Shown here piece by piece: positions 1 to 64,000 of a stretch of 64,000 nt of DNA. Numbering within the stretch: position 1 is the first letter of the stretch; each line of letters starts with the position of its first letter. The position numbers and the translations under genes were made by a program. The stretch comes from Candidatus Rariloculaceae bacterium (lineage in GTDB: Bacteria; Pseudomonadota; Gammaproteobacteria; Steroidobacterales; Rariloculaceae). A model generated the notes under the pieces. It made no database searches and was not told the DNA's origin. It saw only the letters and a list, made by a program, of their open reading frames with translations. The DNA lies in NCBI GenBank assembly GCA_965223375.1, contig OZ245000.1, positions 2,616,582 to 2,680,581 on the forward strand, read 5' to 3'.

Positions 1-2
1 CG

Positions 3-254
3 TTCGCGGACCCCGAGCTGACGCCCTCGGCACAGCTGGTCGATGCGGCGGCCGCGCGGTCCGGCGGCCTGCTGGAGTACGGCCTCTCGCTGGCCGAGAC
101 ACATCGCAGCACACTGGCGTCATTGCCGTTCCCGGCGGGGCGCGAAGCGGAGCTCGAGCGGCTCGCGGGCGAATCGCTGGCCAGCGCGGCCGCTCTCGAG
201 GCCGCACCGGCCGAGCCCTTTGCCCGCTATCTGGCCCGCTACTTCGGGCCGTGA
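3..254 (+). CDS. gshA: glutamate--cysteine ligase, C-terminal fragment (5' end outside window)
   Basis: Frame open from the window edge to TGA at 252-254: FADPELTPSAQLV...AEPFARYLARYFGP. The ADPELT.SA block and the EPF..(W/Y)L tail resemble the E. coli GshA C-terminus as I recall it (ADPELTFSARIL...EPFAVWLEKHA). It is absent from the ORF track because there is no start codon in the window. Confidence 0.65.
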   Translation, partial: FADPELTPSAQLVDAAAARSGGLLEYGLSLAETHRSTLASLPFPAGREAELERLAGESLASAAALEAAPAEPFARYLARYFGP

Positions 255-342
255 CGCGTCGGCAGGCCGAATTTGTGAATCTGGTAAGCGCGATGTCGCG
301 CCCGATCGCCGAAACTGCGGGTTTTGGCGGATCCCGCAGGCG

Positions 343-996
343 ATGAAGAGACTGCTCCAACTCGGTTTTCTGCTCGGTTTCGGGCTCACGGCGGCGGCGG
401 CCTGGCTGCTGCCGGGGCTGGGCTACGACCGCCAGCCGTCGCTGACGACGATGGTCGCGAACGGCGGACGAACCGAGGAATTCCTGATCCATCTGCCGCA
501 TGACCGCCTGCAGCCGCCGAACGTTGCGGCGGGCGGCAACGCGGCGGGCGCCGTCAGTTTCACGGAGGCAGGCAACGATGCCGGCGACGATGAGACCACC
601 GATGCTGCCACGAGCATCGAGCACTTCAAGCTGCGCGACGGCAACGGCAACGTCATTGGTGTGGCCGCCCGACACGCCACGTCAGTGACCGGCCGCGAAG
701 CGGTTGCCTGGCTGCTGTCCGTGCCCAGCCGCGGTTCGATTGCCTTCGGCGGTTATGCCGCCCCCGGCCCGGGACCCGAAGCAATCGCGGCCGGAGCCGG
801 CGGAGCGTCGCTACCTGCGCCCGGCAATGAGGCGGTTTCACGACGGGCGGAAGGTCTCGCCAGCGTCCATTCGACCGGCGAATTCGAACGTGTCGACATC
901 AACCTCGACGAAACCTGGGTGCTGGCCGGACTCGACGAGGACGGTGCAGTTCAGGGCACGATCATGCTCGACACGGTCAGCCGGAGGTCACAATGA
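343..996 (+). CDS. hypothetical exported or membrane-anchored protein
   Basis: ORF 43..996. The internal ATG at 343 gives a hydrophobic N-terminus, MKRLLQLGFLLGFGLTAAAAWLL. The 100 codons upstream are Arg/Pro-rich and overlap the gshA tail, so the shorter start is preferred. No family recognised. Confidence 0.5.
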   Translation: MKRLLQLGFLLGFGLTAAAAWLLPGLGYDRQPSLTTMVANGGRTEEFLIHLPHDRLQPPNVAAGGNAAGAVSFTEAGNDAGDDETTDAATSIEHFKLRDGNGNVIGVAARHATSVTGREAVAWLLSVPSRGSIAFGGYAAPGPGPEAIAAGAGGASLPAPGNEAVSRRAEGLASVHSTGEFERVDINLDETWVLAGLDEDGAVQGTIMLDTVSRRSQ

Positions 997-1634
997 AATA
1001 CCTGCTGACCTTGCTGATCGGTGTCCTGCTCGGCGCGGCGTGTGCCGGTGCATTGGTCTATTTCAACCCGCTGATCGACGGCGGTGCATCGCCGCAGAAC
1101 GGCCCGGCGCCGTCGATGGACTACGCGCTGAGCGGCGATCGGCTGCTGGCCTCGGCACATGCGGGTCTGAGTCAGCTGCCGGCGACGGTCGGCGGCGCCG
1201 GAGCGCTGTGGGAGCGCGGCGTTCGCGGCACCTGGCTGCAGTCGTTTACGCTCACTGAAGACGACGACAGCGTCGTCGCCGTCGCGACCAAGCTGATCGT
1301 GCCGCAACCGAGCTCGAATCTGATTCACACCGGGCTGCTGACAGAGGATCACTGGCTGATCACGTTGCCGGGACGCGGCACACTGAGCGCATCCGGAACC
1401 AGCAACGTCTGGCCGCTGTTGCGAGACACGCTGCTGCGCACGAATCTGTTGCGCCAGGCGTGGAGCGGCGCCGAGAGTTATCCGATGCTCGGCGGCAATG
1501 GCACTCGCGTGGTCGGCGCCAGCGGTGAACTCGGCGCGCGGCTCGGCACGCTGGCCGAGACCGTGCGGCTCAGCGGCTACGAGGCCGACGGTTTCGGCGG
1601 CCTGACCGGTCAGGTGGCGATCGCGCTCGATTGA
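993..1634 (+). CDS. hypothetical membrane-anchored protein
   Basis: The ATG overlaps the upstream stop (ATGA at 993-996), suggesting translational coupling. N-terminal TM segment MKYLLTLLIGVLLGAACAGALVYF. No family recognised. Confidence 0.55.
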   Translation: MKYLLTLLIGVLLGAACAGALVYFNPLIDGGASPQNGPAPSMDYALSGDRLLASAHAGLSQLPATVGGAGALWERGVRGTWLQSFTLTEDDDSVVAVATKLIVPQPSSNLIHTGLLTEDHWLITLPGRGTLSASGTSNVWPLLRDTLLRTNLLRQAWSGAESYPMLGGNGTRVVGASGELGARLGTLAETVRLSGYEADGFGGLTGQVAIALD

Positions 1635-2881
1635 TCGGCGGTCGCGAGCGACGCGAGGTCGGTAGCCGGGTCGCGTAACGCGTCGACCGCCACGGCCGCA
1701 CGCGCAGCAATCAGCTTTTTTGCGCCCATGAAGTCGCGCGGCCTGTTGACGCAGTCGATCGCGATCGGTATCCCGGCGCGCAGATACACGAGTGAAAAGC
1801 CATCGTCCTCCGGCGTGCCTCTGAGGACCGTCGCATCATGGTCGACGGCTACACCGGCAATCTGCAGCTTCAAATCGTACTGGTCGGACCAGAACCACGG
1901 AACCTCGGTGAACGGCTCGGCCTTCCCGGCGATCTGCCCGGCGGCGGATCGTGCCTGACTGATCGCGTTGTGCACGGATTCGAGCCGCATCTCCCTGCCG
2001 ACCAGCGCATGCCGGTGACGCGTGCAGTCGCCCGCTGCCAGTAAGCCAGCTGCGGTTGTCCGGGCATGCTCGTCAACCAGGATGCCGTTGACCGTGTCGA
2101 GCCCGGCCGTTGCTGCCAGTTCGACGTTCGGAACGATGCCGATCGCAACGAGAACGGCGTCGGCCTCGAAGTTCCGGCCGGAGGCCGTCGCTACGCGTCG
2201 AACACGATCCCTGCCCTCGAAGCGGCTGACCGATTCGCCACAGTGAATCGCGACACCGGCATCGCGATGTTTGCGCAGGTAGAACTGCGAGAGTTCCGGA
2301 GCGACGACGCGCGCCATCACTCGATCCGCAGCCTCGAGTATCGTCACGTCGACGCCGAAGCCGCGTGCGACCGCAGCAGCCTCGAGGCCGATGTAGCCGC
2401 CGCCGACGATGACGAGCCTGGCGCCGTCGCCGAGCACTGGCAGCAGCGCGTCGGCGTCGGCCAGCGAACGCAGGTAAAAGACGCCGTCGAGCTCGCTCCC
2501 CGGGACATCGAGTCGTCGCGGCCGACTGCCGGTCGCAACGACGACCGAAGAGCAGGACAGCGTGCCGCCATCGTCGAGCGCGACCCTGAGTCGACCCGCC
2601 TCGATTCCGGTTGCGCGCGTCCCGGTTAGCAGATCGACAGCCTTCGTCTGATAGAAGCCGGCGGGCCGCAGCGCCAGCCGCTCGCGGTCGAACTTGCCGG
2701 CCAGATAATGTTTCGACAGCGGCGGACGCTGATAGGGCAGCTCGGCTTCGTCCGCGACCAGTGTGATGCGTCCGTCGAAACCTGCGGCCCGAACGGATTG
2801 GATCGTTTGTACGGCGGCCTGTCCTCCGCCGATGACGGCTAGGTGATCTGACATCGGTGCTATATTTCTGCGATGCTTCAT
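1610..2881 (-). CDS. FAD-dependent NAD(P)H:ferredoxin/rubredoxin reductase-like oxidoreductase
   Basis: Two dinucleotide folds: AVIGGGQAAVQ (FAD) and LVIVGGGYIGLEAAA (NAD). LAAGDC motif and a C-terminal reductase domain. An alternative ATG at 2854 (MSDHLAVIGGG) is equally plausible. Confidence 0.85.
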   Translation of the reverse strand: MKHRRNIAPMSDHLAVIGGGQAAVQTIQSVRAAGFDGRITLVADEAELPYQRPPLSKHYLAGKFDRERLALRPAGFYQTKAVDLLTGTRATGIEAGRLRVALDDGGTLSCSSVVVATGSRPRRLDVPGSELDGVFYLRSLADADALLPVLGDGARLVIVGGGYIGLEAAAVARGFGVDVTILEAADRVMARVVAPELSQFYLRKHRDAGVAIHCGESVSRFEGRDRVRRVATASGRNFEADAVLVAIGIVPNVELAATAGLDTVNGILVDEHARTTAAGLLAAGDCTRHRHALVGREMRLESVHNAISQARSAAGQIAGKAEPFTEVPWFWSDQYDLKLQIAGVAVDHDATVLRGTPEDDGFSLVYLRAGIPIAIDCVNRPRDFMGAKKLIAARAAVAVDALRDPATDLASLATADQSSAIAT

Positions 2882-2919
2882 GATACCGGCAGGGCGCGCG
2901 TCCTGCGATTACGCAGCGA

Positions 2920-3894
2920 ATGACCAACGCGATTCGAGTTGCCCGTTTCGGCGGGCCCGAGGTACTGAGTTTCGAAGCCGTCGACGTCGGCAGCCCCGGA
3001 CCGACCGAGCTCAGACTGCGGCACGAGGCCATCGGCCTGAACATGGTCGACACCTATTATCGCGAGGGGCTCTACCCTCTCGATCTGCCGGCAGTGCTCG
3101 GCAGTGAAGCCGCCGGCACGGTGGTTGCGGTCGGTAAGGACGTTCGGGGTTTCGACGTCGGCGATCGGGTCACGTATGCGAGCCCGCCGCCGCTAGGGGC
3201 GTACTCCGAAGAGCGGCTCATCGATGCGCGCTGGGTCGCGAAACTGCCCGACGATGTCAGTGCTGAGCAGGCGGCGGCCGCGACGCTGAAGGGTCTGACC
3301 TGCTGGTTCCTGCTGCACCGCAGTTATCGCGTGCAGCCCGGCGACTGGATCGTCATCTATGCGGCGGCCGGCGGTGTCGGGCAGCTCGCCGTGCAGTGGG
3401 CGCGGCGACTCGGCGCACGCGTGATCGGTATCGTCGGCAGTGAGCAGAAGCGATCGCGGGCGCTCGACCGCGGCTGTGAGCAGGTCCTGCTCGCGAGCGA
3501 AGATATCGCCCGCGGCGTGCGGTACGCGACCGGGGGCGTCGGTGCCGCGGCCGTCTACGACTCGGTCGGCAAGGAAACGTTTGTTGCATCGCTCGACTCA
3601 CTGCGGCCGCACGGCACGCTGGTGACTTTCGGCAACGCGTCCGGGCCGGTCGAGCCATTCGCGCCGCTCGAGCTCGCCCGACGAGGATCGCTCTACGTAA
3701 CGCGCCCGACGCTGTTCGATTTCATTGCCGAGCGTGCCACGCTCGAGGAGTCGGCCGCGGCGCTGTTCGCGCTGATCGGCGAGGGTGCGCTCGACATCGA
3801 GGTCGGCCAGCGCTACCGGCTGGCAGATGCTGCGGACGCGCACCGCGATCTCGAAGCTCGCAGGACGATAGGCTCCACCGTGCTGCTACCCTGA
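2920..3894 (+). CDS. qor: NADPH:quinone oxidoreductase (zeta-crystallin/MDR family)
   Basis: 324 aa. GGPEVL, GLNMVDTYYREGLYP and AAAGGVGQLAVQWA nucleotide-binding motif. Length and layout are typical of Qor. Confidence 0.85.
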   Translation: MTNAIRVARFGGPEVLSFEAVDVGSPGPTELRLRHEAIGLNMVDTYYREGLYPLDLPAVLGSEAAGTVVAVGKDVRGFDVGDRVTYASPPPLGAYSEERLIDARWVAKLPDDVSAEQAAAATLKGLTCWFLLHRSYRVQPGDWIVIYAAAGGVGQLAVQWARRLGARVIGIVGSEQKRSRALDRGCEQVLLASEDIARGVRYATGGVGAAAVYDSVGKETFVASLDSLRPHGTLVTFGNASGPVEPFAPLELARRGSLYVTRPTLFDFIAERATLEESAAALFALIGEGALDIEVGQRYRLADAADAHRDLEARRTIGSTVLLP

Positions 3895-3896
3895 TT

Positions 3897-3962
3897 CGGA
3901 CCCGGACCCGGACCCGGACCCGGACCCGGACCCGGACCCGGACCCGGACCCGGACCCGGACC
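3897..3962. repeat. perfect hexanucleotide microsatellite (CGGACC)x11
   Basis: Read directly from the sequence: 66 nt of uninterrupted cggacc units starting 3 nt after the qor stop. Two degenerate units follow (aagacc, aagact). Confidence 0.97.
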
Positions 3963-4050
3963 AAGACCAAGACTCCAACTCTTACTCCCTTTACGACGCC
4001 CGCTCCGACGCCTGCTCCGAGTCCGGCGCTGCACGCGTCGTTTCAGTCGA

Positions 4051-4584
4051 TTGTCCGCGGATTCTCCGGTCGCCGGTGCGGCGCGCATCCCGCTAGCCTT
4101 GCTCGACACTTCGGCGGGCGGGACTTTGGGCAGACTGCATTACGAGCGGCGCTTCGATGCGGCGGTGACCGACGTCTTTGCTGCGCTCGTGCGGATGCTT
4201 GCGTTGCGTCGCTGGGACCCGGGCGTGAACACGCTGGCCGAGCTGACGCTGCCACGGCCCGGCAGCCGGTACGTCAGGCAGACCACGACGGCGCTGCGTG
4301 AGGGGCGCGTCATCGAGATCATCAGGCCCGTCGCCGTCTCGTTGCTCGAAACGCTGCACGATCCGCCATGCCGCGTGACGTTGCGGCAACGCTGGCGGAT
4401 TCACGTCGTCTCCGGCCGCTCTCTACTGCAGCTCAACCTGCAGTACCGGCTGAATCATGCGGCCGGGCTCAGAAGGCTTCACTGGCGCCAGCAGCTCGAT
4501 CGGCACTGCATGCGAATGCTGGGGCACGTCGCCGAGCAGGTACGAAGATTGCAGGACGAGGCTGCGGCAGCACACCGTCACTGA
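4051..4584 (+). CDS. hypothetical protein (possibly SRPBCC/START-like; family is a guess)
   Basis: TTG start, 177 aa. This is the only frame here with coding-like third-position GC. No diagnostic motif was found. Confidence 0.4.
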   Translation: MSADSPVAGAARIPLALLDTSAGGTLGRLHYERRFDAAVTDVFAALVRMLALRRWDPGVNTLAELTLPRPGSRYVRQTTTALREGRVIEIIRPVAVSLLETLHDPPCRVTLRQRWRIHVVSGRSLLQLNLQYRLNHAAGLRRLHWRQQLDRHCMRMLGHVAEQVRRLQDEAAAAHRH

Positions 4585-4834
4585 GGTCTGCGGTCAGGCC
4601 GCGCAAGCCCGAGCGTTACGACCGCGCCGCCGCTCGTCCGGCCGGCACGTAAACCTGCCGCACGCGACCGCCGGCAGCGGAGCTGTGAGACGCCTCACAC
4701 CGGTATCCGACGAACTGTGAAGCACGCCGTGGCAGCTCCTCCGGCCGTCTGCGGATACTCGGGCTGTCGTCGCTCGTGCGTGGCGCCTGATGCCGACAGC
4801 CGGCACGTGCACACGGGAAGGAGGATGGAATCCG

Positions 4835-5443
4835 ATGACACGGATAACCACTATCCGGAACCTCCGCGAGTTCTTCATGAACTCCGTTTCGGATGCGATG
4901 GATCGTCAGGGTGTTGCCGCTGATGCGCACACCGCGCATTACGTCGTGAATCTGCTGACCCTGTTCGCTCGTTCCGAGGAGTTGTTCGACGAAACCGAAG
5001 AAGGCCGCGCGCTGACGCCGATCGCGAGCGTTCTGGCCGCAGCCGCAGACGCGAACGACGTTGCCGAGCGCCGCCACGCCCTGCAGCGCGCCGGGGACGT
5101 TTCGCTGTTCGTCGCCGGATTCTTTGGTGACGGTCTCGCATCGCGTCTCGTCGGCGTCGACTACTACGTCCGGATGGGTGGCGCGGCCTATCAGATGCTC
5201 GCAATGAACCTGCAGGGATCGGCCCGCGGTGACGCCGTCGGTCCCGTATTCGCGGAGCTCGCCCAGAAGTTTCAGCACTTCGTCGACGTGCTGGCCGACG
5301 TGCGCGAGGGGCCGGATACCAGCGATCAGGACGTTCTGCGCCTCTATGACAACTGGCAGCGGACCGGCAGCGATCGCGCGGCGCGCCTGCTGCGCGGCAT
5401 CGGCATCGAGCCGACCCGCGTTTCGCCGCAGACGGCGCACTGA
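4835..5443 (+). CDS. conserved-looking hypothetical protein
   Basis: ORF 4790..5443. ATG at 4835 (MTRITTIRNLREFF) lies ~10 nt after an AAGGAGG Shine-Dalgarno. Strong GC3 bias. The antisense ORF 4616..5440 is Arg-rich and judged a shadow. Confidence 0.65.
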   Translation: MTRITTIRNLREFFMNSVSDAMDRQGVAADAHTAHYVVNLLTLFARSEELFDETEEGRALTPIASVLAAAADANDVAERRHALQRAGDVSLFVAGFFGDGLASRLVGVDYYVRMGGAAYQMLAMNLQGSARGDAVGPVFAELAQKFQHFVDVLADVREGPDTSDQDVLRLYDNWQRTGSDRAARLLRGIGIEPTRVSPQTAH

Positions 5444-5451
5444 AGCGAGTC

Positions 5452-6108
5452 GTGCTGCTCGCGCAGCTGCAATCCTGTCTGACGCAGCTCTACGGGCTGG
5501 ATCTCGCCTATCGGATCGACGACTTTCTGATCACCGACCGCAATCTGGCGCGCGGTCTTGGCGGCGGGGCGCGTGACGACTGCGACGAAGAGCTGCTGAT
5601 TCTGGAAGAGGGCGGTGAGGCAAGCGTATCTCTCTTTCTCGAGCAAGCGCTCGTCGAGCGTCTCGAACGCGACAATCCGGTCATGGCTCTGAGCGACCGC
5701 AACCTCCCGGATTTTCTCGTTGCGCTCGAGGGCGTGAGCCACTTTACGTACTTCGCTTTCAAGGCCGGTCGCGACGAGAGCGTGTCGTTGCTCGAGCTCG
5801 AGCTGCAGGCGGAGGTCGACAAGTTCGTCACGACGGCAGTGTTGCTCAGGCGACAGGGCGGGAAGCTGCCGGCCGGCCTGCACGCGGCACTGTTCGCGGC
5901 ACCGCAGCTCGACCGGGCGCTCAGTGCGGACCAGCACGCGAGATACGATCGCGCCAACCGTTACGCGGCACGTTATTGCCGCCAGTTGCTACCCAGCATG
6001 CGCGCCGACTCGGACGGCAGTCGCGTGCGAAGCGAGCTGCGCCGCTTTTATCGGCTGCCCGGCGAGCACAAGATCAGTCGCATCGAGTCGCGCCGCGCCG
6101 CGGCCTGA
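5452..6108 (+). CDS. conserved-looking hypothetical protein
   Basis: GTG start 8 nt after the previous stop. 218 aa with coding-like codon bias. No family recognised. Confidence 0.6.
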   Translation: MLLAQLQSCLTQLYGLDLAYRIDDFLITDRNLARGLGGGARDDCDEELLILEEGGEASVSLFLEQALVERLERDNPVMALSDRNLPDFLVALEGVSHFTYFAFKAGRDESVSLLELELQAEVDKFVTTAVLLRRQGGKLPAGLHAALFAAPQLDRALSADQHARYDRANRYAARYCRQLLPSMRADSDGSRVRSELRRFYRLPGEHKISRIESRRAAA

Positions 6109-6121
6109 GTTGCCGTACGAA

Positions 6122-7687
6122 TCAGGTTCGGCGGCTTTCGTTCAGAAACAGGCCGAAGGCCGGGTTCCCGGTTTCGATCCAGTGCGGAAACCCGAGCGTC
6201 TGGATGTGCTGTTCGAAGTCGGGCAGCTCGGCGTCCGGAAGATCGACGCCGACCAGCACGCGACCGTAGTCGGAGCCGTGATTGCGGTAGTGGAACATCG
6301 TGATGTTCCACTCGGTGCCGACCGCGGTCAGGAAGGCCAGCAGCGCGCCGGGGCGCTCCGGAAACTCGAAACGGTAGAGCTGCTCGTTGGCGAGATCCGA
6401 GCGCAGCCCGCCGACCGTGTGCCGGATGTGCAGCTTCGCAACCTCGTCCCGCGTCAGATCGGTCACGGTGTATGACTTGCCTTCGAGCAGGGCCACGATG
6501 TCGGCGGCTCCCTCGCCGCCGCGCAACGAGACACCGACGAAGATCTCGGCGCGCTCGGTCGCGCTGTAGCGGTAGTTGAACTCCGTGATGTTGCGTTCGC
6601 CGAGATCCTGACAGAACCTGAGAAACGCGCCTTTCTCTTCCGGTATCGCCACGCCGAGCAGGGCTTCACGATGCTCGCCGACGGCCGCGCGCTCGGCGAC
6701 GTGTCGAAGCCGCGTGAAGTCCATGTTGGCGCCGCTTGCAATCGCGATCAGCGTTGCGGCGGCAATCCCGCGTTGCCGGACGTAGCGTTTCATGCCGGCA
6801 ACCGCCAGCGCGCCGGCCGGCTCGATCACCACCCTGAAATCCTCGAAGACATCGCGGATCCCGGCGCAGATTTCGTCCGTGTCGACCAGCACGATCTCGT
6901 CGATGACGTGTGAACCGACGAGAAAAGTCTCGTCGGAAACCCGTCGTACCGCGACCCCGTCGGCGAACGTCCCGACGCGGTCCAGTGACACCGGCTGCCC
7001 GGCTTCGAGTGCAGCATGCATGCCGGCCGCGTCGCGCGGCTCGACCCCGATGACGCGAACCTCCGGGTGATACTGCTTCAGGTAGACGCCGATGCCACAG
7101 ATCAGCCCGCCGCCGCCGACCGGCACGAACACGGCCAGCGGCGGCGCGGACCAGGTCCTCGCGATTTCACGCGCGATCGTGCCCTGTCCGGCGATCACGT
7201 CGAGATCGGCAAACGGATGAATGAACTCGAGGCGCGCCGTCTCGGCGATCTCCAGTGCCTTTGCGTTGGCGGCATCGTAGGTATCGCCCTCGAGCAGGAT
7301 CTCGGCGCCGAGCCGGGTCACGGCATCGACCTTTATCTCGGCCGTATTCTTCGGCATCACGACGACGGCACGCAGGCCGCGCCGCTGGGCTGCAAGCGCA
7401 ACGCCCTGGGCATGGTTGCCGGCAGAGCTGCAGACGACCCCGCCCGACGGGCCCGCGGCGCCGAGTTGCGCGATGCGGTTCTCGGCGCCGCGGCACTTGA
7501 AAGAGAACACGGGCTGCAGGTCCTCGCGCTTCAGCAGCACGGTGTTGTCGAGCCTCGACGACAGCCGCTCCGCTTTGTCGAGCGGTGTCCTGACGGCCGA
7601 GCCGTAGACGGACGCGTGGGCGATTCGCCGTGTGATGTCGGCGACGAGAGCGGTCGTGCGATCCGATGCGTTATCGATAGACGGCAT
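6122..7687 (-). CDS. ilvA: biosynthetic threonine ammonia-lyase (threonine dehydratase)
   Basis: 521 aa. PLP-lysine motif FSFKCRGAENRI, SAGNHAQGVALAA, GGGGLICG, and two C-terminal ACT-like regulatory repeats. Confidence 0.95.
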   Translation of the reverse strand: MPSIDNASDRTTALVADITRRIAHASVYGSAVRTPLDKAERLSSRLDNTVLLKREDLQPVFSFKCRGAENRIAQLGAAGPSGGVVCSSAGNHAQGVALAAQRRGLRAVVVMPKNTAEIKVDAVTRLGAEILLEGDTYDAANAKALEIAETARLEFIHPFADLDVIAGQGTIAREIARTWSAPPLAVFVPVGGGGLICGIGVYLKQYHPEVRVIGVEPRDAAGMHAALEAGQPVSLDRVGTFADGVAVRRVSDETFLVGSHVIDEIVLVDTDEICAGIRDVFEDFRVVIEPAGALAVAGMKRYVRQRGIAAATLIAIASGANMDFTRLRHVAERAAVGEHREALLGVAIPEEKGAFLRFCQDLGERNITEFNYRYSATERAEIFVGVSLRGGEGAADIVALLEGKSYTVTDLTRDEVAKLHIRHTVGGLRSDLANEQLYRFEFPERPGALLAFLTAVGTEWNITMFHYRNHGSDYGRVLVGVDLPDAELPDFEQHIQTLGFPHWIETGNPAFGLFLNESRRT

Positions 7688-7780
7688 GGCCGGGACCCGC
7701 CTGTTGCCGGAAGATTCTTTGCAGAGCGGGGCCGAGGCTACGCGAGCGCTGCGGACAGCGCCAGCTTTCGGTCAGTAGGT

Positions 7781-8947
7781 CTACTCGCCGGAATCGGCCG
7801 TGTCGGTCGATGGCGGCGCCTGCAGCAGGTCTTCCATGCGCCGTGTCATCTGGCTGTAGATATGAGACGGGACACGGAACAGCCAGCCGGTAAGCCGAGC
7901 GTTGATCGCGTCAGCCTCGTCACGCGCGGCGTCGGCGGCCGGCGCTTCGGCCGCGGCGGCCTCATCCCCCTCGTTGCCGTCGTTCTGCGTGTCCCCGGCC
8001 GGGCCGCTTTCGGCGTCGCCTGCAGCCACCGCGGCTGCCGCGTCAGCCTCGTCGTCCGCAGCGGTCGCCGGCTCGAAACCGGCCTCGATGCCGATCCATT
8101 CCTCGTCGTCGATCGCGAAGCCGCGGATCGTTACGACGAGCCCGTCGAAAGTCCGGTATTCGCTGGTGACGGTCGCATCCGGGGTGTCCGTTGCCGCTCT
8201 GGCCGCCTCGAGTCGCAACTCACGCAGCGCGTTGCCGGTCACGTTGGCAACGCTAGCATATTGCAGTTCGCGGCCCTCGGGTATGGCAAGGACGGCGAAC
8301 GTCGACTCGTCCGGTGAGGCCTTCGCTATCGACACTGTCTCGCCGTCGGCATGCGTGATCGTCACGCGGCTGACGCGCTCGCTGCGCACGTCGAGCAGGT
8401 CCGGCACGAGCCATTGCGCGGCCTCAGTGGCGAACTCGGGATTCGTGTCTATCAGCACGCTGGTTGCCGCGTCGTCGAGACGCGCGAAGCGGCCGCTGCC
8501 GGATTCTCCACCGAGGATCACGAGCGGCAACGCGTCGCCCTCTGCCTCGAGCCGGACCGCAGTTCCGGCGGCGGTGTCGAGCGCCACCGACTCGACGCCG
8601 AGGCGCGAGTAGAAGTCGGGATTGGCGGTCTTCTCCTCGACGACGGTTGCCTCGGCCAGGGCCACCAGTGCTTCCCGCAACAGCGCAACGTCCGCCGGGT
8701 AATCGTCCTGCTGCTCGACGACCCAGCGGTCGCCGTCTCTGCGCAAGCTGACTGCGTCGACACCGCCGGCCGTGACGACGCGGACGCGCTCGAGGGCATC
8801 CAGGCGGCCGGCGAGATCAGGCAGCAGGGCCGTGCCGGTCAGTGCACCGTCCGGACCGGAGCTGCGATCGATGTTCTGGCCGGCGACCGCCAGCAGCCCG
8901 ACAATGACGGCGACGATCGCGAGAATGGTCAATGTTCTGCCGTTCAT
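7781..8947 (-). CDS. DUF4340-like protein, last gene of the ABC/GldG-type operon
   Basis: N-terminal TM MNGRTLTILAIVAVIVGLLAV. 4-nt overlap with the upstream GldG-like gene, which is the usual position for DUF4340 proteins. Acidic Ala-rich C-terminal tail. Confidence 0.65.
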   Translation of the reverse strand: MNGRTLTILAIVAVIVGLLAVAGQNIDRSSGPDGALTGTALLPDLAGRLDALERVRVVTAGGVDAVSLRRDGDRWVVEQQDDYPADVALLREALVALAEATVVEEKTANPDFYSRLGVESVALDTAAGTAVRLEAEGDALPLVILGGESGSGRFARLDDAATSVLIDTNPEFATEAAQWLVPDLLDVRSERVSRVTITHADGETVSIAKASPDESTFAVLAIPEGRELQYASVANVTGNALRELRLEAARAATDTPDATVTSEYRTFDGLVVTIRGFAIDDEEWIGIEAGFEPATAADDEADAAAAVAAGDAESGPAGDTQNDGNEGDEAAAAEAPAADAARDEADAINARLTGWLFRVPSHIYSQMTRRMEDLLQAPPSTDTADSGE

Positions 8948-10848
8948 GACCGGGCCCTCCGCGCCGATCGGCGTGTCAGGTGAAAGATCAGTGCCAGCAC
9001 AGCCAGCGCAATGGGAATCGCATAGATGTTTATGACCTTGAGCGCCGTGCCCAGACCCTCGATGCTGCTGTCGAGCTCGCGCTGGACCGCGCGCAGTTCC
9101 TGGCGGATCCGCAGCTGCTCATCGCGGAACCGATCGACTTCGGCCTGCTGCTCCGGCGTCATCAGCAGCGAGCCGCCGTCCTCACGGGCAGCCTGCAGCT
9201 CGCCGAGCCGGCGCTCCGTCTCGGCAAGCTCCGCCTGCAACTGCTGCTCGGTAGAGCGGAAGCGGGCATCGGCATCGCGTCGGAGCGCCTCGACCCGATC
9301 GAAGGGTCGCGCGAATCCGGCACGGCTCTTCAGCCCGATCAGGTGCTCGCTGCCGGCCAGGCTGCCGATCGAGTTGGTCAGAAAGTCGGCGTTGTTGGCG
9401 AACGCGGTCAGCACCTGCTGGCCGAGAAAACCGCGCTGCCGGGACACCCACAGCCGGTCACTGAGAATGTCGACATCCGCGACGACCATGAGATTCGCGT
9501 TGTCGGTGCCCGGGACATGATCAGCGGGGTCAGCGGGCTCGACCGGCGCTGCTGCCACCGCGGGATCCGGGGTCGCCGCCGGTGCGCCACCGGGAAACGC
9601 CGACTGCAGCGGGCCCTGGATGCGCGCCGCAAGCACCAGCGGGGTGCCGGTCGGCGCGAAACCGTCCAGCAGGTCGCCGGGGTCGCTCAGGAACTGAAAG
9701 CGCTGGGCCGGCAGCGGCGCCGCGTCCGTGCTCGACGAGAGCAGCGGCTCGAAGTCGAGTCCGGCGTCCTCGGCGACCGCCAGGCTGCCGGCGGTTGCGA
9801 GATTGATCACGCTCAAGCCCGATGTCGTCAGCTCGTCGGCAGCGAGCGCCGACTCGTCGAGCCCGATGTAGCCAATGTGTCTGATTGGCCGCGGGCTCTG
9901 GCCCGTGTTGATCGACAGCGCATAGCCGTTGTCGCCCACGACCTGGCCCGCATCGAAGTCTATGCCCCAGGCGTCGAACAGCATCGGCAGATCCGAGCTC
10001 GACGCCGCGCCCATCCCCATCGGGCCCGGTGCGGCCGCGGGCGCCGCTTCGGCCAGCGGGTCGACGAAAATCATGGCGCGGCCGCCGCTCATGACGAACT
10101 GGTCGACCGCATAGAGAGTCGTCTCGTCGAGGCCGGACGGATGCACGATCCAAAGCACGGCGATGTCGTCGTCGATCGAGCTCAGGCTGCCGGTCAGCTC
10201 GCGCACCTCGAACAGCTGGCGCACCTGCTGAACGATCGTCCACGGCTGCATCGGCTGCTGCGTCTGCGGGTCGAAGCCACCGGTCATCGGCACCCCGGCA
10301 ATGAGACCGATGACGGACTTCTGCGGTGACGAGAGACTGTAGATCAGCCGCGCGAGGTCATATTCGAGCGACGCTTCTTTCGCCGGATCGAACACCTCAA
10401 TGATGGCTTCGTCACCGACCGTGTTCGTCGCGGCAAGGCCGAAGTAGACGCTGTCGCCGAGCAGGCCGCCGAGATCCGTCAGGCCGAAGCCCGCCGCGCG
10501 ATCCTCTTCCTCCGAGAACGGTACCGGGTCGATGACCTGCAGCGTCAGGCTGCCGCCCGCTTCCGCGACGAATTCGTCGAGCATTTCGTTGACCCGCGTT
10601 GCGTAACTACGCAGGAATTGCGCGTCTTCGGTCTCGCGATCGGAGAAGTAAAGATAAAGGTTGATCCGCTCTTCGATGGCGCCAAGCATGTCCCGCGTCC
10701 CGGGCGCGAGCGTGTAAAGGCCGTCTTCGGTCAGGTCGAGACGCATGCCGCGCAACAGCGTGTTGCTCGCCATGATCGCTGCGATGAATATCACGAAGAG
10801 GAGCACGAGACTCATCAGCGCATAGCTTCGGTGGCGTCCTCCGTCCAT
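8944..10848 (-). CDS. GldG-like ABC-transporter auxiliary protein
   Basis: 634 aa. N-terminal TM, a large periplasmic region, a C-terminal coiled coil (QQLQAELAETERRLGELQAARE), then a TM segment (VINIYAIPIALAVLALIFHL). It follows an ABC-2 permease. Confidence 0.8.
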   Translation of the reverse strand: MDGGRHRSYALMSLVLLFVIFIAAIMASNTLLRGMRLDLTEDGLYTLAPGTRDMLGAIEERINLYLYFSDRETEDAQFLRSYATRVNEMLDEFVAEAGGSLTLQVIDPVPFSEEEDRAAGFGLTDLGGLLGDSVYFGLAATNTVGDEAIIEVFDPAKEASLEYDLARLIYSLSSPQKSVIGLIAGVPMTGGFDPQTQQPMQPWTIVQQVRQLFEVRELTGSLSSIDDDIAVLWIVHPSGLDETTLYAVDQFVMSGGRAMIFVDPLAEAAPAAAPGPMGMGAASSSDLPMLFDAWGIDFDAGQVVGDNGYALSINTGQSPRPIRHIGYIGLDESALAADELTTSGLSVINLATAGSLAVAEDAGLDFEPLLSSSTDAAPLPAQRFQFLSDPGDLLDGFAPTGTPLVLAARIQGPLQSAFPGGAPAATPDPAVAAAPVEPADPADHVPGTDNANLMVVADVDILSDRLWVSRQRGFLGQQVLTAFANNADFLTNSIGSLAGSEHLIGLKSRAGFARPFDRVEALRRDADARFRSTEQQLQAELAETERRLGELQAAREDGGSLLMTPEQQAEVDRFRDEQLRIRQELRAVQRELDSSIEGLGTALKVINIYAIPIALAVLALIFHLTRRSARRARS

Positions 10849-10851
10849 CGC

Positions 10852-11586
10852 TCAGTCCGCCTTTTTCAGTTCGAGTATGAGTGTGTTCGCGTAGAGCGAG
10901 GCGCCGATCAGCAGGCCGAAGTAGACGACGTCGCGAAGGTCGATGACGCCTTTGCTGATGCTCTCGTAATGCGTCAGGAAACTCAGGCTCGCGATCGCAT
11001 CGACCAGCGCGGTCGGCGCCCAGGCCTGGAAGAAATCCAGAACCAGCGGGAAGCCTGCGAGCAGCAACAACAGGCACACGACGACGGCCAGAATGAAAGC
11101 GACGACCTGATTCTTCGTCAGCGCAGAGATGCACGACCCGACCGCGAGGTAACCGCCTGCCATCAGGATGCTGCCGACGTAGGCGGCCAGGATGGCGCCG
11201 TTGTCCGGGTTGCCGAGGTAGTTCACCGTCAGCCAGATCGGAAACGTCAGGACGATCGCGATGGTCGTGAACGCCCACGCGGCAAGGAACTTGCCGACGA
11301 CGCTCTGCCAGGTTTCGATCGGCAGCGTCATCAACAGCTCGATGCTGCCGGACTTCCGCTCCTCGGCCCACAGGCGCATCGACAGCGCGGGAACGAGGAA
11401 CAGGAACAGATAGGGGTGGTAGGCGAAGAATGGCAGCAGATCCGCCTGGCCACGTTCGTACAGTGTGCCGAAGTAGAACGCGAACGCATTCGAAATGATC
11501 AGGAAGATCAGGATGAAGACGTAGGCAACCGGCGTCACGAAATAGCTCGCGAGCTCGCGTCTGAATACCGGGCGGATACCGCTCAC
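10852..11586 (-). CDS. ABC-2 family transporter permease (GldF-like)
   Basis: 244 aa with about six hydrophobic segments. 4-nt overlap with the ATPase gene. Confidence 0.85.
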   Translation of the reverse strand: MSGIRPVFRRELASYFVTPVAYVFILIFLIISNAFAFYFGTLYERGQADLLPFFAYHPYLFLFLVPALSMRLWAEERKSGSIELLMTLPIETWQSVVGKFLAAWAFTTIAIVLTFPIWLTVNYLGNPDNGAILAAYVGSILMAGGYLAVGSCISALTKNQVVAFILAVVVCLLLLLAGFPLVLDFFQAWAPTALVDAIASLSFLTHYESISKGVIDLRDVVYFGLLIGASLYANTLILELKKAD

Positions 11587-12518
11587 GCGCTGGCACCTCC
11601 GGTAATCGTACGGAAGACCTCGTCGAGCCGGCCGGACTCCAGGTGCAGCTCGGCCAGTGCCCAGCCGTTGCGATCAGCGAGCTGGCCAATTGCGGCGAGC
11701 GGCAGTTGCCCGGGAGCCGGGAACGCGGTGATCCGGCCGGCTTGGGCGTCGACCTCGGTGCCGGCCACCTCCGCGAGGCCCGCGATCGCGGTATCCGCGG
11801 CACCGATGATCGTCTCGTCCTTGAGCTTGATCGAGACGGCGTTGTGGAAACGCGAGCGTGCCTCGAGGCCGGCCGGCGTATCGTCGGCCAGAACCTTTCC
11901 TTGCGCGATGATCATCGCCCGATTGCACAGGGCGTCGACTTCCTCCAGCACGTGCGTCGAGATCACGATGATCTTGTTCGTCGCCATGCTGCTGATCAGC
12001 TCCCTGACCTCGTGTTTCTGATTCGGGTCGAGACCGTCGGTGGGCTCGTCGAGGATCAGCACGTCGGGGTCGTGAAGAATGGCCTGCGCCAGCCCGACCC
12101 GACGGCGAAAACCTTTGGACAACGTGTCGATCGTCTGATCGAGCACGCCCTCCAGATGCAGTTTCTGGAAAACCTCGTCGAGGCGTGATTTCCGCTCGGC
12201 CGCCGACAATTGTCTGACGTCGGCGATGAAACCGAGAAACGACCGAACCGTCATTTCCGGGTAGCTGGGCGCGCCTTCCGGCAGGTAGCCGATGTGTCGC
12301 TTCGCATCGATCGGCTGGCGCGCGACGTCGAAGCCGCAGACCGATACCTGTCCGGCCGTAGGGGCGAGAAATCCCGCGACGATCCGCATCGTCGTGGACT
12401 TGCCGGCGCCGTTGGGACCGAGGAAGCCGAGGACTTCGCCCGGTTCGACCCTGAAGCTCAGGTCGTCGACGGCCCTCAGGTAGCCGTAGAGTTTGGTCAG
12501 GCCTTGGCACTCGATCAT
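11583..12518 (-). CDS. ABC transporter ATP-binding protein (GldA-like)
   Basis: Walker A GPNGAGKST, signature LSKGFRRRVGLAQA, Walker B LILDEPTDGLD. Confidence 0.95.
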   Translation of the reverse strand: MIECQGLTKLYGYLRAVDDLSFRVEPGEVLGFLGPNGAGKSTTMRIVAGFLAPTAGQVSVCGFDVARQPIDAKRHIGYLPEGAPSYPEMTVRSFLGFIADVRQLSAAERKSRLDEVFQKLHLEGVLDQTIDTLSKGFRRRVGLAQAILHDPDVLILDEPTDGLDPNQKHEVRELISSMATNKIIVISTHVLEEVDALCNRAMIIAQGKVLADDTPAGLEARSRFHNAVSIKLKDETIIGAADTAIAGLAEVAGTEVDAQAGRITAFPAPGQLPLAAIGQLADRNGWALAELHLESGRLDEVFRTITGGASA

Positions 12519-12618
12519 GGCGACGAATCAGCTTTGAAACGGACGATGCGTTGCGCGGCGCCGGAAAAATCGGCGCAACATTCTGCATAGCGGCATCGGT
12601 CGTTTCAACACCCTCAAG

Positions 12619-15375
12619 TTACGGCCCGTTAATGATCGCGCCGTCCGCATCGACGACCGTCAGCTCGCCGATCCCGAGGCTCTCGATCTGCGGCCGAATC
12701 TGCGCGACGTCGCCGACGACGATCCAGGTCAGATCTTCGGGCGTCAGCGTTTCACGGGCGGCCGCAATCACGCCGTCGGTATCGACCCCCGCCACACCGT
12801 CGACGTAGCGATCCCAGTAGTCGTCCGGCAGGCCGAAACGAACGATCTCCGCGATGTCTCTCGCGACTGCGCCGGCCGTCTCCCAGCGGCCGGGCAGCGT
12901 CAGCGTATTGCGCTTCTTCGTCGTTTCGACCTCCTGAAGACTGGCCGGCTCGTCGCCGACGTAGCCGTTCACTTCGGCCAGTATCTCGGCCATCGACGGG
13001 CCCGTCTGATCGCTTTGTACCGGCGCCAGCACCAGGAACAGCCGCTGCGCCTGCGTGTTGACGATGGCCGATCGCGCGCCGTACGACCATGCCTTGTCCT
13101 CGCGCAGATTCATGTTGATGCGCGAGGTGAAACTGCCGCCGAGGATGTCGTTCATCGCCTCGATCGAGAACTCGGTGGCGGGGTCCATCGGATCGAGCAG
13201 CTGGCCGGCGATGATGTAACTCTGCTCCGAGCCCGGCCGGTCCATCAGCAGCACGCGCGGCCCCGACGGGGGTGCGACGAGCGGCAGAGACTTGTCGGGC
13301 GTGTCGCCTGCGTCCCAGTCCTCGAAGAGCTCCTCGAGCCGCGGCTGAATCTCGGCGAGCGTGATGTCGCCGGTTACGATCAGCGTGGCGTTGTTCGGCT
13401 TGAACCAGGTCGAGTGGAAATTCATCAGATCGCGACGCGTCATCTCGGCGACGGACTGCTCGGTGCCCGTCCCGGTCATGCCGGAGCCGTAGGCGTGCTC
13501 ATCGCCGAACAGGAAACGCGGAAACACCCGCAGGGCCATCGACTGTGGCGTGACCTTTTCCTGCTGGATGTCGGTGAGCTGAAGCTGCCGCAGCCGTTCG
13601 AGCTCGTTGTCCGGGAAGGACGGATTCAGGATGACGTCGGCATATATCTCGAGCGCCTCGTCGAGCGTTTCCCTGAGCGTCGACATCCTTACCGAGGAAG
13701 TGTCCAGATTCGAACCCGTGCCGAGCGTTGCGCCCAGGCCCGCGAGCTCATCGCTGATTTCGAGCGCGTTGCGGTTTCTCGTGCCCTCGTCGAGCATCGC
13801 CATTGCGAGGCTGGCGCCGCCCTGTTTGCCGAACTGATCGGCCGCGAAGCCGGCGTCGAGCTGCAATGACAGCTGGACGATCGGTACCGCATGGCGCTCG
13901 GCGACGATCAGTTTCAGGCCGTTGCTGAGCGTTGCGCGGCTCATCTCCGGGAAGCTCGCGCTCGGGAACGAATCCGGCAGAGGCGGACCGTTGCTGCGAT
14001 CGGCGCCCTCGGCCGCAGCGCTCAGCGAGCCGTCGAACGGGTGAACTTCGAGCGCCACAGCAGGTCCCGTTACCCAGCGATTGAACGCGGCCCGCACGTC
14101 CTCCGGCGTCGCCGCATTCAGCACCTCGAGCGAGTGCCGGTAGTAGTCCGGCCGCCCGCCATAAACCGCATTGGTCGCAAGAATGTTCGACTTGCCGCCG
14201 AAGCCGCCGACCTGCTCGATGCCGCGAATGAACGATGCGAGCAGCTCGGTGCGCACGCGGTCCAGTTCCGCCTGCGTCGGTCCGTCCTGCCGGAAGCGCT
14301 CGAGCTCCTCGTCGATCGCCTGCTCGACGGTCGCGAGATCCTGTCCCGGCAACGCCGACGCCAGCACGATGTATGAACCGCTGATTTCCTGGTCGAGCGC
14401 GAACGCGCCGACGTCACTCGCGATCTGGTCCTCGTAGACCAGGCGGTTGTAGAGCCGCGACGTCTTGCCGCTCGTCAGCACATAGTCGGCGAGCTGCAGC
14501 AGTGTGCTGTCGTCGTCGGCCCAGGCGGGGCCGCGCCACGCTTTGTAGATGCGCGCCTGCGGAACGCGGTCCTGCATCTCCACGCGTCTCGCATCGAGTG
14601 CCCCGACCGTCCAGTTGTCGCGCTTGGCCAGCGGTGGCCCGGCCGGAATGTCACCGAAATACTGCTGCGCCTTCTCGCGGGCCGTCTCGACGTCGATGTC
14701 GCCCGCAAGCACGAGAGTCGCATTGTTCGGCCCATAGTACGTCTCGAACCAGGTATGCACGTCCTCGAGCGTTGCGGCGTCCAGATCCTCCATCGAACCG
14801 ATCACCGGCCACGAATACGGGTGGCCCTCCGGGAACATGTTCTCGAGCAGTGTCGCGAACACGCGGCCATAAGGCTGGTTTTCTCCCTGGCGCTTCTCGT
14901 TCTGGACGACGCCGCGCTGCTCGTCGAGCTTAGCCTGGTCGACCGCGCCGAGCAGGTGGCCCATCCGGTCCGATTCCATCCACAGTGCGAGGTCGATCGC
15001 CGAGCTCGGCACCGTCTGAAAGTAGTTGGTGCGGTCGAAATCGGTCGTCCCGTTCATGCTCGTAGCGCCGACCTCTTCGAACGGACCGAAATACTCGTCG
15101 TTGTAGTTCTCCGTGCCGTTGAACATCAGGTGCTCGAACAGATGGGCGAAGCCGGTCTTGCCGGGCACTTCGTTTTTCGAGCCGACGTGATACCAGATCG
15201 TCACCGCGACGATCGGCGCCTTGCGGTCTTCATGAACGATGACGCGCAGCCCGTTGTCGAGGTAGAACTCGTCGAACGGGATATCTGGAATTTCCTGTGC
15301 CGTCGCCGCTGCGCCGAGCGCGAGCGAAACGACCGCCGTCAGGGAGCGGAACACGCGCGAATACGGATTTCTCAT
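12619..15375 (-). CDS. secreted M16 (pitrilysin/insulinase) family zinc peptidase, duplicated M16 halves
   Basis: HLFEHLMFNG (HxxEH zinc motif) in the first half, and a second M16-like half without the motif. Signal peptide starts from the ATG at 15375 (MRNPYSRVFRSLTAVVSLALGAAATAQE). The ORF track start at 15474 adds an Arg-rich leader that is probably not translated. Confidence 0.9.
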   Translation of the reverse strand: MRNPYSRVFRSLTAVVSLALGAAATAQEIPDIPFDEFYLDNGLRVIVHEDRKAPIVAVTIWYHVGSKNEVPGKTGFAHLFEHLMFNGTENYNDEYFGPFEEVGATSMNGTTDFDRTNYFQTVPSSAIDLALWMESDRMGHLLGAVDQAKLDEQRGVVQNEKRQGENQPYGRVFATLLENMFPEGHPYSWPVIGSMEDLDAATLEDVHTWFETYYGPNNATLVLAGDIDVETAREKAQQYFGDIPAGPPLAKRDNWTVGALDARRVEMQDRVPQARIYKAWRGPAWADDDSTLLQLADYVLTSGKTSRLYNRLVYEDQIASDVGAFALDQEISGSYIVLASALPGQDLATVEQAIDEELERFRQDGPTQAELDRVRTELLASFIRGIEQVGGFGGKSNILATNAVYGGRPDYYRHSLEVLNAATPEDVRAAFNRWVTGPAVALEVHPFDGSLSAAAEGADRSNGPPLPDSFPSASFPEMSRATLSNGLKLIVAERHAVPIVQLSLQLDAGFAADQFGKQGGASLAMAMLDEGTRNRNALEISDELAGLGATLGTGSNLDTSSVRMSTLRETLDEALEIYADVILNPSFPDNELERLRQLQLTDIQQEKVTPQSMALRVFPRFLFGDEHAYGSGMTGTGTEQSVAEMTRRDLMNFHSTWFKPNNATLIVTGDITLAEIQPRLEELFEDWDAGDTPDKSLPLVAPPSGPRVLLMDRPGSEQSYIIAGQLLDPMDPATEFSIEAMNDILGGSFTSRINMNLREDKAWSYGARSAIVNTQAQRLFLVLAPVQSDQTGPSMAEILAEVNGYVGDEPASLQEVETTKKRNTLTLPGRWETAGAVARDIAEIVRFGLPDDYWDRYVDGVAGVDTDGVIAAARETLTPEDLTWIVVGDVAQIRPQIESLGIGELTVVDADGAIINGP

Positions 15376-15553
15376 CGTGATTTTCCTCGCTGGAGCATCC
15401 GGGCGACGTCGCTTCGCGATTTCCGCCGGCCCATGCGATGATGCCGGCGAATCGGCTGCGCGCCGTCGATGCAACGAACCCCGAAGTATAAGCGTCGGGT
15501 CTTTCGCTGTCGCATCCGTTCGCTGCCGGAAAATTCGTCAGCGCAGGAAGTCG

Positions 15554-16525
15554 ATGCAACAGATGTCGAGGCGGTCACTCTATCCGCTCGTCGAGCCGTT
15601 CGATACCGGCCATTTCGATACGGGCGACGGGCATGAGATCTACTACGAGCAGGTCGGTGACCCGGCCGGCGTCCCCGCCGTATTCCTGCACGGCGGACCG
15701 GGGGGTGGCGGCGACGTCAATGCGCGGCGGTTCTTCGATCCCGAGGGCTACCGTGCCGTGCTGCTCGATCAGCGCGGGTCGGGGCGAAGTCGCCCGCACG
15801 CTTCGCTCGAAAACAACACGACCTGGCATCTGATCCGGGATATCGAGCAGCTTCGCACGCGGCTCGGCATCGATCGCTGGCTGGTATTCGGCGGCTCCTG
15901 GGGCAGCACGCTGTCGCTCGCCTATGCCCAGCAGCATCCCGGTGCCGTCAGCGGCATGCTGCTGCGAGGCATCTTTCTGCTGCGGCAAAAAGAGCTCATC
16001 TGGTTTTATCAGTTCGGCGCCAGCGAGCTGTTTCCCGATCGTTTCGCTGCCTATCGGGACTTCATTCCGGAGGCGGAGCGGGCGGATCTGCTGGCGGCCT
16101 ATCACCGACGGCTGATCGGGGACGACCGGGCGCTTCAGCTCGAGGCCGCGCGTCGCTGGTCCGTATGGGAGGGCGCAACGAGCTCACTGCTTCCCGACCT
16201 CGGGCGCGAGCAGGTCTTCGGCGGCGACGAGTTCGCGCTCGCGCTCGCGCGTATCGAGGCCCACTATTTCGTGAACCGGGGTTTTCTCGAGCGCGAGGAT
16301 CAGCTCATCGTCGGTGCCGCCCATCTTGCCGGCATTCCGGCGCGCATCGTGCAGGGCAGATACGATGTCGTCTGCCCGGCCGTGACCGCCTGGGAGCTTG
16401 CGGCCGCCTGGCCCGACGCCACACTCGAGATCATCGACGATGCCGGCCACTCGGCGTTCGAGCCCGGGATCGCCGACGCGCTGGTCCGCGCAACCGACCG
16501 TTTTCTCGCCGAAGGAAGGCCATGA
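15554..16525 (+). CDS. pip: prolyl aminopeptidase (proline iminopeptidase)
   Basis: From the ATG at 15554: MQQMSRRSLYPLVEPFDTGHFDTGDGHEIYYEQVG, VFLHGGPGGG, GGSWGSTLSLAY (GxSxG), and a C-terminal DDAGHSAFEP. Confidence 0.9.
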   Translation: MQQMSRRSLYPLVEPFDTGHFDTGDGHEIYYEQVGDPAGVPAVFLHGGPGGGGDVNARRFFDPEGYRAVLLDQRGSGRSRPHASLENNTTWHLIRDIEQLRTRLGIDRWLVFGGSWGSTLSLAYAQQHPGAVSGMLLRGIFLLRQKELIWFYQFGASELFPDRFAAYRDFIPEAERADLLAAYHRRLIGDDRALQLEAARRWSVWEGATSSLLPDLGREQVFGGDEFALALARIEAHYFVNRGFLEREDQLIVGAAHLAGIPARIVQGRYDVVCPAVTAWELAAAWPDATLEIIDDAGHSAFEPGIADALVRATDRFLAEGRP

Positions 16526-17850
16526 CGACGCTAAGACTGACGAATGGAACGCTGGTCAGCGATGGCACGAGCCGTGTCGACGATCTGCTGATCCGCGCCG
16601 GCCGAATCGAGCGCATCGGCGCCGGTGCCGTGCCTGACGGCACGAAGACGCTGGATCTCGCCGGGCTTCACGTGCTGCCAGGGATCATCGACGATCAGGT
16701 GCACTTCCGCGAGCCGGGTCTGACGCACAAAGCCGATATCGAGTCGGAGTCGCTGGCGGCGATCTGTGGCGGCGTTACGAGCTACCTCGATATGCCGAAC
16801 AACTCGCCACCATGCGTCGATCGCGAGGGGCTCGCGGCGAAACGCGCGCGGGCCGAGGGCCGCAGTTACGCGAACTACGGTTTCTATCTCGGCGCGACGA
16901 ACACCAACATCGACGAGCTGCTGGCCGTAACCGCAGCCGAGGCATGCGGCGTCAAGGTGTTCATGGGGGCATCCACCGGCAACATGCTGGTCGACGATCG
17001 GCAGACCCTCGACGCCATATTCGCCGGCGTGAGCTTACCGGTCGTCACGCATTGCGAGGACACGCCGACGATCCTTGCGAACGAGGAACGTGCACGTGCG
17101 CAGTTCGGCGAAGATGTGCCGATCATCGAGCATCCCGCCATTCGCTCCGCGGAAGCCTGTTTGAAATCATCCCAGCTCGCCGTGGAGCTTGCGCAGCAGC
17201 ACGGGACGCGGCTGCACGTTCTGCATCTGACGACGGCGCGTGAGATGCAGCTGTTCGAAGCCGGCCCGATCAGCGAGAAGCGGATCACAGCCGAGGTCTG
17301 CGTACACCACCTCTGGTACGACGAGAGTGACTACGAGCGGCTCGGCGCGCTGATCAAGTGCAATCCGGCGATCAAATCGGCCGAAGACCGCGCCGCGTTG
17401 CGGCAGGCCGTGATCGACGATCGCATCGATATCATCGCCACCGACCACGCCCCGCACACCCGCGAGGAGAAGGCCGGCAACTATTTCTCTGCGCCGTCCG
17501 GGCTACCGCTGGTGCAGCACATGTTGCCGATGCTGCTCGACCTGCGGGCGCGCGGTGTCCTGTCGCTCGAGCAGATCGTCACAAAAGCGGCCCACAACCC
17601 CGCGCGGCTCTTCGGGATCCGCGACCGCGGGTTCATCCGCGAGGGCTATATGGCCGATCTAGCAATCGTTGATCTGGGCGGCACGACGTCCGTCGGAACC
17701 GACCAGGTGCGTTACAAATGCGGCTGGTCGCCGCTCGAGGGCGAGCGGCTGAGCGGCGAAGTCGTGATGACGATGCTGGCCGGCGACGTCGTCTTCGAGC
17801 GTGGCCGGGTGATCGGTGCGGCGCGAGGTAAGCCGCTGGAATTCGGCTGA
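16522..17850 (+). CDS. pyrC: dihydroorotase (Xanthomonas/Bacteroidetes-type amidohydrolase)
   Basis: The ATG overlaps the pip stop (ATGA at 16522-16525). MTTLRLTNG..., IIDDQVHFREPGLTHKADIESES, HCED, IIATDHAPH. Confidence 0.85.
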   Translation: MTTLRLTNGTLVSDGTSRVDDLLIRAGRIERIGAGAVPDGTKTLDLAGLHVLPGIIDDQVHFREPGLTHKADIESESLAAICGGVTSYLDMPNNSPPCVDREGLAAKRARAEGRSYANYGFYLGATNTNIDELLAVTAAEACGVKVFMGASTGNMLVDDRQTLDAIFAGVSLPVVTHCEDTPTILANEERARAQFGEDVPIIEHPAIRSAEACLKSSQLAVELAQQHGTRLHVLHLTTAREMQLFEAGPISEKRITAEVCVHHLWYDESDYERLGALIKCNPAIKSAEDRAALRQAVIDDRIDIIATDHAPHTREEKAGNYFSAPSGLPLVQHMLPMLLDLRARGVLSLEQIVTKAAHNPARLFGIRDRGFIREGYMADLAIVDLGGTTSVGTDQVRYKCGWSPLEGERLSGEVVMTMLAGDVVFERGRVIGAARGKPLEFG

Positions 17851-17901
17851 AAAGCGAACTGGTGCCTTGTCTGGCTCCGGGCAGCGTGCTGCACTGCGTA
17901 G

Positions 17902-18825
17902 TTGGACGAACGACCGGAAAAGCCCTTGCGCTGGTTTTGCTCAATTCTGGCCTCGAGTCTGGCGCTGACTGCCTGCGGCGGTGATTCGCCGGCCGTCACC
18001 GATGCGACGCCGGACGATCCGGCTGCCGGCGCCGCAGGGCTGCCGGCCGGGGCTGCTGCCGCGCCCGAGGAATATGCCGCCATGGATCACGGCCGGACGG
18101 CCGCGACCGAAGACCGGATCACGATTCTCGAGCAGGAATTCGCCTACGGCGCAACCGACGAGCGTAACTTCGTCGGCTTTTTTGCGATGCCGGAGCAGGT
18201 CGTCGAGCCGCTGCCCGGCATCGTGCTGGTCCACGAGTGGTGGGGCCTCAACGACAACATTCGGGAACGCGCCAGTGAGCTGGCGCGCACCGGTTACGCC
18301 GTGCTGGCCGTCGACCTTTACGACAGCCAGGTGACGGACGATCCGGACGTTGCCGGGGAGCTCATGCGTGAGGTCAACGCCGACCGGCCGACGTCGCTCG
18401 ATAACATAGGGCAGGCGATCGACTACCTGCGCGCCTATGCGCTGGCGCCAAGGGTTGCGGTGATCGGCCTCGGGCTCGGCGGCGAGCTCGCGCTTGCGGT
18501 CGCGACCTCGATGCCCGAAAAGATCGATGCTGTCGTCAGCTACTACGGCCGCCTGCCGACGGACGACGCGGCGCTGCGGCGATTTCGTGCGCCGCTGCTC
18601 GGCTTCTACGCCGAACGCGACCCGGCGATACCGACGCGGGACGTGCAACGGTTTCGCGCCACACTCTGGGACCTCGGGACGACGGCCGAGGTACTAATAC
18701 AGATCGGTGCGCGCCATGGCTTCGCCGATCCACAGCGACCGGTTTTCGATGCGGCGCAAACCGAGGAGGCGTGGTCCGAGACGATTGCGTTTCTCGATCG
18801 GGAGATAGTCAGCGCCAGGCGCTAA
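17902..18825 (+). CDS. dienelactone hydrolase family lipoprotein
   Basis: Lipobox LALTAC|GG. IVLVHEWWGLNDNIRERASELARTGYAVLAVDLY and a C-terminal GARHGF are typical of the DLH fold. Confidence 0.85.
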   Translation: MDERPEKPLRWFCSILASSLALTACGGDSPAVTDATPDDPAAGAAGLPAGAAAAPEEYAAMDHGRTAATEDRITILEQEFAYGATDERNFVGFFAMPEQVVEPLPGIVLVHEWWGLNDNIRERASELARTGYAVLAVDLYDSQVTDDPDVAGELMREVNADRPTSLDNIGQAIDYLRAYALAPRVAVIGLGLGGELALAVATSMPEKIDAVVSYYGRLPTDDAALRRFRAPLLGFYAERDPAIPTRDVQRFRATLWDLGTTAEVLIQIGARHGFADPQRPVFDAAQTEEAWSETIAFLDREIVSARR

Positions 18826-18836
18826 CCTGCGTCCGC

Positions 18837-18897
18837 AACCGATTCGCGGCTAAGGTCGGTGAAGGGGCAGGCGAGAGCCCGTGTAATCGGTGACGGG
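18837..18897. repeat. REP-like imperfect palindromic element, family 2 (copy A)
   Basis: accgattcgcggc...gcgagagcccgtgtaatcggtgacggg aligns at ~75% with 55175-55250. Shared blocks are ccgattc, (g)gtcggt, gca.gcgag and cccg.gtaatcggtga. The arms can pair. Confidence 0.7.
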
Positions 18898-18906
18898 TTA
18901 AAAGCA

Positions 18907-18981
18907 GGGACTGGTATCGAACATTCCTTGTTCATCCGTTGCGGATCCCAATTCCGTATGTTCGGCCGGACTACCAGTCCC
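18907..18981. repeat. nested long hairpin / inverted repeat
   Basis: gggactggta (18907-18916) pairs with taccagtccc (18972-18981). An inner pair, cgaacat/atgttcg, is also present. Confidence 0.6.
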
Positions 18982-19058
18982 CAATTGCTGCCTGCCGGCT
19001 CGGCGGGCGGGCGACGTTGGGGGAGAACGTCGCGCGCCTGATGCAGTGCCTGATCGCG

Positions 19059-19340
19059 TCAGCCGCGCTTCGGCATCTCGCTCACGGCCAGCCGGATTAC
19101 CGGCATCGTGATCCTCTCGACCTCGCGTTCCACGTTAGCGCGGATCGTCTGGTCGACGTGGCGGGCGTTTCGGTCCATTCGAGCCCGAAACTCCGCGTCG
19201 AACGCCTCGACCTGCCGGACCGCAGCGTCGCCATAGGCGATGACCACTTCGGTCGCCGCGGCCGGACCGGCGCCGCCGAGGCCGATGATCAGACCGGCCA
19301 TCGACGCCGCCGCCGGGGTTGCCAATTTCCGTATGAGCAT
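19059..19340 (-). CDS. small hypothetical exported protein (93 aa), putative sigma-54-dependent target
   Basis: ATG at 19340 is preceded by GAGGGA 7 nt upstream. MLIRKLATPAAASMAGLIIGLGGAGPAAA is a signal-like N-terminus. It lies downstream of a sigma-54 promoter. The ORF track TTG start is at 19361. Confidence 0.5.
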   Translation of the reverse strand: MLIRKLATPAAASMAGLIIGLGGAGPAAATEVVIAYGDAAVRQVEAFDAEFRARMDRNARHVDQTIRANVEREVERITMPVIRLAVSEMPKRG

Positions 19341-19436
19341 GTCCAGTTCCCTCTGTACCAAATATCCGTACTACTATCCGTCCACGAAACTCCGATAACG
19401 TCCAATCCTTGCCGTCATCGTTCCTGGACAGGTAAA

Positions 19437-19452
19437 TGCAGTTTGCGTGCCA
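19437..19452 (-). promoter_or_regulatory. sigma-54 (-24/-12) promoter
   Basis: The minus strand reads TGGCACGCAAACTGCA against the consensus TGGCACG-N4-TTGCA. There is one mismatch and the GG-to-GC spacing is correct. It is ~87 nt upstream of the 19340 ATG and faces away from the adjacent bEBP gene. Confidence 0.7.
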
Positions 19453-19535
19453 GGTCCTGGATACCAAAAAACAGCCACTTAGGCTTGAAAAAGGCACGGA
19501 AAACCGTAATATCACGGATTACCGTATTTCATGTA

Positions 19536-19547
19536 ACGAAATTTCGT
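19536..19547. promoter_or_regulatory. perfect 12-bp palindrome ACGAAATTTCGT, candidate activator (UAS) site
   Basis: Located ~85 nt upstream of the sigma-54 -24 element and 9 nt upstream of the activator ATG. Related cgtaat/cgtatt half-sites occur at 19504-19530. A-tracts lie between this palindrome and the promoter. Confidence 0.35.
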
Positions 19548-19555
19548 AATTTCTG

Positions 19556-21376
19556 ATGGCCGAGACGAATCGCTATCTGTGGCTGTTCCGCAAGAGCCCT
19601 GCGCTGACGGTCTCGACCGACGAGGACGGCTACTTCGTCGACGCGAGCGACGCCTGGCTCGCCCGTTTCGGCTATGCGCGGGATGAGATCACCGGGTACC
19701 GGCCACAGGACCTCGCGAGCCGTGACGCGGCAGCGAGAATGGAAGGCGAATACCTGCCGCTCTTCCGCCGCATCGGTCGTGTCGACCAGGTGCCGGTCGA
19801 TGTAGTCACGAAAACCGGTGAAGTCGTCGATTGCCTCGCAAGCGCGGTCGTCGAATATGCCGACAGCGGCGACTACATACGCACGGTCATCGTCTATACC
19901 GAGGTTGCCAACGAGGCCCGCCTCGAGGAGCACTACCGGGATCTCTACCGCCGAACGCCGGCAATGCTGCACACGGTCGACGCGCGCGGCCGAATCGTGC
20001 ACGTCAGCGACCATTGGCTCACGAAGCTCGGCTACGAGCGCAGCGAGGTCATCGGTCGGCTGATCACGGACTTCATGTCGGCCGATACGCGGGCGGCGCT
20101 GCCGCCGCAGCGCCTCAGCGATGTCATCGCGCATGGCAACCTGAACAACGAGCCGCGAACGTTTCTGACGAAGCGCGGCGAGATCGTCGAGACGCTGGTC
20201 TCGTCGGCCGCCGATTACGGTGAAGGCGGAGAGCTCGTTGCTCTGCATGTCGCGTCGAAGGACGTGACGGAGCGCAATGCCGCGGAGCGTCGATTGCGGG
20301 CTGCGTTCGAGGAGAACGCGCGCCTGCGCGAAGAGCTGGAGCGTGAGCGCGACTACCTGCGCCAGGAGGTGGAGGTGTCGATGAACTTCGGCCGGATCAT
20401 CGGCGAGAGCCCGGCGCTGAAGAAGATGCTCGCGCGGCTCGAAGCGGTCGCGCAAACGGACGCGAACGTGCTGATCCAGGGTGAGTCCGGCGTCGGCAAG
20501 GAGCTCGTCGCCCACGTGGTGCACGCGCGTAGTGCCCGCAACAACGGTCCGCTCGTCAAAGTGAACTGCGCATCGATTCCCGATGAGCTGTTCGAGAGTG
20601 AATTCTTCGGTCACGTCAAGGGCGCCTTCACCGGGGCGCATCGGGACAGGGTCGGGCGTTTCGAGCTCGCCGACGGCGGCACGCTCTTTCTCGACGAGAT
20701 CAGCGAGATTCCGCTCGCGCTGCAAGGCAAGCTGCTGCGGGTGCTGCAGGAAAGCGAGTATGAGCGGGTCGGCGACGAGACCACGCGCTCCGTCGACGTG
20801 CGTGTCGTTGCGGCGACGAACCGGGATCTCGAAGCGGCGGTGCAAAGCGGTGAGTTTCGCGAGGATCTCTACTATCGCCTGAGCGTCTTTCCGGTGGACG
20901 TGCCGCCGCTCAGGGAACGCGGCGACGATGTCGTGCAGATTGCGCAGCATTTCCTCGAGCGGACCTGCACCGACTTCGGCCATCGGCCGCTGACGCTCTC
21001 GCGCAGACAGGCCGCGCTGCTGACCCGGTACGACTGGCCGGGCAACATCCGGGAGCTTAAGAACGTGATCGAGCGCGCCGTCATCCTGTCGCAGGGCAAG
21101 GTTCTGCGGCTCGATCTGGCGATGTCCAACGTGCTGGATGCGGACCCGGTTGCCGCGGACGATCACGACGATGCGGCGGTAGCCGAACGGCGCGTTCTGA
21201 CCGACGATGAGCTTAAGGATCTGGAGCGCAGCAACATCGTGACCGCGCTCGAGCAGTCCGGCTGGCGCGTCGCCGGACCGCGCGGCGCGGCCCGGCTGCT
21301 CGGTGTCAAGCCGACGACGCTCGCCGATCGGATCAAGCGCTTCGGTATCGAGCGAGCGACGGCCGGCGCAGCCTGA
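19556..21376 (+). CDS. sigma-54-dependent transcriptional activator with two PAS domains (bEBP)
   Basis: Two PAS-like repeats (aa ~10-120 and ~130-240). AAA+ core with [15 protein letters not shown] (Walker A), [15 protein letters not shown] (GAFTGA loop), GGTLFLDEI and DLYYRL. C-terminal Fis-type [24 protein letters not shown]. Confidence 0.95.
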
Positions 21377-21407
21377 CATAACGGCTCGCCGGCTGCGGCA
21401 TCGATTC

Positions 21408-21434
21408 TTGACCAAACGCGTTTTGCGCTATTAT
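21408..21434 (+). promoter_or_regulatory. possible sigma-70 promoter (TTGACC-N15-TATTAT)
   Basis: ttgacc at 21408-21413 and tattat at 21429-21434, ~100 nt upstream of the ATG at 21534. The spacer is short (15-16 nt). Confidence 0.35.
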
Positions 21435-21533
21435 CGGTAGCGGACGGTCGGACAGGTCGCAGCGGTGCACTTCTTACCCGCCTAAGGTCTGTCGCCGAAA
21501 GCCTTAAATAACAACAATAATTCAGGGGCTCCG

Positions 21534-21911
21534 ATGTCCGAAATCAATGCCAGATTCGAGGCGGCTATGGACCACCTCGTCGCCGACGGGCCGGTGAAAG
21601 TGCGCTTGGTCCGTGCTTATGTCGAAAATTTGCAGGGTCTCAGCGCCCGCGAGCTGCCGGAGGAAGCGGGTAGCCTCTATCGCGATCTCGCCCAGGCGAT
21701 GCAGGCGGTATCGCCGGTCGGACGGGCGTCGCCGGTTCAGGCCAGCGTGCAGAAGATGTCGATTCGCGAGGCGACGGCCCACGCGCATACGATTGTCGAG
21801 CTTTACCGGTTGCTGATGACGACCGAGCGCCACGGGGATCATCTGAAGATCGTGGATCCCGAGCCGGATCCGTCGCTCGAGCCACCGGCGTTTCTGCTCG
21901 CCGGCAGCTGA
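21534..21911 (+). CDS. hypothetical protein (125 aa)
   Basis: ATG follows an AT-rich leader. Coding-like GC3. MSEINARFEAAMDHLVADGPVKVRLVRAYVENLQGL... No family recognised. Confidence 0.5.
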   Translation: MSEINARFEAAMDHLVADGPVKVRLVRAYVENLQGLSARELPEEAGSLYRDLAQAMQAVSPVGRASPVQASVQKMSIREATAHAHTIVELYRLLMTTERHGDHLKIVDPEPDPSLEPPAFLLAGS

Positions 21912-22001
21912 GCCGGCCGGCTCCGGCCGCACCTTTTAATACTGCGACCTCCGTCACCGTGAGTGTGAGGGGAAGGTCTCAAAATATGCACTCGTTGCCT
22001 A

Positions 22002-24455
22002 TTGAGAGACGGTTTCTCCGTGACGACTGCGATTCAGCCGGCGCTTGCGCCCGATTCGGAAGGTCTCGACCCGACGTCCCAGACCTTCATGCCCTATGCC
22101 CAGCTCGCGAAGATGCTCGTGCCGAGCTCGGGCTGCCTCAGCCTCTACCTGCCGAGCGGCGATTTGCGCTGGTCCTCGGAGGGCTTCGAGAAACCCGATT
22201 TTCGTGAACTCGTCGACAAGCTGATCGGCGATGATGAACTGTCCGCGCAGGGGACGGTGCAAACGACATCGACCGGCATATCCGCCTACGTGGCGCCCGT
22301 GCTCACCGCCGGCATCGAGCCGCTCGGCTATCTGGTGGTCGAGCTCACATCGAACCGCGTGCAGGCGCAGGGTCTTGCGAGCCACCTGCTGAATCCGCTG
22401 ACCGAATGTTTGTCCTCGAGCCTCGCGCTCGACGCGCCAACGCCCGCAACGGTTGCCCCGCCGGCAGCCGTGCCGGTCGACTCGGTTGTCGACGACGCCG
22501 GGGAAGTCTCGCCGGCTGCTGTGCCGGTCCCGGCGGCCGAAGCGGCCGCGGAACCCGCGCCCGCTGTCGAACCGGTCGCGCCGGCCGCTGCCGACACGCC
22601 TGCCCCAACGGCGGCGCCGGAGCCGGTCGCCGCTGCGGCGCAGGCGCAACTCGTACCGTCAGACGCGGCCCCGGTAACCGCGCCGGACGCCGCGGCGGGT
22701 GTGGCCGCGGCGCTTGCGCCCGGTGCCGACGCGCAAGATCTCGACTTTCTGATCGCCGTCAGTGAAGTCACCGCGGCCGGCAAGGACGGTATCCGCGCCT
22801 TGCTCGAGCGCTGTCTCGATGCGCTGGGCTGCGAGTCCGCCGCATTCATGTCGCCCGAAGACGGGCAGTCGGTGATCGTCCATCGTGCCGCCGCGCGCGC
22901 CGATGCCGGCGTTTCGTTCGTCGGCCGCGCCCGCCGCCATCTGATGGCATGGGCGCAGCTGAACAACCGGCCGATGATCGTCAATCGCGTCAGCCAGGCT
23001 CCGGCTGTCGCCCCATACAAGATACTGGCCTGCCCGGTTCGTGCCTCGAACCGCGAACTCGCCGGGCTCGTCGCATTATTTCGGGCTGCCGCCGCCGAGA
23101 ACTTCGAGCAGCGGGACGTGCAACTGCTCGAGTTCGTTTGCCGGCGCGTCGTCGCGTCGCTGTCGAACGAGGCGGCGGCCGATCCGCTGGCCAGTCTGCT
23201 GGCACGGTCGGCATTCGAGCGCTCCGTGGCCGTCAACCTCAGTGCCGACTCGGACGATGCAGCCGGGGTCACGCCGGGTGTCCTGATGCAGATCGGGATC
23301 GACCGCCTGCAGGCCATCAACGACGAGTTCGGACTCGACACCGGGGACGCCGTGATTCGCAAGATCGTTGCGCGTATCCGGACCAGAGTCCGCGATGTCG
23401 GCTTGCTCACACGCCTGTCGGGGGACAGCTTTGCGCTCTTCTTTGCCGGCGCGTCGCGGGCGCAGGCCGAGGACGCCGCCCGGCGGCTGATCGACGATAT
23501 CGCCCGGATCGAGATCCGTTTCCGGTCCGAGGCGGTTCCGGTGTCGGTGAGTATCGGCATCGCCCTGCGCGCGAAGGCGAGCGACACGGCGGCGACACTG
23601 ATCACCGCCGCGGCAGGCGCTATCGCGCGTGCCAGGCGCGAGGGTGGCGCCCGCTTCGTCGTCGCCGCCGATCACGGCGCGCCGCCAGCGGTGGTGCAGC
23701 CGGTGGCCGCCGCGGAGTTGCGCGATGCGCTGGCCGCCGACCGTCTCGTGCTGCTGGCCCAGCCGATTGTCGGCTTCGCTAGCTCGAGCACCGCTGCCGG
23801 TTACGAGACGCTGGTCCGCCTGGCGGACGACGGCGGAAATCTGCTGGCACCGGAGCGGTTCATGTCGGTGGCCCGGCAGTACGGCATGCTCCCGGCCATC
23901 GATACCTGGGTGTTCAGCCGGCTCGTTGCATCGGTCGCGCCCCACGCTGCCGAATTCGGCTCGCTGCCGCTCGGCATCGCGGTCAATGTGTCGGATGCGT
24001 CGCTGTTGAGCCCGAACTATCTGGAGACGCTGGTCACCGAGATCAGCGAGTCCGGGCTGCCGGGGCAGATGTTCACGTTCGAGATCGCCGAAGCCGCGGC
24101 CATCGCGAACCTCAATCAGACCGAGCAGTTCATCGAACGGCTGCACGAGACCGGCGCGCGCGTCGCGCTCGATCGCTTCGGCAGCTGTCTGGCCTCGCTG
24201 ATTCAGCTGCGACGCCTGCGCGTGGACCACCTGAAGGTGGCCGGGGCACTCGTGCGGGCGGTCCCCGACGATCCCTACGTCGAGGCGATGTTGCTGGGTC
24301 TCGCGCAGGCTGCGCAGAGCCTCGACCTGCCGATCGTCGCGGAGCAGATCGAAAACGAGCCTCTCGCCGAGAAGCTCGAGGCGATGGGCTTCGGCTACGG
24401 ACAGGGGTTCGCGTTTGGCAAACCCGCTGCGTTTGCCGAGGTGCTGGAGGCCTGA
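22002..24455 (+). CDS. GAF-GGDEF-EAL signalling protein with degenerate catalytic motifs
   Basis: GAF-like region (aa ~240-400). GGDEF domain with RLSGDSFALFF at the GG(D/E)EF position. EAL domain with YETLVRL, AVNVS, FEIAE, ALDRFGS, HLKVAG, VAEQIENE and GQGFAFGKP. The start is uncertain: TTG at 22002 or ATG at 22089. Confidence 0.9.
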   Translation: MRDGFSVTTAIQPALAPDSEGLDPTSQTFMPYAQLAKMLVPSSGCLSLYLPSGDLRWSSEGFEKPDFRELVDKLIGDDELSAQGTVQTTSTGISAYVAPVLTAGIEPLGYLVVELTSNRVQAQGLASHLLNPLTECLSSSLALDAPTPATVAPPAAVPVDSVVDDAGEVSPAAVPVPAAEAAAEPAPAVEPVAPAAADTPAPTAAPEPVAAAAQAQLVPSDAAPVTAPDAAAGVAAALAPGADAQDLDFLIAVSEVTAAGKDGIRALLERCLDALGCESAAFMSPEDGQSVIVHRAAARADAGVSFVGRARRHLMAWAQLNNRPMIVNRVSQAPAVAPYKILACPVRASNRELAGLVALFRAAAAENFEQRDVQLLEFVCRRVVASLSNEAAADPLASLLARSAFERSVAVNLSADSDDAAGVTPGVLMQIGIDRLQAINDEFGLDTGDAVIRKIVARIRTRVRDVGLLTRLSGDSFALFFAGASRAQAEDAARRLIDDIARIEIRFRSEAVPVSVSIGIALRAKASDTAATLITAAAGAIARARREGGARFVVAADHGAPPAVVQPVAAAELRDALAADRLVLLAQPIVGFASSSTAAGYETLVRLADDGGNLLAPERFMSVARQYGMLPAIDTWVFSRLVASVAPHAAEFGSLPLGIAVNVSDASLLSPNYLETLVTEISESGLPGQMFTFEIAEAAAIANLNQTEQFIERLHETGARVALDRFGSCLASLIQLRRLRVDHLKVAGALVRAVPDDPYVEAMLLGLAQAAQSLDLPIVAEQIENEPLAEKLEAMGFGYGQGFAFGKPAAFAEVLEA

Positions 24456-24505
24456 GCCCGGCACTCTATAATCGGATCGGTATTCTGTTAAATACCGAGG
24501 CCCGC

Positions 24506-25102
24506 ATGCTCCGACCGGTACTGGTCATCGTCACTGCGCTGCTTGCCCAGGCTGTTGCGGCCCAGGAGACGGCATACGTCACCGACATCCTCAGGCTCGG
24601 TATTCATCGCGCCGCCGATACCAGCGACAGCCCGTTCCGCAATCTCGTCAGCGGCACCCAGCTGACCGTGCTCGAACGCACGACCAACTACGCGCGCGTG
24701 CGGACCGAGGATGGCGAGGAAGGCTGGGTGCGCTCGGCCTTCATCGTGACCGACAAGCCGGCGGTGCTGATCGTCGATGAGACGCGCGCCGAGCTCGACG
24801 CGGCGCTTGCCCGTGCGGCCGCGGCCGAGACGTCGATGGCCGAAGCCGAGGCGCGGGTCGGCAGAATGACGGAAGAGCTGACGCTGAAGATCGATGCGGC
24901 GGACGCCGTGCAGGATACGCTCGCGGGCCTGCAGGAGGAGAATGCCGGCTACGAGGCGCTGCTCGGCCGATATCGGGGCGCCGTGCCGATCGTCTGGGTC
25001 GTCGGTGCCGTCGTCGTCGCCTTCAGCGGCGGTGTGCTGCTCGGGACCTGGTGGCTCGATCGGCGCATCCGTCGCCGCTTCGGCGGCCACCGTATTTACT
25101 GA
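24506..25102 (+). CDS. SH3 domain protein (TIGR04211-like): signal peptide, SH3b, coiled coil, C-terminal TM
   Basis: MLRPVLVIVTALLAQAVAAQE signal peptide. YVTDILRLGIH...TNYARVRTEDGEEGWVRSAFI (SH3b). Coiled coil, then TM IVWVVGAVVVAFSGGVLLGTWW. Confidence 0.8.
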   Translation: MLRPVLVIVTALLAQAVAAQETAYVTDILRLGIHRAADTSDSPFRNLVSGTQLTVLERTTNYARVRTEDGEEGWVRSAFIVTDKPAVLIVDETRAELDAALARAAAAETSMAEAEARVGRMTEELTLKIDAADAVQDTLAGLQEENAGYEALLGRYRGAVPIVWVVGAVVVAFSGGVLLGTWWLDRRIRRRFGGHRIY

Positions 25103-25740
25103 CGCTGTTCCTGCAGCGCGGCAGTGCGCTGCTGCGCCAGCCGACGCTGCCGCAGGCGGATACTCCGGACGACGCGAAAACCGAGCAGCAGCGTGAGGAT
25201 CGTGGCGTAGACCAGCGGCTCACGGATATCGATTTTCACCTGCCAGAAGAAATGCACGAGTCCCAGGATCGCGACGCCGTATACGGCGCGGTGCAGCGTG
25301 ACCCAGCGCCGGCCGAGGCGACGCTGCATGCCCCTGGTCGACGTCACGGCCAGCGGGATCATTCCGACCAGCGCGAGCATGCCGACCGTGATGTAGGGGC
25401 GTTCCGCGATGTCCGTGAACAGCATCGGCCAGTCGAGCCGCAGATCGAGCGCGGCATACGTCACGAAATGCAGCGCGATATAGAAGAAACTGAACAGACC
25501 GAGCAGCCGGCGCACGCGCACCAGCTGGTTCATGCCGGTCAGCATGCGGGCCGGTGTGACGGCAAGGCTGATCAGCAGGATGTTGAGACCCGTCTTCCCG
25601 CAGGTCAGCAGCACGGTCTCGACCGGATTGGCACCGAGACTCTGTCCCCACAGCCCGAAAGCCTGCGACACGAGCAGACCGAAAGGCGCCAGGCAGCCGA
25701 TCCAGATCAGCGTCTTCAGCAGCAGCAGAGAATTCCGCAC
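25096..25740 (-). CDS. msrQ: protein-methionine-sulfoxide reductase heme-binding subunit
   Basis: 214 aa polytopic membrane protein immediately downstream of msrP. Conserved His-containing helices (ALHFVTYA, VHFFWQVK). Confidence 0.9.
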   Translation of the reverse strand: MRNSLLLLKTLIWIGCLAPFGLLVSQAFGLWGQSLGANPVETVLLTCGKTGLNILLISLAVTPARMLTGMNQLVRVRRLLGLFSFFYIALHFVTYAALDLRLDWPMLFTDIAERPYITVGMLALVGMIPLAVTSTRGMQRRLGRRWVTLHRAVYGVAILGLVHFFWQVKIDIREPLVYATILTLLLGFRVVRSIRLRQRRLAQQRTAALQEQRQ

Positions 25741-25770
25741 GGCAACTGAATCGTTCGGCGGACCGGTGGC

Positions 25771-26733
25771 TCAGTGGTTGCGAATCAGGTCCATGCCGCG
25801 ATAGAGCTCGCCGACCTCTTCCTGATAGCCGTTGAAGAGCAATGTCGGCGTGCGCTCGGCAAAGAGCCCGCTGCCGAGCCGTGTCTCGTAGGCCTGGCTC
25901 CAGCGCGGATGCGCTCTTTCGGGATTCACGTTCGAGTAGAAGCCGTACTCGTTCGCCGCAGCCATGTTCCAGCTCGTTCGGGGCTCGTCGGTCGTGAAAT
26001 GAATCCGTACGATCGACTTGATGCTCTTGTAGCCGTACTTCCACGGCACGATCAGTCGCAGCGGTGCGCCGTTCTGGTTCGGCAGGACCTTGCCGTAAAC
26101 ACCGACGGTCAGCAGCGTCAGCGGGTGCATCGCCTCGTCCATCCTGAGGCCCTCGCGATACGGCCATTCGAGGACGCGCGAGCGCACGCCGGGCATCTGT
26201 CGCGGATCATTCAGCGTAAAGAACTGCACGTAGCGGGCACCGGAGCCCGGCTCGAAGCGTTGCAACAGGTCACCGAGCGGGAAACCGACCCACGGCACGA
26301 CCATCGACCAGCGTTCGACGCAGCGGAAGCGGTAAATACGGTCCTCGAGCGTGTGCGGCCGCAGGATGTCCTCGAGCGTGTACGTGCCGGTCCTCCCGGC
26401 TTCGCCCGTGACTTCGACGGACCAGGGGCTGGTTTCGAGCGTATGCGCATTGCGGGCCGGATCGCCCTTGCCGGTCCCGAACTCGTAGTAATTGTTGTAG
26501 GTGGTGATGTCTTCCCAGCTGTTCGGCTCGATGTCCGGTGAATCGGGCCAGGGTGCAAGCCCCGTAAATTCACCGTCGGCCGGCATCGCGGCTGCGCCGA
26601 CATCGGCCTGACAGCCGGGCAGCAGGCCGGCCGCCAGCGCTGCCTGAATCAGCTTGCGCCGGTCGAAGAAGGTGCTTTCCGGCGTGATCTCGGAAGGCAT
26701 GATCCGATTTCGGTTCCGTTTCATCGTCGTCAC
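25771..26733 (-). CDS. msrP: protein-methionine-sulfoxide reductase catalytic (molybdopterin) subunit
   Basis: Tat-type leader [16 protein letters not shown]. Long collinear matches to E. coli MsrP/YedY as recalled: [82 protein letters not shown]. Confidence 0.95.
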
Positions 26734-26740
26734 CCTGTAG

Positions 26741-27268
<528 letters not shown>

Positions 27269-27300
27269 ACTGCCGGCCTCCCGAGCCAACAGGAAGAACA

Positions 27301-28599
27301 ATGAAAAGAATCTCGCACGCCCTGGTTGCGCTAGCGACCGTACCCCTCTGGCCATCGGCCGTCTTCGCGCAGACGCTCGATAGTGGCGATGCTGCGTGGC
27401 TGATGACGTCGACGGCGCTCGTGCTGTTCATGACACTGCCCGGACTAGCGCTCTTCTACGGCGGACTCGTGCGGACCAAGAACGTGCTGTCGGTGCTGAT
27501 GCAGTGTTTCGCGATCTGCTGTGCCGTCACGCTGGTGTGGGTCGCATTCGGGTACTCGCTGGCATTCGGCGATACGCTGTTCGCAGGCGCCGGCCTCGTC
27601 GGTGACCTCTCCCGCGCATGGCTCGCAGGTATCGACCTCGAAACGGTCAGCGGGACGATTCCGGAATCGGTCTTCGCGATGTTCCAGCTGACGTTTGCCA
27701 TCATTACGCCGGCTCTGATCGTCGGCGGCTTCGCCGAGCGCATGCGCTTTCCCGCGATGCTGCTCTTCTCGATTGCCTGGCTCGTGATCGTCTACCTGCC
27801 GGTCACGCACTGGGTCTGGGACGATGAGGGCTGGCTGTTCGCGTTGAACTTCCGGGATTTCGCCGGGGGTGCCGTCGTGCACGTGAATGCCGGCGTCGCT
27901 GCGGTGGTCGCAGCCCTCGTGCTCGGGCGGCGCAGCGGTTTTCCGTCGACACCGATGCCGCCGCACAACTTGACGATTACCGTCGCCGGCGCATCGATGC
28001 TCTGGGTGGGCTGGTTCGGATTCAACGGCGGCAGCGCGCTCAGCGCCGGCGGTGCTGCCGGAATGGCGATCCTGGTCACGCATATTTCCGCTGCGGCCGG
28101 TTCGCTCGCCTGGATGGCGATGGAATGGCTCCGCTTCGGCAAGCCAAGCGTGCTCGGTATCGTGACCGGCATGGTGGCCGGCCTCGGCACGATCACGCCG
28201 GCCTCGGGGTTCGTCGGCCCACAAGGCGCGTTGATCATCGGCCTCCTCGCCGGCGTCGTCTGCTTCCTGGCGACGCAGTTCATCAAGCGCAAGCTCGAGA
28301 TCGACGATTCGCTCGACGTCTTTCCGGTCCACGGCGTCGGTGGCTTCCTCGGTTTGCTGCTGACCGCGTTTTTCTCGGTCTGGGCAGGCGGTGTTGCGCC
28401 GCTGCCCGACGGTCAGACGATCGGCGGTCAGTTCGGCGTGCAGCTCACGGGTGCGCTCGCTACGGCCATCTGGTGCGGTATCGCGACGTTCGTGCTGCTG
28501 AAGCTGATCGGCGTGCTGATGCCGCTCAGAGTGAACGCCGACGACGAATCGCAGGGTCTCGATCTGACGCAGCACGAGGAACGCGGCTATAACCTGTAG
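27301..28599 (+). CDS. amtB: ammonium transporter
   Basis: 432 aa. Signal-like N-terminus and 11-12 TM segments. AFGY, DFAGGAVVHVNAG, WFGFNGGSA and VHGVGG motifs. Confidence 0.97.
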   Translation: MKRISHALVALATVPLWPSAVFAQTLDSGDAAWLMTSTALVLFMTLPGLALFYGGLVRTKNVLSVLMQCFAICCAVTLVWVAFGYSLAFGDTLFAGAGLVGDLSRAWLAGIDLETVSGTIPESVFAMFQLTFAIITPALIVGGFAERMRFPAMLLFSIAWLVIVYLPVTHWVWDDEGWLFALNFRDFAGGAVVHVNAGVAAVVAALVLGRRSGFPSTPMPPHNLTITVAGASMLWVGWFGFNGGSALSAGGAAGMAILVTHISAAAGSLAWMAMEWLRFGKPSVLGIVTGMVAGLGTITPASGFVGPQGALIIGLLAGVVCFLATQFIKRKLEIDDSLDVFPVHGVGGFLGLLLTAFFSVWAGGVAPLPDGQTIGGQFGVQLTGALATAIWCGIATFVLLKLIGVLMPLRVNADDESQGLDLTQHEERGYNL

Positions 28600-28745
28600 A
28601 GTTTGGGGACAAGAGTTTGGGGACAGTGACCCTAATTCAGCAGGGAGTTTAGGGACAGTGACCTTAATTCACGGGGCCCCGCGTATCGGATGACTCAGGC
28701 AGTGAATTAAGGTCACTGTCCCTAAACTCCCCCCGTCCCCAAACT
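28599..28745. repeat. composite REP/MITE-like inverted-repeat element, family 1 (locus 1)
   Basis: Units read in order:
- gagtttggggac (28599-28610)
- gagtttggggacagtgaccctaattc (28613-28638)
- gagtttagggacagtgaccttaattcac (28645-28672)
- a 29-nt loop
- the exact reverse complement of the third unit (28702-28729)
- gtccccaaact (28735-28745)
The second unit matches 44784-44809 at 25 of 26 positions. Confidence 0.9.
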
Positions 28746-30003
28746 AGTCGCGCACGTAGTAGCGGAAGTTCTGGCTGTAGCGGGCGTCGGCGGTGCCGAC
28801 CGGATTGCCGTCGTCGAGCCGTGGCCGGAAATAGGCTTCGCGGACACGCCTGACGTAGTCGTCTGAGACGCGTTCCAGTTCCGGTGTCATCGATTCCATC
28901 TCGACGTTGCTCGCGCGGCCGCTCGCCGAGACGTCGAAGCGAATCGTCAGCTCGCCCCACGACCACGGATTCCGCCGCGCGCCCCGGTCGACGGCACTGA
29001 GCGGCGGGATCAGATTCAGCGGCTGGGGACTCGCGAAGATCGCGCTTGCAGTGATGCCTTCGCGTGCGTCGAGCAATGCATAGGCTTCCCGGTAGCTCGG
29101 CGTCGCCGCCTCGATACCCTCGTAGACGAGCGCCCGGTCGGCGATGACGATCAGCGCCTGCGCTCGCTCGACAGGATCGATCGTCGCCTGCTGCTCGCTG
29201 AGAATCGTCGCGAGCCGCGTGTGCGCGTCGCTCTCGTGGTCCAGCAGCAGATCGATCTGCGCGAGCCGCCGAAGCAGCGACAGCGACTGCGGGCTCAACG
29301 CGCCAAATTCGCCGTCACTGAGCTCGAGCGCGCGTCCGTACTGTTCGCGCGCGCCGCCCCGGAGCCGCGAATTATCGAGGTAGTCACCGAGGTGCGTGTG
29401 AAACGGAATGACGCGGCTGTCATCAGGCCCGAAGCGACGAATCGCGTTGTCCAGCCTTTCCAGCTGCAGATCGCGGGCCTCGACCGTGTCACCGATGCCG
29501 AGATAGGCGAGCGTCATGTCATCGATGATCGACGCCTGATCCGTGTTGAACAGGCCTTCGTTACGGCGGCTGATCGTCTGCGCTTCCTCGAACGCGATCA
29601 GCGCCTCGTCGAAACGCCTGTCGTTCAGGTAGTTGCGGCCGAGCCCCTGATAGGCGCCGATCAGGGTCGGGGAAGCCGCGCCCTCCTCGTCGGCAACTTC
29701 GTCGATAGCTTGCAGATAAACCGTTTCCGCCGACTCGAAATCCCGCAGGCCGGCATGTACCCGTGCAAGAAGCAGGCGTTCGAGTCCGACAGCCGGGTCT
29801 TCCCGCGCCTCGAGCGTTTCGACGATGCGTGTCGCGGGTTCCAGCGCCGCGGTGAAATCCTCGGCCGCGACGAGCGCGTCACGAGCCGCACGCAGCGGGC
29901 CGAGTTCGCCGTCGCCGGCGTCCTGAGCAGCGACTGCGCCGGCGGCCAGGGCTGCGCAGGCGGTAATCCGCAGACGCCAGTCAGTCGTAGCGTTTCGGGT
30001 CAT
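28744..30003 (-). CDS. exported TPR-repeat protein with TonB-C-like C-terminal domain
   Basis: ATG at 30003 with GGAG 7 nt upstream. Signal peptide MTRNATTDWRLRITACAALAAGAVAAQ. TPR-like helical repeats. C-terminus GELTIRFDVSASGRASNVEMES...YFRPRLDDGNPV resembles the TonB C-terminal fold. It is a paralogue of the upstream gene. Confidence 0.7.
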   Translation of the reverse strand: MTRNATTDWRLRITACAALAAGAVAAQDAGDGELGPLRAARDALVAAEDFTAALEPATRIVETLEAREDPAVGLERLLLARVHAGLRDFESAETVYLQAIDEVADEEGAASPTLIGAYQGLGRNYLNDRRFDEALIAFEEAQTISRRNEGLFNTDQASIIDDMTLAYLGIGDTVEARDLQLERLDNAIRRFGPDDSRVIPFHTHLGDYLDNSRLRGGAREQYGRALELSDGEFGALSPQSLSLLRRLAQIDLLLDHESDAHTRLATILSEQQATIDPVERAQALIVIADRALVYEGIEAATPSYREAYALLDAREGITASAIFASPQPLNLIPPLSAVDRGARRNPWSWGELTIRFDVSASGRASNVEMESMTPELERVSDDYVRRVREAYFRPRLDDGNPVGTADARYSQNFRYYVRD

Positions 30004-31549
30004 AGCGAAACTCCGCGCTGAACCCACGCCGTGCCGAGACGAGCCTGCCGTCGCGAATCATCGGCCGGAACCGCGATGCGCGAAACTGTCTCAGGAAAGC
30101 TTCTTCGGCGATACCGGGCGGATTCGCGTCGGTGACGTCGACTTCCGACGTCAGGCCCGACGGGAGCACCGTGAAGCGAATGATCAACTGCCCGACTGCG
30201 GCGTCTGCCGCGGTGCTGAAGCCTCGCTGACTGCGGGCCGCGAGCAGGACGAAACGCGTCGGCAGCTCGCCGAACCACTCTTCACGCAGCTCCTCGCCGT
30301 TCTCGACTTCGCCGAGCGCGCGCCACGAGTTCATGTATGCCACGCCGTCGCTGCCAAGTGGATTGAATGCTGCCTGCCAGTCACCGATGTCGCGCTCTAC
30401 CTCGGCGATCATCAGCGGGTCGGGGTCAGCCATCAGTATTTCGCGGGCCTGGCGGAGTGAGCCGATCCCGAGCGGGTGGTTTAGCGCACCGGCCCGGAAA
30501 CTGTTCGCCCGAGCCCGCAACAACGGCACGAGTTCCCTGCTGTCGTCGCCATACTGCTCGGCGACCGCGCGCTCCGTCCGCGAGTAGAGCTCCTGCTCGG
30601 TGGTGAACATGCTGTGCGCTCGCAGCCATTCGCCGTAGCGGACGACCGCGGCAACCACCTCGGCCGAATGAGGCTCGTTGCGCCGCTCGACCAGCGCCAG
30701 CGCGTCGCGCTGATAGTCGCGGGCGTCCGAGATCTCACCGAGCTCCTCGGCCGTCGCGCTCATCCGCTCGAGGATCTCGATCTGGCCGGGGTTGTGCAGG
30801 CCATTGGCGCGCCGGCTGATCGTGCGCGCCTCCTCATACGCAGGCATCGCATTGAGGTAGTCGTCAGCGGCGCGATAGACGTCGCCGAGCGCGACGTAGG
30901 GGTCGATCATTGCTTCGGCGAATGTGCCTTCCTGCTGCCGGTAGATCTCCACGGCCCGCAAGGCGTTTTCCTCGGCTGCCTCGAAGTTTCTGTCGAGCTT
31001 CAGAGCTTCGGCACCGAGCAACAGGGCGTCGGCATATGCGAGGCTGTCCGGACCGAACTCCTCGGCCGACAGCTCGTCGAGCCTTGCCGTCAAAGCCGCC
31101 GCCGCGGCGTAATCCCCGGCGGCGATCAGATCGCGTATCTCGATCTCGATTTCGAACCGGGTGACCGGCACCGGTCGCTCCGCGAGCGCCTCGGCGCCGT
31201 TTGTCAGCAACTCGCCGAGCGGGGCATCCGCAGCGCTTTCGGCCGATTCGACAGCGGCGGTCGACTCGACAGAGTCGGGTGATTCGACCGTCGGGGCAGC
31301 GGCATCTGCGGCTGCCGCGTTCGCTGCCGACTCAGCTGCCGCCGACTCAGCTGCTGCCGACTCGCCGGGGGCCGCTTCGATCGCTGCGGTCTCGGCCGCA
31401 GCCGACTCGCCGGGGTCCGCTTCGGCCGTGTCGCCGGGATCAGCCTGCTGGGCAGCCGCGGCCGCGGCCAGCAGCGCACAGACGGCAGCGCAGGCCCGGA
31501 CTCCGGCCGGCCACCGGCATTCGATCATTCGGCTGAGTGCTGCAGTCAT
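29981..31549 (-). CDS. exported TPR-repeat protein with TonB-C-like C-terminal domain (paralogue)
   Basis: Signal peptide followed by a ~100-aa acidic Ala/Glu/Ser low-complexity region (ESAAAETAAIEAAPGESAAAESAAAES...). TPR-like repeats. C-terminus GQLIIRFTVLPSGLTSEVDVTDANP...FRPMIRDGRLV. Confidence 0.7.
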   Translation of the reverse strand: MTAALSRMIECRWPAGVRACAAVCALLAAAAAAQQADPGDTAEADPGESAAAETAAIEAAPGESAAAESAAAESAANAAAADAAAPTVESPDSVESTAAVESAESAADAPLGELLTNGAEALAERPVPVTRFEIEIEIRDLIAAGDYAAAAALTARLDELSAEEFGPDSLAYADALLLGAEALKLDRNFEAAEENALRAVEIYRQQEGTFAEAMIDPYVALGDVYRAADDYLNAMPAYEEARTISRRANGLHNPGQIEILERMSATAEELGEISDARDYQRDALALVERRNEPHSAEVVAAVVRYGEWLRAHSMFTTEQELYSRTERAVAEQYGDDSRELVPLLRARANSFRAGALNHPLGIGSLRQAREILMADPDPLMIAEVERDIGDWQAAFNPLGSDGVAYMNSWRALGEVENGEELREEWFGELPTRFVLLAARSQRGFSTAADAAVGQLIIRFTVLPSGLTSEVDVTDANPPGIAEEAFLRQFRASRFRPMIRDGRLVSARRGFSAEFRYDPKRYD

Positions 31550-31645
31550 GCTGCCTGATTCTATCCAAAGTCGGCACCGGGGGCGCGGCCGTCACCCCGT
31601 GTCGCAGGCCCGGCTCGGCCGGGGCTGCCGACGGTGCCGGGCGGC

Positions 31646-31673
31646 TTGTCCGCGGTGGGGCGCGCACTATAAT
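31646..31673 (+). promoter_or_regulatory. possible sigma-70 promoter (TTGTCC-N16-TATAAT)
   Basis: Consensus -10 TATAAT (31668-31673) embedded in a GGCGCGC...GCGCGCC palindrome. ttgtcc lies 16 nt upstream. About 140 nt upstream of the ATG at 31817. Confidence 0.4.
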
Positions 31674-31816
31674 GGCGCGCCACGATGAGGCGTAACCGCG
31701 AGCCGCTATCTGTCCTGTTCCCGGCGAACGGTTCCGGGTTCATTGGCGGTCACGCACCGAGCCGCATGCCCGGTCAGCCCTTGCCGCCGCGCCTTCCCTT
31801 CAGGACGCGCTGATCG

Positions 31817-33631
31817 ATGCAACCCACGGACCTGGACGAGGCCGAGCACTATCACCGGGTCGTGGACTGTCAGTGGGCTTGTCCCGCTCACACCGACGTA
31901 CCTGAATACATCCGATTGATCGCCCAGGGTCGCTTCGACGATGCGTACCTGCTGAATCGCCATTCGAACGTTTTCCCGGGAATACTCGGTCGCGTCTGCG
32001 ATCGCCCGTGCGAGCCCGCCTGTCGGCGCGGACGCGTCGAGGATCAGCCGGTGGCGATCTGCCGTCTGAAGCGTGTCGCGGCGGACAATCGCGGTGACAT
32101 CGAGGCCCGGCTGCCGCAGCCGGCCGGACGCAAGCTCGGGCGGCGAATCGCTCTGATCGGTGCCGGGTGCGCATCGCTGACGGTCGCGAACGACCTCCTC
32201 CCGCTCGGCTACGACTGCGTGATGTTCGAATCGCAGCCCGCTCCCGGCGGACTGATGCGAACCAACATCCCTTCATTCCGGCTGCCCGCCCGCGTGCTGG
32301 ACGAGGAGATCGGCTATATCACGCGGCTGGGTGTCGATCTGCGGCTGAATCACCCGATCACGAGTCTCGCCGGTTTACTCGAGCAGGAATTCGACGCCGT
32401 TTTTGTCGGTAGCGGGGCGCCAAAAGGCAAAGACCTCGAGCTGCCGGGGCGCCGCGACTCGGACCGCATTCACATCGGCATCGACTGGCTCGAGTCGATT
32501 GCTTTCGGCCATACGACCGAGGTCGGGCGACGAGTGCTGATCATCGGCGTCGGCAACACCGCAATGGACTGCTGCCGCAGCGCGTTGCGGCTGGGCGCCC
32601 GCGACGTGCGGGTAATGGCCCGCAAGCCGCGCGCGTTCTTCAAGGCCTCGGACTGGGAGCTCGAGGACGCCGAGGAGGAGCGCGTCGAGATCGTCGTCAA
32701 TCATTCGCCGAAGGCGTTCGTCATCGAGGACGGCGAGCTGACCGGAATGCGCTTCGAGAGGCTGCAGTACGACATCGATGCCGACGGCCGCATCCGCGGC
32801 AGTTCGGTCATCGATGAGGTCGTGATTCCCTGCGACGATGTGGTGCTCGCGATCGGGCAGGACAACGCTTTTCCATGGGTCGAACGCGATCTCGGGATCG
32901 ACTTCGACAAGTGGGGAATACCGATCGTCGACGAGCGAACGTTTCAGTCGACCCGGCCCGGCGTCTTTTTCGGTGGCGATGCAGCCTTCGGCCCGAAGAA
33001 CATCATCTGGGCGGTCGAGCACGGCCATCAGGCGGCCATCTCTATTCACCGCTACTGCGATGGCGAGTCGCCGGAGGAGCGGCTGCCACGCGGCATGAAC
33101 CTGTCGACGGCGAAGATGGGCATTCACGAGTGGGGTTACAGCAATGACTTCGATGCCGCCGAGCGACGGATCATGCCGCACGTCGATCTCAAGGAGCGGT
33201 TCCGCAAGCTCGACATCGAGGTCGAGCTCGGGTTTTCGGCCGAACAGGCGGCGACAGAAGTGGAGCGCTGCCTGAACTGCGATCTGCACACGGTGTTCAC
33301 CGCGGATCTCTGCATCGAGTGCGATGCCTGCATCGACATCTGCCCGGTGGATTGTCTGACGATTACCCCGAACGCCGATGCGGCCGCGATCGATGCGGCA
33401 CTGAAGACGCCGCGGCAGGAGCCGGATCAGCCGCTCTTCGTCTCGGCCGGGCTGAAGCAAACCGGCCGGGTCATGGTCAAGGACGAGAACTTCTGCATCC
33501 ACTGCGGCCTTTGCGCCGAGCGCTGCCCGACGGGCGCCTGGGACATGCAGAAAGGCACGGTAACGATCCCTTATGCGGCCGACGAGGCCGGTCAGAGCAG
33601 GAAAACGTGGCAGCAACGGGCAGCAGGCTGA
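31817..33631 (+). CDS. GltD-like NAD(P)H flavoprotein fused to a 2x[4Fe-4S] ferredoxin domain (KorC-like)
   Basis: N-terminal Cys cluster (CQWACPAHTD...CDRPCEPAC). IALIGAGCASLTVA and VLIIGVGNTAMDC dinucleotide folds. GVFFGGDA. C-terminal CIECDACIDICP and CIHCGLCAERCP. Confidence 0.85.
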   Translation: MQPTDLDEAEHYHRVVDCQWACPAHTDVPEYIRLIAQGRFDDAYLLNRHSNVFPGILGRVCDRPCEPACRRGRVEDQPVAICRLKRVAADNRGDIEARLPQPAGRKLGRRIALIGAGCASLTVANDLLPLGYDCVMFESQPAPGGLMRTNIPSFRLPARVLDEEIGYITRLGVDLRLNHPITSLAGLLEQEFDAVFVGSGAPKGKDLELPGRRDSDRIHIGIDWLESIAFGHTTEVGRRVLIIGVGNTAMDCCRSALRLGARDVRVMARKPRAFFKASDWELEDAEEERVEIVVNHSPKAFVIEDGELTGMRFERLQYDIDADGRIRGSSVIDEVVIPCDDVVLAIGQDNAFPWVERDLGIDFDKWGIPIVDERTFQSTRPGVFFGGDAAFGPKNIIWAVEHGHQAAISIHRYCDGESPEERLPRGMNLSTAKMGIHEWGYSNDFDAAERRIMPHVDLKERFRKLDIEVELGFSAEQAATEVERCLNCDLHTVFTADLCIECDACIDICPVDCLTITPNADAAAIDAALKTPRQEPDQPLFVSAGLKQTGRVMVKDENFCIHCGLCAERCPTGAWDMQKGTVTIPYAADEAGQSRKTWQQRAAG

Positions 33632-35424
33632 ACGATTTCGTATTGAAGATCGCCAACGTCAACGGTACGGGTTCGGCGAGCGCCAATACGCTTCTGATGA
33701 AGGCGATCTTTCGGATGGGAATTCCCGTTTCCGGCAAGAATTTCTTTCCGTCGAACATTCAGGGTTTACCGACCTGGTACGAGATCCGCGTCAATCGGTC
33801 CGGCTTCGTCGCGCGCTCGGGCGAGGTCGACATCATGGTCGCGATGAACGCCCGGACCTACGCGCAGGATCTCGCCGAAGTCACTCCCGGCGGCATCTTT
33901 CTCTACGACTCCACGTGGCCTCGCGATCGGCAGCTGGCCCGGTCCGATGTGATGATCTGCGGCGTGCCGTTCGCCAAGCTCTGCAACGAGAAATTCTCGA
34001 CGGCCCGGACCCGGATACTGATGAAGAACATGGCTTACGTCGGGGCGCTGGCGGCGCTGCTCGACATCGAAATGGAAGTCATCGAGGAACTGGTTCGGGA
34101 GACGTTTGCCGGCAAGCCGAAGCTCGTCGGGCCGAACATGGAAGCTCTGGAAATCGGTCGGCAATTCGCGCTGGAGCATTTCGAGTGCCCGCTTCGCACA
34201 CGGCTGCGCCGGCTCGATAAGACGGCCGGCAAGATCATGATCGACGGCAACACCGCCGCCGCGCTCGGCTGTGTGTACGCGGGGGCGACGATTGGAGCCT
34301 GGTACCCGATCACGCCGTCGACGTCGCTGATGGATGCGTTCGCCGCATTCTGTGCACGCTATCGGATCGATCCCGAAACGGGCGAGCGGCGTTATTGCAT
34401 CATGCAGGCCGAGGACGAGCTCGCGGCCATCGGGATGGTGCTCGGCGCGACATGGAACGGTGCGCGCGCGTTCACGTCGACGTCGGGGCCGGGACTCTCG
34501 CTGATGAGCGAATTCATCGGCTTTGCCTATTTCGCGGAGCTGCCCGCAGTCATCTTCGACGTTCAGCGCGTCGGTCCGTCTACCGGCATGCCGACGCGCA
34601 CGCAGCAGGGTGAGATTCTCGCCGCGGCCTATGCCTCACATGGCGACACGCGCCACGTGCTGCTCTTTCCGGCCGACCCGAAGGAGTGCTTCGAGCTCGC
34701 AGTCGAGGCGTTCGATCTCGCGGACAGGCTTCAGACGCCCGTCATCGTGCTGACCGACCTCGACATCGGCATGAACGACTGGATGGTGGACGAGCTCGAG
34801 TGGGACCCGGCCTATGTCCCGGACCGCGGTGCCGTGCTCGACGCGGATGCAATCGAGAAGATCGGCCGGTTCTTCCGCTACGACGACCCCGACGGCGACG
34901 GCATTGCGAGCCGCACGCTGCCAGGCGAGCATCCGGACGGCGCCTATTTCGTCCGCGGCAGCGGGCACAACCGCTTCGGCTATTACACCGAGGATGCCGG
35001 CGAGTACCGGGAGACCGTCGAGCGGCTGTTGACCAAGTGGGAGACGGCGCGAAAAGCGGTTCCCGCACCCGTGCTCTCACCGCGGCGGCCGCGGGCGAAA
35101 TGGGGTGTCGTTGCAGTCGGCAGCAGCGATCCGGCGGTTCGGGAGGCGATTGCACGGCTCGCGAAGGACGGGATCGACCTCGACTACTGCCGCATCCGCG
35201 CGTTTCCGTTCGATGACCGGGTGATACGTTTTCTCGAGCGCCACGAACGCGTTTTCGTCGTCGAGCAGAATCGTGACGCGCAGCTGCTGAAGCTGATCTG
35301 CGCCGAAACGGACTACCCGAAAGCGCGGCTGTCTTCGATTCTGAGCTACGACGGTCTGCCGATCAGCTACTCGTGCATCGTCGATGCGATAGCCGCCGCC
35401 CTCGGACGGGAGGCCGCGGCATGA
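33607..35424 (+). CDS. korA: 2-oxoacid:ferredoxin (acceptor) oxidoreductase, alpha subunit
   Basis: There is no ATG before conserved sequence. The in-frame GTG at 33607 follows GCAGGAAAAC, and this start overlaps the upstream gene by 25 nt. NDFVLKIANVNGTGSASANTLLMKAIFRMGIPVSGKNFFPSNIQGLPTWYEIRV (gamma-type domain), then GNTAAALGCVYAGATIGAWYPITPST. Confidence 0.85.
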   Translation: MAATGSRLNDFVLKIANVNGTGSASANTLLMKAIFRMGIPVSGKNFFPSNIQGLPTWYEIRVNRSGFVARSGEVDIMVAMNARTYAQDLAEVTPGGIFLYDSTWPRDRQLARSDVMICGVPFAKLCNEKFSTARTRILMKNMAYVGALAALLDIEMEVIEELVRETFAGKPKLVGPNMEALEIGRQFALEHFECPLRTRLRRLDKTAGKIMIDGNTAAALGCVYAGATIGAWYPITPSTSLMDAFAAFCARYRIDPETGERRYCIMQAEDELAAIGMVLGATWNGARAFTSTSGPGLSLMSEFIGFAYFAELPAVIFDVQRVGPSTGMPTRTQQGEILAAAYASHGDTRHVLLFPADPKECFELAVEAFDLADRLQTPVIVLTDLDIGMNDWMVDELEWDPAYVPDRGAVLDADAIEKIGRFFRYDDPDGDGIASRTLPGEHPDGAYFVRGSGHNRFGYYTEDAGEYRETVERLLTKWETARKAVPAPVLSPRRPRAKWGVVAVGSSDPAVREAIARLAKDGIDLDYCRIRAFPFDDRVIRFLERHERVFVVEQNRDAQLLKLICAETDYPKARLSSILSYDGLPISYSCIVDAIAAALGREAAA

Positions 35425-36476
35425 CCTCGATCGTGAAGCCGAAGATTCTGCACGCCGGACTCGAGCGCAACGAGCTCGGTCTGACGATTCGCGACTATGA
35501 AGGCGGCATGTCGACCCTGTGCGCCGGCTGCGGGCACGACTCGGTCACGGCGGCGATCGTACAGGCCTGCTTCGAGTTGTCACTCCCGGCCGAAGGTGTC
35601 GGTAAGCTGAGCGGCATCGGCTGCTCGTCGAAGACACCTGCGTACTTTCTCGGCAAATCGCACGGTTTCAATTCCGTGCACGGGCGAATGCCGTCGATCG
35701 CGACTGGCGCCTCGGCGGCCAACCGGGATCTGCATCTGATCGGCATCTCCGGTGACGGCGATTCGCTATCGATCGGTTTCGGGCAGTTTGCCCACGCGGT
35801 CCGCCGCAATCTGGACATGCTCTACATCATCGAGAACAACGGCGTCTACGGGCTGACGAAGGGCCAGTTCTCGGCATCCGCGGACTTCGGCTCGCGCGCG
35901 AAGCGCGGCGAGGAGAACCGTCAGCCGCCAATCGACTCCGTGCAAATGGCGATGGCCCTGGGCGGCACGTTCGTCGCGCGCAGCTTCTCCGGGGACAAGG
36001 AGCAGCTCGTGCCCCTGATCAAAGCGGGTCTGAGCCATCGCGGCTTCGCGCTGCTCGACGTGATTTCGCCGTGTGTGACGTTCAACGATCACGAGGGTTC
36101 GACGAAGAGTTACGCCTATACCCGCGACCACTACCATCCGGTCGTAAACGCGGATTTCGTTCCTCCGGCGGAGGAAATCCGGGCCGCGTACGACGCCGGG
36201 GAGGCGATGCCGATCGAGCTGCATGACGGCAGCCGGCTCGTGCTGAGAAAGGTCGCCCAGGACTACGAGCTCCACAACCGCGGGATGGCCGTCGAGTACA
36301 TCCGTAGCTGCCAGAATCGCGGCGAGATCGTGACCGGTCTGCTGTATGTCAATGAATCCGAGCCCGATCTCCACGGCATCAATGGCACCGTCGCGGCGCC
36401 CCTCGGTCGGCTGCCGCTCGATGCGCTCTGCCCCGGCGCGGCGGCTCTGGAGAGCGTGAACGCGGACTTTCGCTGA
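35421..36476 (+). CDS. korB: 2-oxoacid:ferredoxin oxidoreductase, beta (TPP-binding) subunit
   Basis: ATGA overlap with korA. LCAGCGHDSV, GISGDGDSLSIG (GDG TPP motif), IIENNGVYGLTKGQ. Confidence 0.9.
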   Translation: MTSIVKPKILHAGLERNELGLTIRDYEGGMSTLCAGCGHDSVTAAIVQACFELSLPAEGVGKLSGIGCSSKTPAYFLGKSHGFNSVHGRMPSIATGASAANRDLHLIGISGDGDSLSIGFGQFAHAVRRNLDMLYIIENNGVYGLTKGQFSASADFGSRAKRGEENRQPPIDSVQMAMALGGTFVARSFSGDKEQLVPLIKAGLSHRGFALLDVISPCVTFNDHEGSTKSYAYTRDHYHPVVNADFVPPAEEIRAAYDAGEAMPIELHDGSRLVLRKVAQDYELHNRGMAVEYIRSCQNRGEIVTGLLYVNESEPDLHGINGTVAAPLGRLPLDALCPGAAALESVNADFR

Positions 36477-36566
36477 CGCCGTCGGGCACCCCGTTTGTGA
36501 CACAGGTCCGCGCAGCCGCGGATCGCGGGCGGCATCCTGTCCGAGGGTGCATGCGGGCGGCGGGAA

Positions 36567-37454
36567 ATGGACAGCGATTCGAGGGACGAGCTCAAAGAGC
36601 GACTGCTGACGCTGCTGGCGGAGTGCGGCGCGGAGCTGTCGGGCGTTTTCGACCGGTTCGATGTGCAGGAAGCGGAGCTGGAACGGCTGCAGTCCCTCCG
36701 GGCCGAGGAAGAGCAGCAGCTGCAGGCGCTGACCGAAAAGGCCGAAGGTCACGAGAACCTGATCGAGGTGCTGCGCGCCGAGGCCGAAGAAACGCACTCA
36801 CTCGCTGAAACCGTGCGGGAGCGCGATCAGGAGGTCGAACGCCTACGTTCCGAGCTCGAAAGCAAACAGGAGCTGGTGACGGCGCTCCGCCGCGACAAGA
36901 GCGGCAACGAGGAACTGCAGGCGCAGCTGCACGAACGTGATGACGAGCTGACGCAGTTGCGCGAGCAGCTCGCGGCCGCTGAGGATCGCGCCAGTCAGCT
37001 CGAGCGCGAGCGCGACGAGCTCGAGGCCGACGCCGCCAGCGAAGCAGCCGAGGAATGGGCGGAAACGTCCGCTCTCAGGACGGAGCTCGAAGCGCGCAAG
37101 GCGCTGATCAGAAGCCTGCGTGCCGATGCCGAGCGGGTCGACAGACTGCAGCAGGAGATCGAGTCCAAACGCGACATCATTGTCGAGCTCGAAGCCCTGA
37201 TCGATCAGCATGTGGAGACGATCGCGGGCCTGCGACGCAACAGCGACATGTGGCGGCGCAAGTATCAGATGCTCCGGGGTGGCGGCACGGAAACATCCAC
37301 GTCGGTTGCTGCGGCGCCGGATACCGACTTCGACGTCATCGGGATGATCGAGGACGCTGCCGGCGGCGAGCACGACAACACGGTCGCCATCGACGTCAAG
37401 GTGCCGTTGAGCGAAGCACGCAAGCGCGCCGCAGGCACCCGCAGCAACGACTAG
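36567..37454 (+). CDS. coiled-coil protein, function unknown
   Basis: 295 aa, E/R/L/Q-rich heptad-like sequence throughout (QEAELERLQSLRAEEEQQLQALTEKAEG...). Coding-like GC3. Confidence 0.6.
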   Translation: MDSDSRDELKERLLTLLAECGAELSGVFDRFDVQEAELERLQSLRAEEEQQLQALTEKAEGHENLIEVLRAEAEETHSLAETVRERDQEVERLRSELESKQELVTALRRDKSGNEELQAQLHERDDELTQLREQLAAAEDRASQLERERDELEADAASEAAEEWAETSALRTELEARKALIRSLRADAERVDRLQQEIESKRDIIVELEALIDQHVETIAGLRRNSDMWRRKYQMLRGGGTETSTSVAAAPDTDFDVIGMIEDAAGGEHDNTVAIDVKVPLSEARKRAAGTRSND

Positions 37455-38050
37455 AACGGGCTGATCGAGCGCTCCGGCGACAGGTGCAGGTAACCGACGT
37501 TCACACCCTGGCGCCAGCCGACACCGAAGCGGACAGGGGCGAGTAGCGTGTTGCCGTTGCGGTTGTAATTCACACTGATCCCGCCGACGACGTAGAGGCT
37601 GCCTTCGACGCCGCCGTACCGCGTGTAGAGCGCGTCCAGAGACTCGAGATCGTAAACGAGAATGAACGCCTGCGACGCGCTGCCGCCGACATCGAGGCCG
37701 ACCGACGGACCCCGCCAGAAGACGTCGGCTGTCGTCCCATCACTCGCGTACAGCGTCCCCCGCCCGTAGCGCAGGCCCACGCCGAGCGCACCGCCGCCTT
37801 CTTCGCCCTTGATGTAGGCACTAGGGTTGCCGCGATCGCGAAACAGGCGATTCACGACCTCGGCCAGCCCCTCGGCGCCGCGGCCGAAAAACGCCCGGGC
37901 TTCGCGCAGCACGACATCGCGATCATGCGTGCCGCTGACCGGGCCGGTAGGCGAATCGGTCGATCGCGTCGACGCGCAGCCGCCGAGCAGTGCTGCGACG
38001 ATCAGCACGAAACCGACGAGGTTGCCAGTGCGCCGCATGCGTCTGCTCAC
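37451..38050 (-). CDS. putative lipoprotein (Gly-rich; possibly DUF1134-like, unverified)
   Basis: Lipobox VAALLGGC|AST. Start is either the GTG at 38050 (overlapping the upstream stop) or the ATG at 38038. ~190 aa. Confidence 0.6.
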   Translation of the reverse strand: MSRRMRRTGNLVGFVLIVAALLGGCASTRSTDSPTGPVSGTHDRDVVLREARAFFGRGAEGLAEVVNRLFRDRGNPSAYIKGEEGGGALGVGLRYGRGTLYASDGTTADVFWRGPSVGLDVGGSASQAFILVYDLESLDALYTRYGGVEGSLYVVGGISVNYNRNGNTLLAPVRFGVGWRQGVNVGYLHLSPERSISPF

Positions 38051-38508
38051 GAGTCGAACAGCGCGTCGGCGCGTGCGCGCGCGGCCGCAGTCTGATCATC
38101 GGCGCCGGCATCGCCGGCCGCCTGCGCGGCATCCGCATCACCGGCCGTTGCGGCGTCGCCGGCCGGCTTGCCTCCCGACTCCGCGTCGGGGCCCTCGCCG
38201 AACAACGCGGCGAGCTGATCGCGGGCCTGATCATCGGCGGCTCGAAGGCTGCCGTCGAACGCATTCGGGTCGGGCCGGAAGTAGTCGCAGAAGTTCGCGC
38301 GCGCCTTCTCGTTGACCGTTTCGGCGTCGTCCTCGGTGCAGCCGTCCGGTGCGGTCGGCGCGTAATGCCGGCACATCCGGCAGACGTGCAGATCGACCTG
38401 GCACGCCGGGCAGTTGTCGAGTCGCGACAGCGGCAGCGTCAGACGGGCGAGCCCCGCACCGCAGCGGTAGCACCTGAGCTCCGATTCGTGGTTGTCGTCC
38501 TGCTTCAT
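38047..38508 (-). CDS. Cys-rich zinc-ribbon-like protein with acidic disordered tail
   Basis: From the ATG at 38508: MKQDDNHESELRCYRCG...NCPACQ...VCRMCRHY...GCTE...FCDYF. Three CxxC pairs, then an Ala/Asp/Gly-rich tail. The ORF track TTG start at 38631 would collide with the rhomboid start. Confidence 0.5.
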   Translation of the reverse strand: MKQDDNHESELRCYRCGAGLARLTLPLSRLDNCPACQVDLHVCRMCRHYAPTAPDGCTEDDAETVNEKARANFCDYFRPDPNAFDGSLRAADDQARDQLAALFGEGPDAESGGKPAGDAATAGDADAAQAAGDAGADDQTAAARARADALFDS

Positions 38509-38630
38509 CCTGTCGTCGTGTTCCCGCCGGCGCAGCCGGTGCGTGCGGTTCGCAGCCGGACCCTGGGAACAGGGCTCCGCGGCTACAGCGTCTACACTGC
38601 GGACAGTAACGCCGGACAGGTGAATGCTCA

Positions 38631-39515
38631 ATGTCCACCGATTCCCGGGAATCGACGCTGGTTTTCTCGACCCGCGATCATCGCGCGGCCGCCGAGGTGG
38701 CGCTGGTGCTCGAAGCGCGCGGCATTTCGGTCGATCACGAGCAGGTCGGGCGCTTGTCGGTCATTCGCGTGCCACCGGACCTGCTGGCACTCGCGCGCAC
38801 CGAGCTCGACCACTACATCCGTGAAAACAGCGAGTTTGCGCCGGCCGCGCCACCTCCACCGCTGACCGGGTCCGGGCCGGCCGGCGTCATCGTCTACCTG
38901 GCCGTGCTGGTGCTCGTCGTGCCGGCCGTCTCATACGGGCTCTTCGGCCGGGACTGGGTGGCTGCCGGTCGCGTCGATTCAGCGGCGATCTTTGCCGGCG
39001 ACTGGTGGCGGGCGGTCACGTCCCTGACACTCCACGCCGACGCGGCGCATCTGCTCGGCAACGCGGGCTTCGGCGCGTTCTTCGGCTACTCGCTGGCCCG
39101 CTCGGTAGGGGGCGGCTTCGCCTGGCTACTGATCGTGCTGAGCGGTGCCACCGGCAACCTGGCGAATGCCTGGCTGGCAGGCCCCGGGCACCGCGCGATC
39201 GGCGCGTCGACGGCCGTGTTCGCAGCACTCGGCATCCTGACCTCGCTCAGCTGGCGCCAGGCGTTCCGCGGCTGGCACGGCTGGCGGCAGCGGGTCGCAC
39301 CGATTGCAGCCGGGATCGGTCTGCTGGCGTTCACCGGCACCGGCGGCGAGAACACGGATCTCGGCGCACACCTGCTGGGATTCGTTGCGGGTTTCGGCTG
39401 CGGTGTCCTGGTCGCAGCGCTCGGCAAGCCGGAACGGCCTGCTGCTCAGCTCGCCTGCGGTGCGCTCGCGCTCGCGCTGATTGCCGGATCCTGGTTCCTC
39501 GCGCTTGCGGATTGA
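38631..39515 (+). CDS. rhomboid family intramembrane serine protease
   Basis: N-terminal soluble domain and six TM segments. HADAAHLLGN, catalytic GASTAVFAALG (GxSxxxF) and HLLGFVAGF (His). Confidence 0.85.
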   Translation: MSTDSRESTLVFSTRDHRAAAEVALVLEARGISVDHEQVGRLSVIRVPPDLLALARTELDHYIRENSEFAPAAPPPPLTGSGPAGVIVYLAVLVLVVPAVSYGLFGRDWVAAGRVDSAAIFAGDWWRAVTSLTLHADAAHLLGNAGFGAFFGYSLARSVGGGFAWLLIVLSGATGNLANAWLAGPGHRAIGASTAVFAALGILTSLSWRQAFRGWHGWRQRVAPIAAGIGLLAFTGTGGENTDLGAHLLGFVAGFGCGVLVAALGKPERPAAQLACGALALALIAGSWFLALAD

Positions 39516-39575
39516 ACCCGGTCCAGCCTCAATCGGGCAGCGGGCAGCAGCCGGACGGCGCTCCGGCGGTGCAGC

Positions 39576-40412
39576 TCAGTCCAGCACCGATGCCACCAGC
39601 GCGAGGAAGTCGTCCTCACCACTGACGGTCGCAATCGACGCAGCCGGAATCGTGTACCCGTACTCGGCCGCCATCCGCTCGTAAAGCGGTGCCCGATGGG
39701 CGAGCAGCGCCGGAAAGATCCAGCGGACGAACTCGTCGGGCACGATCTGGTCCGGGTCGTCGAGGCCGGTCTGGTCGAGATACTCGGCCAGCTTGCTGTC
39801 CAGAAACGCTTCCTGGTAGTAGAGCGGCTTGGGGCTCGTGATCGCGCGTTCGATCAGTTGCTGCTCCATGTCGGCATCGGGCTGCAGATAAAGGATCAGC
39901 GTGTGCTCCGCCAGCGTCCGGGTCGTCGTCTCGTCATCGAGCTCGACGATGCTGCCACCCGCGTCGTTCATGAAGTGGTCGTAACCGTAAATCGTTTGCG
40001 CCTTCTCGATGAAGTAGGCGACGTCGCGCATGGCCCCTATCTCGGCTTCGCGGTGCAACCGTTGCCGTTTCTTGAACTCATCGACCGGCAGGCCACCGAG
40101 GTCGGGCCGACCGATCTTGCCGAGGAAGGTCGCCACCGGCGCGAGATTGTTCACGGTGACGTTGCTGGCAATATAGATCGAGTCGCTGCGCAACAGGTCG
40201 CGAAGGAAACCGACCTGCATCGCCTGACGCTTGATGTTGTCGAGGATCGGCTCGGCCAGATACTTCGTTCCGATGCGGTAGTCGCCGGAGTAATGAAACC
40301 ATTCCGATTGCGGCAGCTGCGATGCGAGACGCGTCTTGCCGACGCCCGACATGCCGAGCAGCGTCACGGCCTTGTGCGGCCATCGCAGGAATTCCGACTG
40401 CGTCATTCTCAT
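39576..40412 (-). CDS. P-loop NTPase/kinase-like protein, function unknown
   Basis: Walker A LLGMSGVGKTRLAS near the N-terminus. 278 aa. No further family assignment is possible. Confidence 0.7.
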   Translation of the reverse strand: MRMTQSEFLRWPHKAVTLLGMSGVGKTRLASQLPQSEWFHYSGDYRIGTKYLAEPILDNIKRQAMQVGFLRDLLRSDSIYIASNVTVNNLAPVATFLGKIGRPDLGGLPVDEFKKRQRLHREAEIGAMRDVAYFIEKAQTIYGYDHFMNDAGGSIVELDDETTTRTLAEHTLILYLQPDADMEQQLIERAITSPKPLYYQEAFLDSKLAEYLDQTGLDDPDQIVPDEFVRWIFPALLAHRAPLYERMAAEYGYTIPAASIATVSGEDDFLALVASVLD

Positions 40413-40461
40413 CGTGTCAGCTTTCCGGAACCTGTCTGCGCGCGGGAAGCCGGATTATAAG

Positions 40462-43400
40462 GTGGGATTGGACATCGTCGGCAAAGTCGCGGATGCTGCG
40501 GACGTGCCACTGAAAGACTTCCATCCCGCGGTCGGCGACTGGTTCTCTGCCACGTTCGACGCACCCACACCGGTTCAGGAGCGCGCCTGGGCTGCGATTG
40601 CGTCTGGCCGCCACGCCCTGATCAGCGCGCCAACCGGCGCCGGCAAGACGCTGGCGGCGTTTCTTGCGGTGATCGACAGTCTCGTTCGGGACGCGGTCGC
40701 CGGCGGCCTCGAGGACCGCACCCGCGTGCTGTACGTTTCGCCGCTGAAAGCGCTGTCGAACGATATCCAGAAGAACCTGCAGCAGCCGCTGGACGGTATT
40801 CGCAGTGCGCTGGCCGGGCGACTGCTCGATGACGCGCCGATCCGCGCGCTCGTGCGAACCGGCGATACGCCGCAGTCCGAGCGGGCGCGGATGCGCCGAC
40901 AGCCACCGCACATCCTGGTTACGACACCGGAGTCGCTCTATATCCTGCTGACCTCCGAATCCGGACGCGACATGCTGTCCGGCGTTCGCACCGTCATCGT
41001 CGACGAGATTCACGCGCTCGCCGGAAACAAGCGCGGCGCGCACCTGGCGCTCTCGCTGACGCGGCTGGAGGCGCTCTGCGAGGAGTCGCCGGTTCGGGTC
41101 GGTATTTCGGCGACGATCCGGCCGATAGCAACGGTCGCGAAGTTTCTGACCGGTCACGAGACCCCGAACTGCGAGATCATCGACGAAGGCCACGTGCGTG
41201 AGCGCGATCTGTCCCTGCTGCTGCCGTCGTCACCGCTCGAGGCGATCATGCCGAACGAGGTCTGGGGGGAAATATACGACCGCCTCGCGGAGTTGATCGA
41301 AGCCCACCGGACGACGCTGTTGTTCGTCAACACGCGGCGTCTGGCCGAGCGTGTCGCCCGGCATCTCGCCGATCGCGTCGGCGAGGATTGCGTAACGTCG
41401 CATCACGGCAGTCTCGCCAAGGAACACCGCCTTCGCGCCGAAGAGCGACTGAAAGCCGGTGAGCTGCGGGCGATCGTCGCTACATCCTCGCTCGAGCTCG
41501 GGATCGACATCGGCGACGTCGATCTCGTCTGTCAGCTAGGTTCGCCACGCTCGATCTCGGCGTTCCTGCAGCGGGTCGGTCGATCGGGCCACGGCGTCGG
41601 CCGCGTGCCGAAAGGGCGACTGCTGCCGCTGTCCCGCGATGAGCTGGTCGAATCGGTGGCGCTCCTGGGCGGTGTCGCCGACCGCAGCCTCGATGCGTTG
41701 ACGCTCTGCGACGGCGCTCTCGACGTGCTGGCTCAGCAAATCGTCGCCGAGCTCGGGATGCGTGAGTGGGAGGTCGATGCATTGTTCGCGCTCGTGCGGA
41801 GCGCGTATACCTATCGTGAATTGAAGCGCGAGGACTTTCTCGCCGTCGTCGAGATGCTGGCCGACGGCTTCACGACCCACCGTGGCCGGCGCAGCGCACA
41901 CATTCACTACGACCGCGTCAACGGCGTGCTGCGCGGCCGCAAGGGTGCGCGGCTGACGTCGATCACGAACGGCGGGGCAATACCGGACCAGTTCGACTTC
42001 GACGTCGTCCTGCTGCCGGAGGAGTTTCCGATTGGCAGCGTCAACGAGGACTTTGCGACCGAGAGTCTGGCCGGCGACATTTTTCAGCTCGGCAATACGT
42101 CCTACCGGATACTGCAGGTCACGTCGGGAAAGGTGCTGGTCGAGGATGCGAAGGGCCTGCCGCCTTCGATACCTTTCTGGTTCGGCGAGGCGCCCGGGCG
42201 CAGCGACGAGCTGTCCGCGAGCGTGTCGGCCTTGCGGCAACGCATCGACGGTGCGCTGGCGGCCACCGCCGGTGGGGCAGATGTCGACGCGGTGGCCGAA
42301 CGGATCGCAAGGCAGTACGGCATCGATCGGAGCGCGGCGGAGCAGCTCGTCGAATATCTGGCGGCCGCGAGGGCAGCGCTCGGTGGGCTGCCGACGCTCG
42401 ATCGAATCTACTTCGAGCGGTTCTTCGACGAGGCCGGCGACACGCATCTGGTCATTCACTCGCCGTTCGGCTCGCGCGTCAATCGCGCCTGGGGGCTCGC
42501 GCTCAGAAAGTCCTTCTGCCGTCGCTTCAACTTCGAGCTGCAGGCGGCCGCGCTCGAGGATTCGATCATCCTGTCACTGGGCGCCGTGCACAGTTTCGGC
42601 CTCGACGAGGTAAGCCGATATCTGTCGCGCGCATCCGCGCGGCGCGTGCTCGAGCAGGCAGTGCTCGGCGCGCCGGTGTTTCCGACCCACTGGCGCTGGA
42701 ATGCAACGATCGCGCTTGCCGTCAGGCGCTTTCAGGGTGGCCGCAAGAAGGCCCCGCAGCTGCAGCGCATGGACGCGGAAGATTTGCTGTCGACGGTTTT
42801 TCCGGAGCAGCTCGCATGCGCCGAAAACCTGCCCGGCGGTGATTTGCCGATCCCGGATCACCCGCTCGTCGCGCAGACGTTGCGCGACTGCCTCGACGTC
42901 GTCATGGATGTCGACGGGCTCGAGCGCTTGCTCGCCGGCGTGGAGTCGGGCGCGATCGCGATCGAATGCCGTGACCTGACCAGCCCCTCGCCGCTCGCGC
43001 AGGAAATTCTCGGCGCGCGGCCCTATGCGTTTCTCGACGATGCGCCGGCCGAGGAGCGGCGTACGCTCGCGGTTCAGTCGCGCCGTTACATGGATGTCGA
43101 GCAGGCCGCGACGCTCGGGCGCCTCGATGCAGCCGCGATCGAACGGGTCTGCGAGGAGGCCTGGCCGCGGATCACGACGCCGGACGAATTGCACGACGCG
43201 TTGCTGCTGCTCGGCTGCATCAGCGACGACGATCTTGCCCGCGGTGGCAGTGACCCGCAGTACGTCCGTGCCCACCTCGGGCAGCTCAAGGCAGCCGGCA
43301 GGGTGGCGCGTTTCGTGCCGCCCGCAGCCGGCGAGCTCTGGGTCGCCACCGAGCGCGTTGCCGAGTTCGAGCTCGCGTTTCCGGCCGGCCAGGTGCTCGA

Positions 43401-44826
43401 TAAGGTTGCACGATTTCCAGCCGGCGTCGCCGACGGGGATGCGGCGCTGCGCGAGATCGTGCGCAGCAGGCTCGAGGGTCTGGGTCCCGCGAGCGTCGAG
43501 GCGATCGCCGGGCCTTTCGGTCTCGCGCCGGGAGCGATCGCGATTCCGCTGGCAGCTCTCGAGCAGCAGGGCATCGTGATGCGCGGACGGTTCTCGGGTG
43601 TCGACACCGAGGAATGGTGCGAGCGCCGTCTGCTGGCGCGGATTCATCGCTACACGCTGAAGCGGCTGCGCCGGGAGATCGAGCCGGTAACGCTCGCCGA
43701 CATGCAGCGTTTCCTGTTCCGCTGGCAGGGTCTCGGCGATGCCCGCCGCGAAGGTGGCGCGGCGCTCGAAGCCGTGCTGGCCGAGCTAAAGGGTCTCGCG
43801 CTGCCGGCCGTGGTCTGGGAGCGTGAGGTGCTGCCGGCACGTATCGCCGACTATGCGCCTTCGCAGCTCGACGAGCTTTCCGGTGCCGGGCGTTTCGTCT
43901 GGTGGCGGCCACGTCTGGGGACCAGCGCGCGGTCCACGGTCGCGGCTTCGCCGGTCGCGCTCGTGCCGCGCGGCGACCTGCCGTTCTGGGAGCCGGTCGG
44001 TGCTGTCGGCGAGACGGCAGAGGCGACACAGGCAGATGCGGACGACCTGTCAGCGCATGCCGCCCGGGTCCACGCGGCGCTCGTCGTCGGCGGCGCGCTG
44101 TTCTTCGCGGATCTGGTCGCCGACACCGGCCTGTTGCGCGTGCAGGTCGAGGATGCGCTCGGGGAGCTCGTTGCCCGCGGCATCGTGACATCCGATGCGT
44201 TCAGTGGCCTGCGTGCCGTCATTTCGCCGCAGCGGCAGCGGCCGTCTTTCGGCCGCGCGCGACGCCGCGGCCCGGTGCTCTCCGGGTTCGACCGCGCAGG
44301 CCGCTGGTCGCTGGTGCGCGGGGCGCCGGATTCGGTCGATCCTCAGGAACGGCTCGAGCACGTCGCCATGACGCTGCTCAGACGCTACGGTGTAGTCGCG
44401 CGTGCCATCGTCGCGCGGGAGGCGCTGATCCCGCCGTGGCGGGAGCTCGTCGCGATCTACCGGCGCTGGGAGGCGCAGGGAGAAATTCGCGGCGGGCGTT
44501 TCGTCGGACCCGTCGGGGGCGAGCAGTTTGCGCTGACCGAGGCTGTCGAGGCGCTCCGGCGTATCCGGCGGGAGCCGCCGACCGACGAGTGGATCGTGAT
44601 CTCGGCCGCCGACCCGCTGAATCTCGTGATCGGCGGTCAGGAGCGCCGCATCGCCGCCGTCGGCGCGAACCGGATCGCGTATCGCAACGGCGCCCGCGTC
44701 GCGGCCGCGGTCGGTCAGCGGATGGAAGCGCTGACCGAGCTCGACGCAGACAGTGTCGAAACGGCCCGACAGCTGCTGAGAGGGAATTTGGGGACAGTGA
44801 CCCTAATTCTGGGGCGACGGAACTAG
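40462..44826 (+). CDS. lhr: Lhr-like large ATP-dependent DNA helicase
   Basis: FHPAVGDWF...PTPVQERAW, APTGAGKTLAAFL (motif I), VIVDEIHAL (DEIH box), SATI, HHGSLAKE, ATSSLELGIDIG, QRVGRSGH. A long DEAD-associated/C-terminal extension follows (~1450 aa, like E. coli Lhr). The start is uncertain: GTG at 40462 is chosen because the track TTG at 40336 overlaps the divergent gene. The last ~14 codons lie inside a repeat element. Confidence 0.9.
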   Translation: MGLDIVGKVADAADVPLKDFHPAVGDWFSATFDAPTPVQERAWAAIASGRHALISAPTGAGKTLAAFLAVIDSLVRDAVAGGLEDRTRVLYVSPLKALSNDIQKNLQQPLDGIRSALAGRLLDDAPIRALVRTGDTPQSERARMRRQPPHILVTTPESLYILLTSESGRDMLSGVRTVIVDEIHALAGNKRGAHLALSLTRLEALCEESPVRVGISATIRPIATVAKFLTGHETPNCEIIDEGHVRERDLSLLLPSSPLEAIMPNEVWGEIYDRLAELIEAHRTTLLFVNTRRLAERVARHLADRVGEDCVTSHHGSLAKEHRLRAEERLKAGELRAIVATSSLELGIDIGDVDLVCQLGSPRSISAFLQRVGRSGHGVGRVPKGRLLPLSRDELVESVALLGGVADRSLDALTLCDGALDVLAQQIVAELGMREWEVDALFALVRSAYTYRELKREDFLAVVEMLADGFTTHRGRRSAHIHYDRVNGVLRGRKGARLTSITNGGAIPDQFDFDVVLLPEEFPIGSVNEDFATESLAGDIFQLGNTSYRILQVTSGKVLVEDAKGLPPSIPFWFGEAPGRSDELSASVSALRQRIDGALAATAGGADVDAVAERIARQYGIDRSAAEQLVEYLAAARAALGGLPTLDRIYFERFFDEAGDTHLVIHSPFGSRVNRAWGLALRKSFCRRFNFELQAAALEDSIILSLGAVHSFGLDEVSRYLSRASARRVLEQAVLGAPVFPTHWRWNATIALAVRRFQGGRKKAPQLQRMDAEDLLSTVFPEQLACAENLPGGDLPIPDHPLVAQTLRDCLDVVMDVDGLERLLAGVESGAIAIECRDLTSPSPLAQEILGARPYAFLDDAPAEERRTLAVQSRRYMDVEQAATLGRLDAAAIERVCEEAWPRITTPDELHDALLLLGCISDDDLARGGSDPQYVRAHLGQLKAAGRVARFVPPAAGELWVATERVAEFELAFPAGQVLDKVARFPAGVADGDAALREIVRSRLEGLGPASVEAIAGPFGLAPGAIAIPLAALEQQGIVMRGRFSGVDTEEWCERRLLARIHRYTLKRLRREIEPVTLADMQRFLFRWQGLGDARREGGAALEAVLAELKGLALPAVVWEREVLPARIADYAPSQLDELSGAGRFVWWRPRLGTSARSTVAASPVALVPRGDLPFWEPVGAVGETAEATQADADDLSAHAARVHAALVVGGALFFADLVADTGLLRVQVEDALGELVARGIVTSDAFSGLRAVISPQRQRPSFGRARRRGPVLSGFDRAGRWSLVRGAPDSVDPQERLEHVAMTLLRRYGVVARAIVAREALIPPWRELVAIYRRWEAQGEIRGGRFVGPVGGEQFALTEAVEALRRIRREPPTDEWIVISAADPLNLVIGGQERRIAAVGANRIAYRNGARVAAAVGQRMEALTELDADSVETARQLLRGNLGTVTLILGRRN

Positions 44827-44868
44827 GCCGACCGCAGATCCGGAATTAGGGTCACTGTCCCCAAATTC
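44784..44868. repeat. REP/MITE-like inverted-repeat element, family 1 (locus 2)
   Basis: gaatttggggacagtgaccctaattc (44784-44809) and its exact reverse complement (44843-44868) flank a 33-nt loop. It spans the lhr stop (44824-44826) and touches the TBDR stop (44867-44869). Confidence 0.9.
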
Positions 44869-47650
44869 AGAACGAGAACTGCAGCCGGGCGTAAATGACG
44901 CGGCCGCGCGGGTCGTGGACTTTCGAGTCGTAGCCGCCATTCGTGCGGACAGCGGGCGGATCCTCGTCGAGCAGGTTGACGGCGCCGACGGCAAGGACCG
45001 GTCCCCGGTCGCCGCGGAAACGATAGCGGTACTGCGCGTCGAGCGTCGTGAAGCTGTCGATCGGGACGAACTGGTCGTCGTCGTAGCCGTCGATGTGTCG
45101 CACGAAAACGTCGATGCCGTGCCGGTCGAGCTCCCAGTTCGCGAACAGCGTTGCCCTGAGCTCGGGCGTCGACGTCGCGAAATTATCGAAGTTTCGCCGG
45201 CCGAGCCCGTCGATCGTCCCGGCCTGCGGATCGACGGGGTCGTAGCTCGTGATCAGCGTCATCTCGGTGCCTAGCGCCAGCGCCGAGCCGCCGCCAAGAT
45301 CGAAGTCGTACGTAAGCGAGAAGTCGATGCCGTCGGTCTCGAGCGACGACGCGTTCGCATAGAACGTGTCGACCCGAAGCAGCAGGCCGCTCAGCGGGTC
45401 GCGTATCACCTGATTCTGAACCGACGGGTCACCGGCGGCCGCGGCATTCAGCACGGCCTGCGCGCTTTGCTGAATGATCACCTGCTCGTAGTCGAACGAC
45501 CAGTAGTCGATGCCGATTTCGAGCGCGTCGGTCGCCCAGCTGACCCCGATGTTGAAGACGTCGGCCTCCTCGGGCTGGAGGCGATCCGCCGTGGCGTTGG
45601 CCTGCGTGCGGACGGGGAAGAACTGGGCGATCCCGACCGCCGGATCGATCAGTTGGTCCAGCGTCGTCTGAATCCCGAACTCCTGAAACAGCGAAGGTGC
45701 GCGGAACGAAGTGCCGAACGACGTCCGTAGAGAAAACGAGTCGTTGGGCCGCCACAGTAGCGACAGCTTCGGATCGGACGAATCGAGGCCGCGGCCGTAG
45801 TCTTCCTGGCGCGCCGCGAGTTGCAGGTCCAGCGTCGGCGACAGCGGCAGATCGAGCTCGACGAACATGGCGCTGATGTCCCGGTCACCGGCGAAATCCG
45901 GTATGCCGCTGAAGAACAGGAAGTTGTCGGCGTTCGTGTTCGCATCGTAGTCGTAGCTGAGCGACTCGTCGCGATACTGGAAGCCGAATGCTATCTGCGC
46001 CGGTCCGCCGGCCAGCTCGCCGAGCTCCCGAGCTGCGATGGCCTCGAGCGTCGTCAGCTCGCTGTCGGCGAGCGACGTGAACGTGCCGATGACATCGTCG
46101 AGCAAGCCCGCTGAATTCACGGTACCGGTACCGAGCAACGAGCTGCCGAAAGGGTTGAACCAGACGCAGGGCCCGACGCCCGGCTGACCGGTCGCAGGGT
46201 CGCAGCCCGTCCCACCGAGCCCGGTGATTGCAAGCCCGAAGCGGTCGATCAGCGTGTCCTCGGTCGAGACGAAGAACTCGTTCTCGCTCAGCGTTGCCGA
46301 GGCGTCGAAGCGCCAATGCTCGCCGATCTCGCCCTCGAGGTGGGCCGCGATCCGGGTGGTGTCGGACTCGTGGAAACTCGGGACCGCCGTGCCGCCGGCC
46401 CCGGCCACCCGACCGATGAAGCTGACGTCGGCGCCGAAAGGATTGTCCGGGTGCGCTGCCGGAACGACGGGAAACCGGGCGAACGGAAACGATGGTGAAT
46501 TGTTCCGCTGCGCCTCGTTCGATGCGCTGTGAATTTCGATCGACCCGCTCAGGCGATCAGAGAACGCGTGATCTACCTCGAAATAGACCGATACTCGTTC
46601 TTCCTCCGGCACCAGCGAGAAGAAATCGCCGAAATCGAACTGGCAGAGCCCGATCGGCACGTCGCCGGCCGGTGTCGGCACGGTTTGTGCGAACGTCGGC
46701 ACGACCTTGCGGTCCTGTGCAGCGATTGCCGCACAGTCCGGATCGGCGAAAACCGGCAACTGTGCGCCGGGGATTGCCGGCAAGCCGATCTGCGGCTCGA
46801 CGGCATCGGCGACGCCGTTGCCGTTGCTGTCGAAGCCGGCTGTCCAGATTGGTGCGTAGAGCGGATTTCCGGGCAGCGAGGTCACGAGATACGAGCCCGG
46901 GTTGCCGGCCTGGCTCAGGTCGTCGAACGTCGTCGAGAGTCGCCGATCGTTGGTCGTCAGTTCCGAGCGGTCGAGAATGCTGAATGCGGCCAGCACGCGG
47001 GTCGCGTCGTTGCCGCCACCATACAGAGCGCTGAGGCTCAGGTCCTCCTGCGGGTGGGCATCGACGGTCTTCAGATCGACCTCGATCTCGAAGCCGTCGA
47101 AATTCGTCCGGGTCATGAAATTGACGACACCGGCGACGGCTTCGGAGCCATAGAGCGAAGTCGCGCCATCCTTCAGCACTTCGAGCCGATCGAAGGCGAT
47201 CATCGGTGGCAGCGACGACGTATCGACGAAGGTGTCGCCGCGATTGGTTGCAACGGCACTATTGACCTGGCGACGCCCGTTGATCAGGACCAGCGTCGAG
47301 GCGACGCCCAGCCCGCGCAGATTGACGTTGCTTGTGCCGGTGCTGAAGTTCTGCGTGAAAGCATCGGGATTGTTCTGTGAACCGGTGTTTATCGTCAGCG
47401 CTTCGATGACCTCGCCGACTTCGGTGGCGCCGGCACCGGCGATGTCTTCCCGGGTGACCGTGATCAGCGGCGCCGGCGAGTCGAGTTGTGACTGACGCCG
47501 GATGAAGCTGCCGGTGACGACGACCTCCTCGATCGCCCCCGGTGCGGCCTGCTGGCCGTATGCGCTTGCGGCGAGCGCTGCCGGGGCGAGCGCCGCGGCC
47601 CGCGCGAGGTTTGCCGCCCACGGAACGGTTACTGCTGCGCGTTTCCGCAT
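44867..47650 (-). CDS. TonB-dependent outer-membrane receptor
   Basis: ATG at 47650 with GAGG upstream. Signal peptide ending AASAYGQQ. Plug region EEVVVTGSFIRRQSQLDSPAPLITVTREDI. ~900 aa beta-barrel. Terminal ...ARLQFSF. Confidence 0.93.
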   Translation of the reverse strand: MRKRAAVTVPWAANLARAAALAPAALAASAYGQQAAPGAIEEVVVTGSFIRRQSQLDSPAPLITVTREDIAGAGATEVGEVIEALTINTGSQNNPDAFTQNFSTGTSNVNLRGLGVASTLVLINGRRQVNSAVATNRGDTFVDTSSLPPMIAFDRLEVLKDGATSLYGSEAVAGVVNFMTRTNFDGFEIEVDLKTVDAHPQEDLSLSALYGGGNDATRVLAAFSILDRSELTTNDRRLSTTFDDLSQAGNPGSYLVTSLPGNPLYAPIWTAGFDSNGNGVADAVEPQIGLPAIPGAQLPVFADPDCAAIAAQDRKVVPTFAQTVPTPAGDVPIGLCQFDFGDFFSLVPEEERVSVYFEVDHAFSDRLSGSIEIHSASNEAQRNNSPSFPFARFPVVPAAHPDNPFGADVSFIGRVAGAGGTAVPSFHESDTTRIAAHLEGEIGEHWRFDASATLSENEFFVSTEDTLIDRFGLAITGLGGTGCDPATGQPGVGPCVWFNPFGSSLLGTGTVNSAGLLDDVIGTFTSLADSELTTLEAIAARELGELAGGPAQIAFGFQYRDESLSYDYDANTNADNFLFFSGIPDFAGDRDISAMFVELDLPLSPTLDLQLAARQEDYGRGLDSSDPKLSLLWRPNDSFSLRTSFGTSFRAPSLFQEFGIQTTLDQLIDPAVGIAQFFPVRTQANATADRLQPEEADVFNIGVSWATDALEIGIDYWSFDYEQVIIQQSAQAVLNAAAAGDPSVQNQVIRDPLSGLLLRVDTFYANASSLETDGIDFSLTYDFDLGGGSALALGTEMTLITSYDPVDPQAGTIDGLGRRNFDNFATSTPELRATLFANWELDRHGIDVFVRHIDGYDDDQFVPIDSFTTLDAQYRYRFRGDRGPVLAVGAVNLLDEDPPAVRTNGGYDSKVHDPRGRVIYARLQFSF

Positions 47651-47658
47651 CCTGTGCC

Positions 47659-49680
47659 TCACTGAACGATGGCCTCATTCGCTACCGCGATCGTCGTGCC
47701 ACCGCTGACCGCGAAACCGACCGTTTGCATCTGCATCTCGGTCGTCACCTCGATGTCGATCGTCGGGTTGAATAACGACGAGTGCTCCCCTGCCGTGAAT
47801 CTGACGATTCCGCGAACGCCGGCGGCGTCGACGGTCGTCGTGCTGACGTCAGTCAGCCCCATGACGGCGGCGAGTGAGTCAGTCAGAGCCGGTGTGACCG
47901 CGGTATCGCCCAGCACCTCGATCACATGTAACGGATGGCCCGCTGCAGCCTGCACGGCGTAGTTCAGCGGGTCGATGGGATCGAGAATGGTCTGCAGGTC
48001 GCGGACGAAGTCGTCGAAGCCCACGGTGCCGAATGGCAGGCCCGCTGCCTCGATACCACGCCGGATCGGGATGCCGAAGTCGCTGGCATCAGGATCATAG
48101 AGAAAATCTCCGAATGGTCCGCCGGGGCTCGACATCGTAGCCGTCGAGACGTCGTCGCTGACTGCCAGGAACGAAGTCGCGAATATGCTGCCGAGCGAGA
48201 GGCTGACGAAATGAACGCGATTCGGGTCGATGTCGGCCATCGCATCGCCGTCGAAGTCGAGCGTCGGTGCCGTGCGTGCCAGATGAATCAGATCGGCGAC
48301 GGCCTGCCGTGCGTGGTCGCGCGCATTCAGCGGATTGCCGACATTGAAGATCTGCCAGCCGTTGTCTATCTGACCGTCCGGCGACAGGTCGCCGACCGCG
48401 CCGACGTTGTCGAGATTGAAGTGCCGCTCGTTGTCACCGAAAGGGCTGTCGGGGCCCTGGTAGAACGGGCTCGTAATGTCCGTCACGCCGTGCAGCGGCA
48501 GGTCGATCGCAACGACGGCGAAGCCGGCCGCGGCGAACGCGTCCGCGAGCGTCAGCATGACCGTGCGATTGACCGTGACGCCATGAATCACGACGGCCAC
48601 GGGCCAGCCTTCAGCGGGCCGGCCCTGGCCGCTCGACGCGTTTGGCACCGTGGCGAGCAGCGGCAGCCGCAGCGTGCCGCCGCGCGGAATCGGCACCGGG
48701 TCGTCGCGCGTCAGTGGCTGGAAGGCCGCGTTGATCCAGAAGCTGCCGAGCGGATCCGCCGGGTCGCCGAAATAAGGGGCCTCGATGAAACCGGCGTAAA
48801 CGTCTGCGACGCCGAGCAGGCCGAGCGCTGCCGTCGAGATTCCCATCGGTGCGAGCAGCTGTGGCTGCGCCGTGGCAGTGGCAGCCAGCCATTCGAGCGT
48901 ATCGCCGATCGACTGCGTCGATACGCTCCATGCACTGACGACCGCTTCGCCCGGCAGGCCGAGCAGACCGGTCGCGACATCGATCAGCGGACCGATGGCC
49001 GGCAGCAGCGCATTCAGGTCCTGGTTCCCGGTCAGCACACCGTTGAGGTGTGCGTCGCGGACGATCTCGAACACGGTATCCGGGCCGGCAGCAACCCCGG
49101 CTGCGCTCTGTATGCCGGCCGTCAGAATGATCGCGTAGGTCGTATCCGGTTCGAGCGGCACCAGCGGGTCGATCTCGAGGATGGACCCGTTCGTCCCGGC
49201 CGCCGTCGAAATCGAAATTGCGTAGTGCAGGCCGGGGACCAGCGGCACGCCGGTGGTCGCATTGAGCACGAAGATCGACTCGGCACCGCTGGCGGCGACC
49301 AGCGGATTGAACGGCACCAGCGTCGCAGGGTCGAGGCGGTCGCTGAACGGCGCAGTGATCTTCGCGGTCGTCGAGAAGCCATCCAGCGTGTTGACGGCCT
49401 CGGCGAGCGGCCTGGTCAGCTTGACCGGTATAGACAGCGTCTGGCCCGGCAGGTTGTAGATGTCGTTCGGATAGGGGCCGACGTCGACCGGCGGCGCGTA
49501 CTGCGCGACGAAGCCTTCACCGCTGGCCGGCAGCGCCGTCGTGAACTCGATTGGCGCAGGGCCGGTGGACGACCCGCTTTCACAGCCGGCGACGAACGCA
49601 GCGAGGATCGCCACAGTGGCCAGTCGCGCCCCGCGGCCTGCCTCTCGGCAGCCGTCAGCGTCATGCAAGCGCAAGCCCAT
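47659..49680 (-). CDS. lipoprotein alpha/beta-hydrolase (bacterial secreted lipase/VolA-like)
   Basis: ATG at 49680. Lipobox AAFVAGC|ESG. PVAVVIHGVTVNRTVMLTLADAFAAAGFAVVAIDLPLHGV and nucleophile-elbow-like VHFVSLSLGSIF. The stop is 8 nt before the TBDR ATG. Confidence 0.65.
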   Translation of the reverse strand: MGLRLHDADGCREAGRGARLATVAILAAFVAGCESGSSTGPAPIEFTTALPASGEGFVAQYAPPVDVGPYPNDIYNLPGQTLSIPVKLTRPLAEAVNTLDGFSTTAKITAPFSDRLDPATLVPFNPLVAASGAESIFVLNATTGVPLVPGLHYAISISTAAGTNGSILEIDPLVPLEPDTTYAIILTAGIQSAAGVAAGPDTVFEIVRDAHLNGVLTGNQDLNALLPAIGPLIDVATGLLGLPGEAVVSAWSVSTQSIGDTLEWLAATATAQPQLLAPMGISTAALGLLGVADVYAGFIEAPYFGDPADPLGSFWINAAFQPLTRDDPVPIPRGGTLRLPLLATVPNASSGQGRPAEGWPVAVVIHGVTVNRTVMLTLADAFAAAGFAVVAIDLPLHGVTDITSPFYQGPDSPFGDNERHFNLDNVGAVGDLSPDGQIDNGWQIFNVGNPLNARDHARQAVADLIHLARTAPTLDFDGDAMADIDPNRVHFVSLSLGSIFATSFLAVSDDVSTATMSSPGGPFGDFLYDPDASDFGIPIRRGIEAAGLPFGTVGFDDFVRDLQTILDPIDPLNYAVQAAAGHPLHVIEVLGDTAVTPALTDSLAAVMGLTDVSTTTVDAAGVRGIVRFTAGEHSSLFNPTIDIEVTTEMQMQTVGFAVSGGTTIAVANEAIVQ

Positions 49681-49865
49681 CCGATACCCTCCCCCGGCGG
49701 AGTTGGCGCGGGGTCGCCCGCGCGCGAACAGTATATACCGGCGGCGGCCGGTGCTCGGTGCGGCGATTCGTTGCATACGACACGAATTCTGATCAATTGG
49801 GGCGAACGGCCGCGGCGACCGGGGCGTCGAGTACAATGCGCGCCGCGCATCAGCGGGAGATCCGT

Positions 49866-50864
49866 ATGAAAATTGCGGTGCTGTTCGGCGGCGACAGCAT
49901 GGAGCGCGACGTATCGGTCGCTTCGGCCTCGCAGGTCGTCGCGGGCCTGCGCACGCGCGGCCATGAGGTGATCGCGATCGACATGCATCGCGGCGTGCTC
50001 CCGCCGGCCGAGCAGCACCGCGTGCTGTCCGGCAGCATCGCGCGCGAGCCGCCCGCGCGGCAGGCGGCAGCGGATCTGCCGGCCGTCGTCTCAGGCGTGG
50101 ACTGGCGCGACGTCGATCTGGTCTTTCTTGCGCTCCACGGCGGCAGCGGCGAGAACGGCACCGTGCAGTCCGTGCTCGATTTGGCCGGCGTCCCGTACAC
50201 AGGCTCCGGCCGGCTCGGTAGTGCGCTGGCGTGGGACAAGGCGATCGCGAAACAGCTGTTCCGCGGCGCCGGCGTTCCGACCCCCGACTGGCTGATGGCG
50301 CCCGTTGCCGCTTCCCGGGTAACGGCGGAGCTCGGCTTTCCGGTCATCGTCAAACCGACCGGGCAGGGCTCGACGGTCGGGCTCACTCTGGTCGAGCACG
50401 CGACTCAGCTGGATGCGGCCGTCGCGGTCGCCGGTGGCTTCGATGCCGACGTCATGGTCGAGCGCTACGTGCCGGGAAGGGAGCTGACCGTCGGGATACT
50501 CGATGGCGCGGCGCTCGCCGTTGGTGAGATCGTGCCGGCGCATGGCGACATCTTCGATTACGAGGCCAAGTATCAGTCCGGCGGTGCGGCCGAGATCTTT
50601 CCGGCCGACATCCCCGCTCCGCTTGCTGCGGAAGTCCGCAGACTCGGCCTTGCGGCCCACGCTGCGCTGAAGCTCGACGACTACAGCCGGGCCGATTTCA
50701 GGCTCGATCCCGATGGCCGCCTCTGGTGCCTCGAGGTCAACACGCTGCCCGGACTGAGCGCCGGCAGCCTGCTGCCGCAGTCGGCGGCTGCGGTCGGCAT
50801 CGATTTCCCGACCCTGTGCGAGAGAATCTGCCAGGCGGCGCTCGAGCGGCCGCAGACTTCCTAG
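49866..50864 (+). CDS. ddl: D-alanine--D-alanine ligase
   Basis: ATG at 49866 follows GGGAGA. MKIAVLFGGDSMERDVSVASA, LALHGGSGENGTVQSVLDLAGVPYTGSG, PVIVKP..QGSTVG, ADFRLDPDGRLWCLEVNTLPGL. Confidence 0.93.
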   Translation: MKIAVLFGGDSMERDVSVASASQVVAGLRTRGHEVIAIDMHRGVLPPAEQHRVLSGSIAREPPARQAAADLPAVVSGVDWRDVDLVFLALHGGSGENGTVQSVLDLAGVPYTGSGRLGSALAWDKAIAKQLFRGAGVPTPDWLMAPVAASRVTAELGFPVIVKPTGQGSTVGLTLVEHATQLDAAVAVAGGFDADVMVERYVPGRELTVGILDGAALAVGEIVPAHGDIFDYEAKYQSGGAAEIFPADIPAPLAAEVRRLGLAAHAALKLDDYSRADFRLDPDGRLWCLEVNTLPGLSAGSLLPQSAAAVGIDFPTLCERICQAALERPQTS

Positions 50865-50979
50865 TGGCCTGTAACGGCTGATTCGGTAGCACCCGGCTGC
50901 GTCTGTCGTGCCGATTCGGCGTTGCTCGTCGTCGCCATAGTCACCACTATGTCTCCTTCTCGCGCCGTGCCTCCCGGGG

Positions 50980-51369
50980 TCAGTCGACGGGCCCGCGAGC
51001 GAGCAGGGCCGCTGCTGTCGCGAGCCACCCGCCGATCAGCAGAATGCCGCCGGCCGGAGCGAACTGCGCCACGCCGTCGATGTCGAAGGCCGCCGCATAA
51101 ACCCCGCCGCAGAACAGCACCGTGCCGGTCGCGATTGCGATCAGCGCGATCTGCAGCAGCCCGGTGGGGCGACGGTGCCGGGTGGCAAGCGCCAGAGCCA
51201 GCAGCCCGAGCGAGTGATAGAACTGATACGCGACACCGGTCTCAATGGACTGCATAGCGGCGGCCGGCAGCCGGTCCGCCAGGCCGTGGCTGGCTGCGGC
51301 ACCGAGGCCCGTAGCGATCGCGAGCAGCACGGCTGCCAGCGCGGCGATCGAGCGCTGCAGCGTGGTCAT
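50980..51369 (-). CDS. DUF423 (YgdD-like) small membrane protein
   Basis: 129 aa with four TM segments. GVAYQFYHSLGLLAL motif. Confidence 0.8.
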   Translation of the reverse strand: MTTLQRSIAALAAVLLAIATGLGAAASHGLADRLPAAAMQSIETGVAYQFYHSLGLLALALATRHRRPTGLLQIALIAIATGTVLFCGGVYAAAFDIDGVAQFAPAGGILLIGGWLATAAALLARGPVD

Positions 51370-52190
51370 GCGGCCGCCGCCGCAGCGTTGCGCCGGGCCG
51401 TAAGCGCCACCAGCCAGACGCTCGCGTTCGCGCGCAGTGACTCGAGAGTTGCGGCGGAATAGCCGGTGACAGCGCCCCAGGTGCCGAGGTCCGGCGCCGG
51501 GGTCGCGTAACGCGGCAGCGGATCGTGTTCGCGCCGCCAGGTTTCGACGGTGAGGTCGGACCAGAGCGACGGCTCGAAGCAGGCCGTGATTCTGTCGAGA
51601 TCGCCGGCGATGAACATTTCGTGGCCGTGCAGGTGAATCGGTGCGTCGAAGTAGATCCGGCCGCCCGGTTTCAGCACCCGATGAACTTCGGCCAGCCCGC
51701 GCGCATAGCCGGGCCCGGCCGTTCCGTCGGGCAGCGGGTCGCCCCAGTGCTCGAGCGTCTGGATGCCGACGACGATGTCGAAGCTTGCGTCAGGAAACGG
51801 AATCGCGCCGGCATGCCCGCGGCAGGCGGCGCCGCGCCGTGGCGGGCCGTCGTCGGCCAGCGGGTCGATACCGGTCCAGGTCCCGCCGGCGGCAGCGATC
51901 AGGCGCCGCGGAATCGAGTGCCGGCCGTAGCCGATCTCGAGCAGATCGAGGCCGTCCAGCGAATGCAGGTGCGCTTCCTGGGCGGCGGTGACGCACTTTC
52001 GCAACGGGCTGCCGAAGGGCACCGCGCATGCCGCGCGGCTTGCGACGAACTTCGGACAGCGGCGGCAGGCGATCGAGTGAATCCCGTTCTGCTCTTCCCA
52101 GTAGGGTGGCGCCCAGGTGCGCCGGGCCCTCGCGTTCGAGAGCCGCGCCGTGTAGAGCCGCTTGCCGATGCTGTTCAGCAGGGAATGCAT
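51366..52190 (-). CDS. class I SAM-dependent methyltransferase
   Basis: ATG at 52190 (MHSLLNSIGKRLY). LLEIGYG (motif I-like), FDIVVGIQTLEHW, VLKPGGRIYFDAP. The stop overlaps the DUF423 start by 4 nt. Confidence 0.75.
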   Translation of the reverse strand: MHSLLNSIGKRLYTARLSNARARRTWAPPYWEEQNGIHSIACRRCPKFVASRAACAVPFGSPLRKCVTAAQEAHLHSLDGLDLLEIGYGRHSIPRRLIAAAGGTWTGIDPLADDGPPRRGAACRGHAGAIPFPDASFDIVVGIQTLEHWGDPLPDGTAGPGYARGLAEVHRVLKPGGRIYFDAPIHLHGHEMFIAGDLDRITACFEPSLWSDLTVETWRREHDPLPRYATPAPDLGTWGAVTGYSAATLESLRANASVWLVALTARRNAAAAAA

Positions 52191-52221
52191 TGGAGCGCGC
52201 CCGCTGGAACGCAGATGGGCA

Positions 52222-52253
52222 GGCAGGCGGACCGGCAGCCCGGCCCGCCTGCC
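52222..52253 (-). terminator. GC-rich hairpin downstream of 52261..52896 (no U-tract)
   Basis: ggcaggcgg (52222-52230) pairs with ccgcctgcc (52245-52253), a 9-bp stem with a 14-nt loop, 8 nt after the stop. It lacks a T-run, so terminator function is uncertain. Confidence 0.3.
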
Positions 52254-52260
52254 GTGAGCC

Positions 52261-52896
52261 TCAGTCGATCGCGAAGCAATAGAACATGCCGGCGCCGCCC
52301 GTCGGCTCGAGCTGCGCCATTCCGCAGCCCTGCGAGGGATGCACGGCGTTCCAGGAATTGACCCCGGGGTTGCGGCCGATCCGGTCGGCATGACCGAGCA
52401 TCGCCTGGCTGGCATCGCTGCCATCGGTCCAGTTGCTGCAGGTCATCTCGTTTGCCGTGCCGTCCTCGTTCGTGCCGGTCAGGATGTCGTGCTCGAGCGG
52501 CTGGGCGGCAGGCGCGGGCGGATCGCCGACCAGATAGTTCGGTGCGTCACCGTTCTCGTTCAGCGCCGTGTCGCCATTCAGGTTGTTGTCGCCGTGGAGC
52601 TCGGCAACGTCGGCGGCAATCATTTCGCCGGCGGCGTTGTACCACGGGCCGTCGCCGATCCGGTCGCGCGCGTCTACATCGGACGTGCTCAGATAGGCGC
52701 GCCAGGTCTTGTCGCCGGCGCCCGCAGCCGCGGCCAGCGTCTGACAGTAGGCATCGGCACCGTCGAGGCCGCCGAGGTCGCCGCCGGAACCCGGGTTGCT
52801 GCTGGTGACGAAAAAGCTCATGTCCTGTGCCTGCGCGGCGCTCGCACTCAGAACGAGCGCTGCGGTCGCGGCGGCAAGCCGTCGTTTATCGATCAT
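52261..52896 (-). CDS. secreted endostatin-like (collagen XV/XVIII NC1-type) domain protein
   Basis: ATG at 52896 follows AGGAGA. Signal peptide MIDKRRLAAATAALVLSASAAQAQ. The mature part aligns by eye with human endostatin:
- FFVTSSNPGSGGDLGGLDGADAYCQTLAAAAGAGDKTWRAYLST vs [40 protein letters not shown]
- TCSNWTDGSDAS vs YCETWRTEAPSA
- C-terminal FYCFAI vs IVLCIE
Four Cys residues sit in equivalent positions. Confidence 0.65.
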   Translation of the reverse strand: MIDKRRLAAATAALVLSASAAQAQDMSFFVTSSNPGSGGDLGGLDGADAYCQTLAAAAGAGDKTWRAYLSTSDVDARDRIGDGPWYNAAGEMIAADVAELHGDNNLNGDTALNENGDAPNYLVGDPPAPAAQPLEHDILTGTNEDGTANEMTCSNWTDGSDASQAMLGHADRIGRNPGVNSWNAVHPSQGCGMAQLEPTGGAGMFYCFAID

Positions 52897-53041
52897 CGGT
52901 TTCTCCTGTGCGAAGGTCGCGCCCTCATCGGCGGGCGTCTGGTTGTCGGCCGCCAATCTACAGGATTTCGGCGGGCGGCGGCAGGCCGGTTATGCTGAGC
53001 GGCACCGGGCGCTGCCGCGCCCGGGTCGACGAGGCACTCGA

Positions 53042-55084
53042 ATGAGCAAGACCCCCGAGCCGCCGGGCCATTCCGCGACTGCGGCAGCGCTGGCGGCGGC
53101 CGGTGACAGCGCCGGCGCGCGTGATGTCGGCGACCTCGACGCGGCCCTGTCCGGCGCCGATCGCAAGCTCGCGCCGACCCGGCGGGGCCTCGTCGAGCGC
53201 CTGATCTTCGGGCCGCTCCCATCGGCCGCGGAGCTCGGGGCCGGCGGCGCAAGCGACCACCGCCTGAGGGCGAGCGAGCCGCCAAGGGTCTCGGCAATCG
53301 TCGATGCGGCGCTTGCGGGGCTTGCGGCCGGCGAGGCGTTTACCGTCGACGGCAAGCTGGCTACTGCGATACGCACGCGGGTGGCCGCGCAGAAAGCCTA
53401 CGGCTACACGGTGCCGGCGGATTTCGGCGGCGCCGGCGGCAGCTATGTGGAACTCGCGTTGCTCGAGGAGCGGCTTGCGGCCAACGGCCTCGGCCCGCTC
53501 GCGGTCGAAATATCGGGGCAACTCACGATCGGCGCCGGCTCGCTGCTCGGTTACGGCAGCGACGCTCAGCGGCGCCTGTTCCTGCCGATGATCGCGAGCG
53601 GCCGGCTGATGGGTTTCGCGCTGACCGAGGTCGGCGTCGGCGTCAATGCGAAGCGCATCGAAGCCTACGTCGAGCAGGACGACGACGGCGACTATCGACT
53701 GTTCGCCGAAGGTCGCTGCAACAAATTGTGGATCACGAACGCGCACCATGGCGCGCTGCTCGGGATCGTCGCCCGGATCGGCAGGGGCGGCGAGCGTATC
53801 GGGCTCTTCGTCGTCGAGCTGCCGGAGACCGGCAGCGATGCCGATAGCGGCGTCGAGTTTCGCTGCGAGCCGTCGGGCGTTGCGGCGTTCACGGCCAATT
53901 ACAACGCGCGGCTGCACTTCCGCAACTTTCCGATCCCGGCCGCAAACCGCATCCCGGCCGAAGGCGTCGAGGTGTTGTTCTACTGCCTGCGGATGGGGCG
54001 TTGCATGCTGGCTGCGATGTCGGCCGGTTATCAGCGCATGCTTGCCCGCGATGCGAGCTACTACGCGATCCTCCGGCAGGGCGTCGGCGGGCCGATCATC
54101 CGCCACGAGCTGCCGCGGCTGGCGCTCGGCCGGATGCTCGGCGGCTCGCTGCAGGCGCGGGCGCTCGCGTTTCTCGCGCTCGAGCAGGATGCGAGCGGTG
54201 CGGATCTGGCCGGCCTTCGGGATCTGACGAAGTCGGCCGCGGCGAGCGTCGGCCTCGAGTCGATGATCGCCTGCGAGCACGTGCTCGGCGGCCGCGCGTT
54301 CGACAGCGCGAGTCGGGTCAATGCGGCGCGGGTGAATCTGCACCTGTTCGGCGTCGTTGAAGGCGAGGACGACATGATCCGGATGGGCATGGTGCGCGAC
54401 GTCACGCTGCCGTTCGTCCGCCGCTATCTGGCACCGCTGCTCGACGTGATTCGGGAATCGAACGTCGGCGCGGACGGGGAACCGGTGCCGCCCGCTGCAC
54501 GCCTGCTCGCGATCGGCCCGAAGAGTCTGCGGCGTTATCCGGGGCGCACGCTCGCCGCAGCCGGGCGGCTGCTGCTGCGCGCGGGCTTCTGGCGGCTGCT
54601 CGGCTGGGTCGTCTGGAACGCCGTTGCCGATCTTCTGCGGTTACCGGCGCGGCTGCTGCCGGCCTCAATGCGGTCGCGGTACGCCTCTTTGCCGGCGGGG
54701 CTCAGGCGCCATGCCTGCTTCGCCGAGACGCGTTTGCGCAGTCTGCGCTGGCGCTACCTTGCGCTCAGCATGTTCTACCAGCTCGAGCTGACCCGGGCAC
54801 AGATACCGCTGCAGCGCTTCGGCCTCTGCATCGAGCATCTCGTATCGATGCTTGCGCTGTGTCATCACGCGGCGGCCGGCGACGAGTCCGAGCAGCAGGT
54901 CGCGGCGCTACAGGCGCAGTTGCTGAAGGACAAGTACGACTCGATCAAGCTCCTGCGCGCGCCCGCGGAGATCGGTCGGCTGCGGGCGACGGTCGGGGCA
55001 ATCGGCGATCGCATCGAGGCCGGGGAGCTGTCGATGCTCGACGACGTCGACGCGGAGCCTTTCGCGCATCCGTGGGACAGTTGA
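53042..55084 (+). CDS. large acyl-CoA dehydrogenase family protein
   Basis: ATG at 53042 (MSKTPEPPGH...). ACAD middle-domain-like GFALTEVGVGVNAKRIEAYVEQDDDGDYRLFAEGRCNKLWITNA. ~680 aa with a C-terminal helical extension. The antisense 461-aa ORF is a shadow. Confidence 0.8.
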   Translation: MSKTPEPPGHSATAAALAAAGDSAGARDVGDLDAALSGADRKLAPTRRGLVERLIFGPLPSAAELGAGGASDHRLRASEPPRVSAIVDAALAGLAAGEAFTVDGKLATAIRTRVAAQKAYGYTVPADFGGAGGSYVELALLEERLAANGLGPLAVEISGQLTIGAGSLLGYGSDAQRRLFLPMIASGRLMGFALTEVGVGVNAKRIEAYVEQDDDGDYRLFAEGRCNKLWITNAHHGALLGIVARIGRGGERIGLFVVELPETGSDADSGVEFRCEPSGVAAFTANYNARLHFRNFPIPAANRIPAEGVEVLFYCLRMGRCMLAAMSAGYQRMLARDASYYAILRQGVGGPIIRHELPRLALGRMLGGSLQARALAFLALEQDASGADLAGLRDLTKSAAASVGLESMIACEHVLGGRAFDSASRVNAARVNLHLFGVVEGEDDMIRMGMVRDVTLPFVRRYLAPLLDVIRESNVGADGEPVPPAARLLAIGPKSLRRYPGRTLAAAGRLLLRAGFWRLLGWVVWNAVADLLRLPARLLPASMRSRYASLPAGLRRHACFAETRLRSLRWRYLALSMFYQLELTRAQIPLQRFGLCIEHLVSMLALCHHAAAGDESEQQVAALQAQLLKDKYDSIKLLRAPAEIGRLRATVGAIGDRIEAGELSMLDDVDAEPFAHPWDS

Positions 55085-55174
55085 GCGCGGCGGGGACGCC
55101 GGAGGCGCTGCCCGGCCAGCCGGAGTCGCTACGCGGCCAGCCGGCAATCTCATCGATCGCCCGGATCGCTAGCC

Positions 55175-55250
55175 CCGGAATCTCACCGATTCACGGGCGA
55201 GATCGGTTAGGAGGAGCAAGCGAGCGCCCGCGTAATCGGTGAATTTCCGG
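55175..55250. repeat. REP-like imperfect palindromic element, family 2 (copy B)
   Basis: ccggaatctcaccgattcacgggcg (55175-55199) pairs with cgcccgcgtaatcggtgaatttccgg (55225-55250) around a 25-nt loop (gatcggttaggaggagcaagcgag). It is homologous to 18837-18897. Confidence 0.75.
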
Positions 55251-55251
55251 G

Positions 55252-55602
55252 CTAGATTCTGGTCTTCGTCGCTGCAGTAGCCTCGTCCCCGGTGTTCGGC
55301 GTGCCTGCCGGTTCGATCACCAGGACGTGCGCCTCTTCGTCGGCAACCGGGCAATGCTCGACACCCCGGGGCACGACGAACATCTCGCCCGCCGACAGGT
55401 GCACGTCACCATCGCGCAGCCTGATCGTCAGACGTCCTTTCAGCACCAGAAAGAAGTCGTCGGTATCCGGATGCGAGTGCCAGTTGAACTCACCTTGCGC
55501 CTTGACGACCATCACGTCGTGACCCTTGAACGTGGCCACGATCTTCGGCGACCAGTGATCGGCGAACGCGGCGAGCTTTGCGTTGAGGTTTATCGTGCTC
55601 AT
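55252..55602 (-). CDS. cupin domain protein
   Basis: 116 aa. GEFNWHSHPDTDDFFLVLKG...GEMFVVPRGVEHCP (cupin motifs 1 and 2). Confidence 0.8.
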   Translation of the reverse strand: MSTINLNAKLAAFADHWSPKIVATFKGHDVMVVKAQGEFNWHSHPDTDDFFLVLKGRLTIRLRDGDVHLSAGEMFVVPRGVEHCPVADEEAHVLVIEPAGTPNTGDEATAATKTRI

Positions 55603-55634
55603 GCTGTTGCTGTGACGCGATTCGCCCGCCGCGG

Positions 55635-57425
55635 CTATAGCCCGGAAAGCTGCATGCGCAGCTCTCTGAACTCCGGCTGCTCCAGTCGGGCGTCGCCGTA
55701 AATATTCGCTCTCAGCATCATGAGGTTGAAGAAGCCGTCATCGACTTGCGCCCCATCGACTTTGGCGACGGCGCGTTCGAGCCATTGTCGTGCGTCGTCG
55801 ACGGCGTCGACGGCCAGGCTCGCGAGGATGCGGCTGCCCGTGTCGTCCGACCGTGTGCCAATTGCCTGCTCGAAACGGGTGTGAAATTCTTCGGCCTTGT
55901 CCGATCGACCGTTTCTCGAATAGGCGTACGCGAGGGCCGCAAGTGCCAGCGGCGGCCCGGTACGGTTGCCGACTATCAGGTCTTCCGCGGTCTGCAACGC
56001 GTTGCTGGCCGCATCCGTGTTACCGATGATGTTCTCGACATGACCGAGCCACAGATGGACGAGGCCGCTGCGCGGCGCAAGCTCGACGGCGGCACGAAGC
56101 TCGCGCAGGGCTTCCGGGATTCGGCCGCCATAGGCATAAACCGCGCCGACGGTCTGGCGAAGATCGGCATTGTTGGGGTCGAGTTCGACGGCGCGCCTGC
56201 CCGCTTCGATCGCGCTGTCGTAGTCCCCGACGAACGACTGAAGCTGCGAATACTCGGCGAGCAGCACCGAATGACCGGGATTGAGCTCGATCGCGTTTTC
56301 GAGGGATCGCTCGGCGTCGGTCCAGCGCCAATAGGGCGTGTCCATGCTCGCGAGGGCGAGATAAGCGAATGCCGCAGTCGGGTCGAGACTCAGCGCGCGG
56401 TTAGCGCTCCCACGGGCCAGCTGCTCCTGCGCGTCACGCTCGTCGGCGGCACCTGCGGTGGGGAACGTGTCGATGATCTGATTCGCTTCGTACCAGGACC
56501 TGAGCGCGTACGCGAGTGCGAACTGATCGTCGATCTCGAGCGCCTGGTCGAGCAGCCCCAGCACCTCGTCGCGCCGATCGGAGCGGTTCCCCGTCTCGCG
56601 ATAGATCTCGTTCGCTCTGAGGTACAGCGTGTAGGCCTCGGCCGACGCCGACGCCTCCCGGGTCAGAGCCAGCGCCTCTTCCGCCAGCAGAGTGGCTTCG
56701 AGACCTTCGGCGACCCGCATCGCGATGTCCGTCTGAACCGCGAAGATGTCATCGAGATGCCGATCGTAGATCTCCGACCACATGTTCGTGCCGGTCATCG
56801 GGTCGATGAGCTGCACGGCCACGCGCACGCGGCTGCCCGCGTATTGCACCGAGCCCGTCATGATCGTTTCGACGTTGAGCTGGCGGGCGATCTGGTCGAG
56901 CGCCGTCTCACCGTCGCCGTACCGCGCCACGGACGTGCGCGCGATGACGCTCATGTCGCGGACCTTCGCAAGCTCGTTGACGACCGTATCGTGTATGCCG
57001 GACGAGAAGTACGCGTTGTCCGGATCCGGGCTCAGGTTCGCGAACGGGAGCACGGCAACAGAATTGTCGAGTGCCGAAGCGTTACCGATTCGTCCCAGCA
57101 GCAACACACCAACAGCGAGTGCCAGAGCGCCGATGATCAGAAAGTCGATCCGCTGTCTGGTCAGCTTGCCGATGCCGTAACGCCCGTCCGACGATTCGGT
57201 CCGAACGATGCCGGCAGGCGTCAGGTCGTAGATCCAGGCCATGACGATGCAGACAGGGAAGCCGAGAGCGATGACCACGATAAAGCTCTGCAGGACCCAC
57301 GGCGGGGCCTCGAAGGCCGGAAACACGATCGCGGCAACCTGCACGACCAGCCATGCGACGACGGCATATGCTGCCGCCACTCTGAACACGTGTCGTCTCG
57401 AAAGCTCGCCGAACAGGCTGGCCAT
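55635..57425 (-). CDS. membrane-anchored TPR-repeat protein
   Basis: N-terminal FRVAAAYAVVAWLVVQVAAIVFP and a second TM segment. A TolB-N-like region follows (SVAVLPFANLSPDPDNAYFSSGIHDTVVNELAK), then multiple TPR-like repeats. Confidence 0.7.
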   Translation of the reverse strand: MASLFGELSRRHVFRVAAAYAVVAWLVVQVAAIVFPAFEAPPWVLQSFIVVIALGFPVCIVMAWIYDLTPAGIVRTESSDGRYGIGKLTRQRIDFLIIGALALAVGVLLLGRIGNASALDNSVAVLPFANLSPDPDNAYFSSGIHDTVVNELAKVRDMSVIARTSVARYGDGETALDQIARQLNVETIMTGSVQYAGSRVRVAVQLIDPMTGTNMWSEIYDRHLDDIFAVQTDIAMRVAEGLEATLLAEEALALTREASASAEAYTLYLRANEIYRETGNRSDRRDEVLGLLDQALEIDDQFALAYALRSWYEANQIIDTFPTAGAADERDAQEQLARGSANRALSLDPTAAFAYLALASMDTPYWRWTDAERSLENAIELNPGHSVLLAEYSQLQSFVGDYDSAIEAGRRAVELDPNNADLRQTVGAVYAYGGRIPEALRELRAAVELAPRSGLVHLWLGHVENIIGNTDAASNALQTAEDLIVGNRTGPPLALAALAYAYSRNGRSDKAEEFHTRFEQAIGTRSDDTGSRILASLAVDAVDDARQWLERAVAKVDGAQVDDGFFNLMMLRANIYGDARLEQPEFRELRMQLSGL

Positions 57426-57637
57426 GGCGTCTCTTCTCGTTTGCCTGATTCTAACTCAGGCTCCTTGTGGTATCCGCCGTGGGCACCGGTCGAGCCGTCC
57501 TCCGGAAGTCCGGACTGGCCGGCCGACGTGCAGAGAAGATGGCGTGCTACTGGGGCCTTATGCTGCGGGCATCAGGGCGCAATCCCGGGCCGTTCATCCC
57601 TACCAGTGGCCGTAACAGGCGGCGAGTACCGCAGCAC

Positions 57638-60103
57638 TTAGCAATGCCGCAGCGCCTCTGTCGCATCCCGCCTCGATGCGCCGTAAGCCGGCACGAAACT
57701 CGCGAGTGCGACGACTGTGACCAGCGTCAGAGCGACGCCAATGAAGGTTGCAGGGTCGGCCGCACCGACGTCGTAGAGAAAGATTCTGAGGAGATGTGTC
57801 AGGATCAGGGCTGCAACCGAGCCGACCAGCACCCCGACCACAGCCAGAATCACCCCCTGTCCGAGGAAGAGCCTGATCACGTCCCGGCCGCGTGCACCGA
57901 AAGCGACGCGAACTCCGATTTCAGGCACCCGTTCGGTTGCAACATAGGCCGTGACGCCGTATACCCCGATGCCCGCCAGCGCCAGTGCGACCGCCCCGAA
58001 GATCGAAACGAGGAGCAGGACGAAGCGGCGATCCGTGACGGACGCGGTCTTGACTTCGCTGAGGGCTCTGAGCGCAATCGGTACCAACGGATCCAGCGCC
58101 ATCGCGACACGGCGCGCAGCCGGCGCAGTGCCAGCGTTCACCTCGGCGCCCTGCATCACAATGTGGAACGCACTGACTGTGCGCGTTCGCTGACGATAGT
58201 CCACATAGAATGTCGGGCGCGGTTCAGTGCCAAGGGCGCGCTCCTGAATGTCGCCGACAATGCCGACGATTGTGAAAGGCGTCAGATCCCCGTCCATGTT
58301 GCCGAATTGAACCAGCCTGCCGAGCGGGTCCTCCCCGGGCCAGGTTTCCGCCGCGAGGGAAGCACTGACGACTGCAACGTGCGTGGTGTCGGCCGTATCG
58401 CGCTCGTCGAATAGCCGGCCATCGATTAGCGGGATGCCCATTGCTCCGAAGTATCCGGCGCTCGCGATCCGAAACTCCGCGTTGCCGACTCGTTCCGGCT
58501 GTCGTGCGAGTGTGAGATGGTCTTCGAAGCTCGAAATCTCGTCAGGACGTTGCAGCTTCACGAACGTGCCGTTCGGATCGAAACCTTCGCCCAGCGGTAG
58601 ACGACTCACACCACCGACTCGCTCGACGCCGGGCAACGCGCCCAGCTGGGTCATGAGTCGTTCGATGAACGCGGCGTTGGCCGACGTGGCCGCGTCATCG
58701 CACGTCATGCTGTTCGCCGTCACTGTGCAGGGCGGGCGCCGCAGCCACAGGTCCATCACGATCCCGCCGTCGGTACGATAGCCCGGGTTCGTATCGAGCA
58801 GCGCGACAAAGCTTCGGGCTAGCAGTCCGGCCGCGACCAGCAGCACAACCGTCAAAGAAATCTGCGCCACGACCAGGACTTCACGGAATCTGTGACTCGC
58901 TGCATCGCCGCCCCGCGTGCGCTGACCGTCAGCCAGAATGGGGCGCAGGTTACGCTTCCTGGTGCGAAGCACTGGGACCAGCGCCATCAATGCCGCCGCG
59001 AGCACCGAGATCGCAAGCGCGAATGCGAGCGCGCGCCAATCGACGTCGATGTTCTCCGCGCGCGGCAACGCGACTGGGGCCATGAGCAGCAGTGCGGGCA
59101 TCGCCGCCCGCGCGATCACAACGCCGAGGAATGCACCGGCGAGTGCCAGGACGAGCGACTCGGCGAGAATTGCCCGTGCGATCCGGCTGACCGGGGCGCC
59201 CAGCGCGACGCGCACTGCCGATTCATGCTCACGAGCGAGACCGCGCGCGAGCAGCAGGTTGGCAACGTTCGCGCATGCGACGACGAGCAACACACCTGCG
59301 GCTCCGAGCAGTAGTGTCAGCGCGGCTCGCAGGTCACCCACGAGTCCATCGAGCAGGGAACGCACGTCGGCATCGACCATATCGGCGTCGTCGCCATGCT
59401 GCTGTTTCAGTCGCCGCGCGATTGCGCTCAGTTCCTGTTGGGCCTGGGTTATGGAGACACCCGATCGCAGGCGTCCTATGACGCGATAGTTGTGCGCCGT
59501 TCGATTCTCGGTCTGAACGGGTCGCGGCACCCAGAACTCCGTACCGGCGGGGAAGTTGAAGTCCGGCGGCATGACGCCGACGATCGTGTAACTGCGGTTG
59601 CCCTCTGCGACGGAGTGCGCAGCCAGGTCGTCCGTACCGCCGAGGCGACCCTGCCAGTAGCCGTAGCTGACGACCGCGCCCTGATTGTCGACCGGCGAGC
59701 CGTCGGCCCCGAAGACCCTGCCGCGCATCGCTTCGACACCGAGCACGTCGAAGAACTCGGGTGAAACGCCTGCTCTGATCGCGCGGAAGCCGGCGCCCGA
59801 TGAGACAACGGAGATCGGACCGGCATAGTAGGCCGCCATTGCGTCGAAGCTCTCGCCCTGATCCTTCAGGTCCTCGAAGTCCGGGTGCGAAGTGCTGCCG
59901 ATGTTGCCGCTTTCGAATTCGGTCCAGATTTCGGTTAGCCGATCCGAATCCGGATACGGCAGGGCGCGCAGCAGCACGCCGCTGACGACACTGAAGATCG
60001 CAGTGCTGGCCCCTACGCCGAGCGCAATGGTAAGGATGGCGGACGCGGCGAACCCGGGCTTATTCGACAGAGCTCGCACAGCGAGACGTAAATCGGCAAG
60101 CAT
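57638..60103 (-). CDS. ADOP-type duplicated MacB/FtsX-like permease
   Basis: 821 aa. Family-typical N-terminus MLADLRLAVRALSNKPGFAASAILTIALGVGASTAIFSVVSGVLLRALPYPDSDRL. Two MacB-periplasmic-plus-FtsX halves. No adjacent ABC ATPase. Confidence 0.85.
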   Translation of the reverse strand: MLADLRLAVRALSNKPGFAASAILTIALGVGASTAIFSVVSGVLLRALPYPDSDRLTEIWTEFESGNIGSTSHPDFEDLKDQGESFDAMAAYYAGPISVVSSGAGFRAIRAGVSPEFFDVLGVEAMRGRVFGADGSPVDNQGAVVSYGYWQGRLGGTDDLAAHSVAEGNRSYTIVGVMPPDFNFPAGTEFWVPRPVQTENRTAHNYRVIGRLRSGVSITQAQQELSAIARRLKQQHGDDADMVDADVRSLLDGLVGDLRAALTLLLGAAGVLLVVACANVANLLLARGLAREHESAVRVALGAPVSRIARAILAESLVLALAGAFLGVVIARAAMPALLLMAPVALPRAENIDVDWRALAFALAISVLAAALMALVPVLRTRKRNLRPILADGQRTRGGDAASHRFREVLVVAQISLTVVLLVAAGLLARSFVALLDTNPGYRTDGGIVMDLWLRRPPCTVTANSMTCDDAATSANAAFIERLMTQLGALPGVERVGGVSRLPLGEGFDPNGTFVKLQRPDEISSFEDHLTLARQPERVGNAEFRIASAGYFGAMGIPLIDGRLFDERDTADTTHVAVVSASLAAETWPGEDPLGRLVQFGNMDGDLTPFTIVGIVGDIQERALGTEPRPTFYVDYRQRTRTVSAFHIVMQGAEVNAGTAPAARRVAMALDPLVPIALRALSEVKTASVTDRRFVLLLVSIFGAVALALAGIGVYGVTAYVATERVPEIGVRVAFGARGRDVIRLFLGQGVILAVVGVLVGSVAALILTHLLRIFLYDVGAADPATFIGVALTLVTVVALASFVPAYGASRRDATEALRHC

Positions 60104-60148
60104 CTTTCCTAATCCCTACATCGCGCCGGCCTTGAGACCCTCCGGCTT

Positions 60149-62686
60149 CTATTCCGCTCTGAGCGTCGCCATCGGATCGACCATCGCGGCACGGCGGGCG
60201 GGCAGATAGCTCGCGAGCGCAGCAGCGGTCAGAACGACGCCGATCGCCGCAAGGTAGGCTGCCGGGTCGAGAGCTTCGATGCCAAACAACAGCGACGACA
60301 TTGATCTTCCCAGCGGCGCGGCGACGCTAAGCCCGACCACGATGCCGGTTCCGCAAAGCGACAGTCCGTAGAGCAGAAACATCCTTCTGATTCTTCGCGG
60401 CTCGGCACCGAGAGCGGACCGAATACCGATTTCACGTGTTGTCTGCGAGACCACGTAGGCGATGACGCCGTAAATTCCGACGATTCCGAGTAACAGAGCC
60501 ATGCCACCGGCGATGGAGAGCGTCACTAGAGTGAACGACGTGCGCCCGAGTGAACGGGCGTAGAGGTCCTGCATCGTCCGGGGTTGGCCGAGCGGAATAC
60601 TCGCACTAACCGACCAGATCGCTTGACGGATTTCTTCGACGAGGCTCCCCGTACCCGCACGCTGCGTGCGTATCGAGAAGGCGACCGCTGACCTTCCCAG
60701 CAGAGGAGCGCCGTACAGATCCTCCGCAAGCACCGGCAAGTAGGCGAACGTTGGGGCCTGTTCGCCGAGGCTGGTTTCGCTGACGTCCTGTACCACGCCG
60801 ATTACTGTGCGCCACGCGTCCGTTTCGAGCGGAGTGCGGATGCGTTTACCGAGTGCGCCGGCGGGTTCGGCCGCCAACTCGCGAGCGAAATTCTCCGAAA
60901 TCAGAGCGACCCGGCCGCCCAATTCGATGTCGCTCCAGGATATATCCCGTCCTGCAATGATTCGCGTGCCCATGGCATTGAAATACCCTGGCGAAACGAA
61001 CTTTCGTCCACGCGCAGGTGCGAAGTCTCCCGGCGCAACTATTTGCCCCTCGACCTGCATGGGCCCGTTGTCGAAAAACGGACTTTCCATCGGTAGCAGA
61101 TTCGCAAATCCGACCGCCGCGACGCCGGGAAGCGCCGCAATCCTTTCCTGAATCTCTTTTTCCATTCCCGTGAATCTCGCGGGCTCCGGATACATAGAGG
61201 TCGGGATGAATATCCGCACGGTTTGAATCGTTGCTGGATCCTCAAAGCCGGGGTCGACGTCCTGCAAGGCCTGAAACGTCCGGATCATCAGTGCCGCGGT
61301 AACGACTAGCACGAAAGCAAGCGCGACCTGCGCGATCACCAGGATGTTGCGTGTCGCGCTCCGTTCGCGGCTCGTGCTCGATCCGCGCGCAGACAGGTCC
61401 TTGGTCAGCTCGAAATGCCGTACGTGTTTGAGCGCCGTGATGACGCCGATCGTCATCGTCGACATCAGCGCAATGACGACCGTAAAAACGAGCACCGGCA
61501 AATTGAGCGCGACTTCCTGAAGGCGTGGCAGGTTGGCGGGCGCGATGGCAAGCAAGGCCTGTAGAGAGATGTAGGCGAATCCGAGTCCGAGTACTCCGCC
61601 GGCTGCACCCAACAGCAGGCTTTCGACCAGTATCTCTCTCGCGACTCGGTATGGCACAGCTCCGAGCGCAGCACGGACCGCAAACTCCTGACGTCTGGCG
61701 TCGCTTCTGACGAGTGTCAGATTCGCGGTGTTCGCACAGGCAATCAGCAGCACTGCTCCGATCGCACTCATCAGAATCCAAAGCGTACTCGCCACTCCCC
61801 CGACCAGACTTTCCTTCCATGGACGGACAACGGGGGTCATCCCTACGTCGTCAATCGCGTCCCGTGTCAGTCCCGGGAAAAGGGGCCATGCGTCGAGCCA
61901 GACGTCCCACATGCGCTCGAGATCGGCGTGAGCGTCGGTCGGCGTCGTTGCGGGCTTGAGGCGTGCAAAGGTCTGAAAGCTGAAATTCGCCCGGATCGTT
62001 TGCGCCGCCGGATCGAGTCGTATCGCCAGGATCAGATCGGGTTCTTGCGGTAGCGCGAGGAAACTGAAGTCGGGCGGCATGATGCCGACGACCCGAGAAG
62101 GGCCCGAGAGAGGCAGCGTGCCCGCGCCGCCCGGTGCTTCGATCGACAGGTCGCGCCCGAGTATGGAGTCGTCACCGCCGAAGCGGCGTTGCCAGAACGA
62201 GTGCGAAAGAATTACCGGCAGCGGACCTGCGCTTCCCGGCCCGTGCTCCTGCTCAGTGAAACCACGACCCCGCATCGGCTGTACGCCCAGCGCCTGGAGG
62301 GTGCCTTGTGTCACCTGGAGAGACCGCACCCGCTCCGGTTCACCCAGACCTGTCAGCGTGACATCCCCGGCCTGCCACATACCGATGCCGTCGAACGTCC
62401 GATTCTCTTCTCGGTAAGTAAAGAACATCGACGGATCGGAACCACCGAGGCTCGCGTTAGGGATACCGGTGGGCAGGTACTGGATACTCACCAACGCATC
62501 TGATTCCGGGAATGGCAAGGGCTTGACGAGTACGGAGTAGACGACGCTGAAGATCGCGGTGGTCGCACCGATGCCGATTGCGAGCGTGAGCGCGCCGGCG
62601 AGCGAGAAGCCAGGTTGCCGTGCGAGGCCGCGCAGCGCACGGCGCAGATCGTGACCCACGGAATCGAAACGGTACATGATGCTCAT
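60149..62686 (-). CDS. ADOP-type duplicated MacB/FtsX-like permease (paralogue)
   Basis: 845 aa. HDLRRALRGLARQPGFSLAGALTLAIGIGATTAIFSVVYSVLVKPLPFPESDALV. Same two-half architecture. GC is visibly lower (~55-60% in sampled lines) than upstream genes. Confidence 0.85.
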   Translation of the reverse strand: MSIMYRFDSVGHDLRRALRGLARQPGFSLAGALTLAIGIGATTAIFSVVYSVLVKPLPFPESDALVSIQYLPTGIPNASLGGSDPSMFFTYREENRTFDGIGMWQAGDVTLTGLGEPERVRSLQVTQGTLQALGVQPMRGRGFTEQEHGPGSAGPLPVILSHSFWQRRFGGDDSILGRDLSIEAPGGAGTLPLSGPSRVVGIMPPDFSFLALPQEPDLILAIRLDPAAQTIRANFSFQTFARLKPATTPTDAHADLERMWDVWLDAWPLFPGLTRDAIDDVGMTPVVRPWKESLVGGVASTLWILMSAIGAVLLIACANTANLTLVRSDARRQEFAVRAALGAVPYRVAREILVESLLLGAAGGVLGLGFAYISLQALLAIAPANLPRLQEVALNLPVLVFTVVIALMSTMTIGVITALKHVRHFELTKDLSARGSSTSRERSATRNILVIAQVALAFVLVVTAALMIRTFQALQDVDPGFEDPATIQTVRIFIPTSMYPEPARFTGMEKEIQERIAALPGVAAVGFANLLPMESPFFDNGPMQVEGQIVAPGDFAPARGRKFVSPGYFNAMGTRIIAGRDISWSDIELGGRVALISENFARELAAEPAGALGKRIRTPLETDAWRTVIGVVQDVSETSLGEQAPTFAYLPVLAEDLYGAPLLGRSAVAFSIRTQRAGTGSLVEEIRQAIWSVSASIPLGQPRTMQDLYARSLGRTSFTLVTLSIAGGMALLLGIVGIYGVIAYVVSQTTREIGIRSALGAEPRRIRRMFLLYGLSLCGTGIVVGLSVAAPLGRSMSSLLFGIEALDPAAYLAAIGVVLTAAALASYLPARRAAMVDPMATLRAE

Positions 62687-62875
62687 TTCGCCGCACGGAG
62701 AACGTCACCAGGACGACAAACTGGTACTGCGAGAACCGTGCCAGGCATTGGCGACGAGTCGGCCCCGTCGGGCATACCGCCCTAAACACCTGCGCCGTTG
62801 TGGCCGTAAGAGATTCTTCCCGGATTCGTCCGCGGCGTCCCACTTGCGGGACTGCGGAGCGCCGCGGAATACCCC

Positions 62876-62894
62876 GGAAATGGGGGCCCGGTAG
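62876..62894. repeat. att-like direct repeat of the tRNA-Ile 3' end
   Basis: ggaaatgggggcccggtag matches ggaaatggtgggcccggtag at 63662-63681 with one 1-nt deletion and the same orientation. The second copy comprises the last 15 nt of the tRNA, including CCA, plus 5 nt of downstream flank. Confidence 0.7.
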
Positions 62895-63002
62895 CCACCG
62901 AATGAGAGGCCACATGCCTCTCTAATCCTAGCGAAGCACCGACCCACGCAAGTAACGGTATCCTGTGCTATACAAGAAAGTACTTCCTGCGGCCATAAGC
63001 CC

Positions 63003-63566
63003 ATGACCAAACTCGGTATTCTGCTACTGACTCCGCTGATTACAGGTACGGCCCTGGCGCAGTCGGGTGACGAGAGCGATACGGAATCGAGTCGCGGCTT
63101 GTGGACTTTGAAACTCAATCACAGCGTTCAGCGAGAGTTCGCTCTCCCAAATCCACTTGAGCAAGTCACTGTTCGTGGACAGGCTCCGCTATCTGTGCGC
63201 AGGCAGCGGATTGATGAAGCTGAGGTCGAGTTTTGGGATGCTTTTAACGATGCCAACAGTAGCAGCAAGTTTGATGTGACTTGCCGCATGGAGGCGCCCT
63301 TGGGCACCCGCATCCCGCATCAGGTATGCAGGCCTCAGTTTCTCGATGACGCGACTAGTCGCGCTGCGGGCGCGATGTTGCAGCTAGACAAGTCAGGTAG
63401 CGTCGGTTTGCAGCAGGTCGAATTCGGACAGGCCCACCACTTCAACAGAGTCATGCAGGAAGAAGTTCGCGGCGTCGCAACCTCTGACCCTGAGGTTCAA
63501 GAAAAGCTCGGCGCCTACATCGAGCGAGTGGAAAGTTACGACGAGGCCCGCGGCGATCGAGACTAA
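63003..63566 (+). CDS. hypothetical secreted protein in low-GC insert
   Basis: Signal peptide MTKLGILLLTPLITGTALAQS. 187 aa. GC is ~52% in sampled lines against ~65-70% elsewhere. No family recognised. Confidence 0.6.
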   Translation: MTKLGILLLTPLITGTALAQSGDESDTESSRGLWTLKLNHSVQREFALPNPLEQVTVRGQAPLSVRRQRIDEAEVEFWDAFNDANSSSKFDVTCRMEAPLGTRIPHQVCRPQFLDDATSRAAGAMLQLDKSGSVGLQQVEFGQAHHFNRVMQEEVRGVATSDPEVQEKLGAYIERVESYDEARGDRD

Positions 63567-63666
63567 ACGCGCTTAGCCAGAGGAACCGCTCGGAAGGGTG
63601 ATTCGAGCAAAGTCAGGGAGTTAAGTCGGAGCAGCGGAACGCTGCGGGATGCCTGGGAAGGGGAAA

Positions 63667-63987
63667 TGGTGGGCCCGGTAGGACTTGAACCTACGACCAA
63701 GGGATTCACTGTTTCCGACCGTTTCCAGCCGGAGCGGACTATCTCTTCACCCTCGACACGCTGGTCGGTCGGGTGCGGGACGCTCGAAGCCTGTTATCAA
63801 GAGCGCTGAAGCTCTCAGGTAGTCTCTGCACCTTCCGCCGGTGCACCGGCGGCTTGGCTCAGGGTTGCCGGCCCGCATCCGAACGCGGGGGGCGGTTCCC
63901 CTGAATTCATCCCGTCCACTCCGCGGATTACGCCGCGAAGGCACCTCTCGATGAGTCCCCTGCTCTAACCAACTGAGCTACAGGCCC
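63667..63987 (-). tRNA. tRNA-Ile(CAU) (ileX/tRNA-Ile2-like) interrupted by a group I intron
   Basis: Exon 1 (63987..63951, minus strand) is GGGCCTGTAGCTCAGTTGGTTAGAGCAGGGGACTCAT. Exon 2 (63706..63667) is AATCCCTTGGTCGTAGGTTCAAGTCCTACCGGGCCCACCA. Joined, they give a 77-nt cloverleaf: 7-bp acceptor stem with G1:C72, D stem GCTC/GAGC, anticodon stem GGGGA/TCCCT, loop CTCATAA, T arm GTAGG-TTCAAGT-CCTAC. The sequence is nearly collinear with E. coli tRNA-Ile2 as I recall it. Confidence 0.9.
63707..63950 (-). ncRNA. group I intron (IC3-like, Azoarcus tRNA-Ile type), 244 nt, no ORF
   Basis: It follows U36 of the anticodon and ends in G. GUG at intron nt 7-9 can pair with exon CAU, giving P1 with a U.G wobble. 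Other elements:
- P2: CUUCGCGG/CCGCGGAG with a CGUAAU loop
- P3: UUCAGG...CCUGA
- the GAGCCAAGC block
- P6: CCGCCGG-UGCA-CCGGCGG
- GAAGGUGCAGAGACUA (P7/J8-7) with GCACC (P7')
- P8: AGAGC-UUCAGC-GCUCU
- P9: CCGACC...GGUCGG with GAAA loops. Confidence 0.85.
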
Positions 63988-64000
63988 ATACCGCGAAGTC

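Follow-up and report, generated by a model that had tools for sequence, protein, structure and literature searches.

A tRNA-Ile2 gene split by a hairpin-bearing Ile2.5Ug group I intron in a gammaproteobacterial genome

Introduction

Near one end of the 64-kb stretch of DNA analysed here (the window), two segments of the minus strand that are separated by 244 nt join into a tRNA with a CAU anticodon. The locus raises the questions of which tRNA it encodes, whether the intervening sequence is a group I intron that still splices, and whether, as the initial annotation proposed, it marks a new host lineage or a structural variant of such introns. Four settings of bacterial tRNA introns count as classical, among them the one known as 'Ile2.5Ug' (Williams, 2020), and an intron-bearing gene has been found to explain a seemingly missing fMet or Ile2 tRNA in some genomes (tRNAscan-SE 2.0; Chan et al., 2021). 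The split tRNA-Ile2 arrangement is long known and very common in bacteria. We put the probability at roughly 0.9 that the locus is a gene for the AUA-reading tRNA-Ile2, split by an Ile2.5Ug group I self-splicing intron of 244 nt that separates U36 from A37, where both the splicing activity and the lysidine modification of C34 are predicted.

Results

Layout of the split gene

The gene lies on the minus strand and consists of three parts:

63951..63987, minus strand: tRNA-Ile2 5' exon, 37 nt (GGGCCTGTAGCTCAGTTGGTTAGAGCAGGGGACTCAT), with the acceptor 5' strand, the D arm, the anticodon stem 5' strand and C32 U33 C34 A35 U36
63707..63950, minus strand: group I intron, 244 nt, without a homing-endonuclease ORF (RF00028 match, covariation, no Pfam match)
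63667..63706, minus strand: tRNA-Ile2 3' exon, 40 nt including the CCA (AATCCCTTGGTCGTAGGTTCAAGTCCTACCGGGCCCACCA), with A37 A38, the anticodon stem 3' strand, the variable loop, the T arm, the acceptor 3' strand and the encoded CCA

Joined in silico, the two exons, which are near-identical across at least 16 homologous loci, fold in ARAGORN into a canonical 77-nt cloverleaf with the anticodon CAU, so that the coordinates and lengths first proposed for them were exact. The junction CUCAU/CGAGAG...CAGUG/AAUCC is the sole one that gives a CAU cloverleaf together with a U at position -1 and a G at omega, both of which are shared by the window and each of the 16 aligned homologues. It places the insertion after the fifth nucleotide of the anticodon loop, between positions 36 and 37, directly 3' of U36 as had been annotated, and it is kept in all 17 aligned sequences, as is the intron-terminal G that had likewise been noticed; in the window the intron ends in ...AAACAGUG.

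By default, ARAGORN reports no tRNA over the 64-kb window, which is expected for this gene because the intron is long. In intron mode (-i) it reports a tRNA-Gln(ctg) with i(36,244), that is, with a junction 2 nt upstream of the true one, and the same Gln(CUG) miscall recurs at more than 15 homologous loci. ARAGORN split calls have previously been re-scored across eight possible junction positions (Williams, 2020). A scan of 63300-64000 returned no promoter. Only 13 nt separate the start of the gene from the edge of the window, and its promoter falls outside, so that transcription is assumed; no convincing terminator was found after the tRNA in the same interval.

The intervening sequence matches the Rfam family RF00028 (Intron_gpI) at 63963..63715 on the minus strand over the full model (positions 1-253 of 253), with 59.6 bits (E 1.3e-12) against a gathering score of 50 bits, a signal far above chance that agrees with its first description as a group I intron. 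Intron_gpI is the only Rfam family matched in the window. Pfam matches (E<=1) are absent from all four small ORFs within the intron, the longest of which has 65 aa; the intron thus carries no homing endonuclease ORF, as was also noted at first, and its mobility, if any, is not autonomous.

Relatives in genomes and metagenomes

We scanned a species-representative genome collection with GAAGGTGNAGAGACTA, and metagenomes with the junction between P7 and the extra hairpin described below (GTGCAGAGACTACCTG), and each scan yielded at least 120 matches. About 20 of the 120 genome matches listed represent tRNA-Ile(CAU) genes split where the window gene is, and at least 90 complete Ile2 split genes were found in metagenomes (90 of the 120 matches listed, most of the others being cut by contig ends). 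The introns of the listed metagenome copies are 225 to 367 nt long, with a median of 243.5 nt, and at 244 nt the window intron is therefore typical of a class with many members; the nearest copy among these matches is 86.7% identical to the one in the window. The whole split gene is 77-82% identical to several gammaproteobacterial copies. A comparison of the proteins of the window with the homologous loci retrieved yielded no useful synteny.

All gammaproteobacterial Ile2 copies sampled from genomes, and most of the listed metagenome matches, are of the form that carries the extra hairpin; hosts of this form include Steroidobacteraceae, Woeseiaceae, Rhodanobacteraceae, the cultured Lysobacter daejeonensis GH1-9, Azotimanducaceae and several MAGs. 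Three Burkholderiales copies (L039, L048 and L053), about 67-68% identical to the window, differ from it in a variant insert, GGGUG-UGAGGAGCC..UCCGAUAAG-CACCC. A short form like that of Azoarcus was found in a few Betaproteobacteria, namely in L004 (Polynucleobacter) and L117 and, as judged from the sequence of their 3' halves, probably in L026 and L051. Because Gammaproteobacteria already hold many copies of the intron, the window does not represent a new host lineage, and, with the same insert-bearing intron in all gammaproteobacterial genome copies sampled and Ile2.5Ug being a classical setting, the proposal of a new lineage or structural variant cannot be upheld. The intron is of the classical Ile2.5Ug (Azoarcus-type) setting, in its common gammaproteobacterial, hairpin-bearing form.

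Helices and covariation

Helices were assigned on the window sequence, guided by its relatives and by the consensus structure line of Williams (2020), and projected onto a MAFFT alignment of 17 sequences. Listed in the 5' to 3' direction of the intron, they are:

63942..63953, minus strand: P1, exon CAU and first intron base C against GGUG, the 5' splice site lying at a U.G wobble, loop GAGA; CAUC/GGUG invariant in 17/17
63919..63940, minus strand: P2, 8 bp with a GNRA loop (GUAA); 8/8 pairs change on both sides
63908..63914, minus strand: P3 5' strand, CGGGAUG, pairing with 63776-63782; 100% paired; CCGGGUG/CGCCCGG in the Burkholderiales copies
63830..63904, minus strand: P4-P5-P6/P6a domain, UCAGGG/CCCUGA, CC/GG, GCC/GGU and CCGCCGG/CCGGCGG; 100% paired; 5/7 P6a pairs change on both sides
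63820..63826, minus strand: P7 5' strand, G-A-GACUA with a bulged A, pairing with UAGUCC at 63736-63741; invariant in homologues and equal to AGAGACUA of Azoarcus; guanosine-binding helix by homology
63790..63819, minus strand: P7.1-like inserted hairpin, CCUG-AGAGC-UUCAGC-GCUCU-UGAUAA-CAGG, between P7 and P3'; unaligned insert in Rfam, gap against Azoarcus
63776..63782, minus strand: P3 3' strand, CGUCCCG, covarying with the P3 5' strand
63748..63775, minus strand: P8, outer stem CACCC...GGGUG, inner stem CGAC/GUCG; 98.8% of the outer stem paired, one pair covarying as AU/GC/UA
63736..63741, minus strand: P7 3' strand, UAGUCC, preceded by J8/7 AAGAGA; from the Rfam alignment and covariation
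63715..63732, minus strand: P9, 7 bp with a GAAA tetraloop; 6/7 pairs change on both sides, GAAA invariant
63707..63707, minus strand: omega-G, the terminal guanosine before the 3' splice site; G in all 17 aligned sequences

Across the alignment, 97.0% of 1,057 cells are standard pairs, as compared to 35-45% in controls in which the 3' partners were slid by 1-3 columns, and changes on both sides are seen in 25 of the 64 pairs; none of 500 shuffles reached any of the five pairing measures observed. Compensatory changes occur in P2, P3 (two pairs), P6a, P8, P9 and the extra hairpin. In P1, P5, P6 and P7 the pairs are invariant, and these helices therefore speak neither for nor against covariation. 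For P3 we also considered GGACG/CGUCC, but this pairing does not covary with the Burkholderiales copies, as CGGGAUG/CGUCCCG does, and the latter was adopted. In the window copy, P5 consists of CC/GG plus a distal stem, and P1, which had been annotated as a helix of 3 bp with a U.G wobble, does have the wobble but measures 4 bp (CAUC/GGUG, loop GAGA). When the intron is folded alone, the minimum free energy structure recovers P2, P4, P5, P6a and the insert hairpin at z = -1.9 relative to shuffles, a modest value that is expected because the ribozyme is pseudoknotted but that lends no support to the assignment.

These data also bear on the alternative of a decayed, non-splicing intron relic within a tRNA pseudogene, with AUA being read by the product of a gene elsewhere in the genome. 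The window shows no other tRNA, and the copy in it does deviate from its relatives, in an L2 GUAA closed by C/U, in an atypical P5 region and in a differing inner stem of P8. However, every helix is intact, the positions that are invariant across the 17 aligned sequences are by definition all kept, differences from relatives within stems are compensatory, the length is close to the class median among listed copies and the exons form a perfect cloverleaf; moreover, there are the genomes in which an intron-bearing gene accounts for a missing fMet or Ile2 tRNA (Chan et al., 2021). We consider a relic very unlikely, and read the locus as an intact tRNA-Ile2 gene with a putatively active intron.

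Identity of the host tRNA

In a genome-wide comparison with E. coli, the spliced tRNA has its best match, over the full length, in the annotated tRNA-Ile(CAU), at 85.7% identity, as against 70.1% to the elongator and 63.8% to the initiator tRNA-Met, two comparators that were first verified against the annotated E. coli genes; this bears out the early impression of an Ile2-like tRNA body. The pair G1-C72, from which it had been argued that the tRNA is not an initiator, is present. Three consecutive G-C pairs in the anticodon stem are typical of initiator tRNAs, and the spliced tRNA lacks them. It has the acceptor pairs C4-G69 and C5-G68, which we take to be TilS identity elements in E. coli tRNA-Ile2. 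Judged by its sequence, the host gene is tRNA-Ile2.

Were the host instead an elongator tRNA-Met(CAU), the intron would affect the decoding of AUG and not of AUA. ARAGORN does label the spliced product tRNA-Met, from the CAU anticodon alone, but the identities to the three E. coli tRNAs and the two acceptor pairs point the other way, and the Azoarcus intron at the same site (seed Aol6) was assigned to Ile2 with the isotype models of tRNAscan-SE (Williams, 2020), which together make an elongator host highly improbable. That the gene is a tRNA-Gln(CUG) whose intron starts 2 nt earlier, as the intron mode of ARAGORN reports, can be dismissed as an artefact, since this junction puts C instead of U at -1 and destroys the invariant CAUC/GGUG of P1, the tRNA body matches Ile2, all homologous loci receive the same miscall, and exactly such re-scoring of ARAGORN split calls is described as needed (Williams, 2020).

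The hairpin between P7 and P3'

The initial annotation found the intron to be about 40 nt longer than that of Azoarcus, and the measured difference is 39 nt (244 against 205 nt); its account of where the additional sequence lies, between P8 and P7' and in an enlarged P9, needs correction. As many as 34 of the 39 extra nucleotides form one block after the P7 5' strand and before P3', seen as a single uninterrupted gap in Azoarcus directly after AGAGACUA, and the Rfam alignment independently places an unaligned insert of 35 nt at the same P7-P3' point; the position in both alignments rules out a placement between P8 and P7'. P9 exceeds its Azoarcus counterpart by only about 2 bp.

The five inner stem positions of the hairpin are each paired in 110 of 111 distinct sequences, with swaps between GC, AU and CG at two positions. 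The 3' side of the hairpin carries six unpaired bases of the form U-N-A-U-N-A, of which positions 1, 3, 4 and 6 are invariant in 110 of the 111, and its distal part ranges in length between 6 and 46 nt. This pattern of conservation identifies the hairpin as a selected structural module that most likely engages in a tertiary contact, and it would act as a peripheral, tertiary-stabilising element. Hairpins at P7-P3' are modelled in the seed alignment of Williams (2020) for introns of Lys, Asn, Phe and Leu tRNAs and of tmRNA; the insert-bearing form in Ile2 genes is not described as such in the literature that we searched.

Genome context

The window has a G+C content of 65.8% and the intron one of 65.2%. 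The genes around the split tRNA are ordinary ones of a chromosome: two tandem ADOP-family permeases adjoin the tRNA, and other neighbours encode IlvA, a dihydroorotase, an Lhr-type helicase, a TonB-dependent receptor and a GGDEF-EAL protein. The nearest relatives of the IlvA in the window are 72-73% identical to it, and all the named relatives, which are more distant, are from Gammaproteobacteria; the host is therefore taken to be an uncharacterised member of this class. AUA codons are found in 12 of the 12 confident genes of the window, at 39 of 9,607 codons or 8% of the Ile codons, and a decoder for AUA is therefore needed. It is plausible that the copy in the window is the only tRNA-Ile2 gene of the genome, a situation that is already documented elsewhere, since such genomes have been reported (Chan et al., 2021).

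Discussion

The locus is best read as a tRNA-Ile2 gene with a group I intron inserted in it, and how it would give rise to a functional tRNA may be inferred from its Azoarcus homologue, as the pre-tRNA-Ile of Azoarcus shows efficient self-splicing in vitro (PMC13168695). P1 would form between GGUG and the exon end C-A-U together with the first intron base, with the wobble of U36.G at the splice site; an exogenous guanosine, bound in P7, would attack after U36; the omega-G (63707) would then take over this pocket, and U36, with its 3'-OH now free, would attack before A37 and so ligate the anticodon loop. Pairing between the exons in the anticodon stem (GGGGA/UCCCU) would hold them together throughout, and the Anabaena tRNA intron reportedly requires such exon pairing. 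The resulting tRNA-Ile2 would read AUA once its C34 has been converted to lysidine, a modification that we expect here. For the window copy itself, homology and conservation point to self-splicing.

A wider reading would take the insert-bearing form as a distinct subclass of tRNA-Ile2 introns that is usual in Gammaproteobacteria, in which a contact made by the U-N-A-U-N-A of the hairpin replaces the tetraloop-receptor contacts of P5 and P8 in Azoarcus, and which here splits the only tRNA-Ile2 gene. As a whole, we regard this combination as possible though rather doubtful. If the window copy were indeed the sole gene, all AUA decoding in the genome would depend on RNA self-splicing.

The practical value of the locus lies mainly in annotation: the gene is missed by default finders and mislabelled as tRNA-Gln(CUG) by the intron mode of ARAGORN, and the genome would therefore seem to be without an AUA decoder. 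As to the ribozyme, more than 100 distinct Azoarcus-related introns with a conserved extra peripheral hairpin were retrieved, to which the window copy adds one sequence. This set could serve in comparing how a minimal ribozyme gains stabilising modules, for which a single copy adds little; what interest remains attaches to the annotation pitfall and to the hairpin that is conserved throughout the class.

The closest characterised system is the intron of Azoarcus olearius (sp. BH72), for which we used the sequence 'Aol6.Ile2.5Ug', recorded as IC3, from the seed alignment in the supplement of Williams (2020), and whose length of 205 nt is also given in a 2026 cryo-EM paper (PMC13168695). In a global alignment, the two introns are 71.9% identical over aligned positions, which substantiates the homology first proposed. 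They share the host gene, the site after U36, the CAU/GUG core of P1, identical P7 strands (AGAGACUA and UAGUCC), the GGCAAC..GAGCCAAGC and GAAGGUG blocks, a P9 capped by GAAA, and the lack of an ORF. Of the sequence blocks first listed as Azoarcus-like, most of which do occur in the window intron, GUGCCUU, GGCAAC, GAGCCAAGC, GAAGGUG and AGAGACUA are indeed common to both, and AAUUCAG is not, as Azoarcus has AAUUCGG. The 34-nt block between P7 and P3' is found in the window copy only, and P3 differs in sequence (CGGGAUG/CGUCCCG against GGUGUC/GACGGCACC in Azoarcus), as do L1 (GAGA on a P1 of 4 bp against UUCG on one of 5 bp) and L2, which is GUAA in the window. In Azoarcus, P5 and P8 carry 11-nt receptor motifs (CCUAAG/UAUGG), both of which are absent from the window copy, so that the tertiary contacts of Azoarcus are not simply transferable. 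With a 30-nt hairpin after P7 and no CCUAAG/UAUGG in P5 or P8, the window intron falls outside a strict IC3 definition (a compact core in which no extra helix separates P7 from P3', and a tetraloop receptor each in P5 and P8), which is our reading of the Azoarcus and cyanobacterial tRNA-Leu examples rather than a formal published one. Group I introns likewise split the tRNA-Ile2 genes of Acidovorax and Burkholderia, which standard finders miss, so that Ile2 seems to be lacking (Chan et al., 2021); the Burkholderiales copies sampled here carry the variant insert, unlike the window.

The hairpin itself has counterparts in other tRNA introns. In the seeds Mga42.Leu.1Ug, Dba165.Lys.2Ug, Pam37.Asn.4Ug and Mba55.Phe.2Ug of Williams (2020), a hairpin is found in the same place, within the consensus structure line, and that of Mga42.Leu.1Ug (ccug-agcuuau..auaggcu-uaauaa-cagg) has the same CCUG, U-N-A-U-N-A and CAGG motif as the window. 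These insert-bearing seeds also have an AGCGYCC P3' strand and a AUGAGAUAGUCC-type J8/7 in common with the window, but they reside in other host tRNAs and at other insertion positions of the anticodon loop, and Mga42 has a second hairpin, whereas the sole Ile2.5Ug seed in that alignment, Azoarcus, is without the insert.

Subgroup IA introns, such as those of phage T4 td and phage Twort, have P7.1/P7.2 in the same topological position. The presence of P7.1/P7.2 between P7 and P3' is a feature of Michel-Westhof subgroup IA. The two have been named class-defining peripheral elements (PMC3984707). We rejected a chimeric IC3/IA origin of the window intron, as both of its halves align with Azoarcus save for the insert. 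In contrast to subgroup IA, the window intron has one hairpin only at this point, and the rest of its core aligns with IC3-type tRNA introns.

Hairpins after P7 and their host tRNAs

We compared the form of the intron with its host tRNA across loci L002-L121, among the matches listed from the scan of species-representative genomes. Within this set, almost all introns in tRNA-Leu(UAA) and tRNA-Arg(CCU) have the compact form, which lacks the insert and carries CCUAAG..UAUGG in P8, and those in tRNA-Ile2, -fMet, -Asn, -Phe, -Thr(UGU) and -Asp have one or two hairpins after P7, two being typical of CPR bacteria. A single Myxococcota copy (L047) is an exception among the tRNA-Leu(UAA) introns in having the insert.

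The internal loop on the 3' side of the extra hairpin is faced by no unpaired bases on the 5' side, and follows the invariant pattern U-N-A-U-N-A in 110 of 111 distinct sequences among the matches listed. The window copy reads:

within 63790-63819, minus strand: UGAUAA, internal loop in the 3' strand of the extra hairpin

An insert-bearing intron of the same type surrounds the pattern match in a Clostridium sp. MAG (L088, CAMXJY010000005.1), where the hairpin CUGG-AGAAG..CUUCU-UAAUAA-CCAG comes after AGAGACUA. Its host is an initiator-like tRNA-fMet(CAU), CGCGGGG...CCCCGCAACCA, and the intron again stands after U36; two different CAU tRNAs, Ile2 and fMet, therefore hold closely related introns at the identical position.

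Group I cores with a similar hairpin after P7, lacking surrounding tRNA exons, were also found in a Methanosarcinaceae MAG (L076) and a Saccharibacteria MAG (L066). Both appear to lie within protein-coding DNA, and the frame upstream of the latter (...FANGILVHNCG) looks like the C-terminus of an intein.

Genes adjoining the split tRNA

57638-60103, minus strand: ADOP-family duplicated permease (TIGR03434)
60149-62686, minus strand: ADOP-family duplicated permease (TIGR03434)
63003-63566, plus strand: 187-aa ORF with a signal-peptide-like N-terminus

The tandem permeases adjoining the tRNA gene (742 and 771 bits) belong to a family named after Acidobacteria, in contrast to the otherwise gammaproteobacterial appearance of the genome. 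The 187-aa ORF is convergent with the 3' end of the tRNA; it had no match in NCBIfam, and no identical product was found in the contig index.

Detection of split tRNA-Ile2 genes

At the split tRNA (63667-63987, minus strand), ARAGORN makes no call by default; in intron mode its junction falls 2 nt upstream of the correct position, and the gene is labelled tRNA-Gln(CUG). Its behaviour is comparable at L005, L029, L031, L042, L043, L079, L104, L107, L108, L121 and other loci, some being labelled tRNA-Arg(CCG) instead. In genomes that carry this intron, tRNA-Ile2 will appear to be absent.
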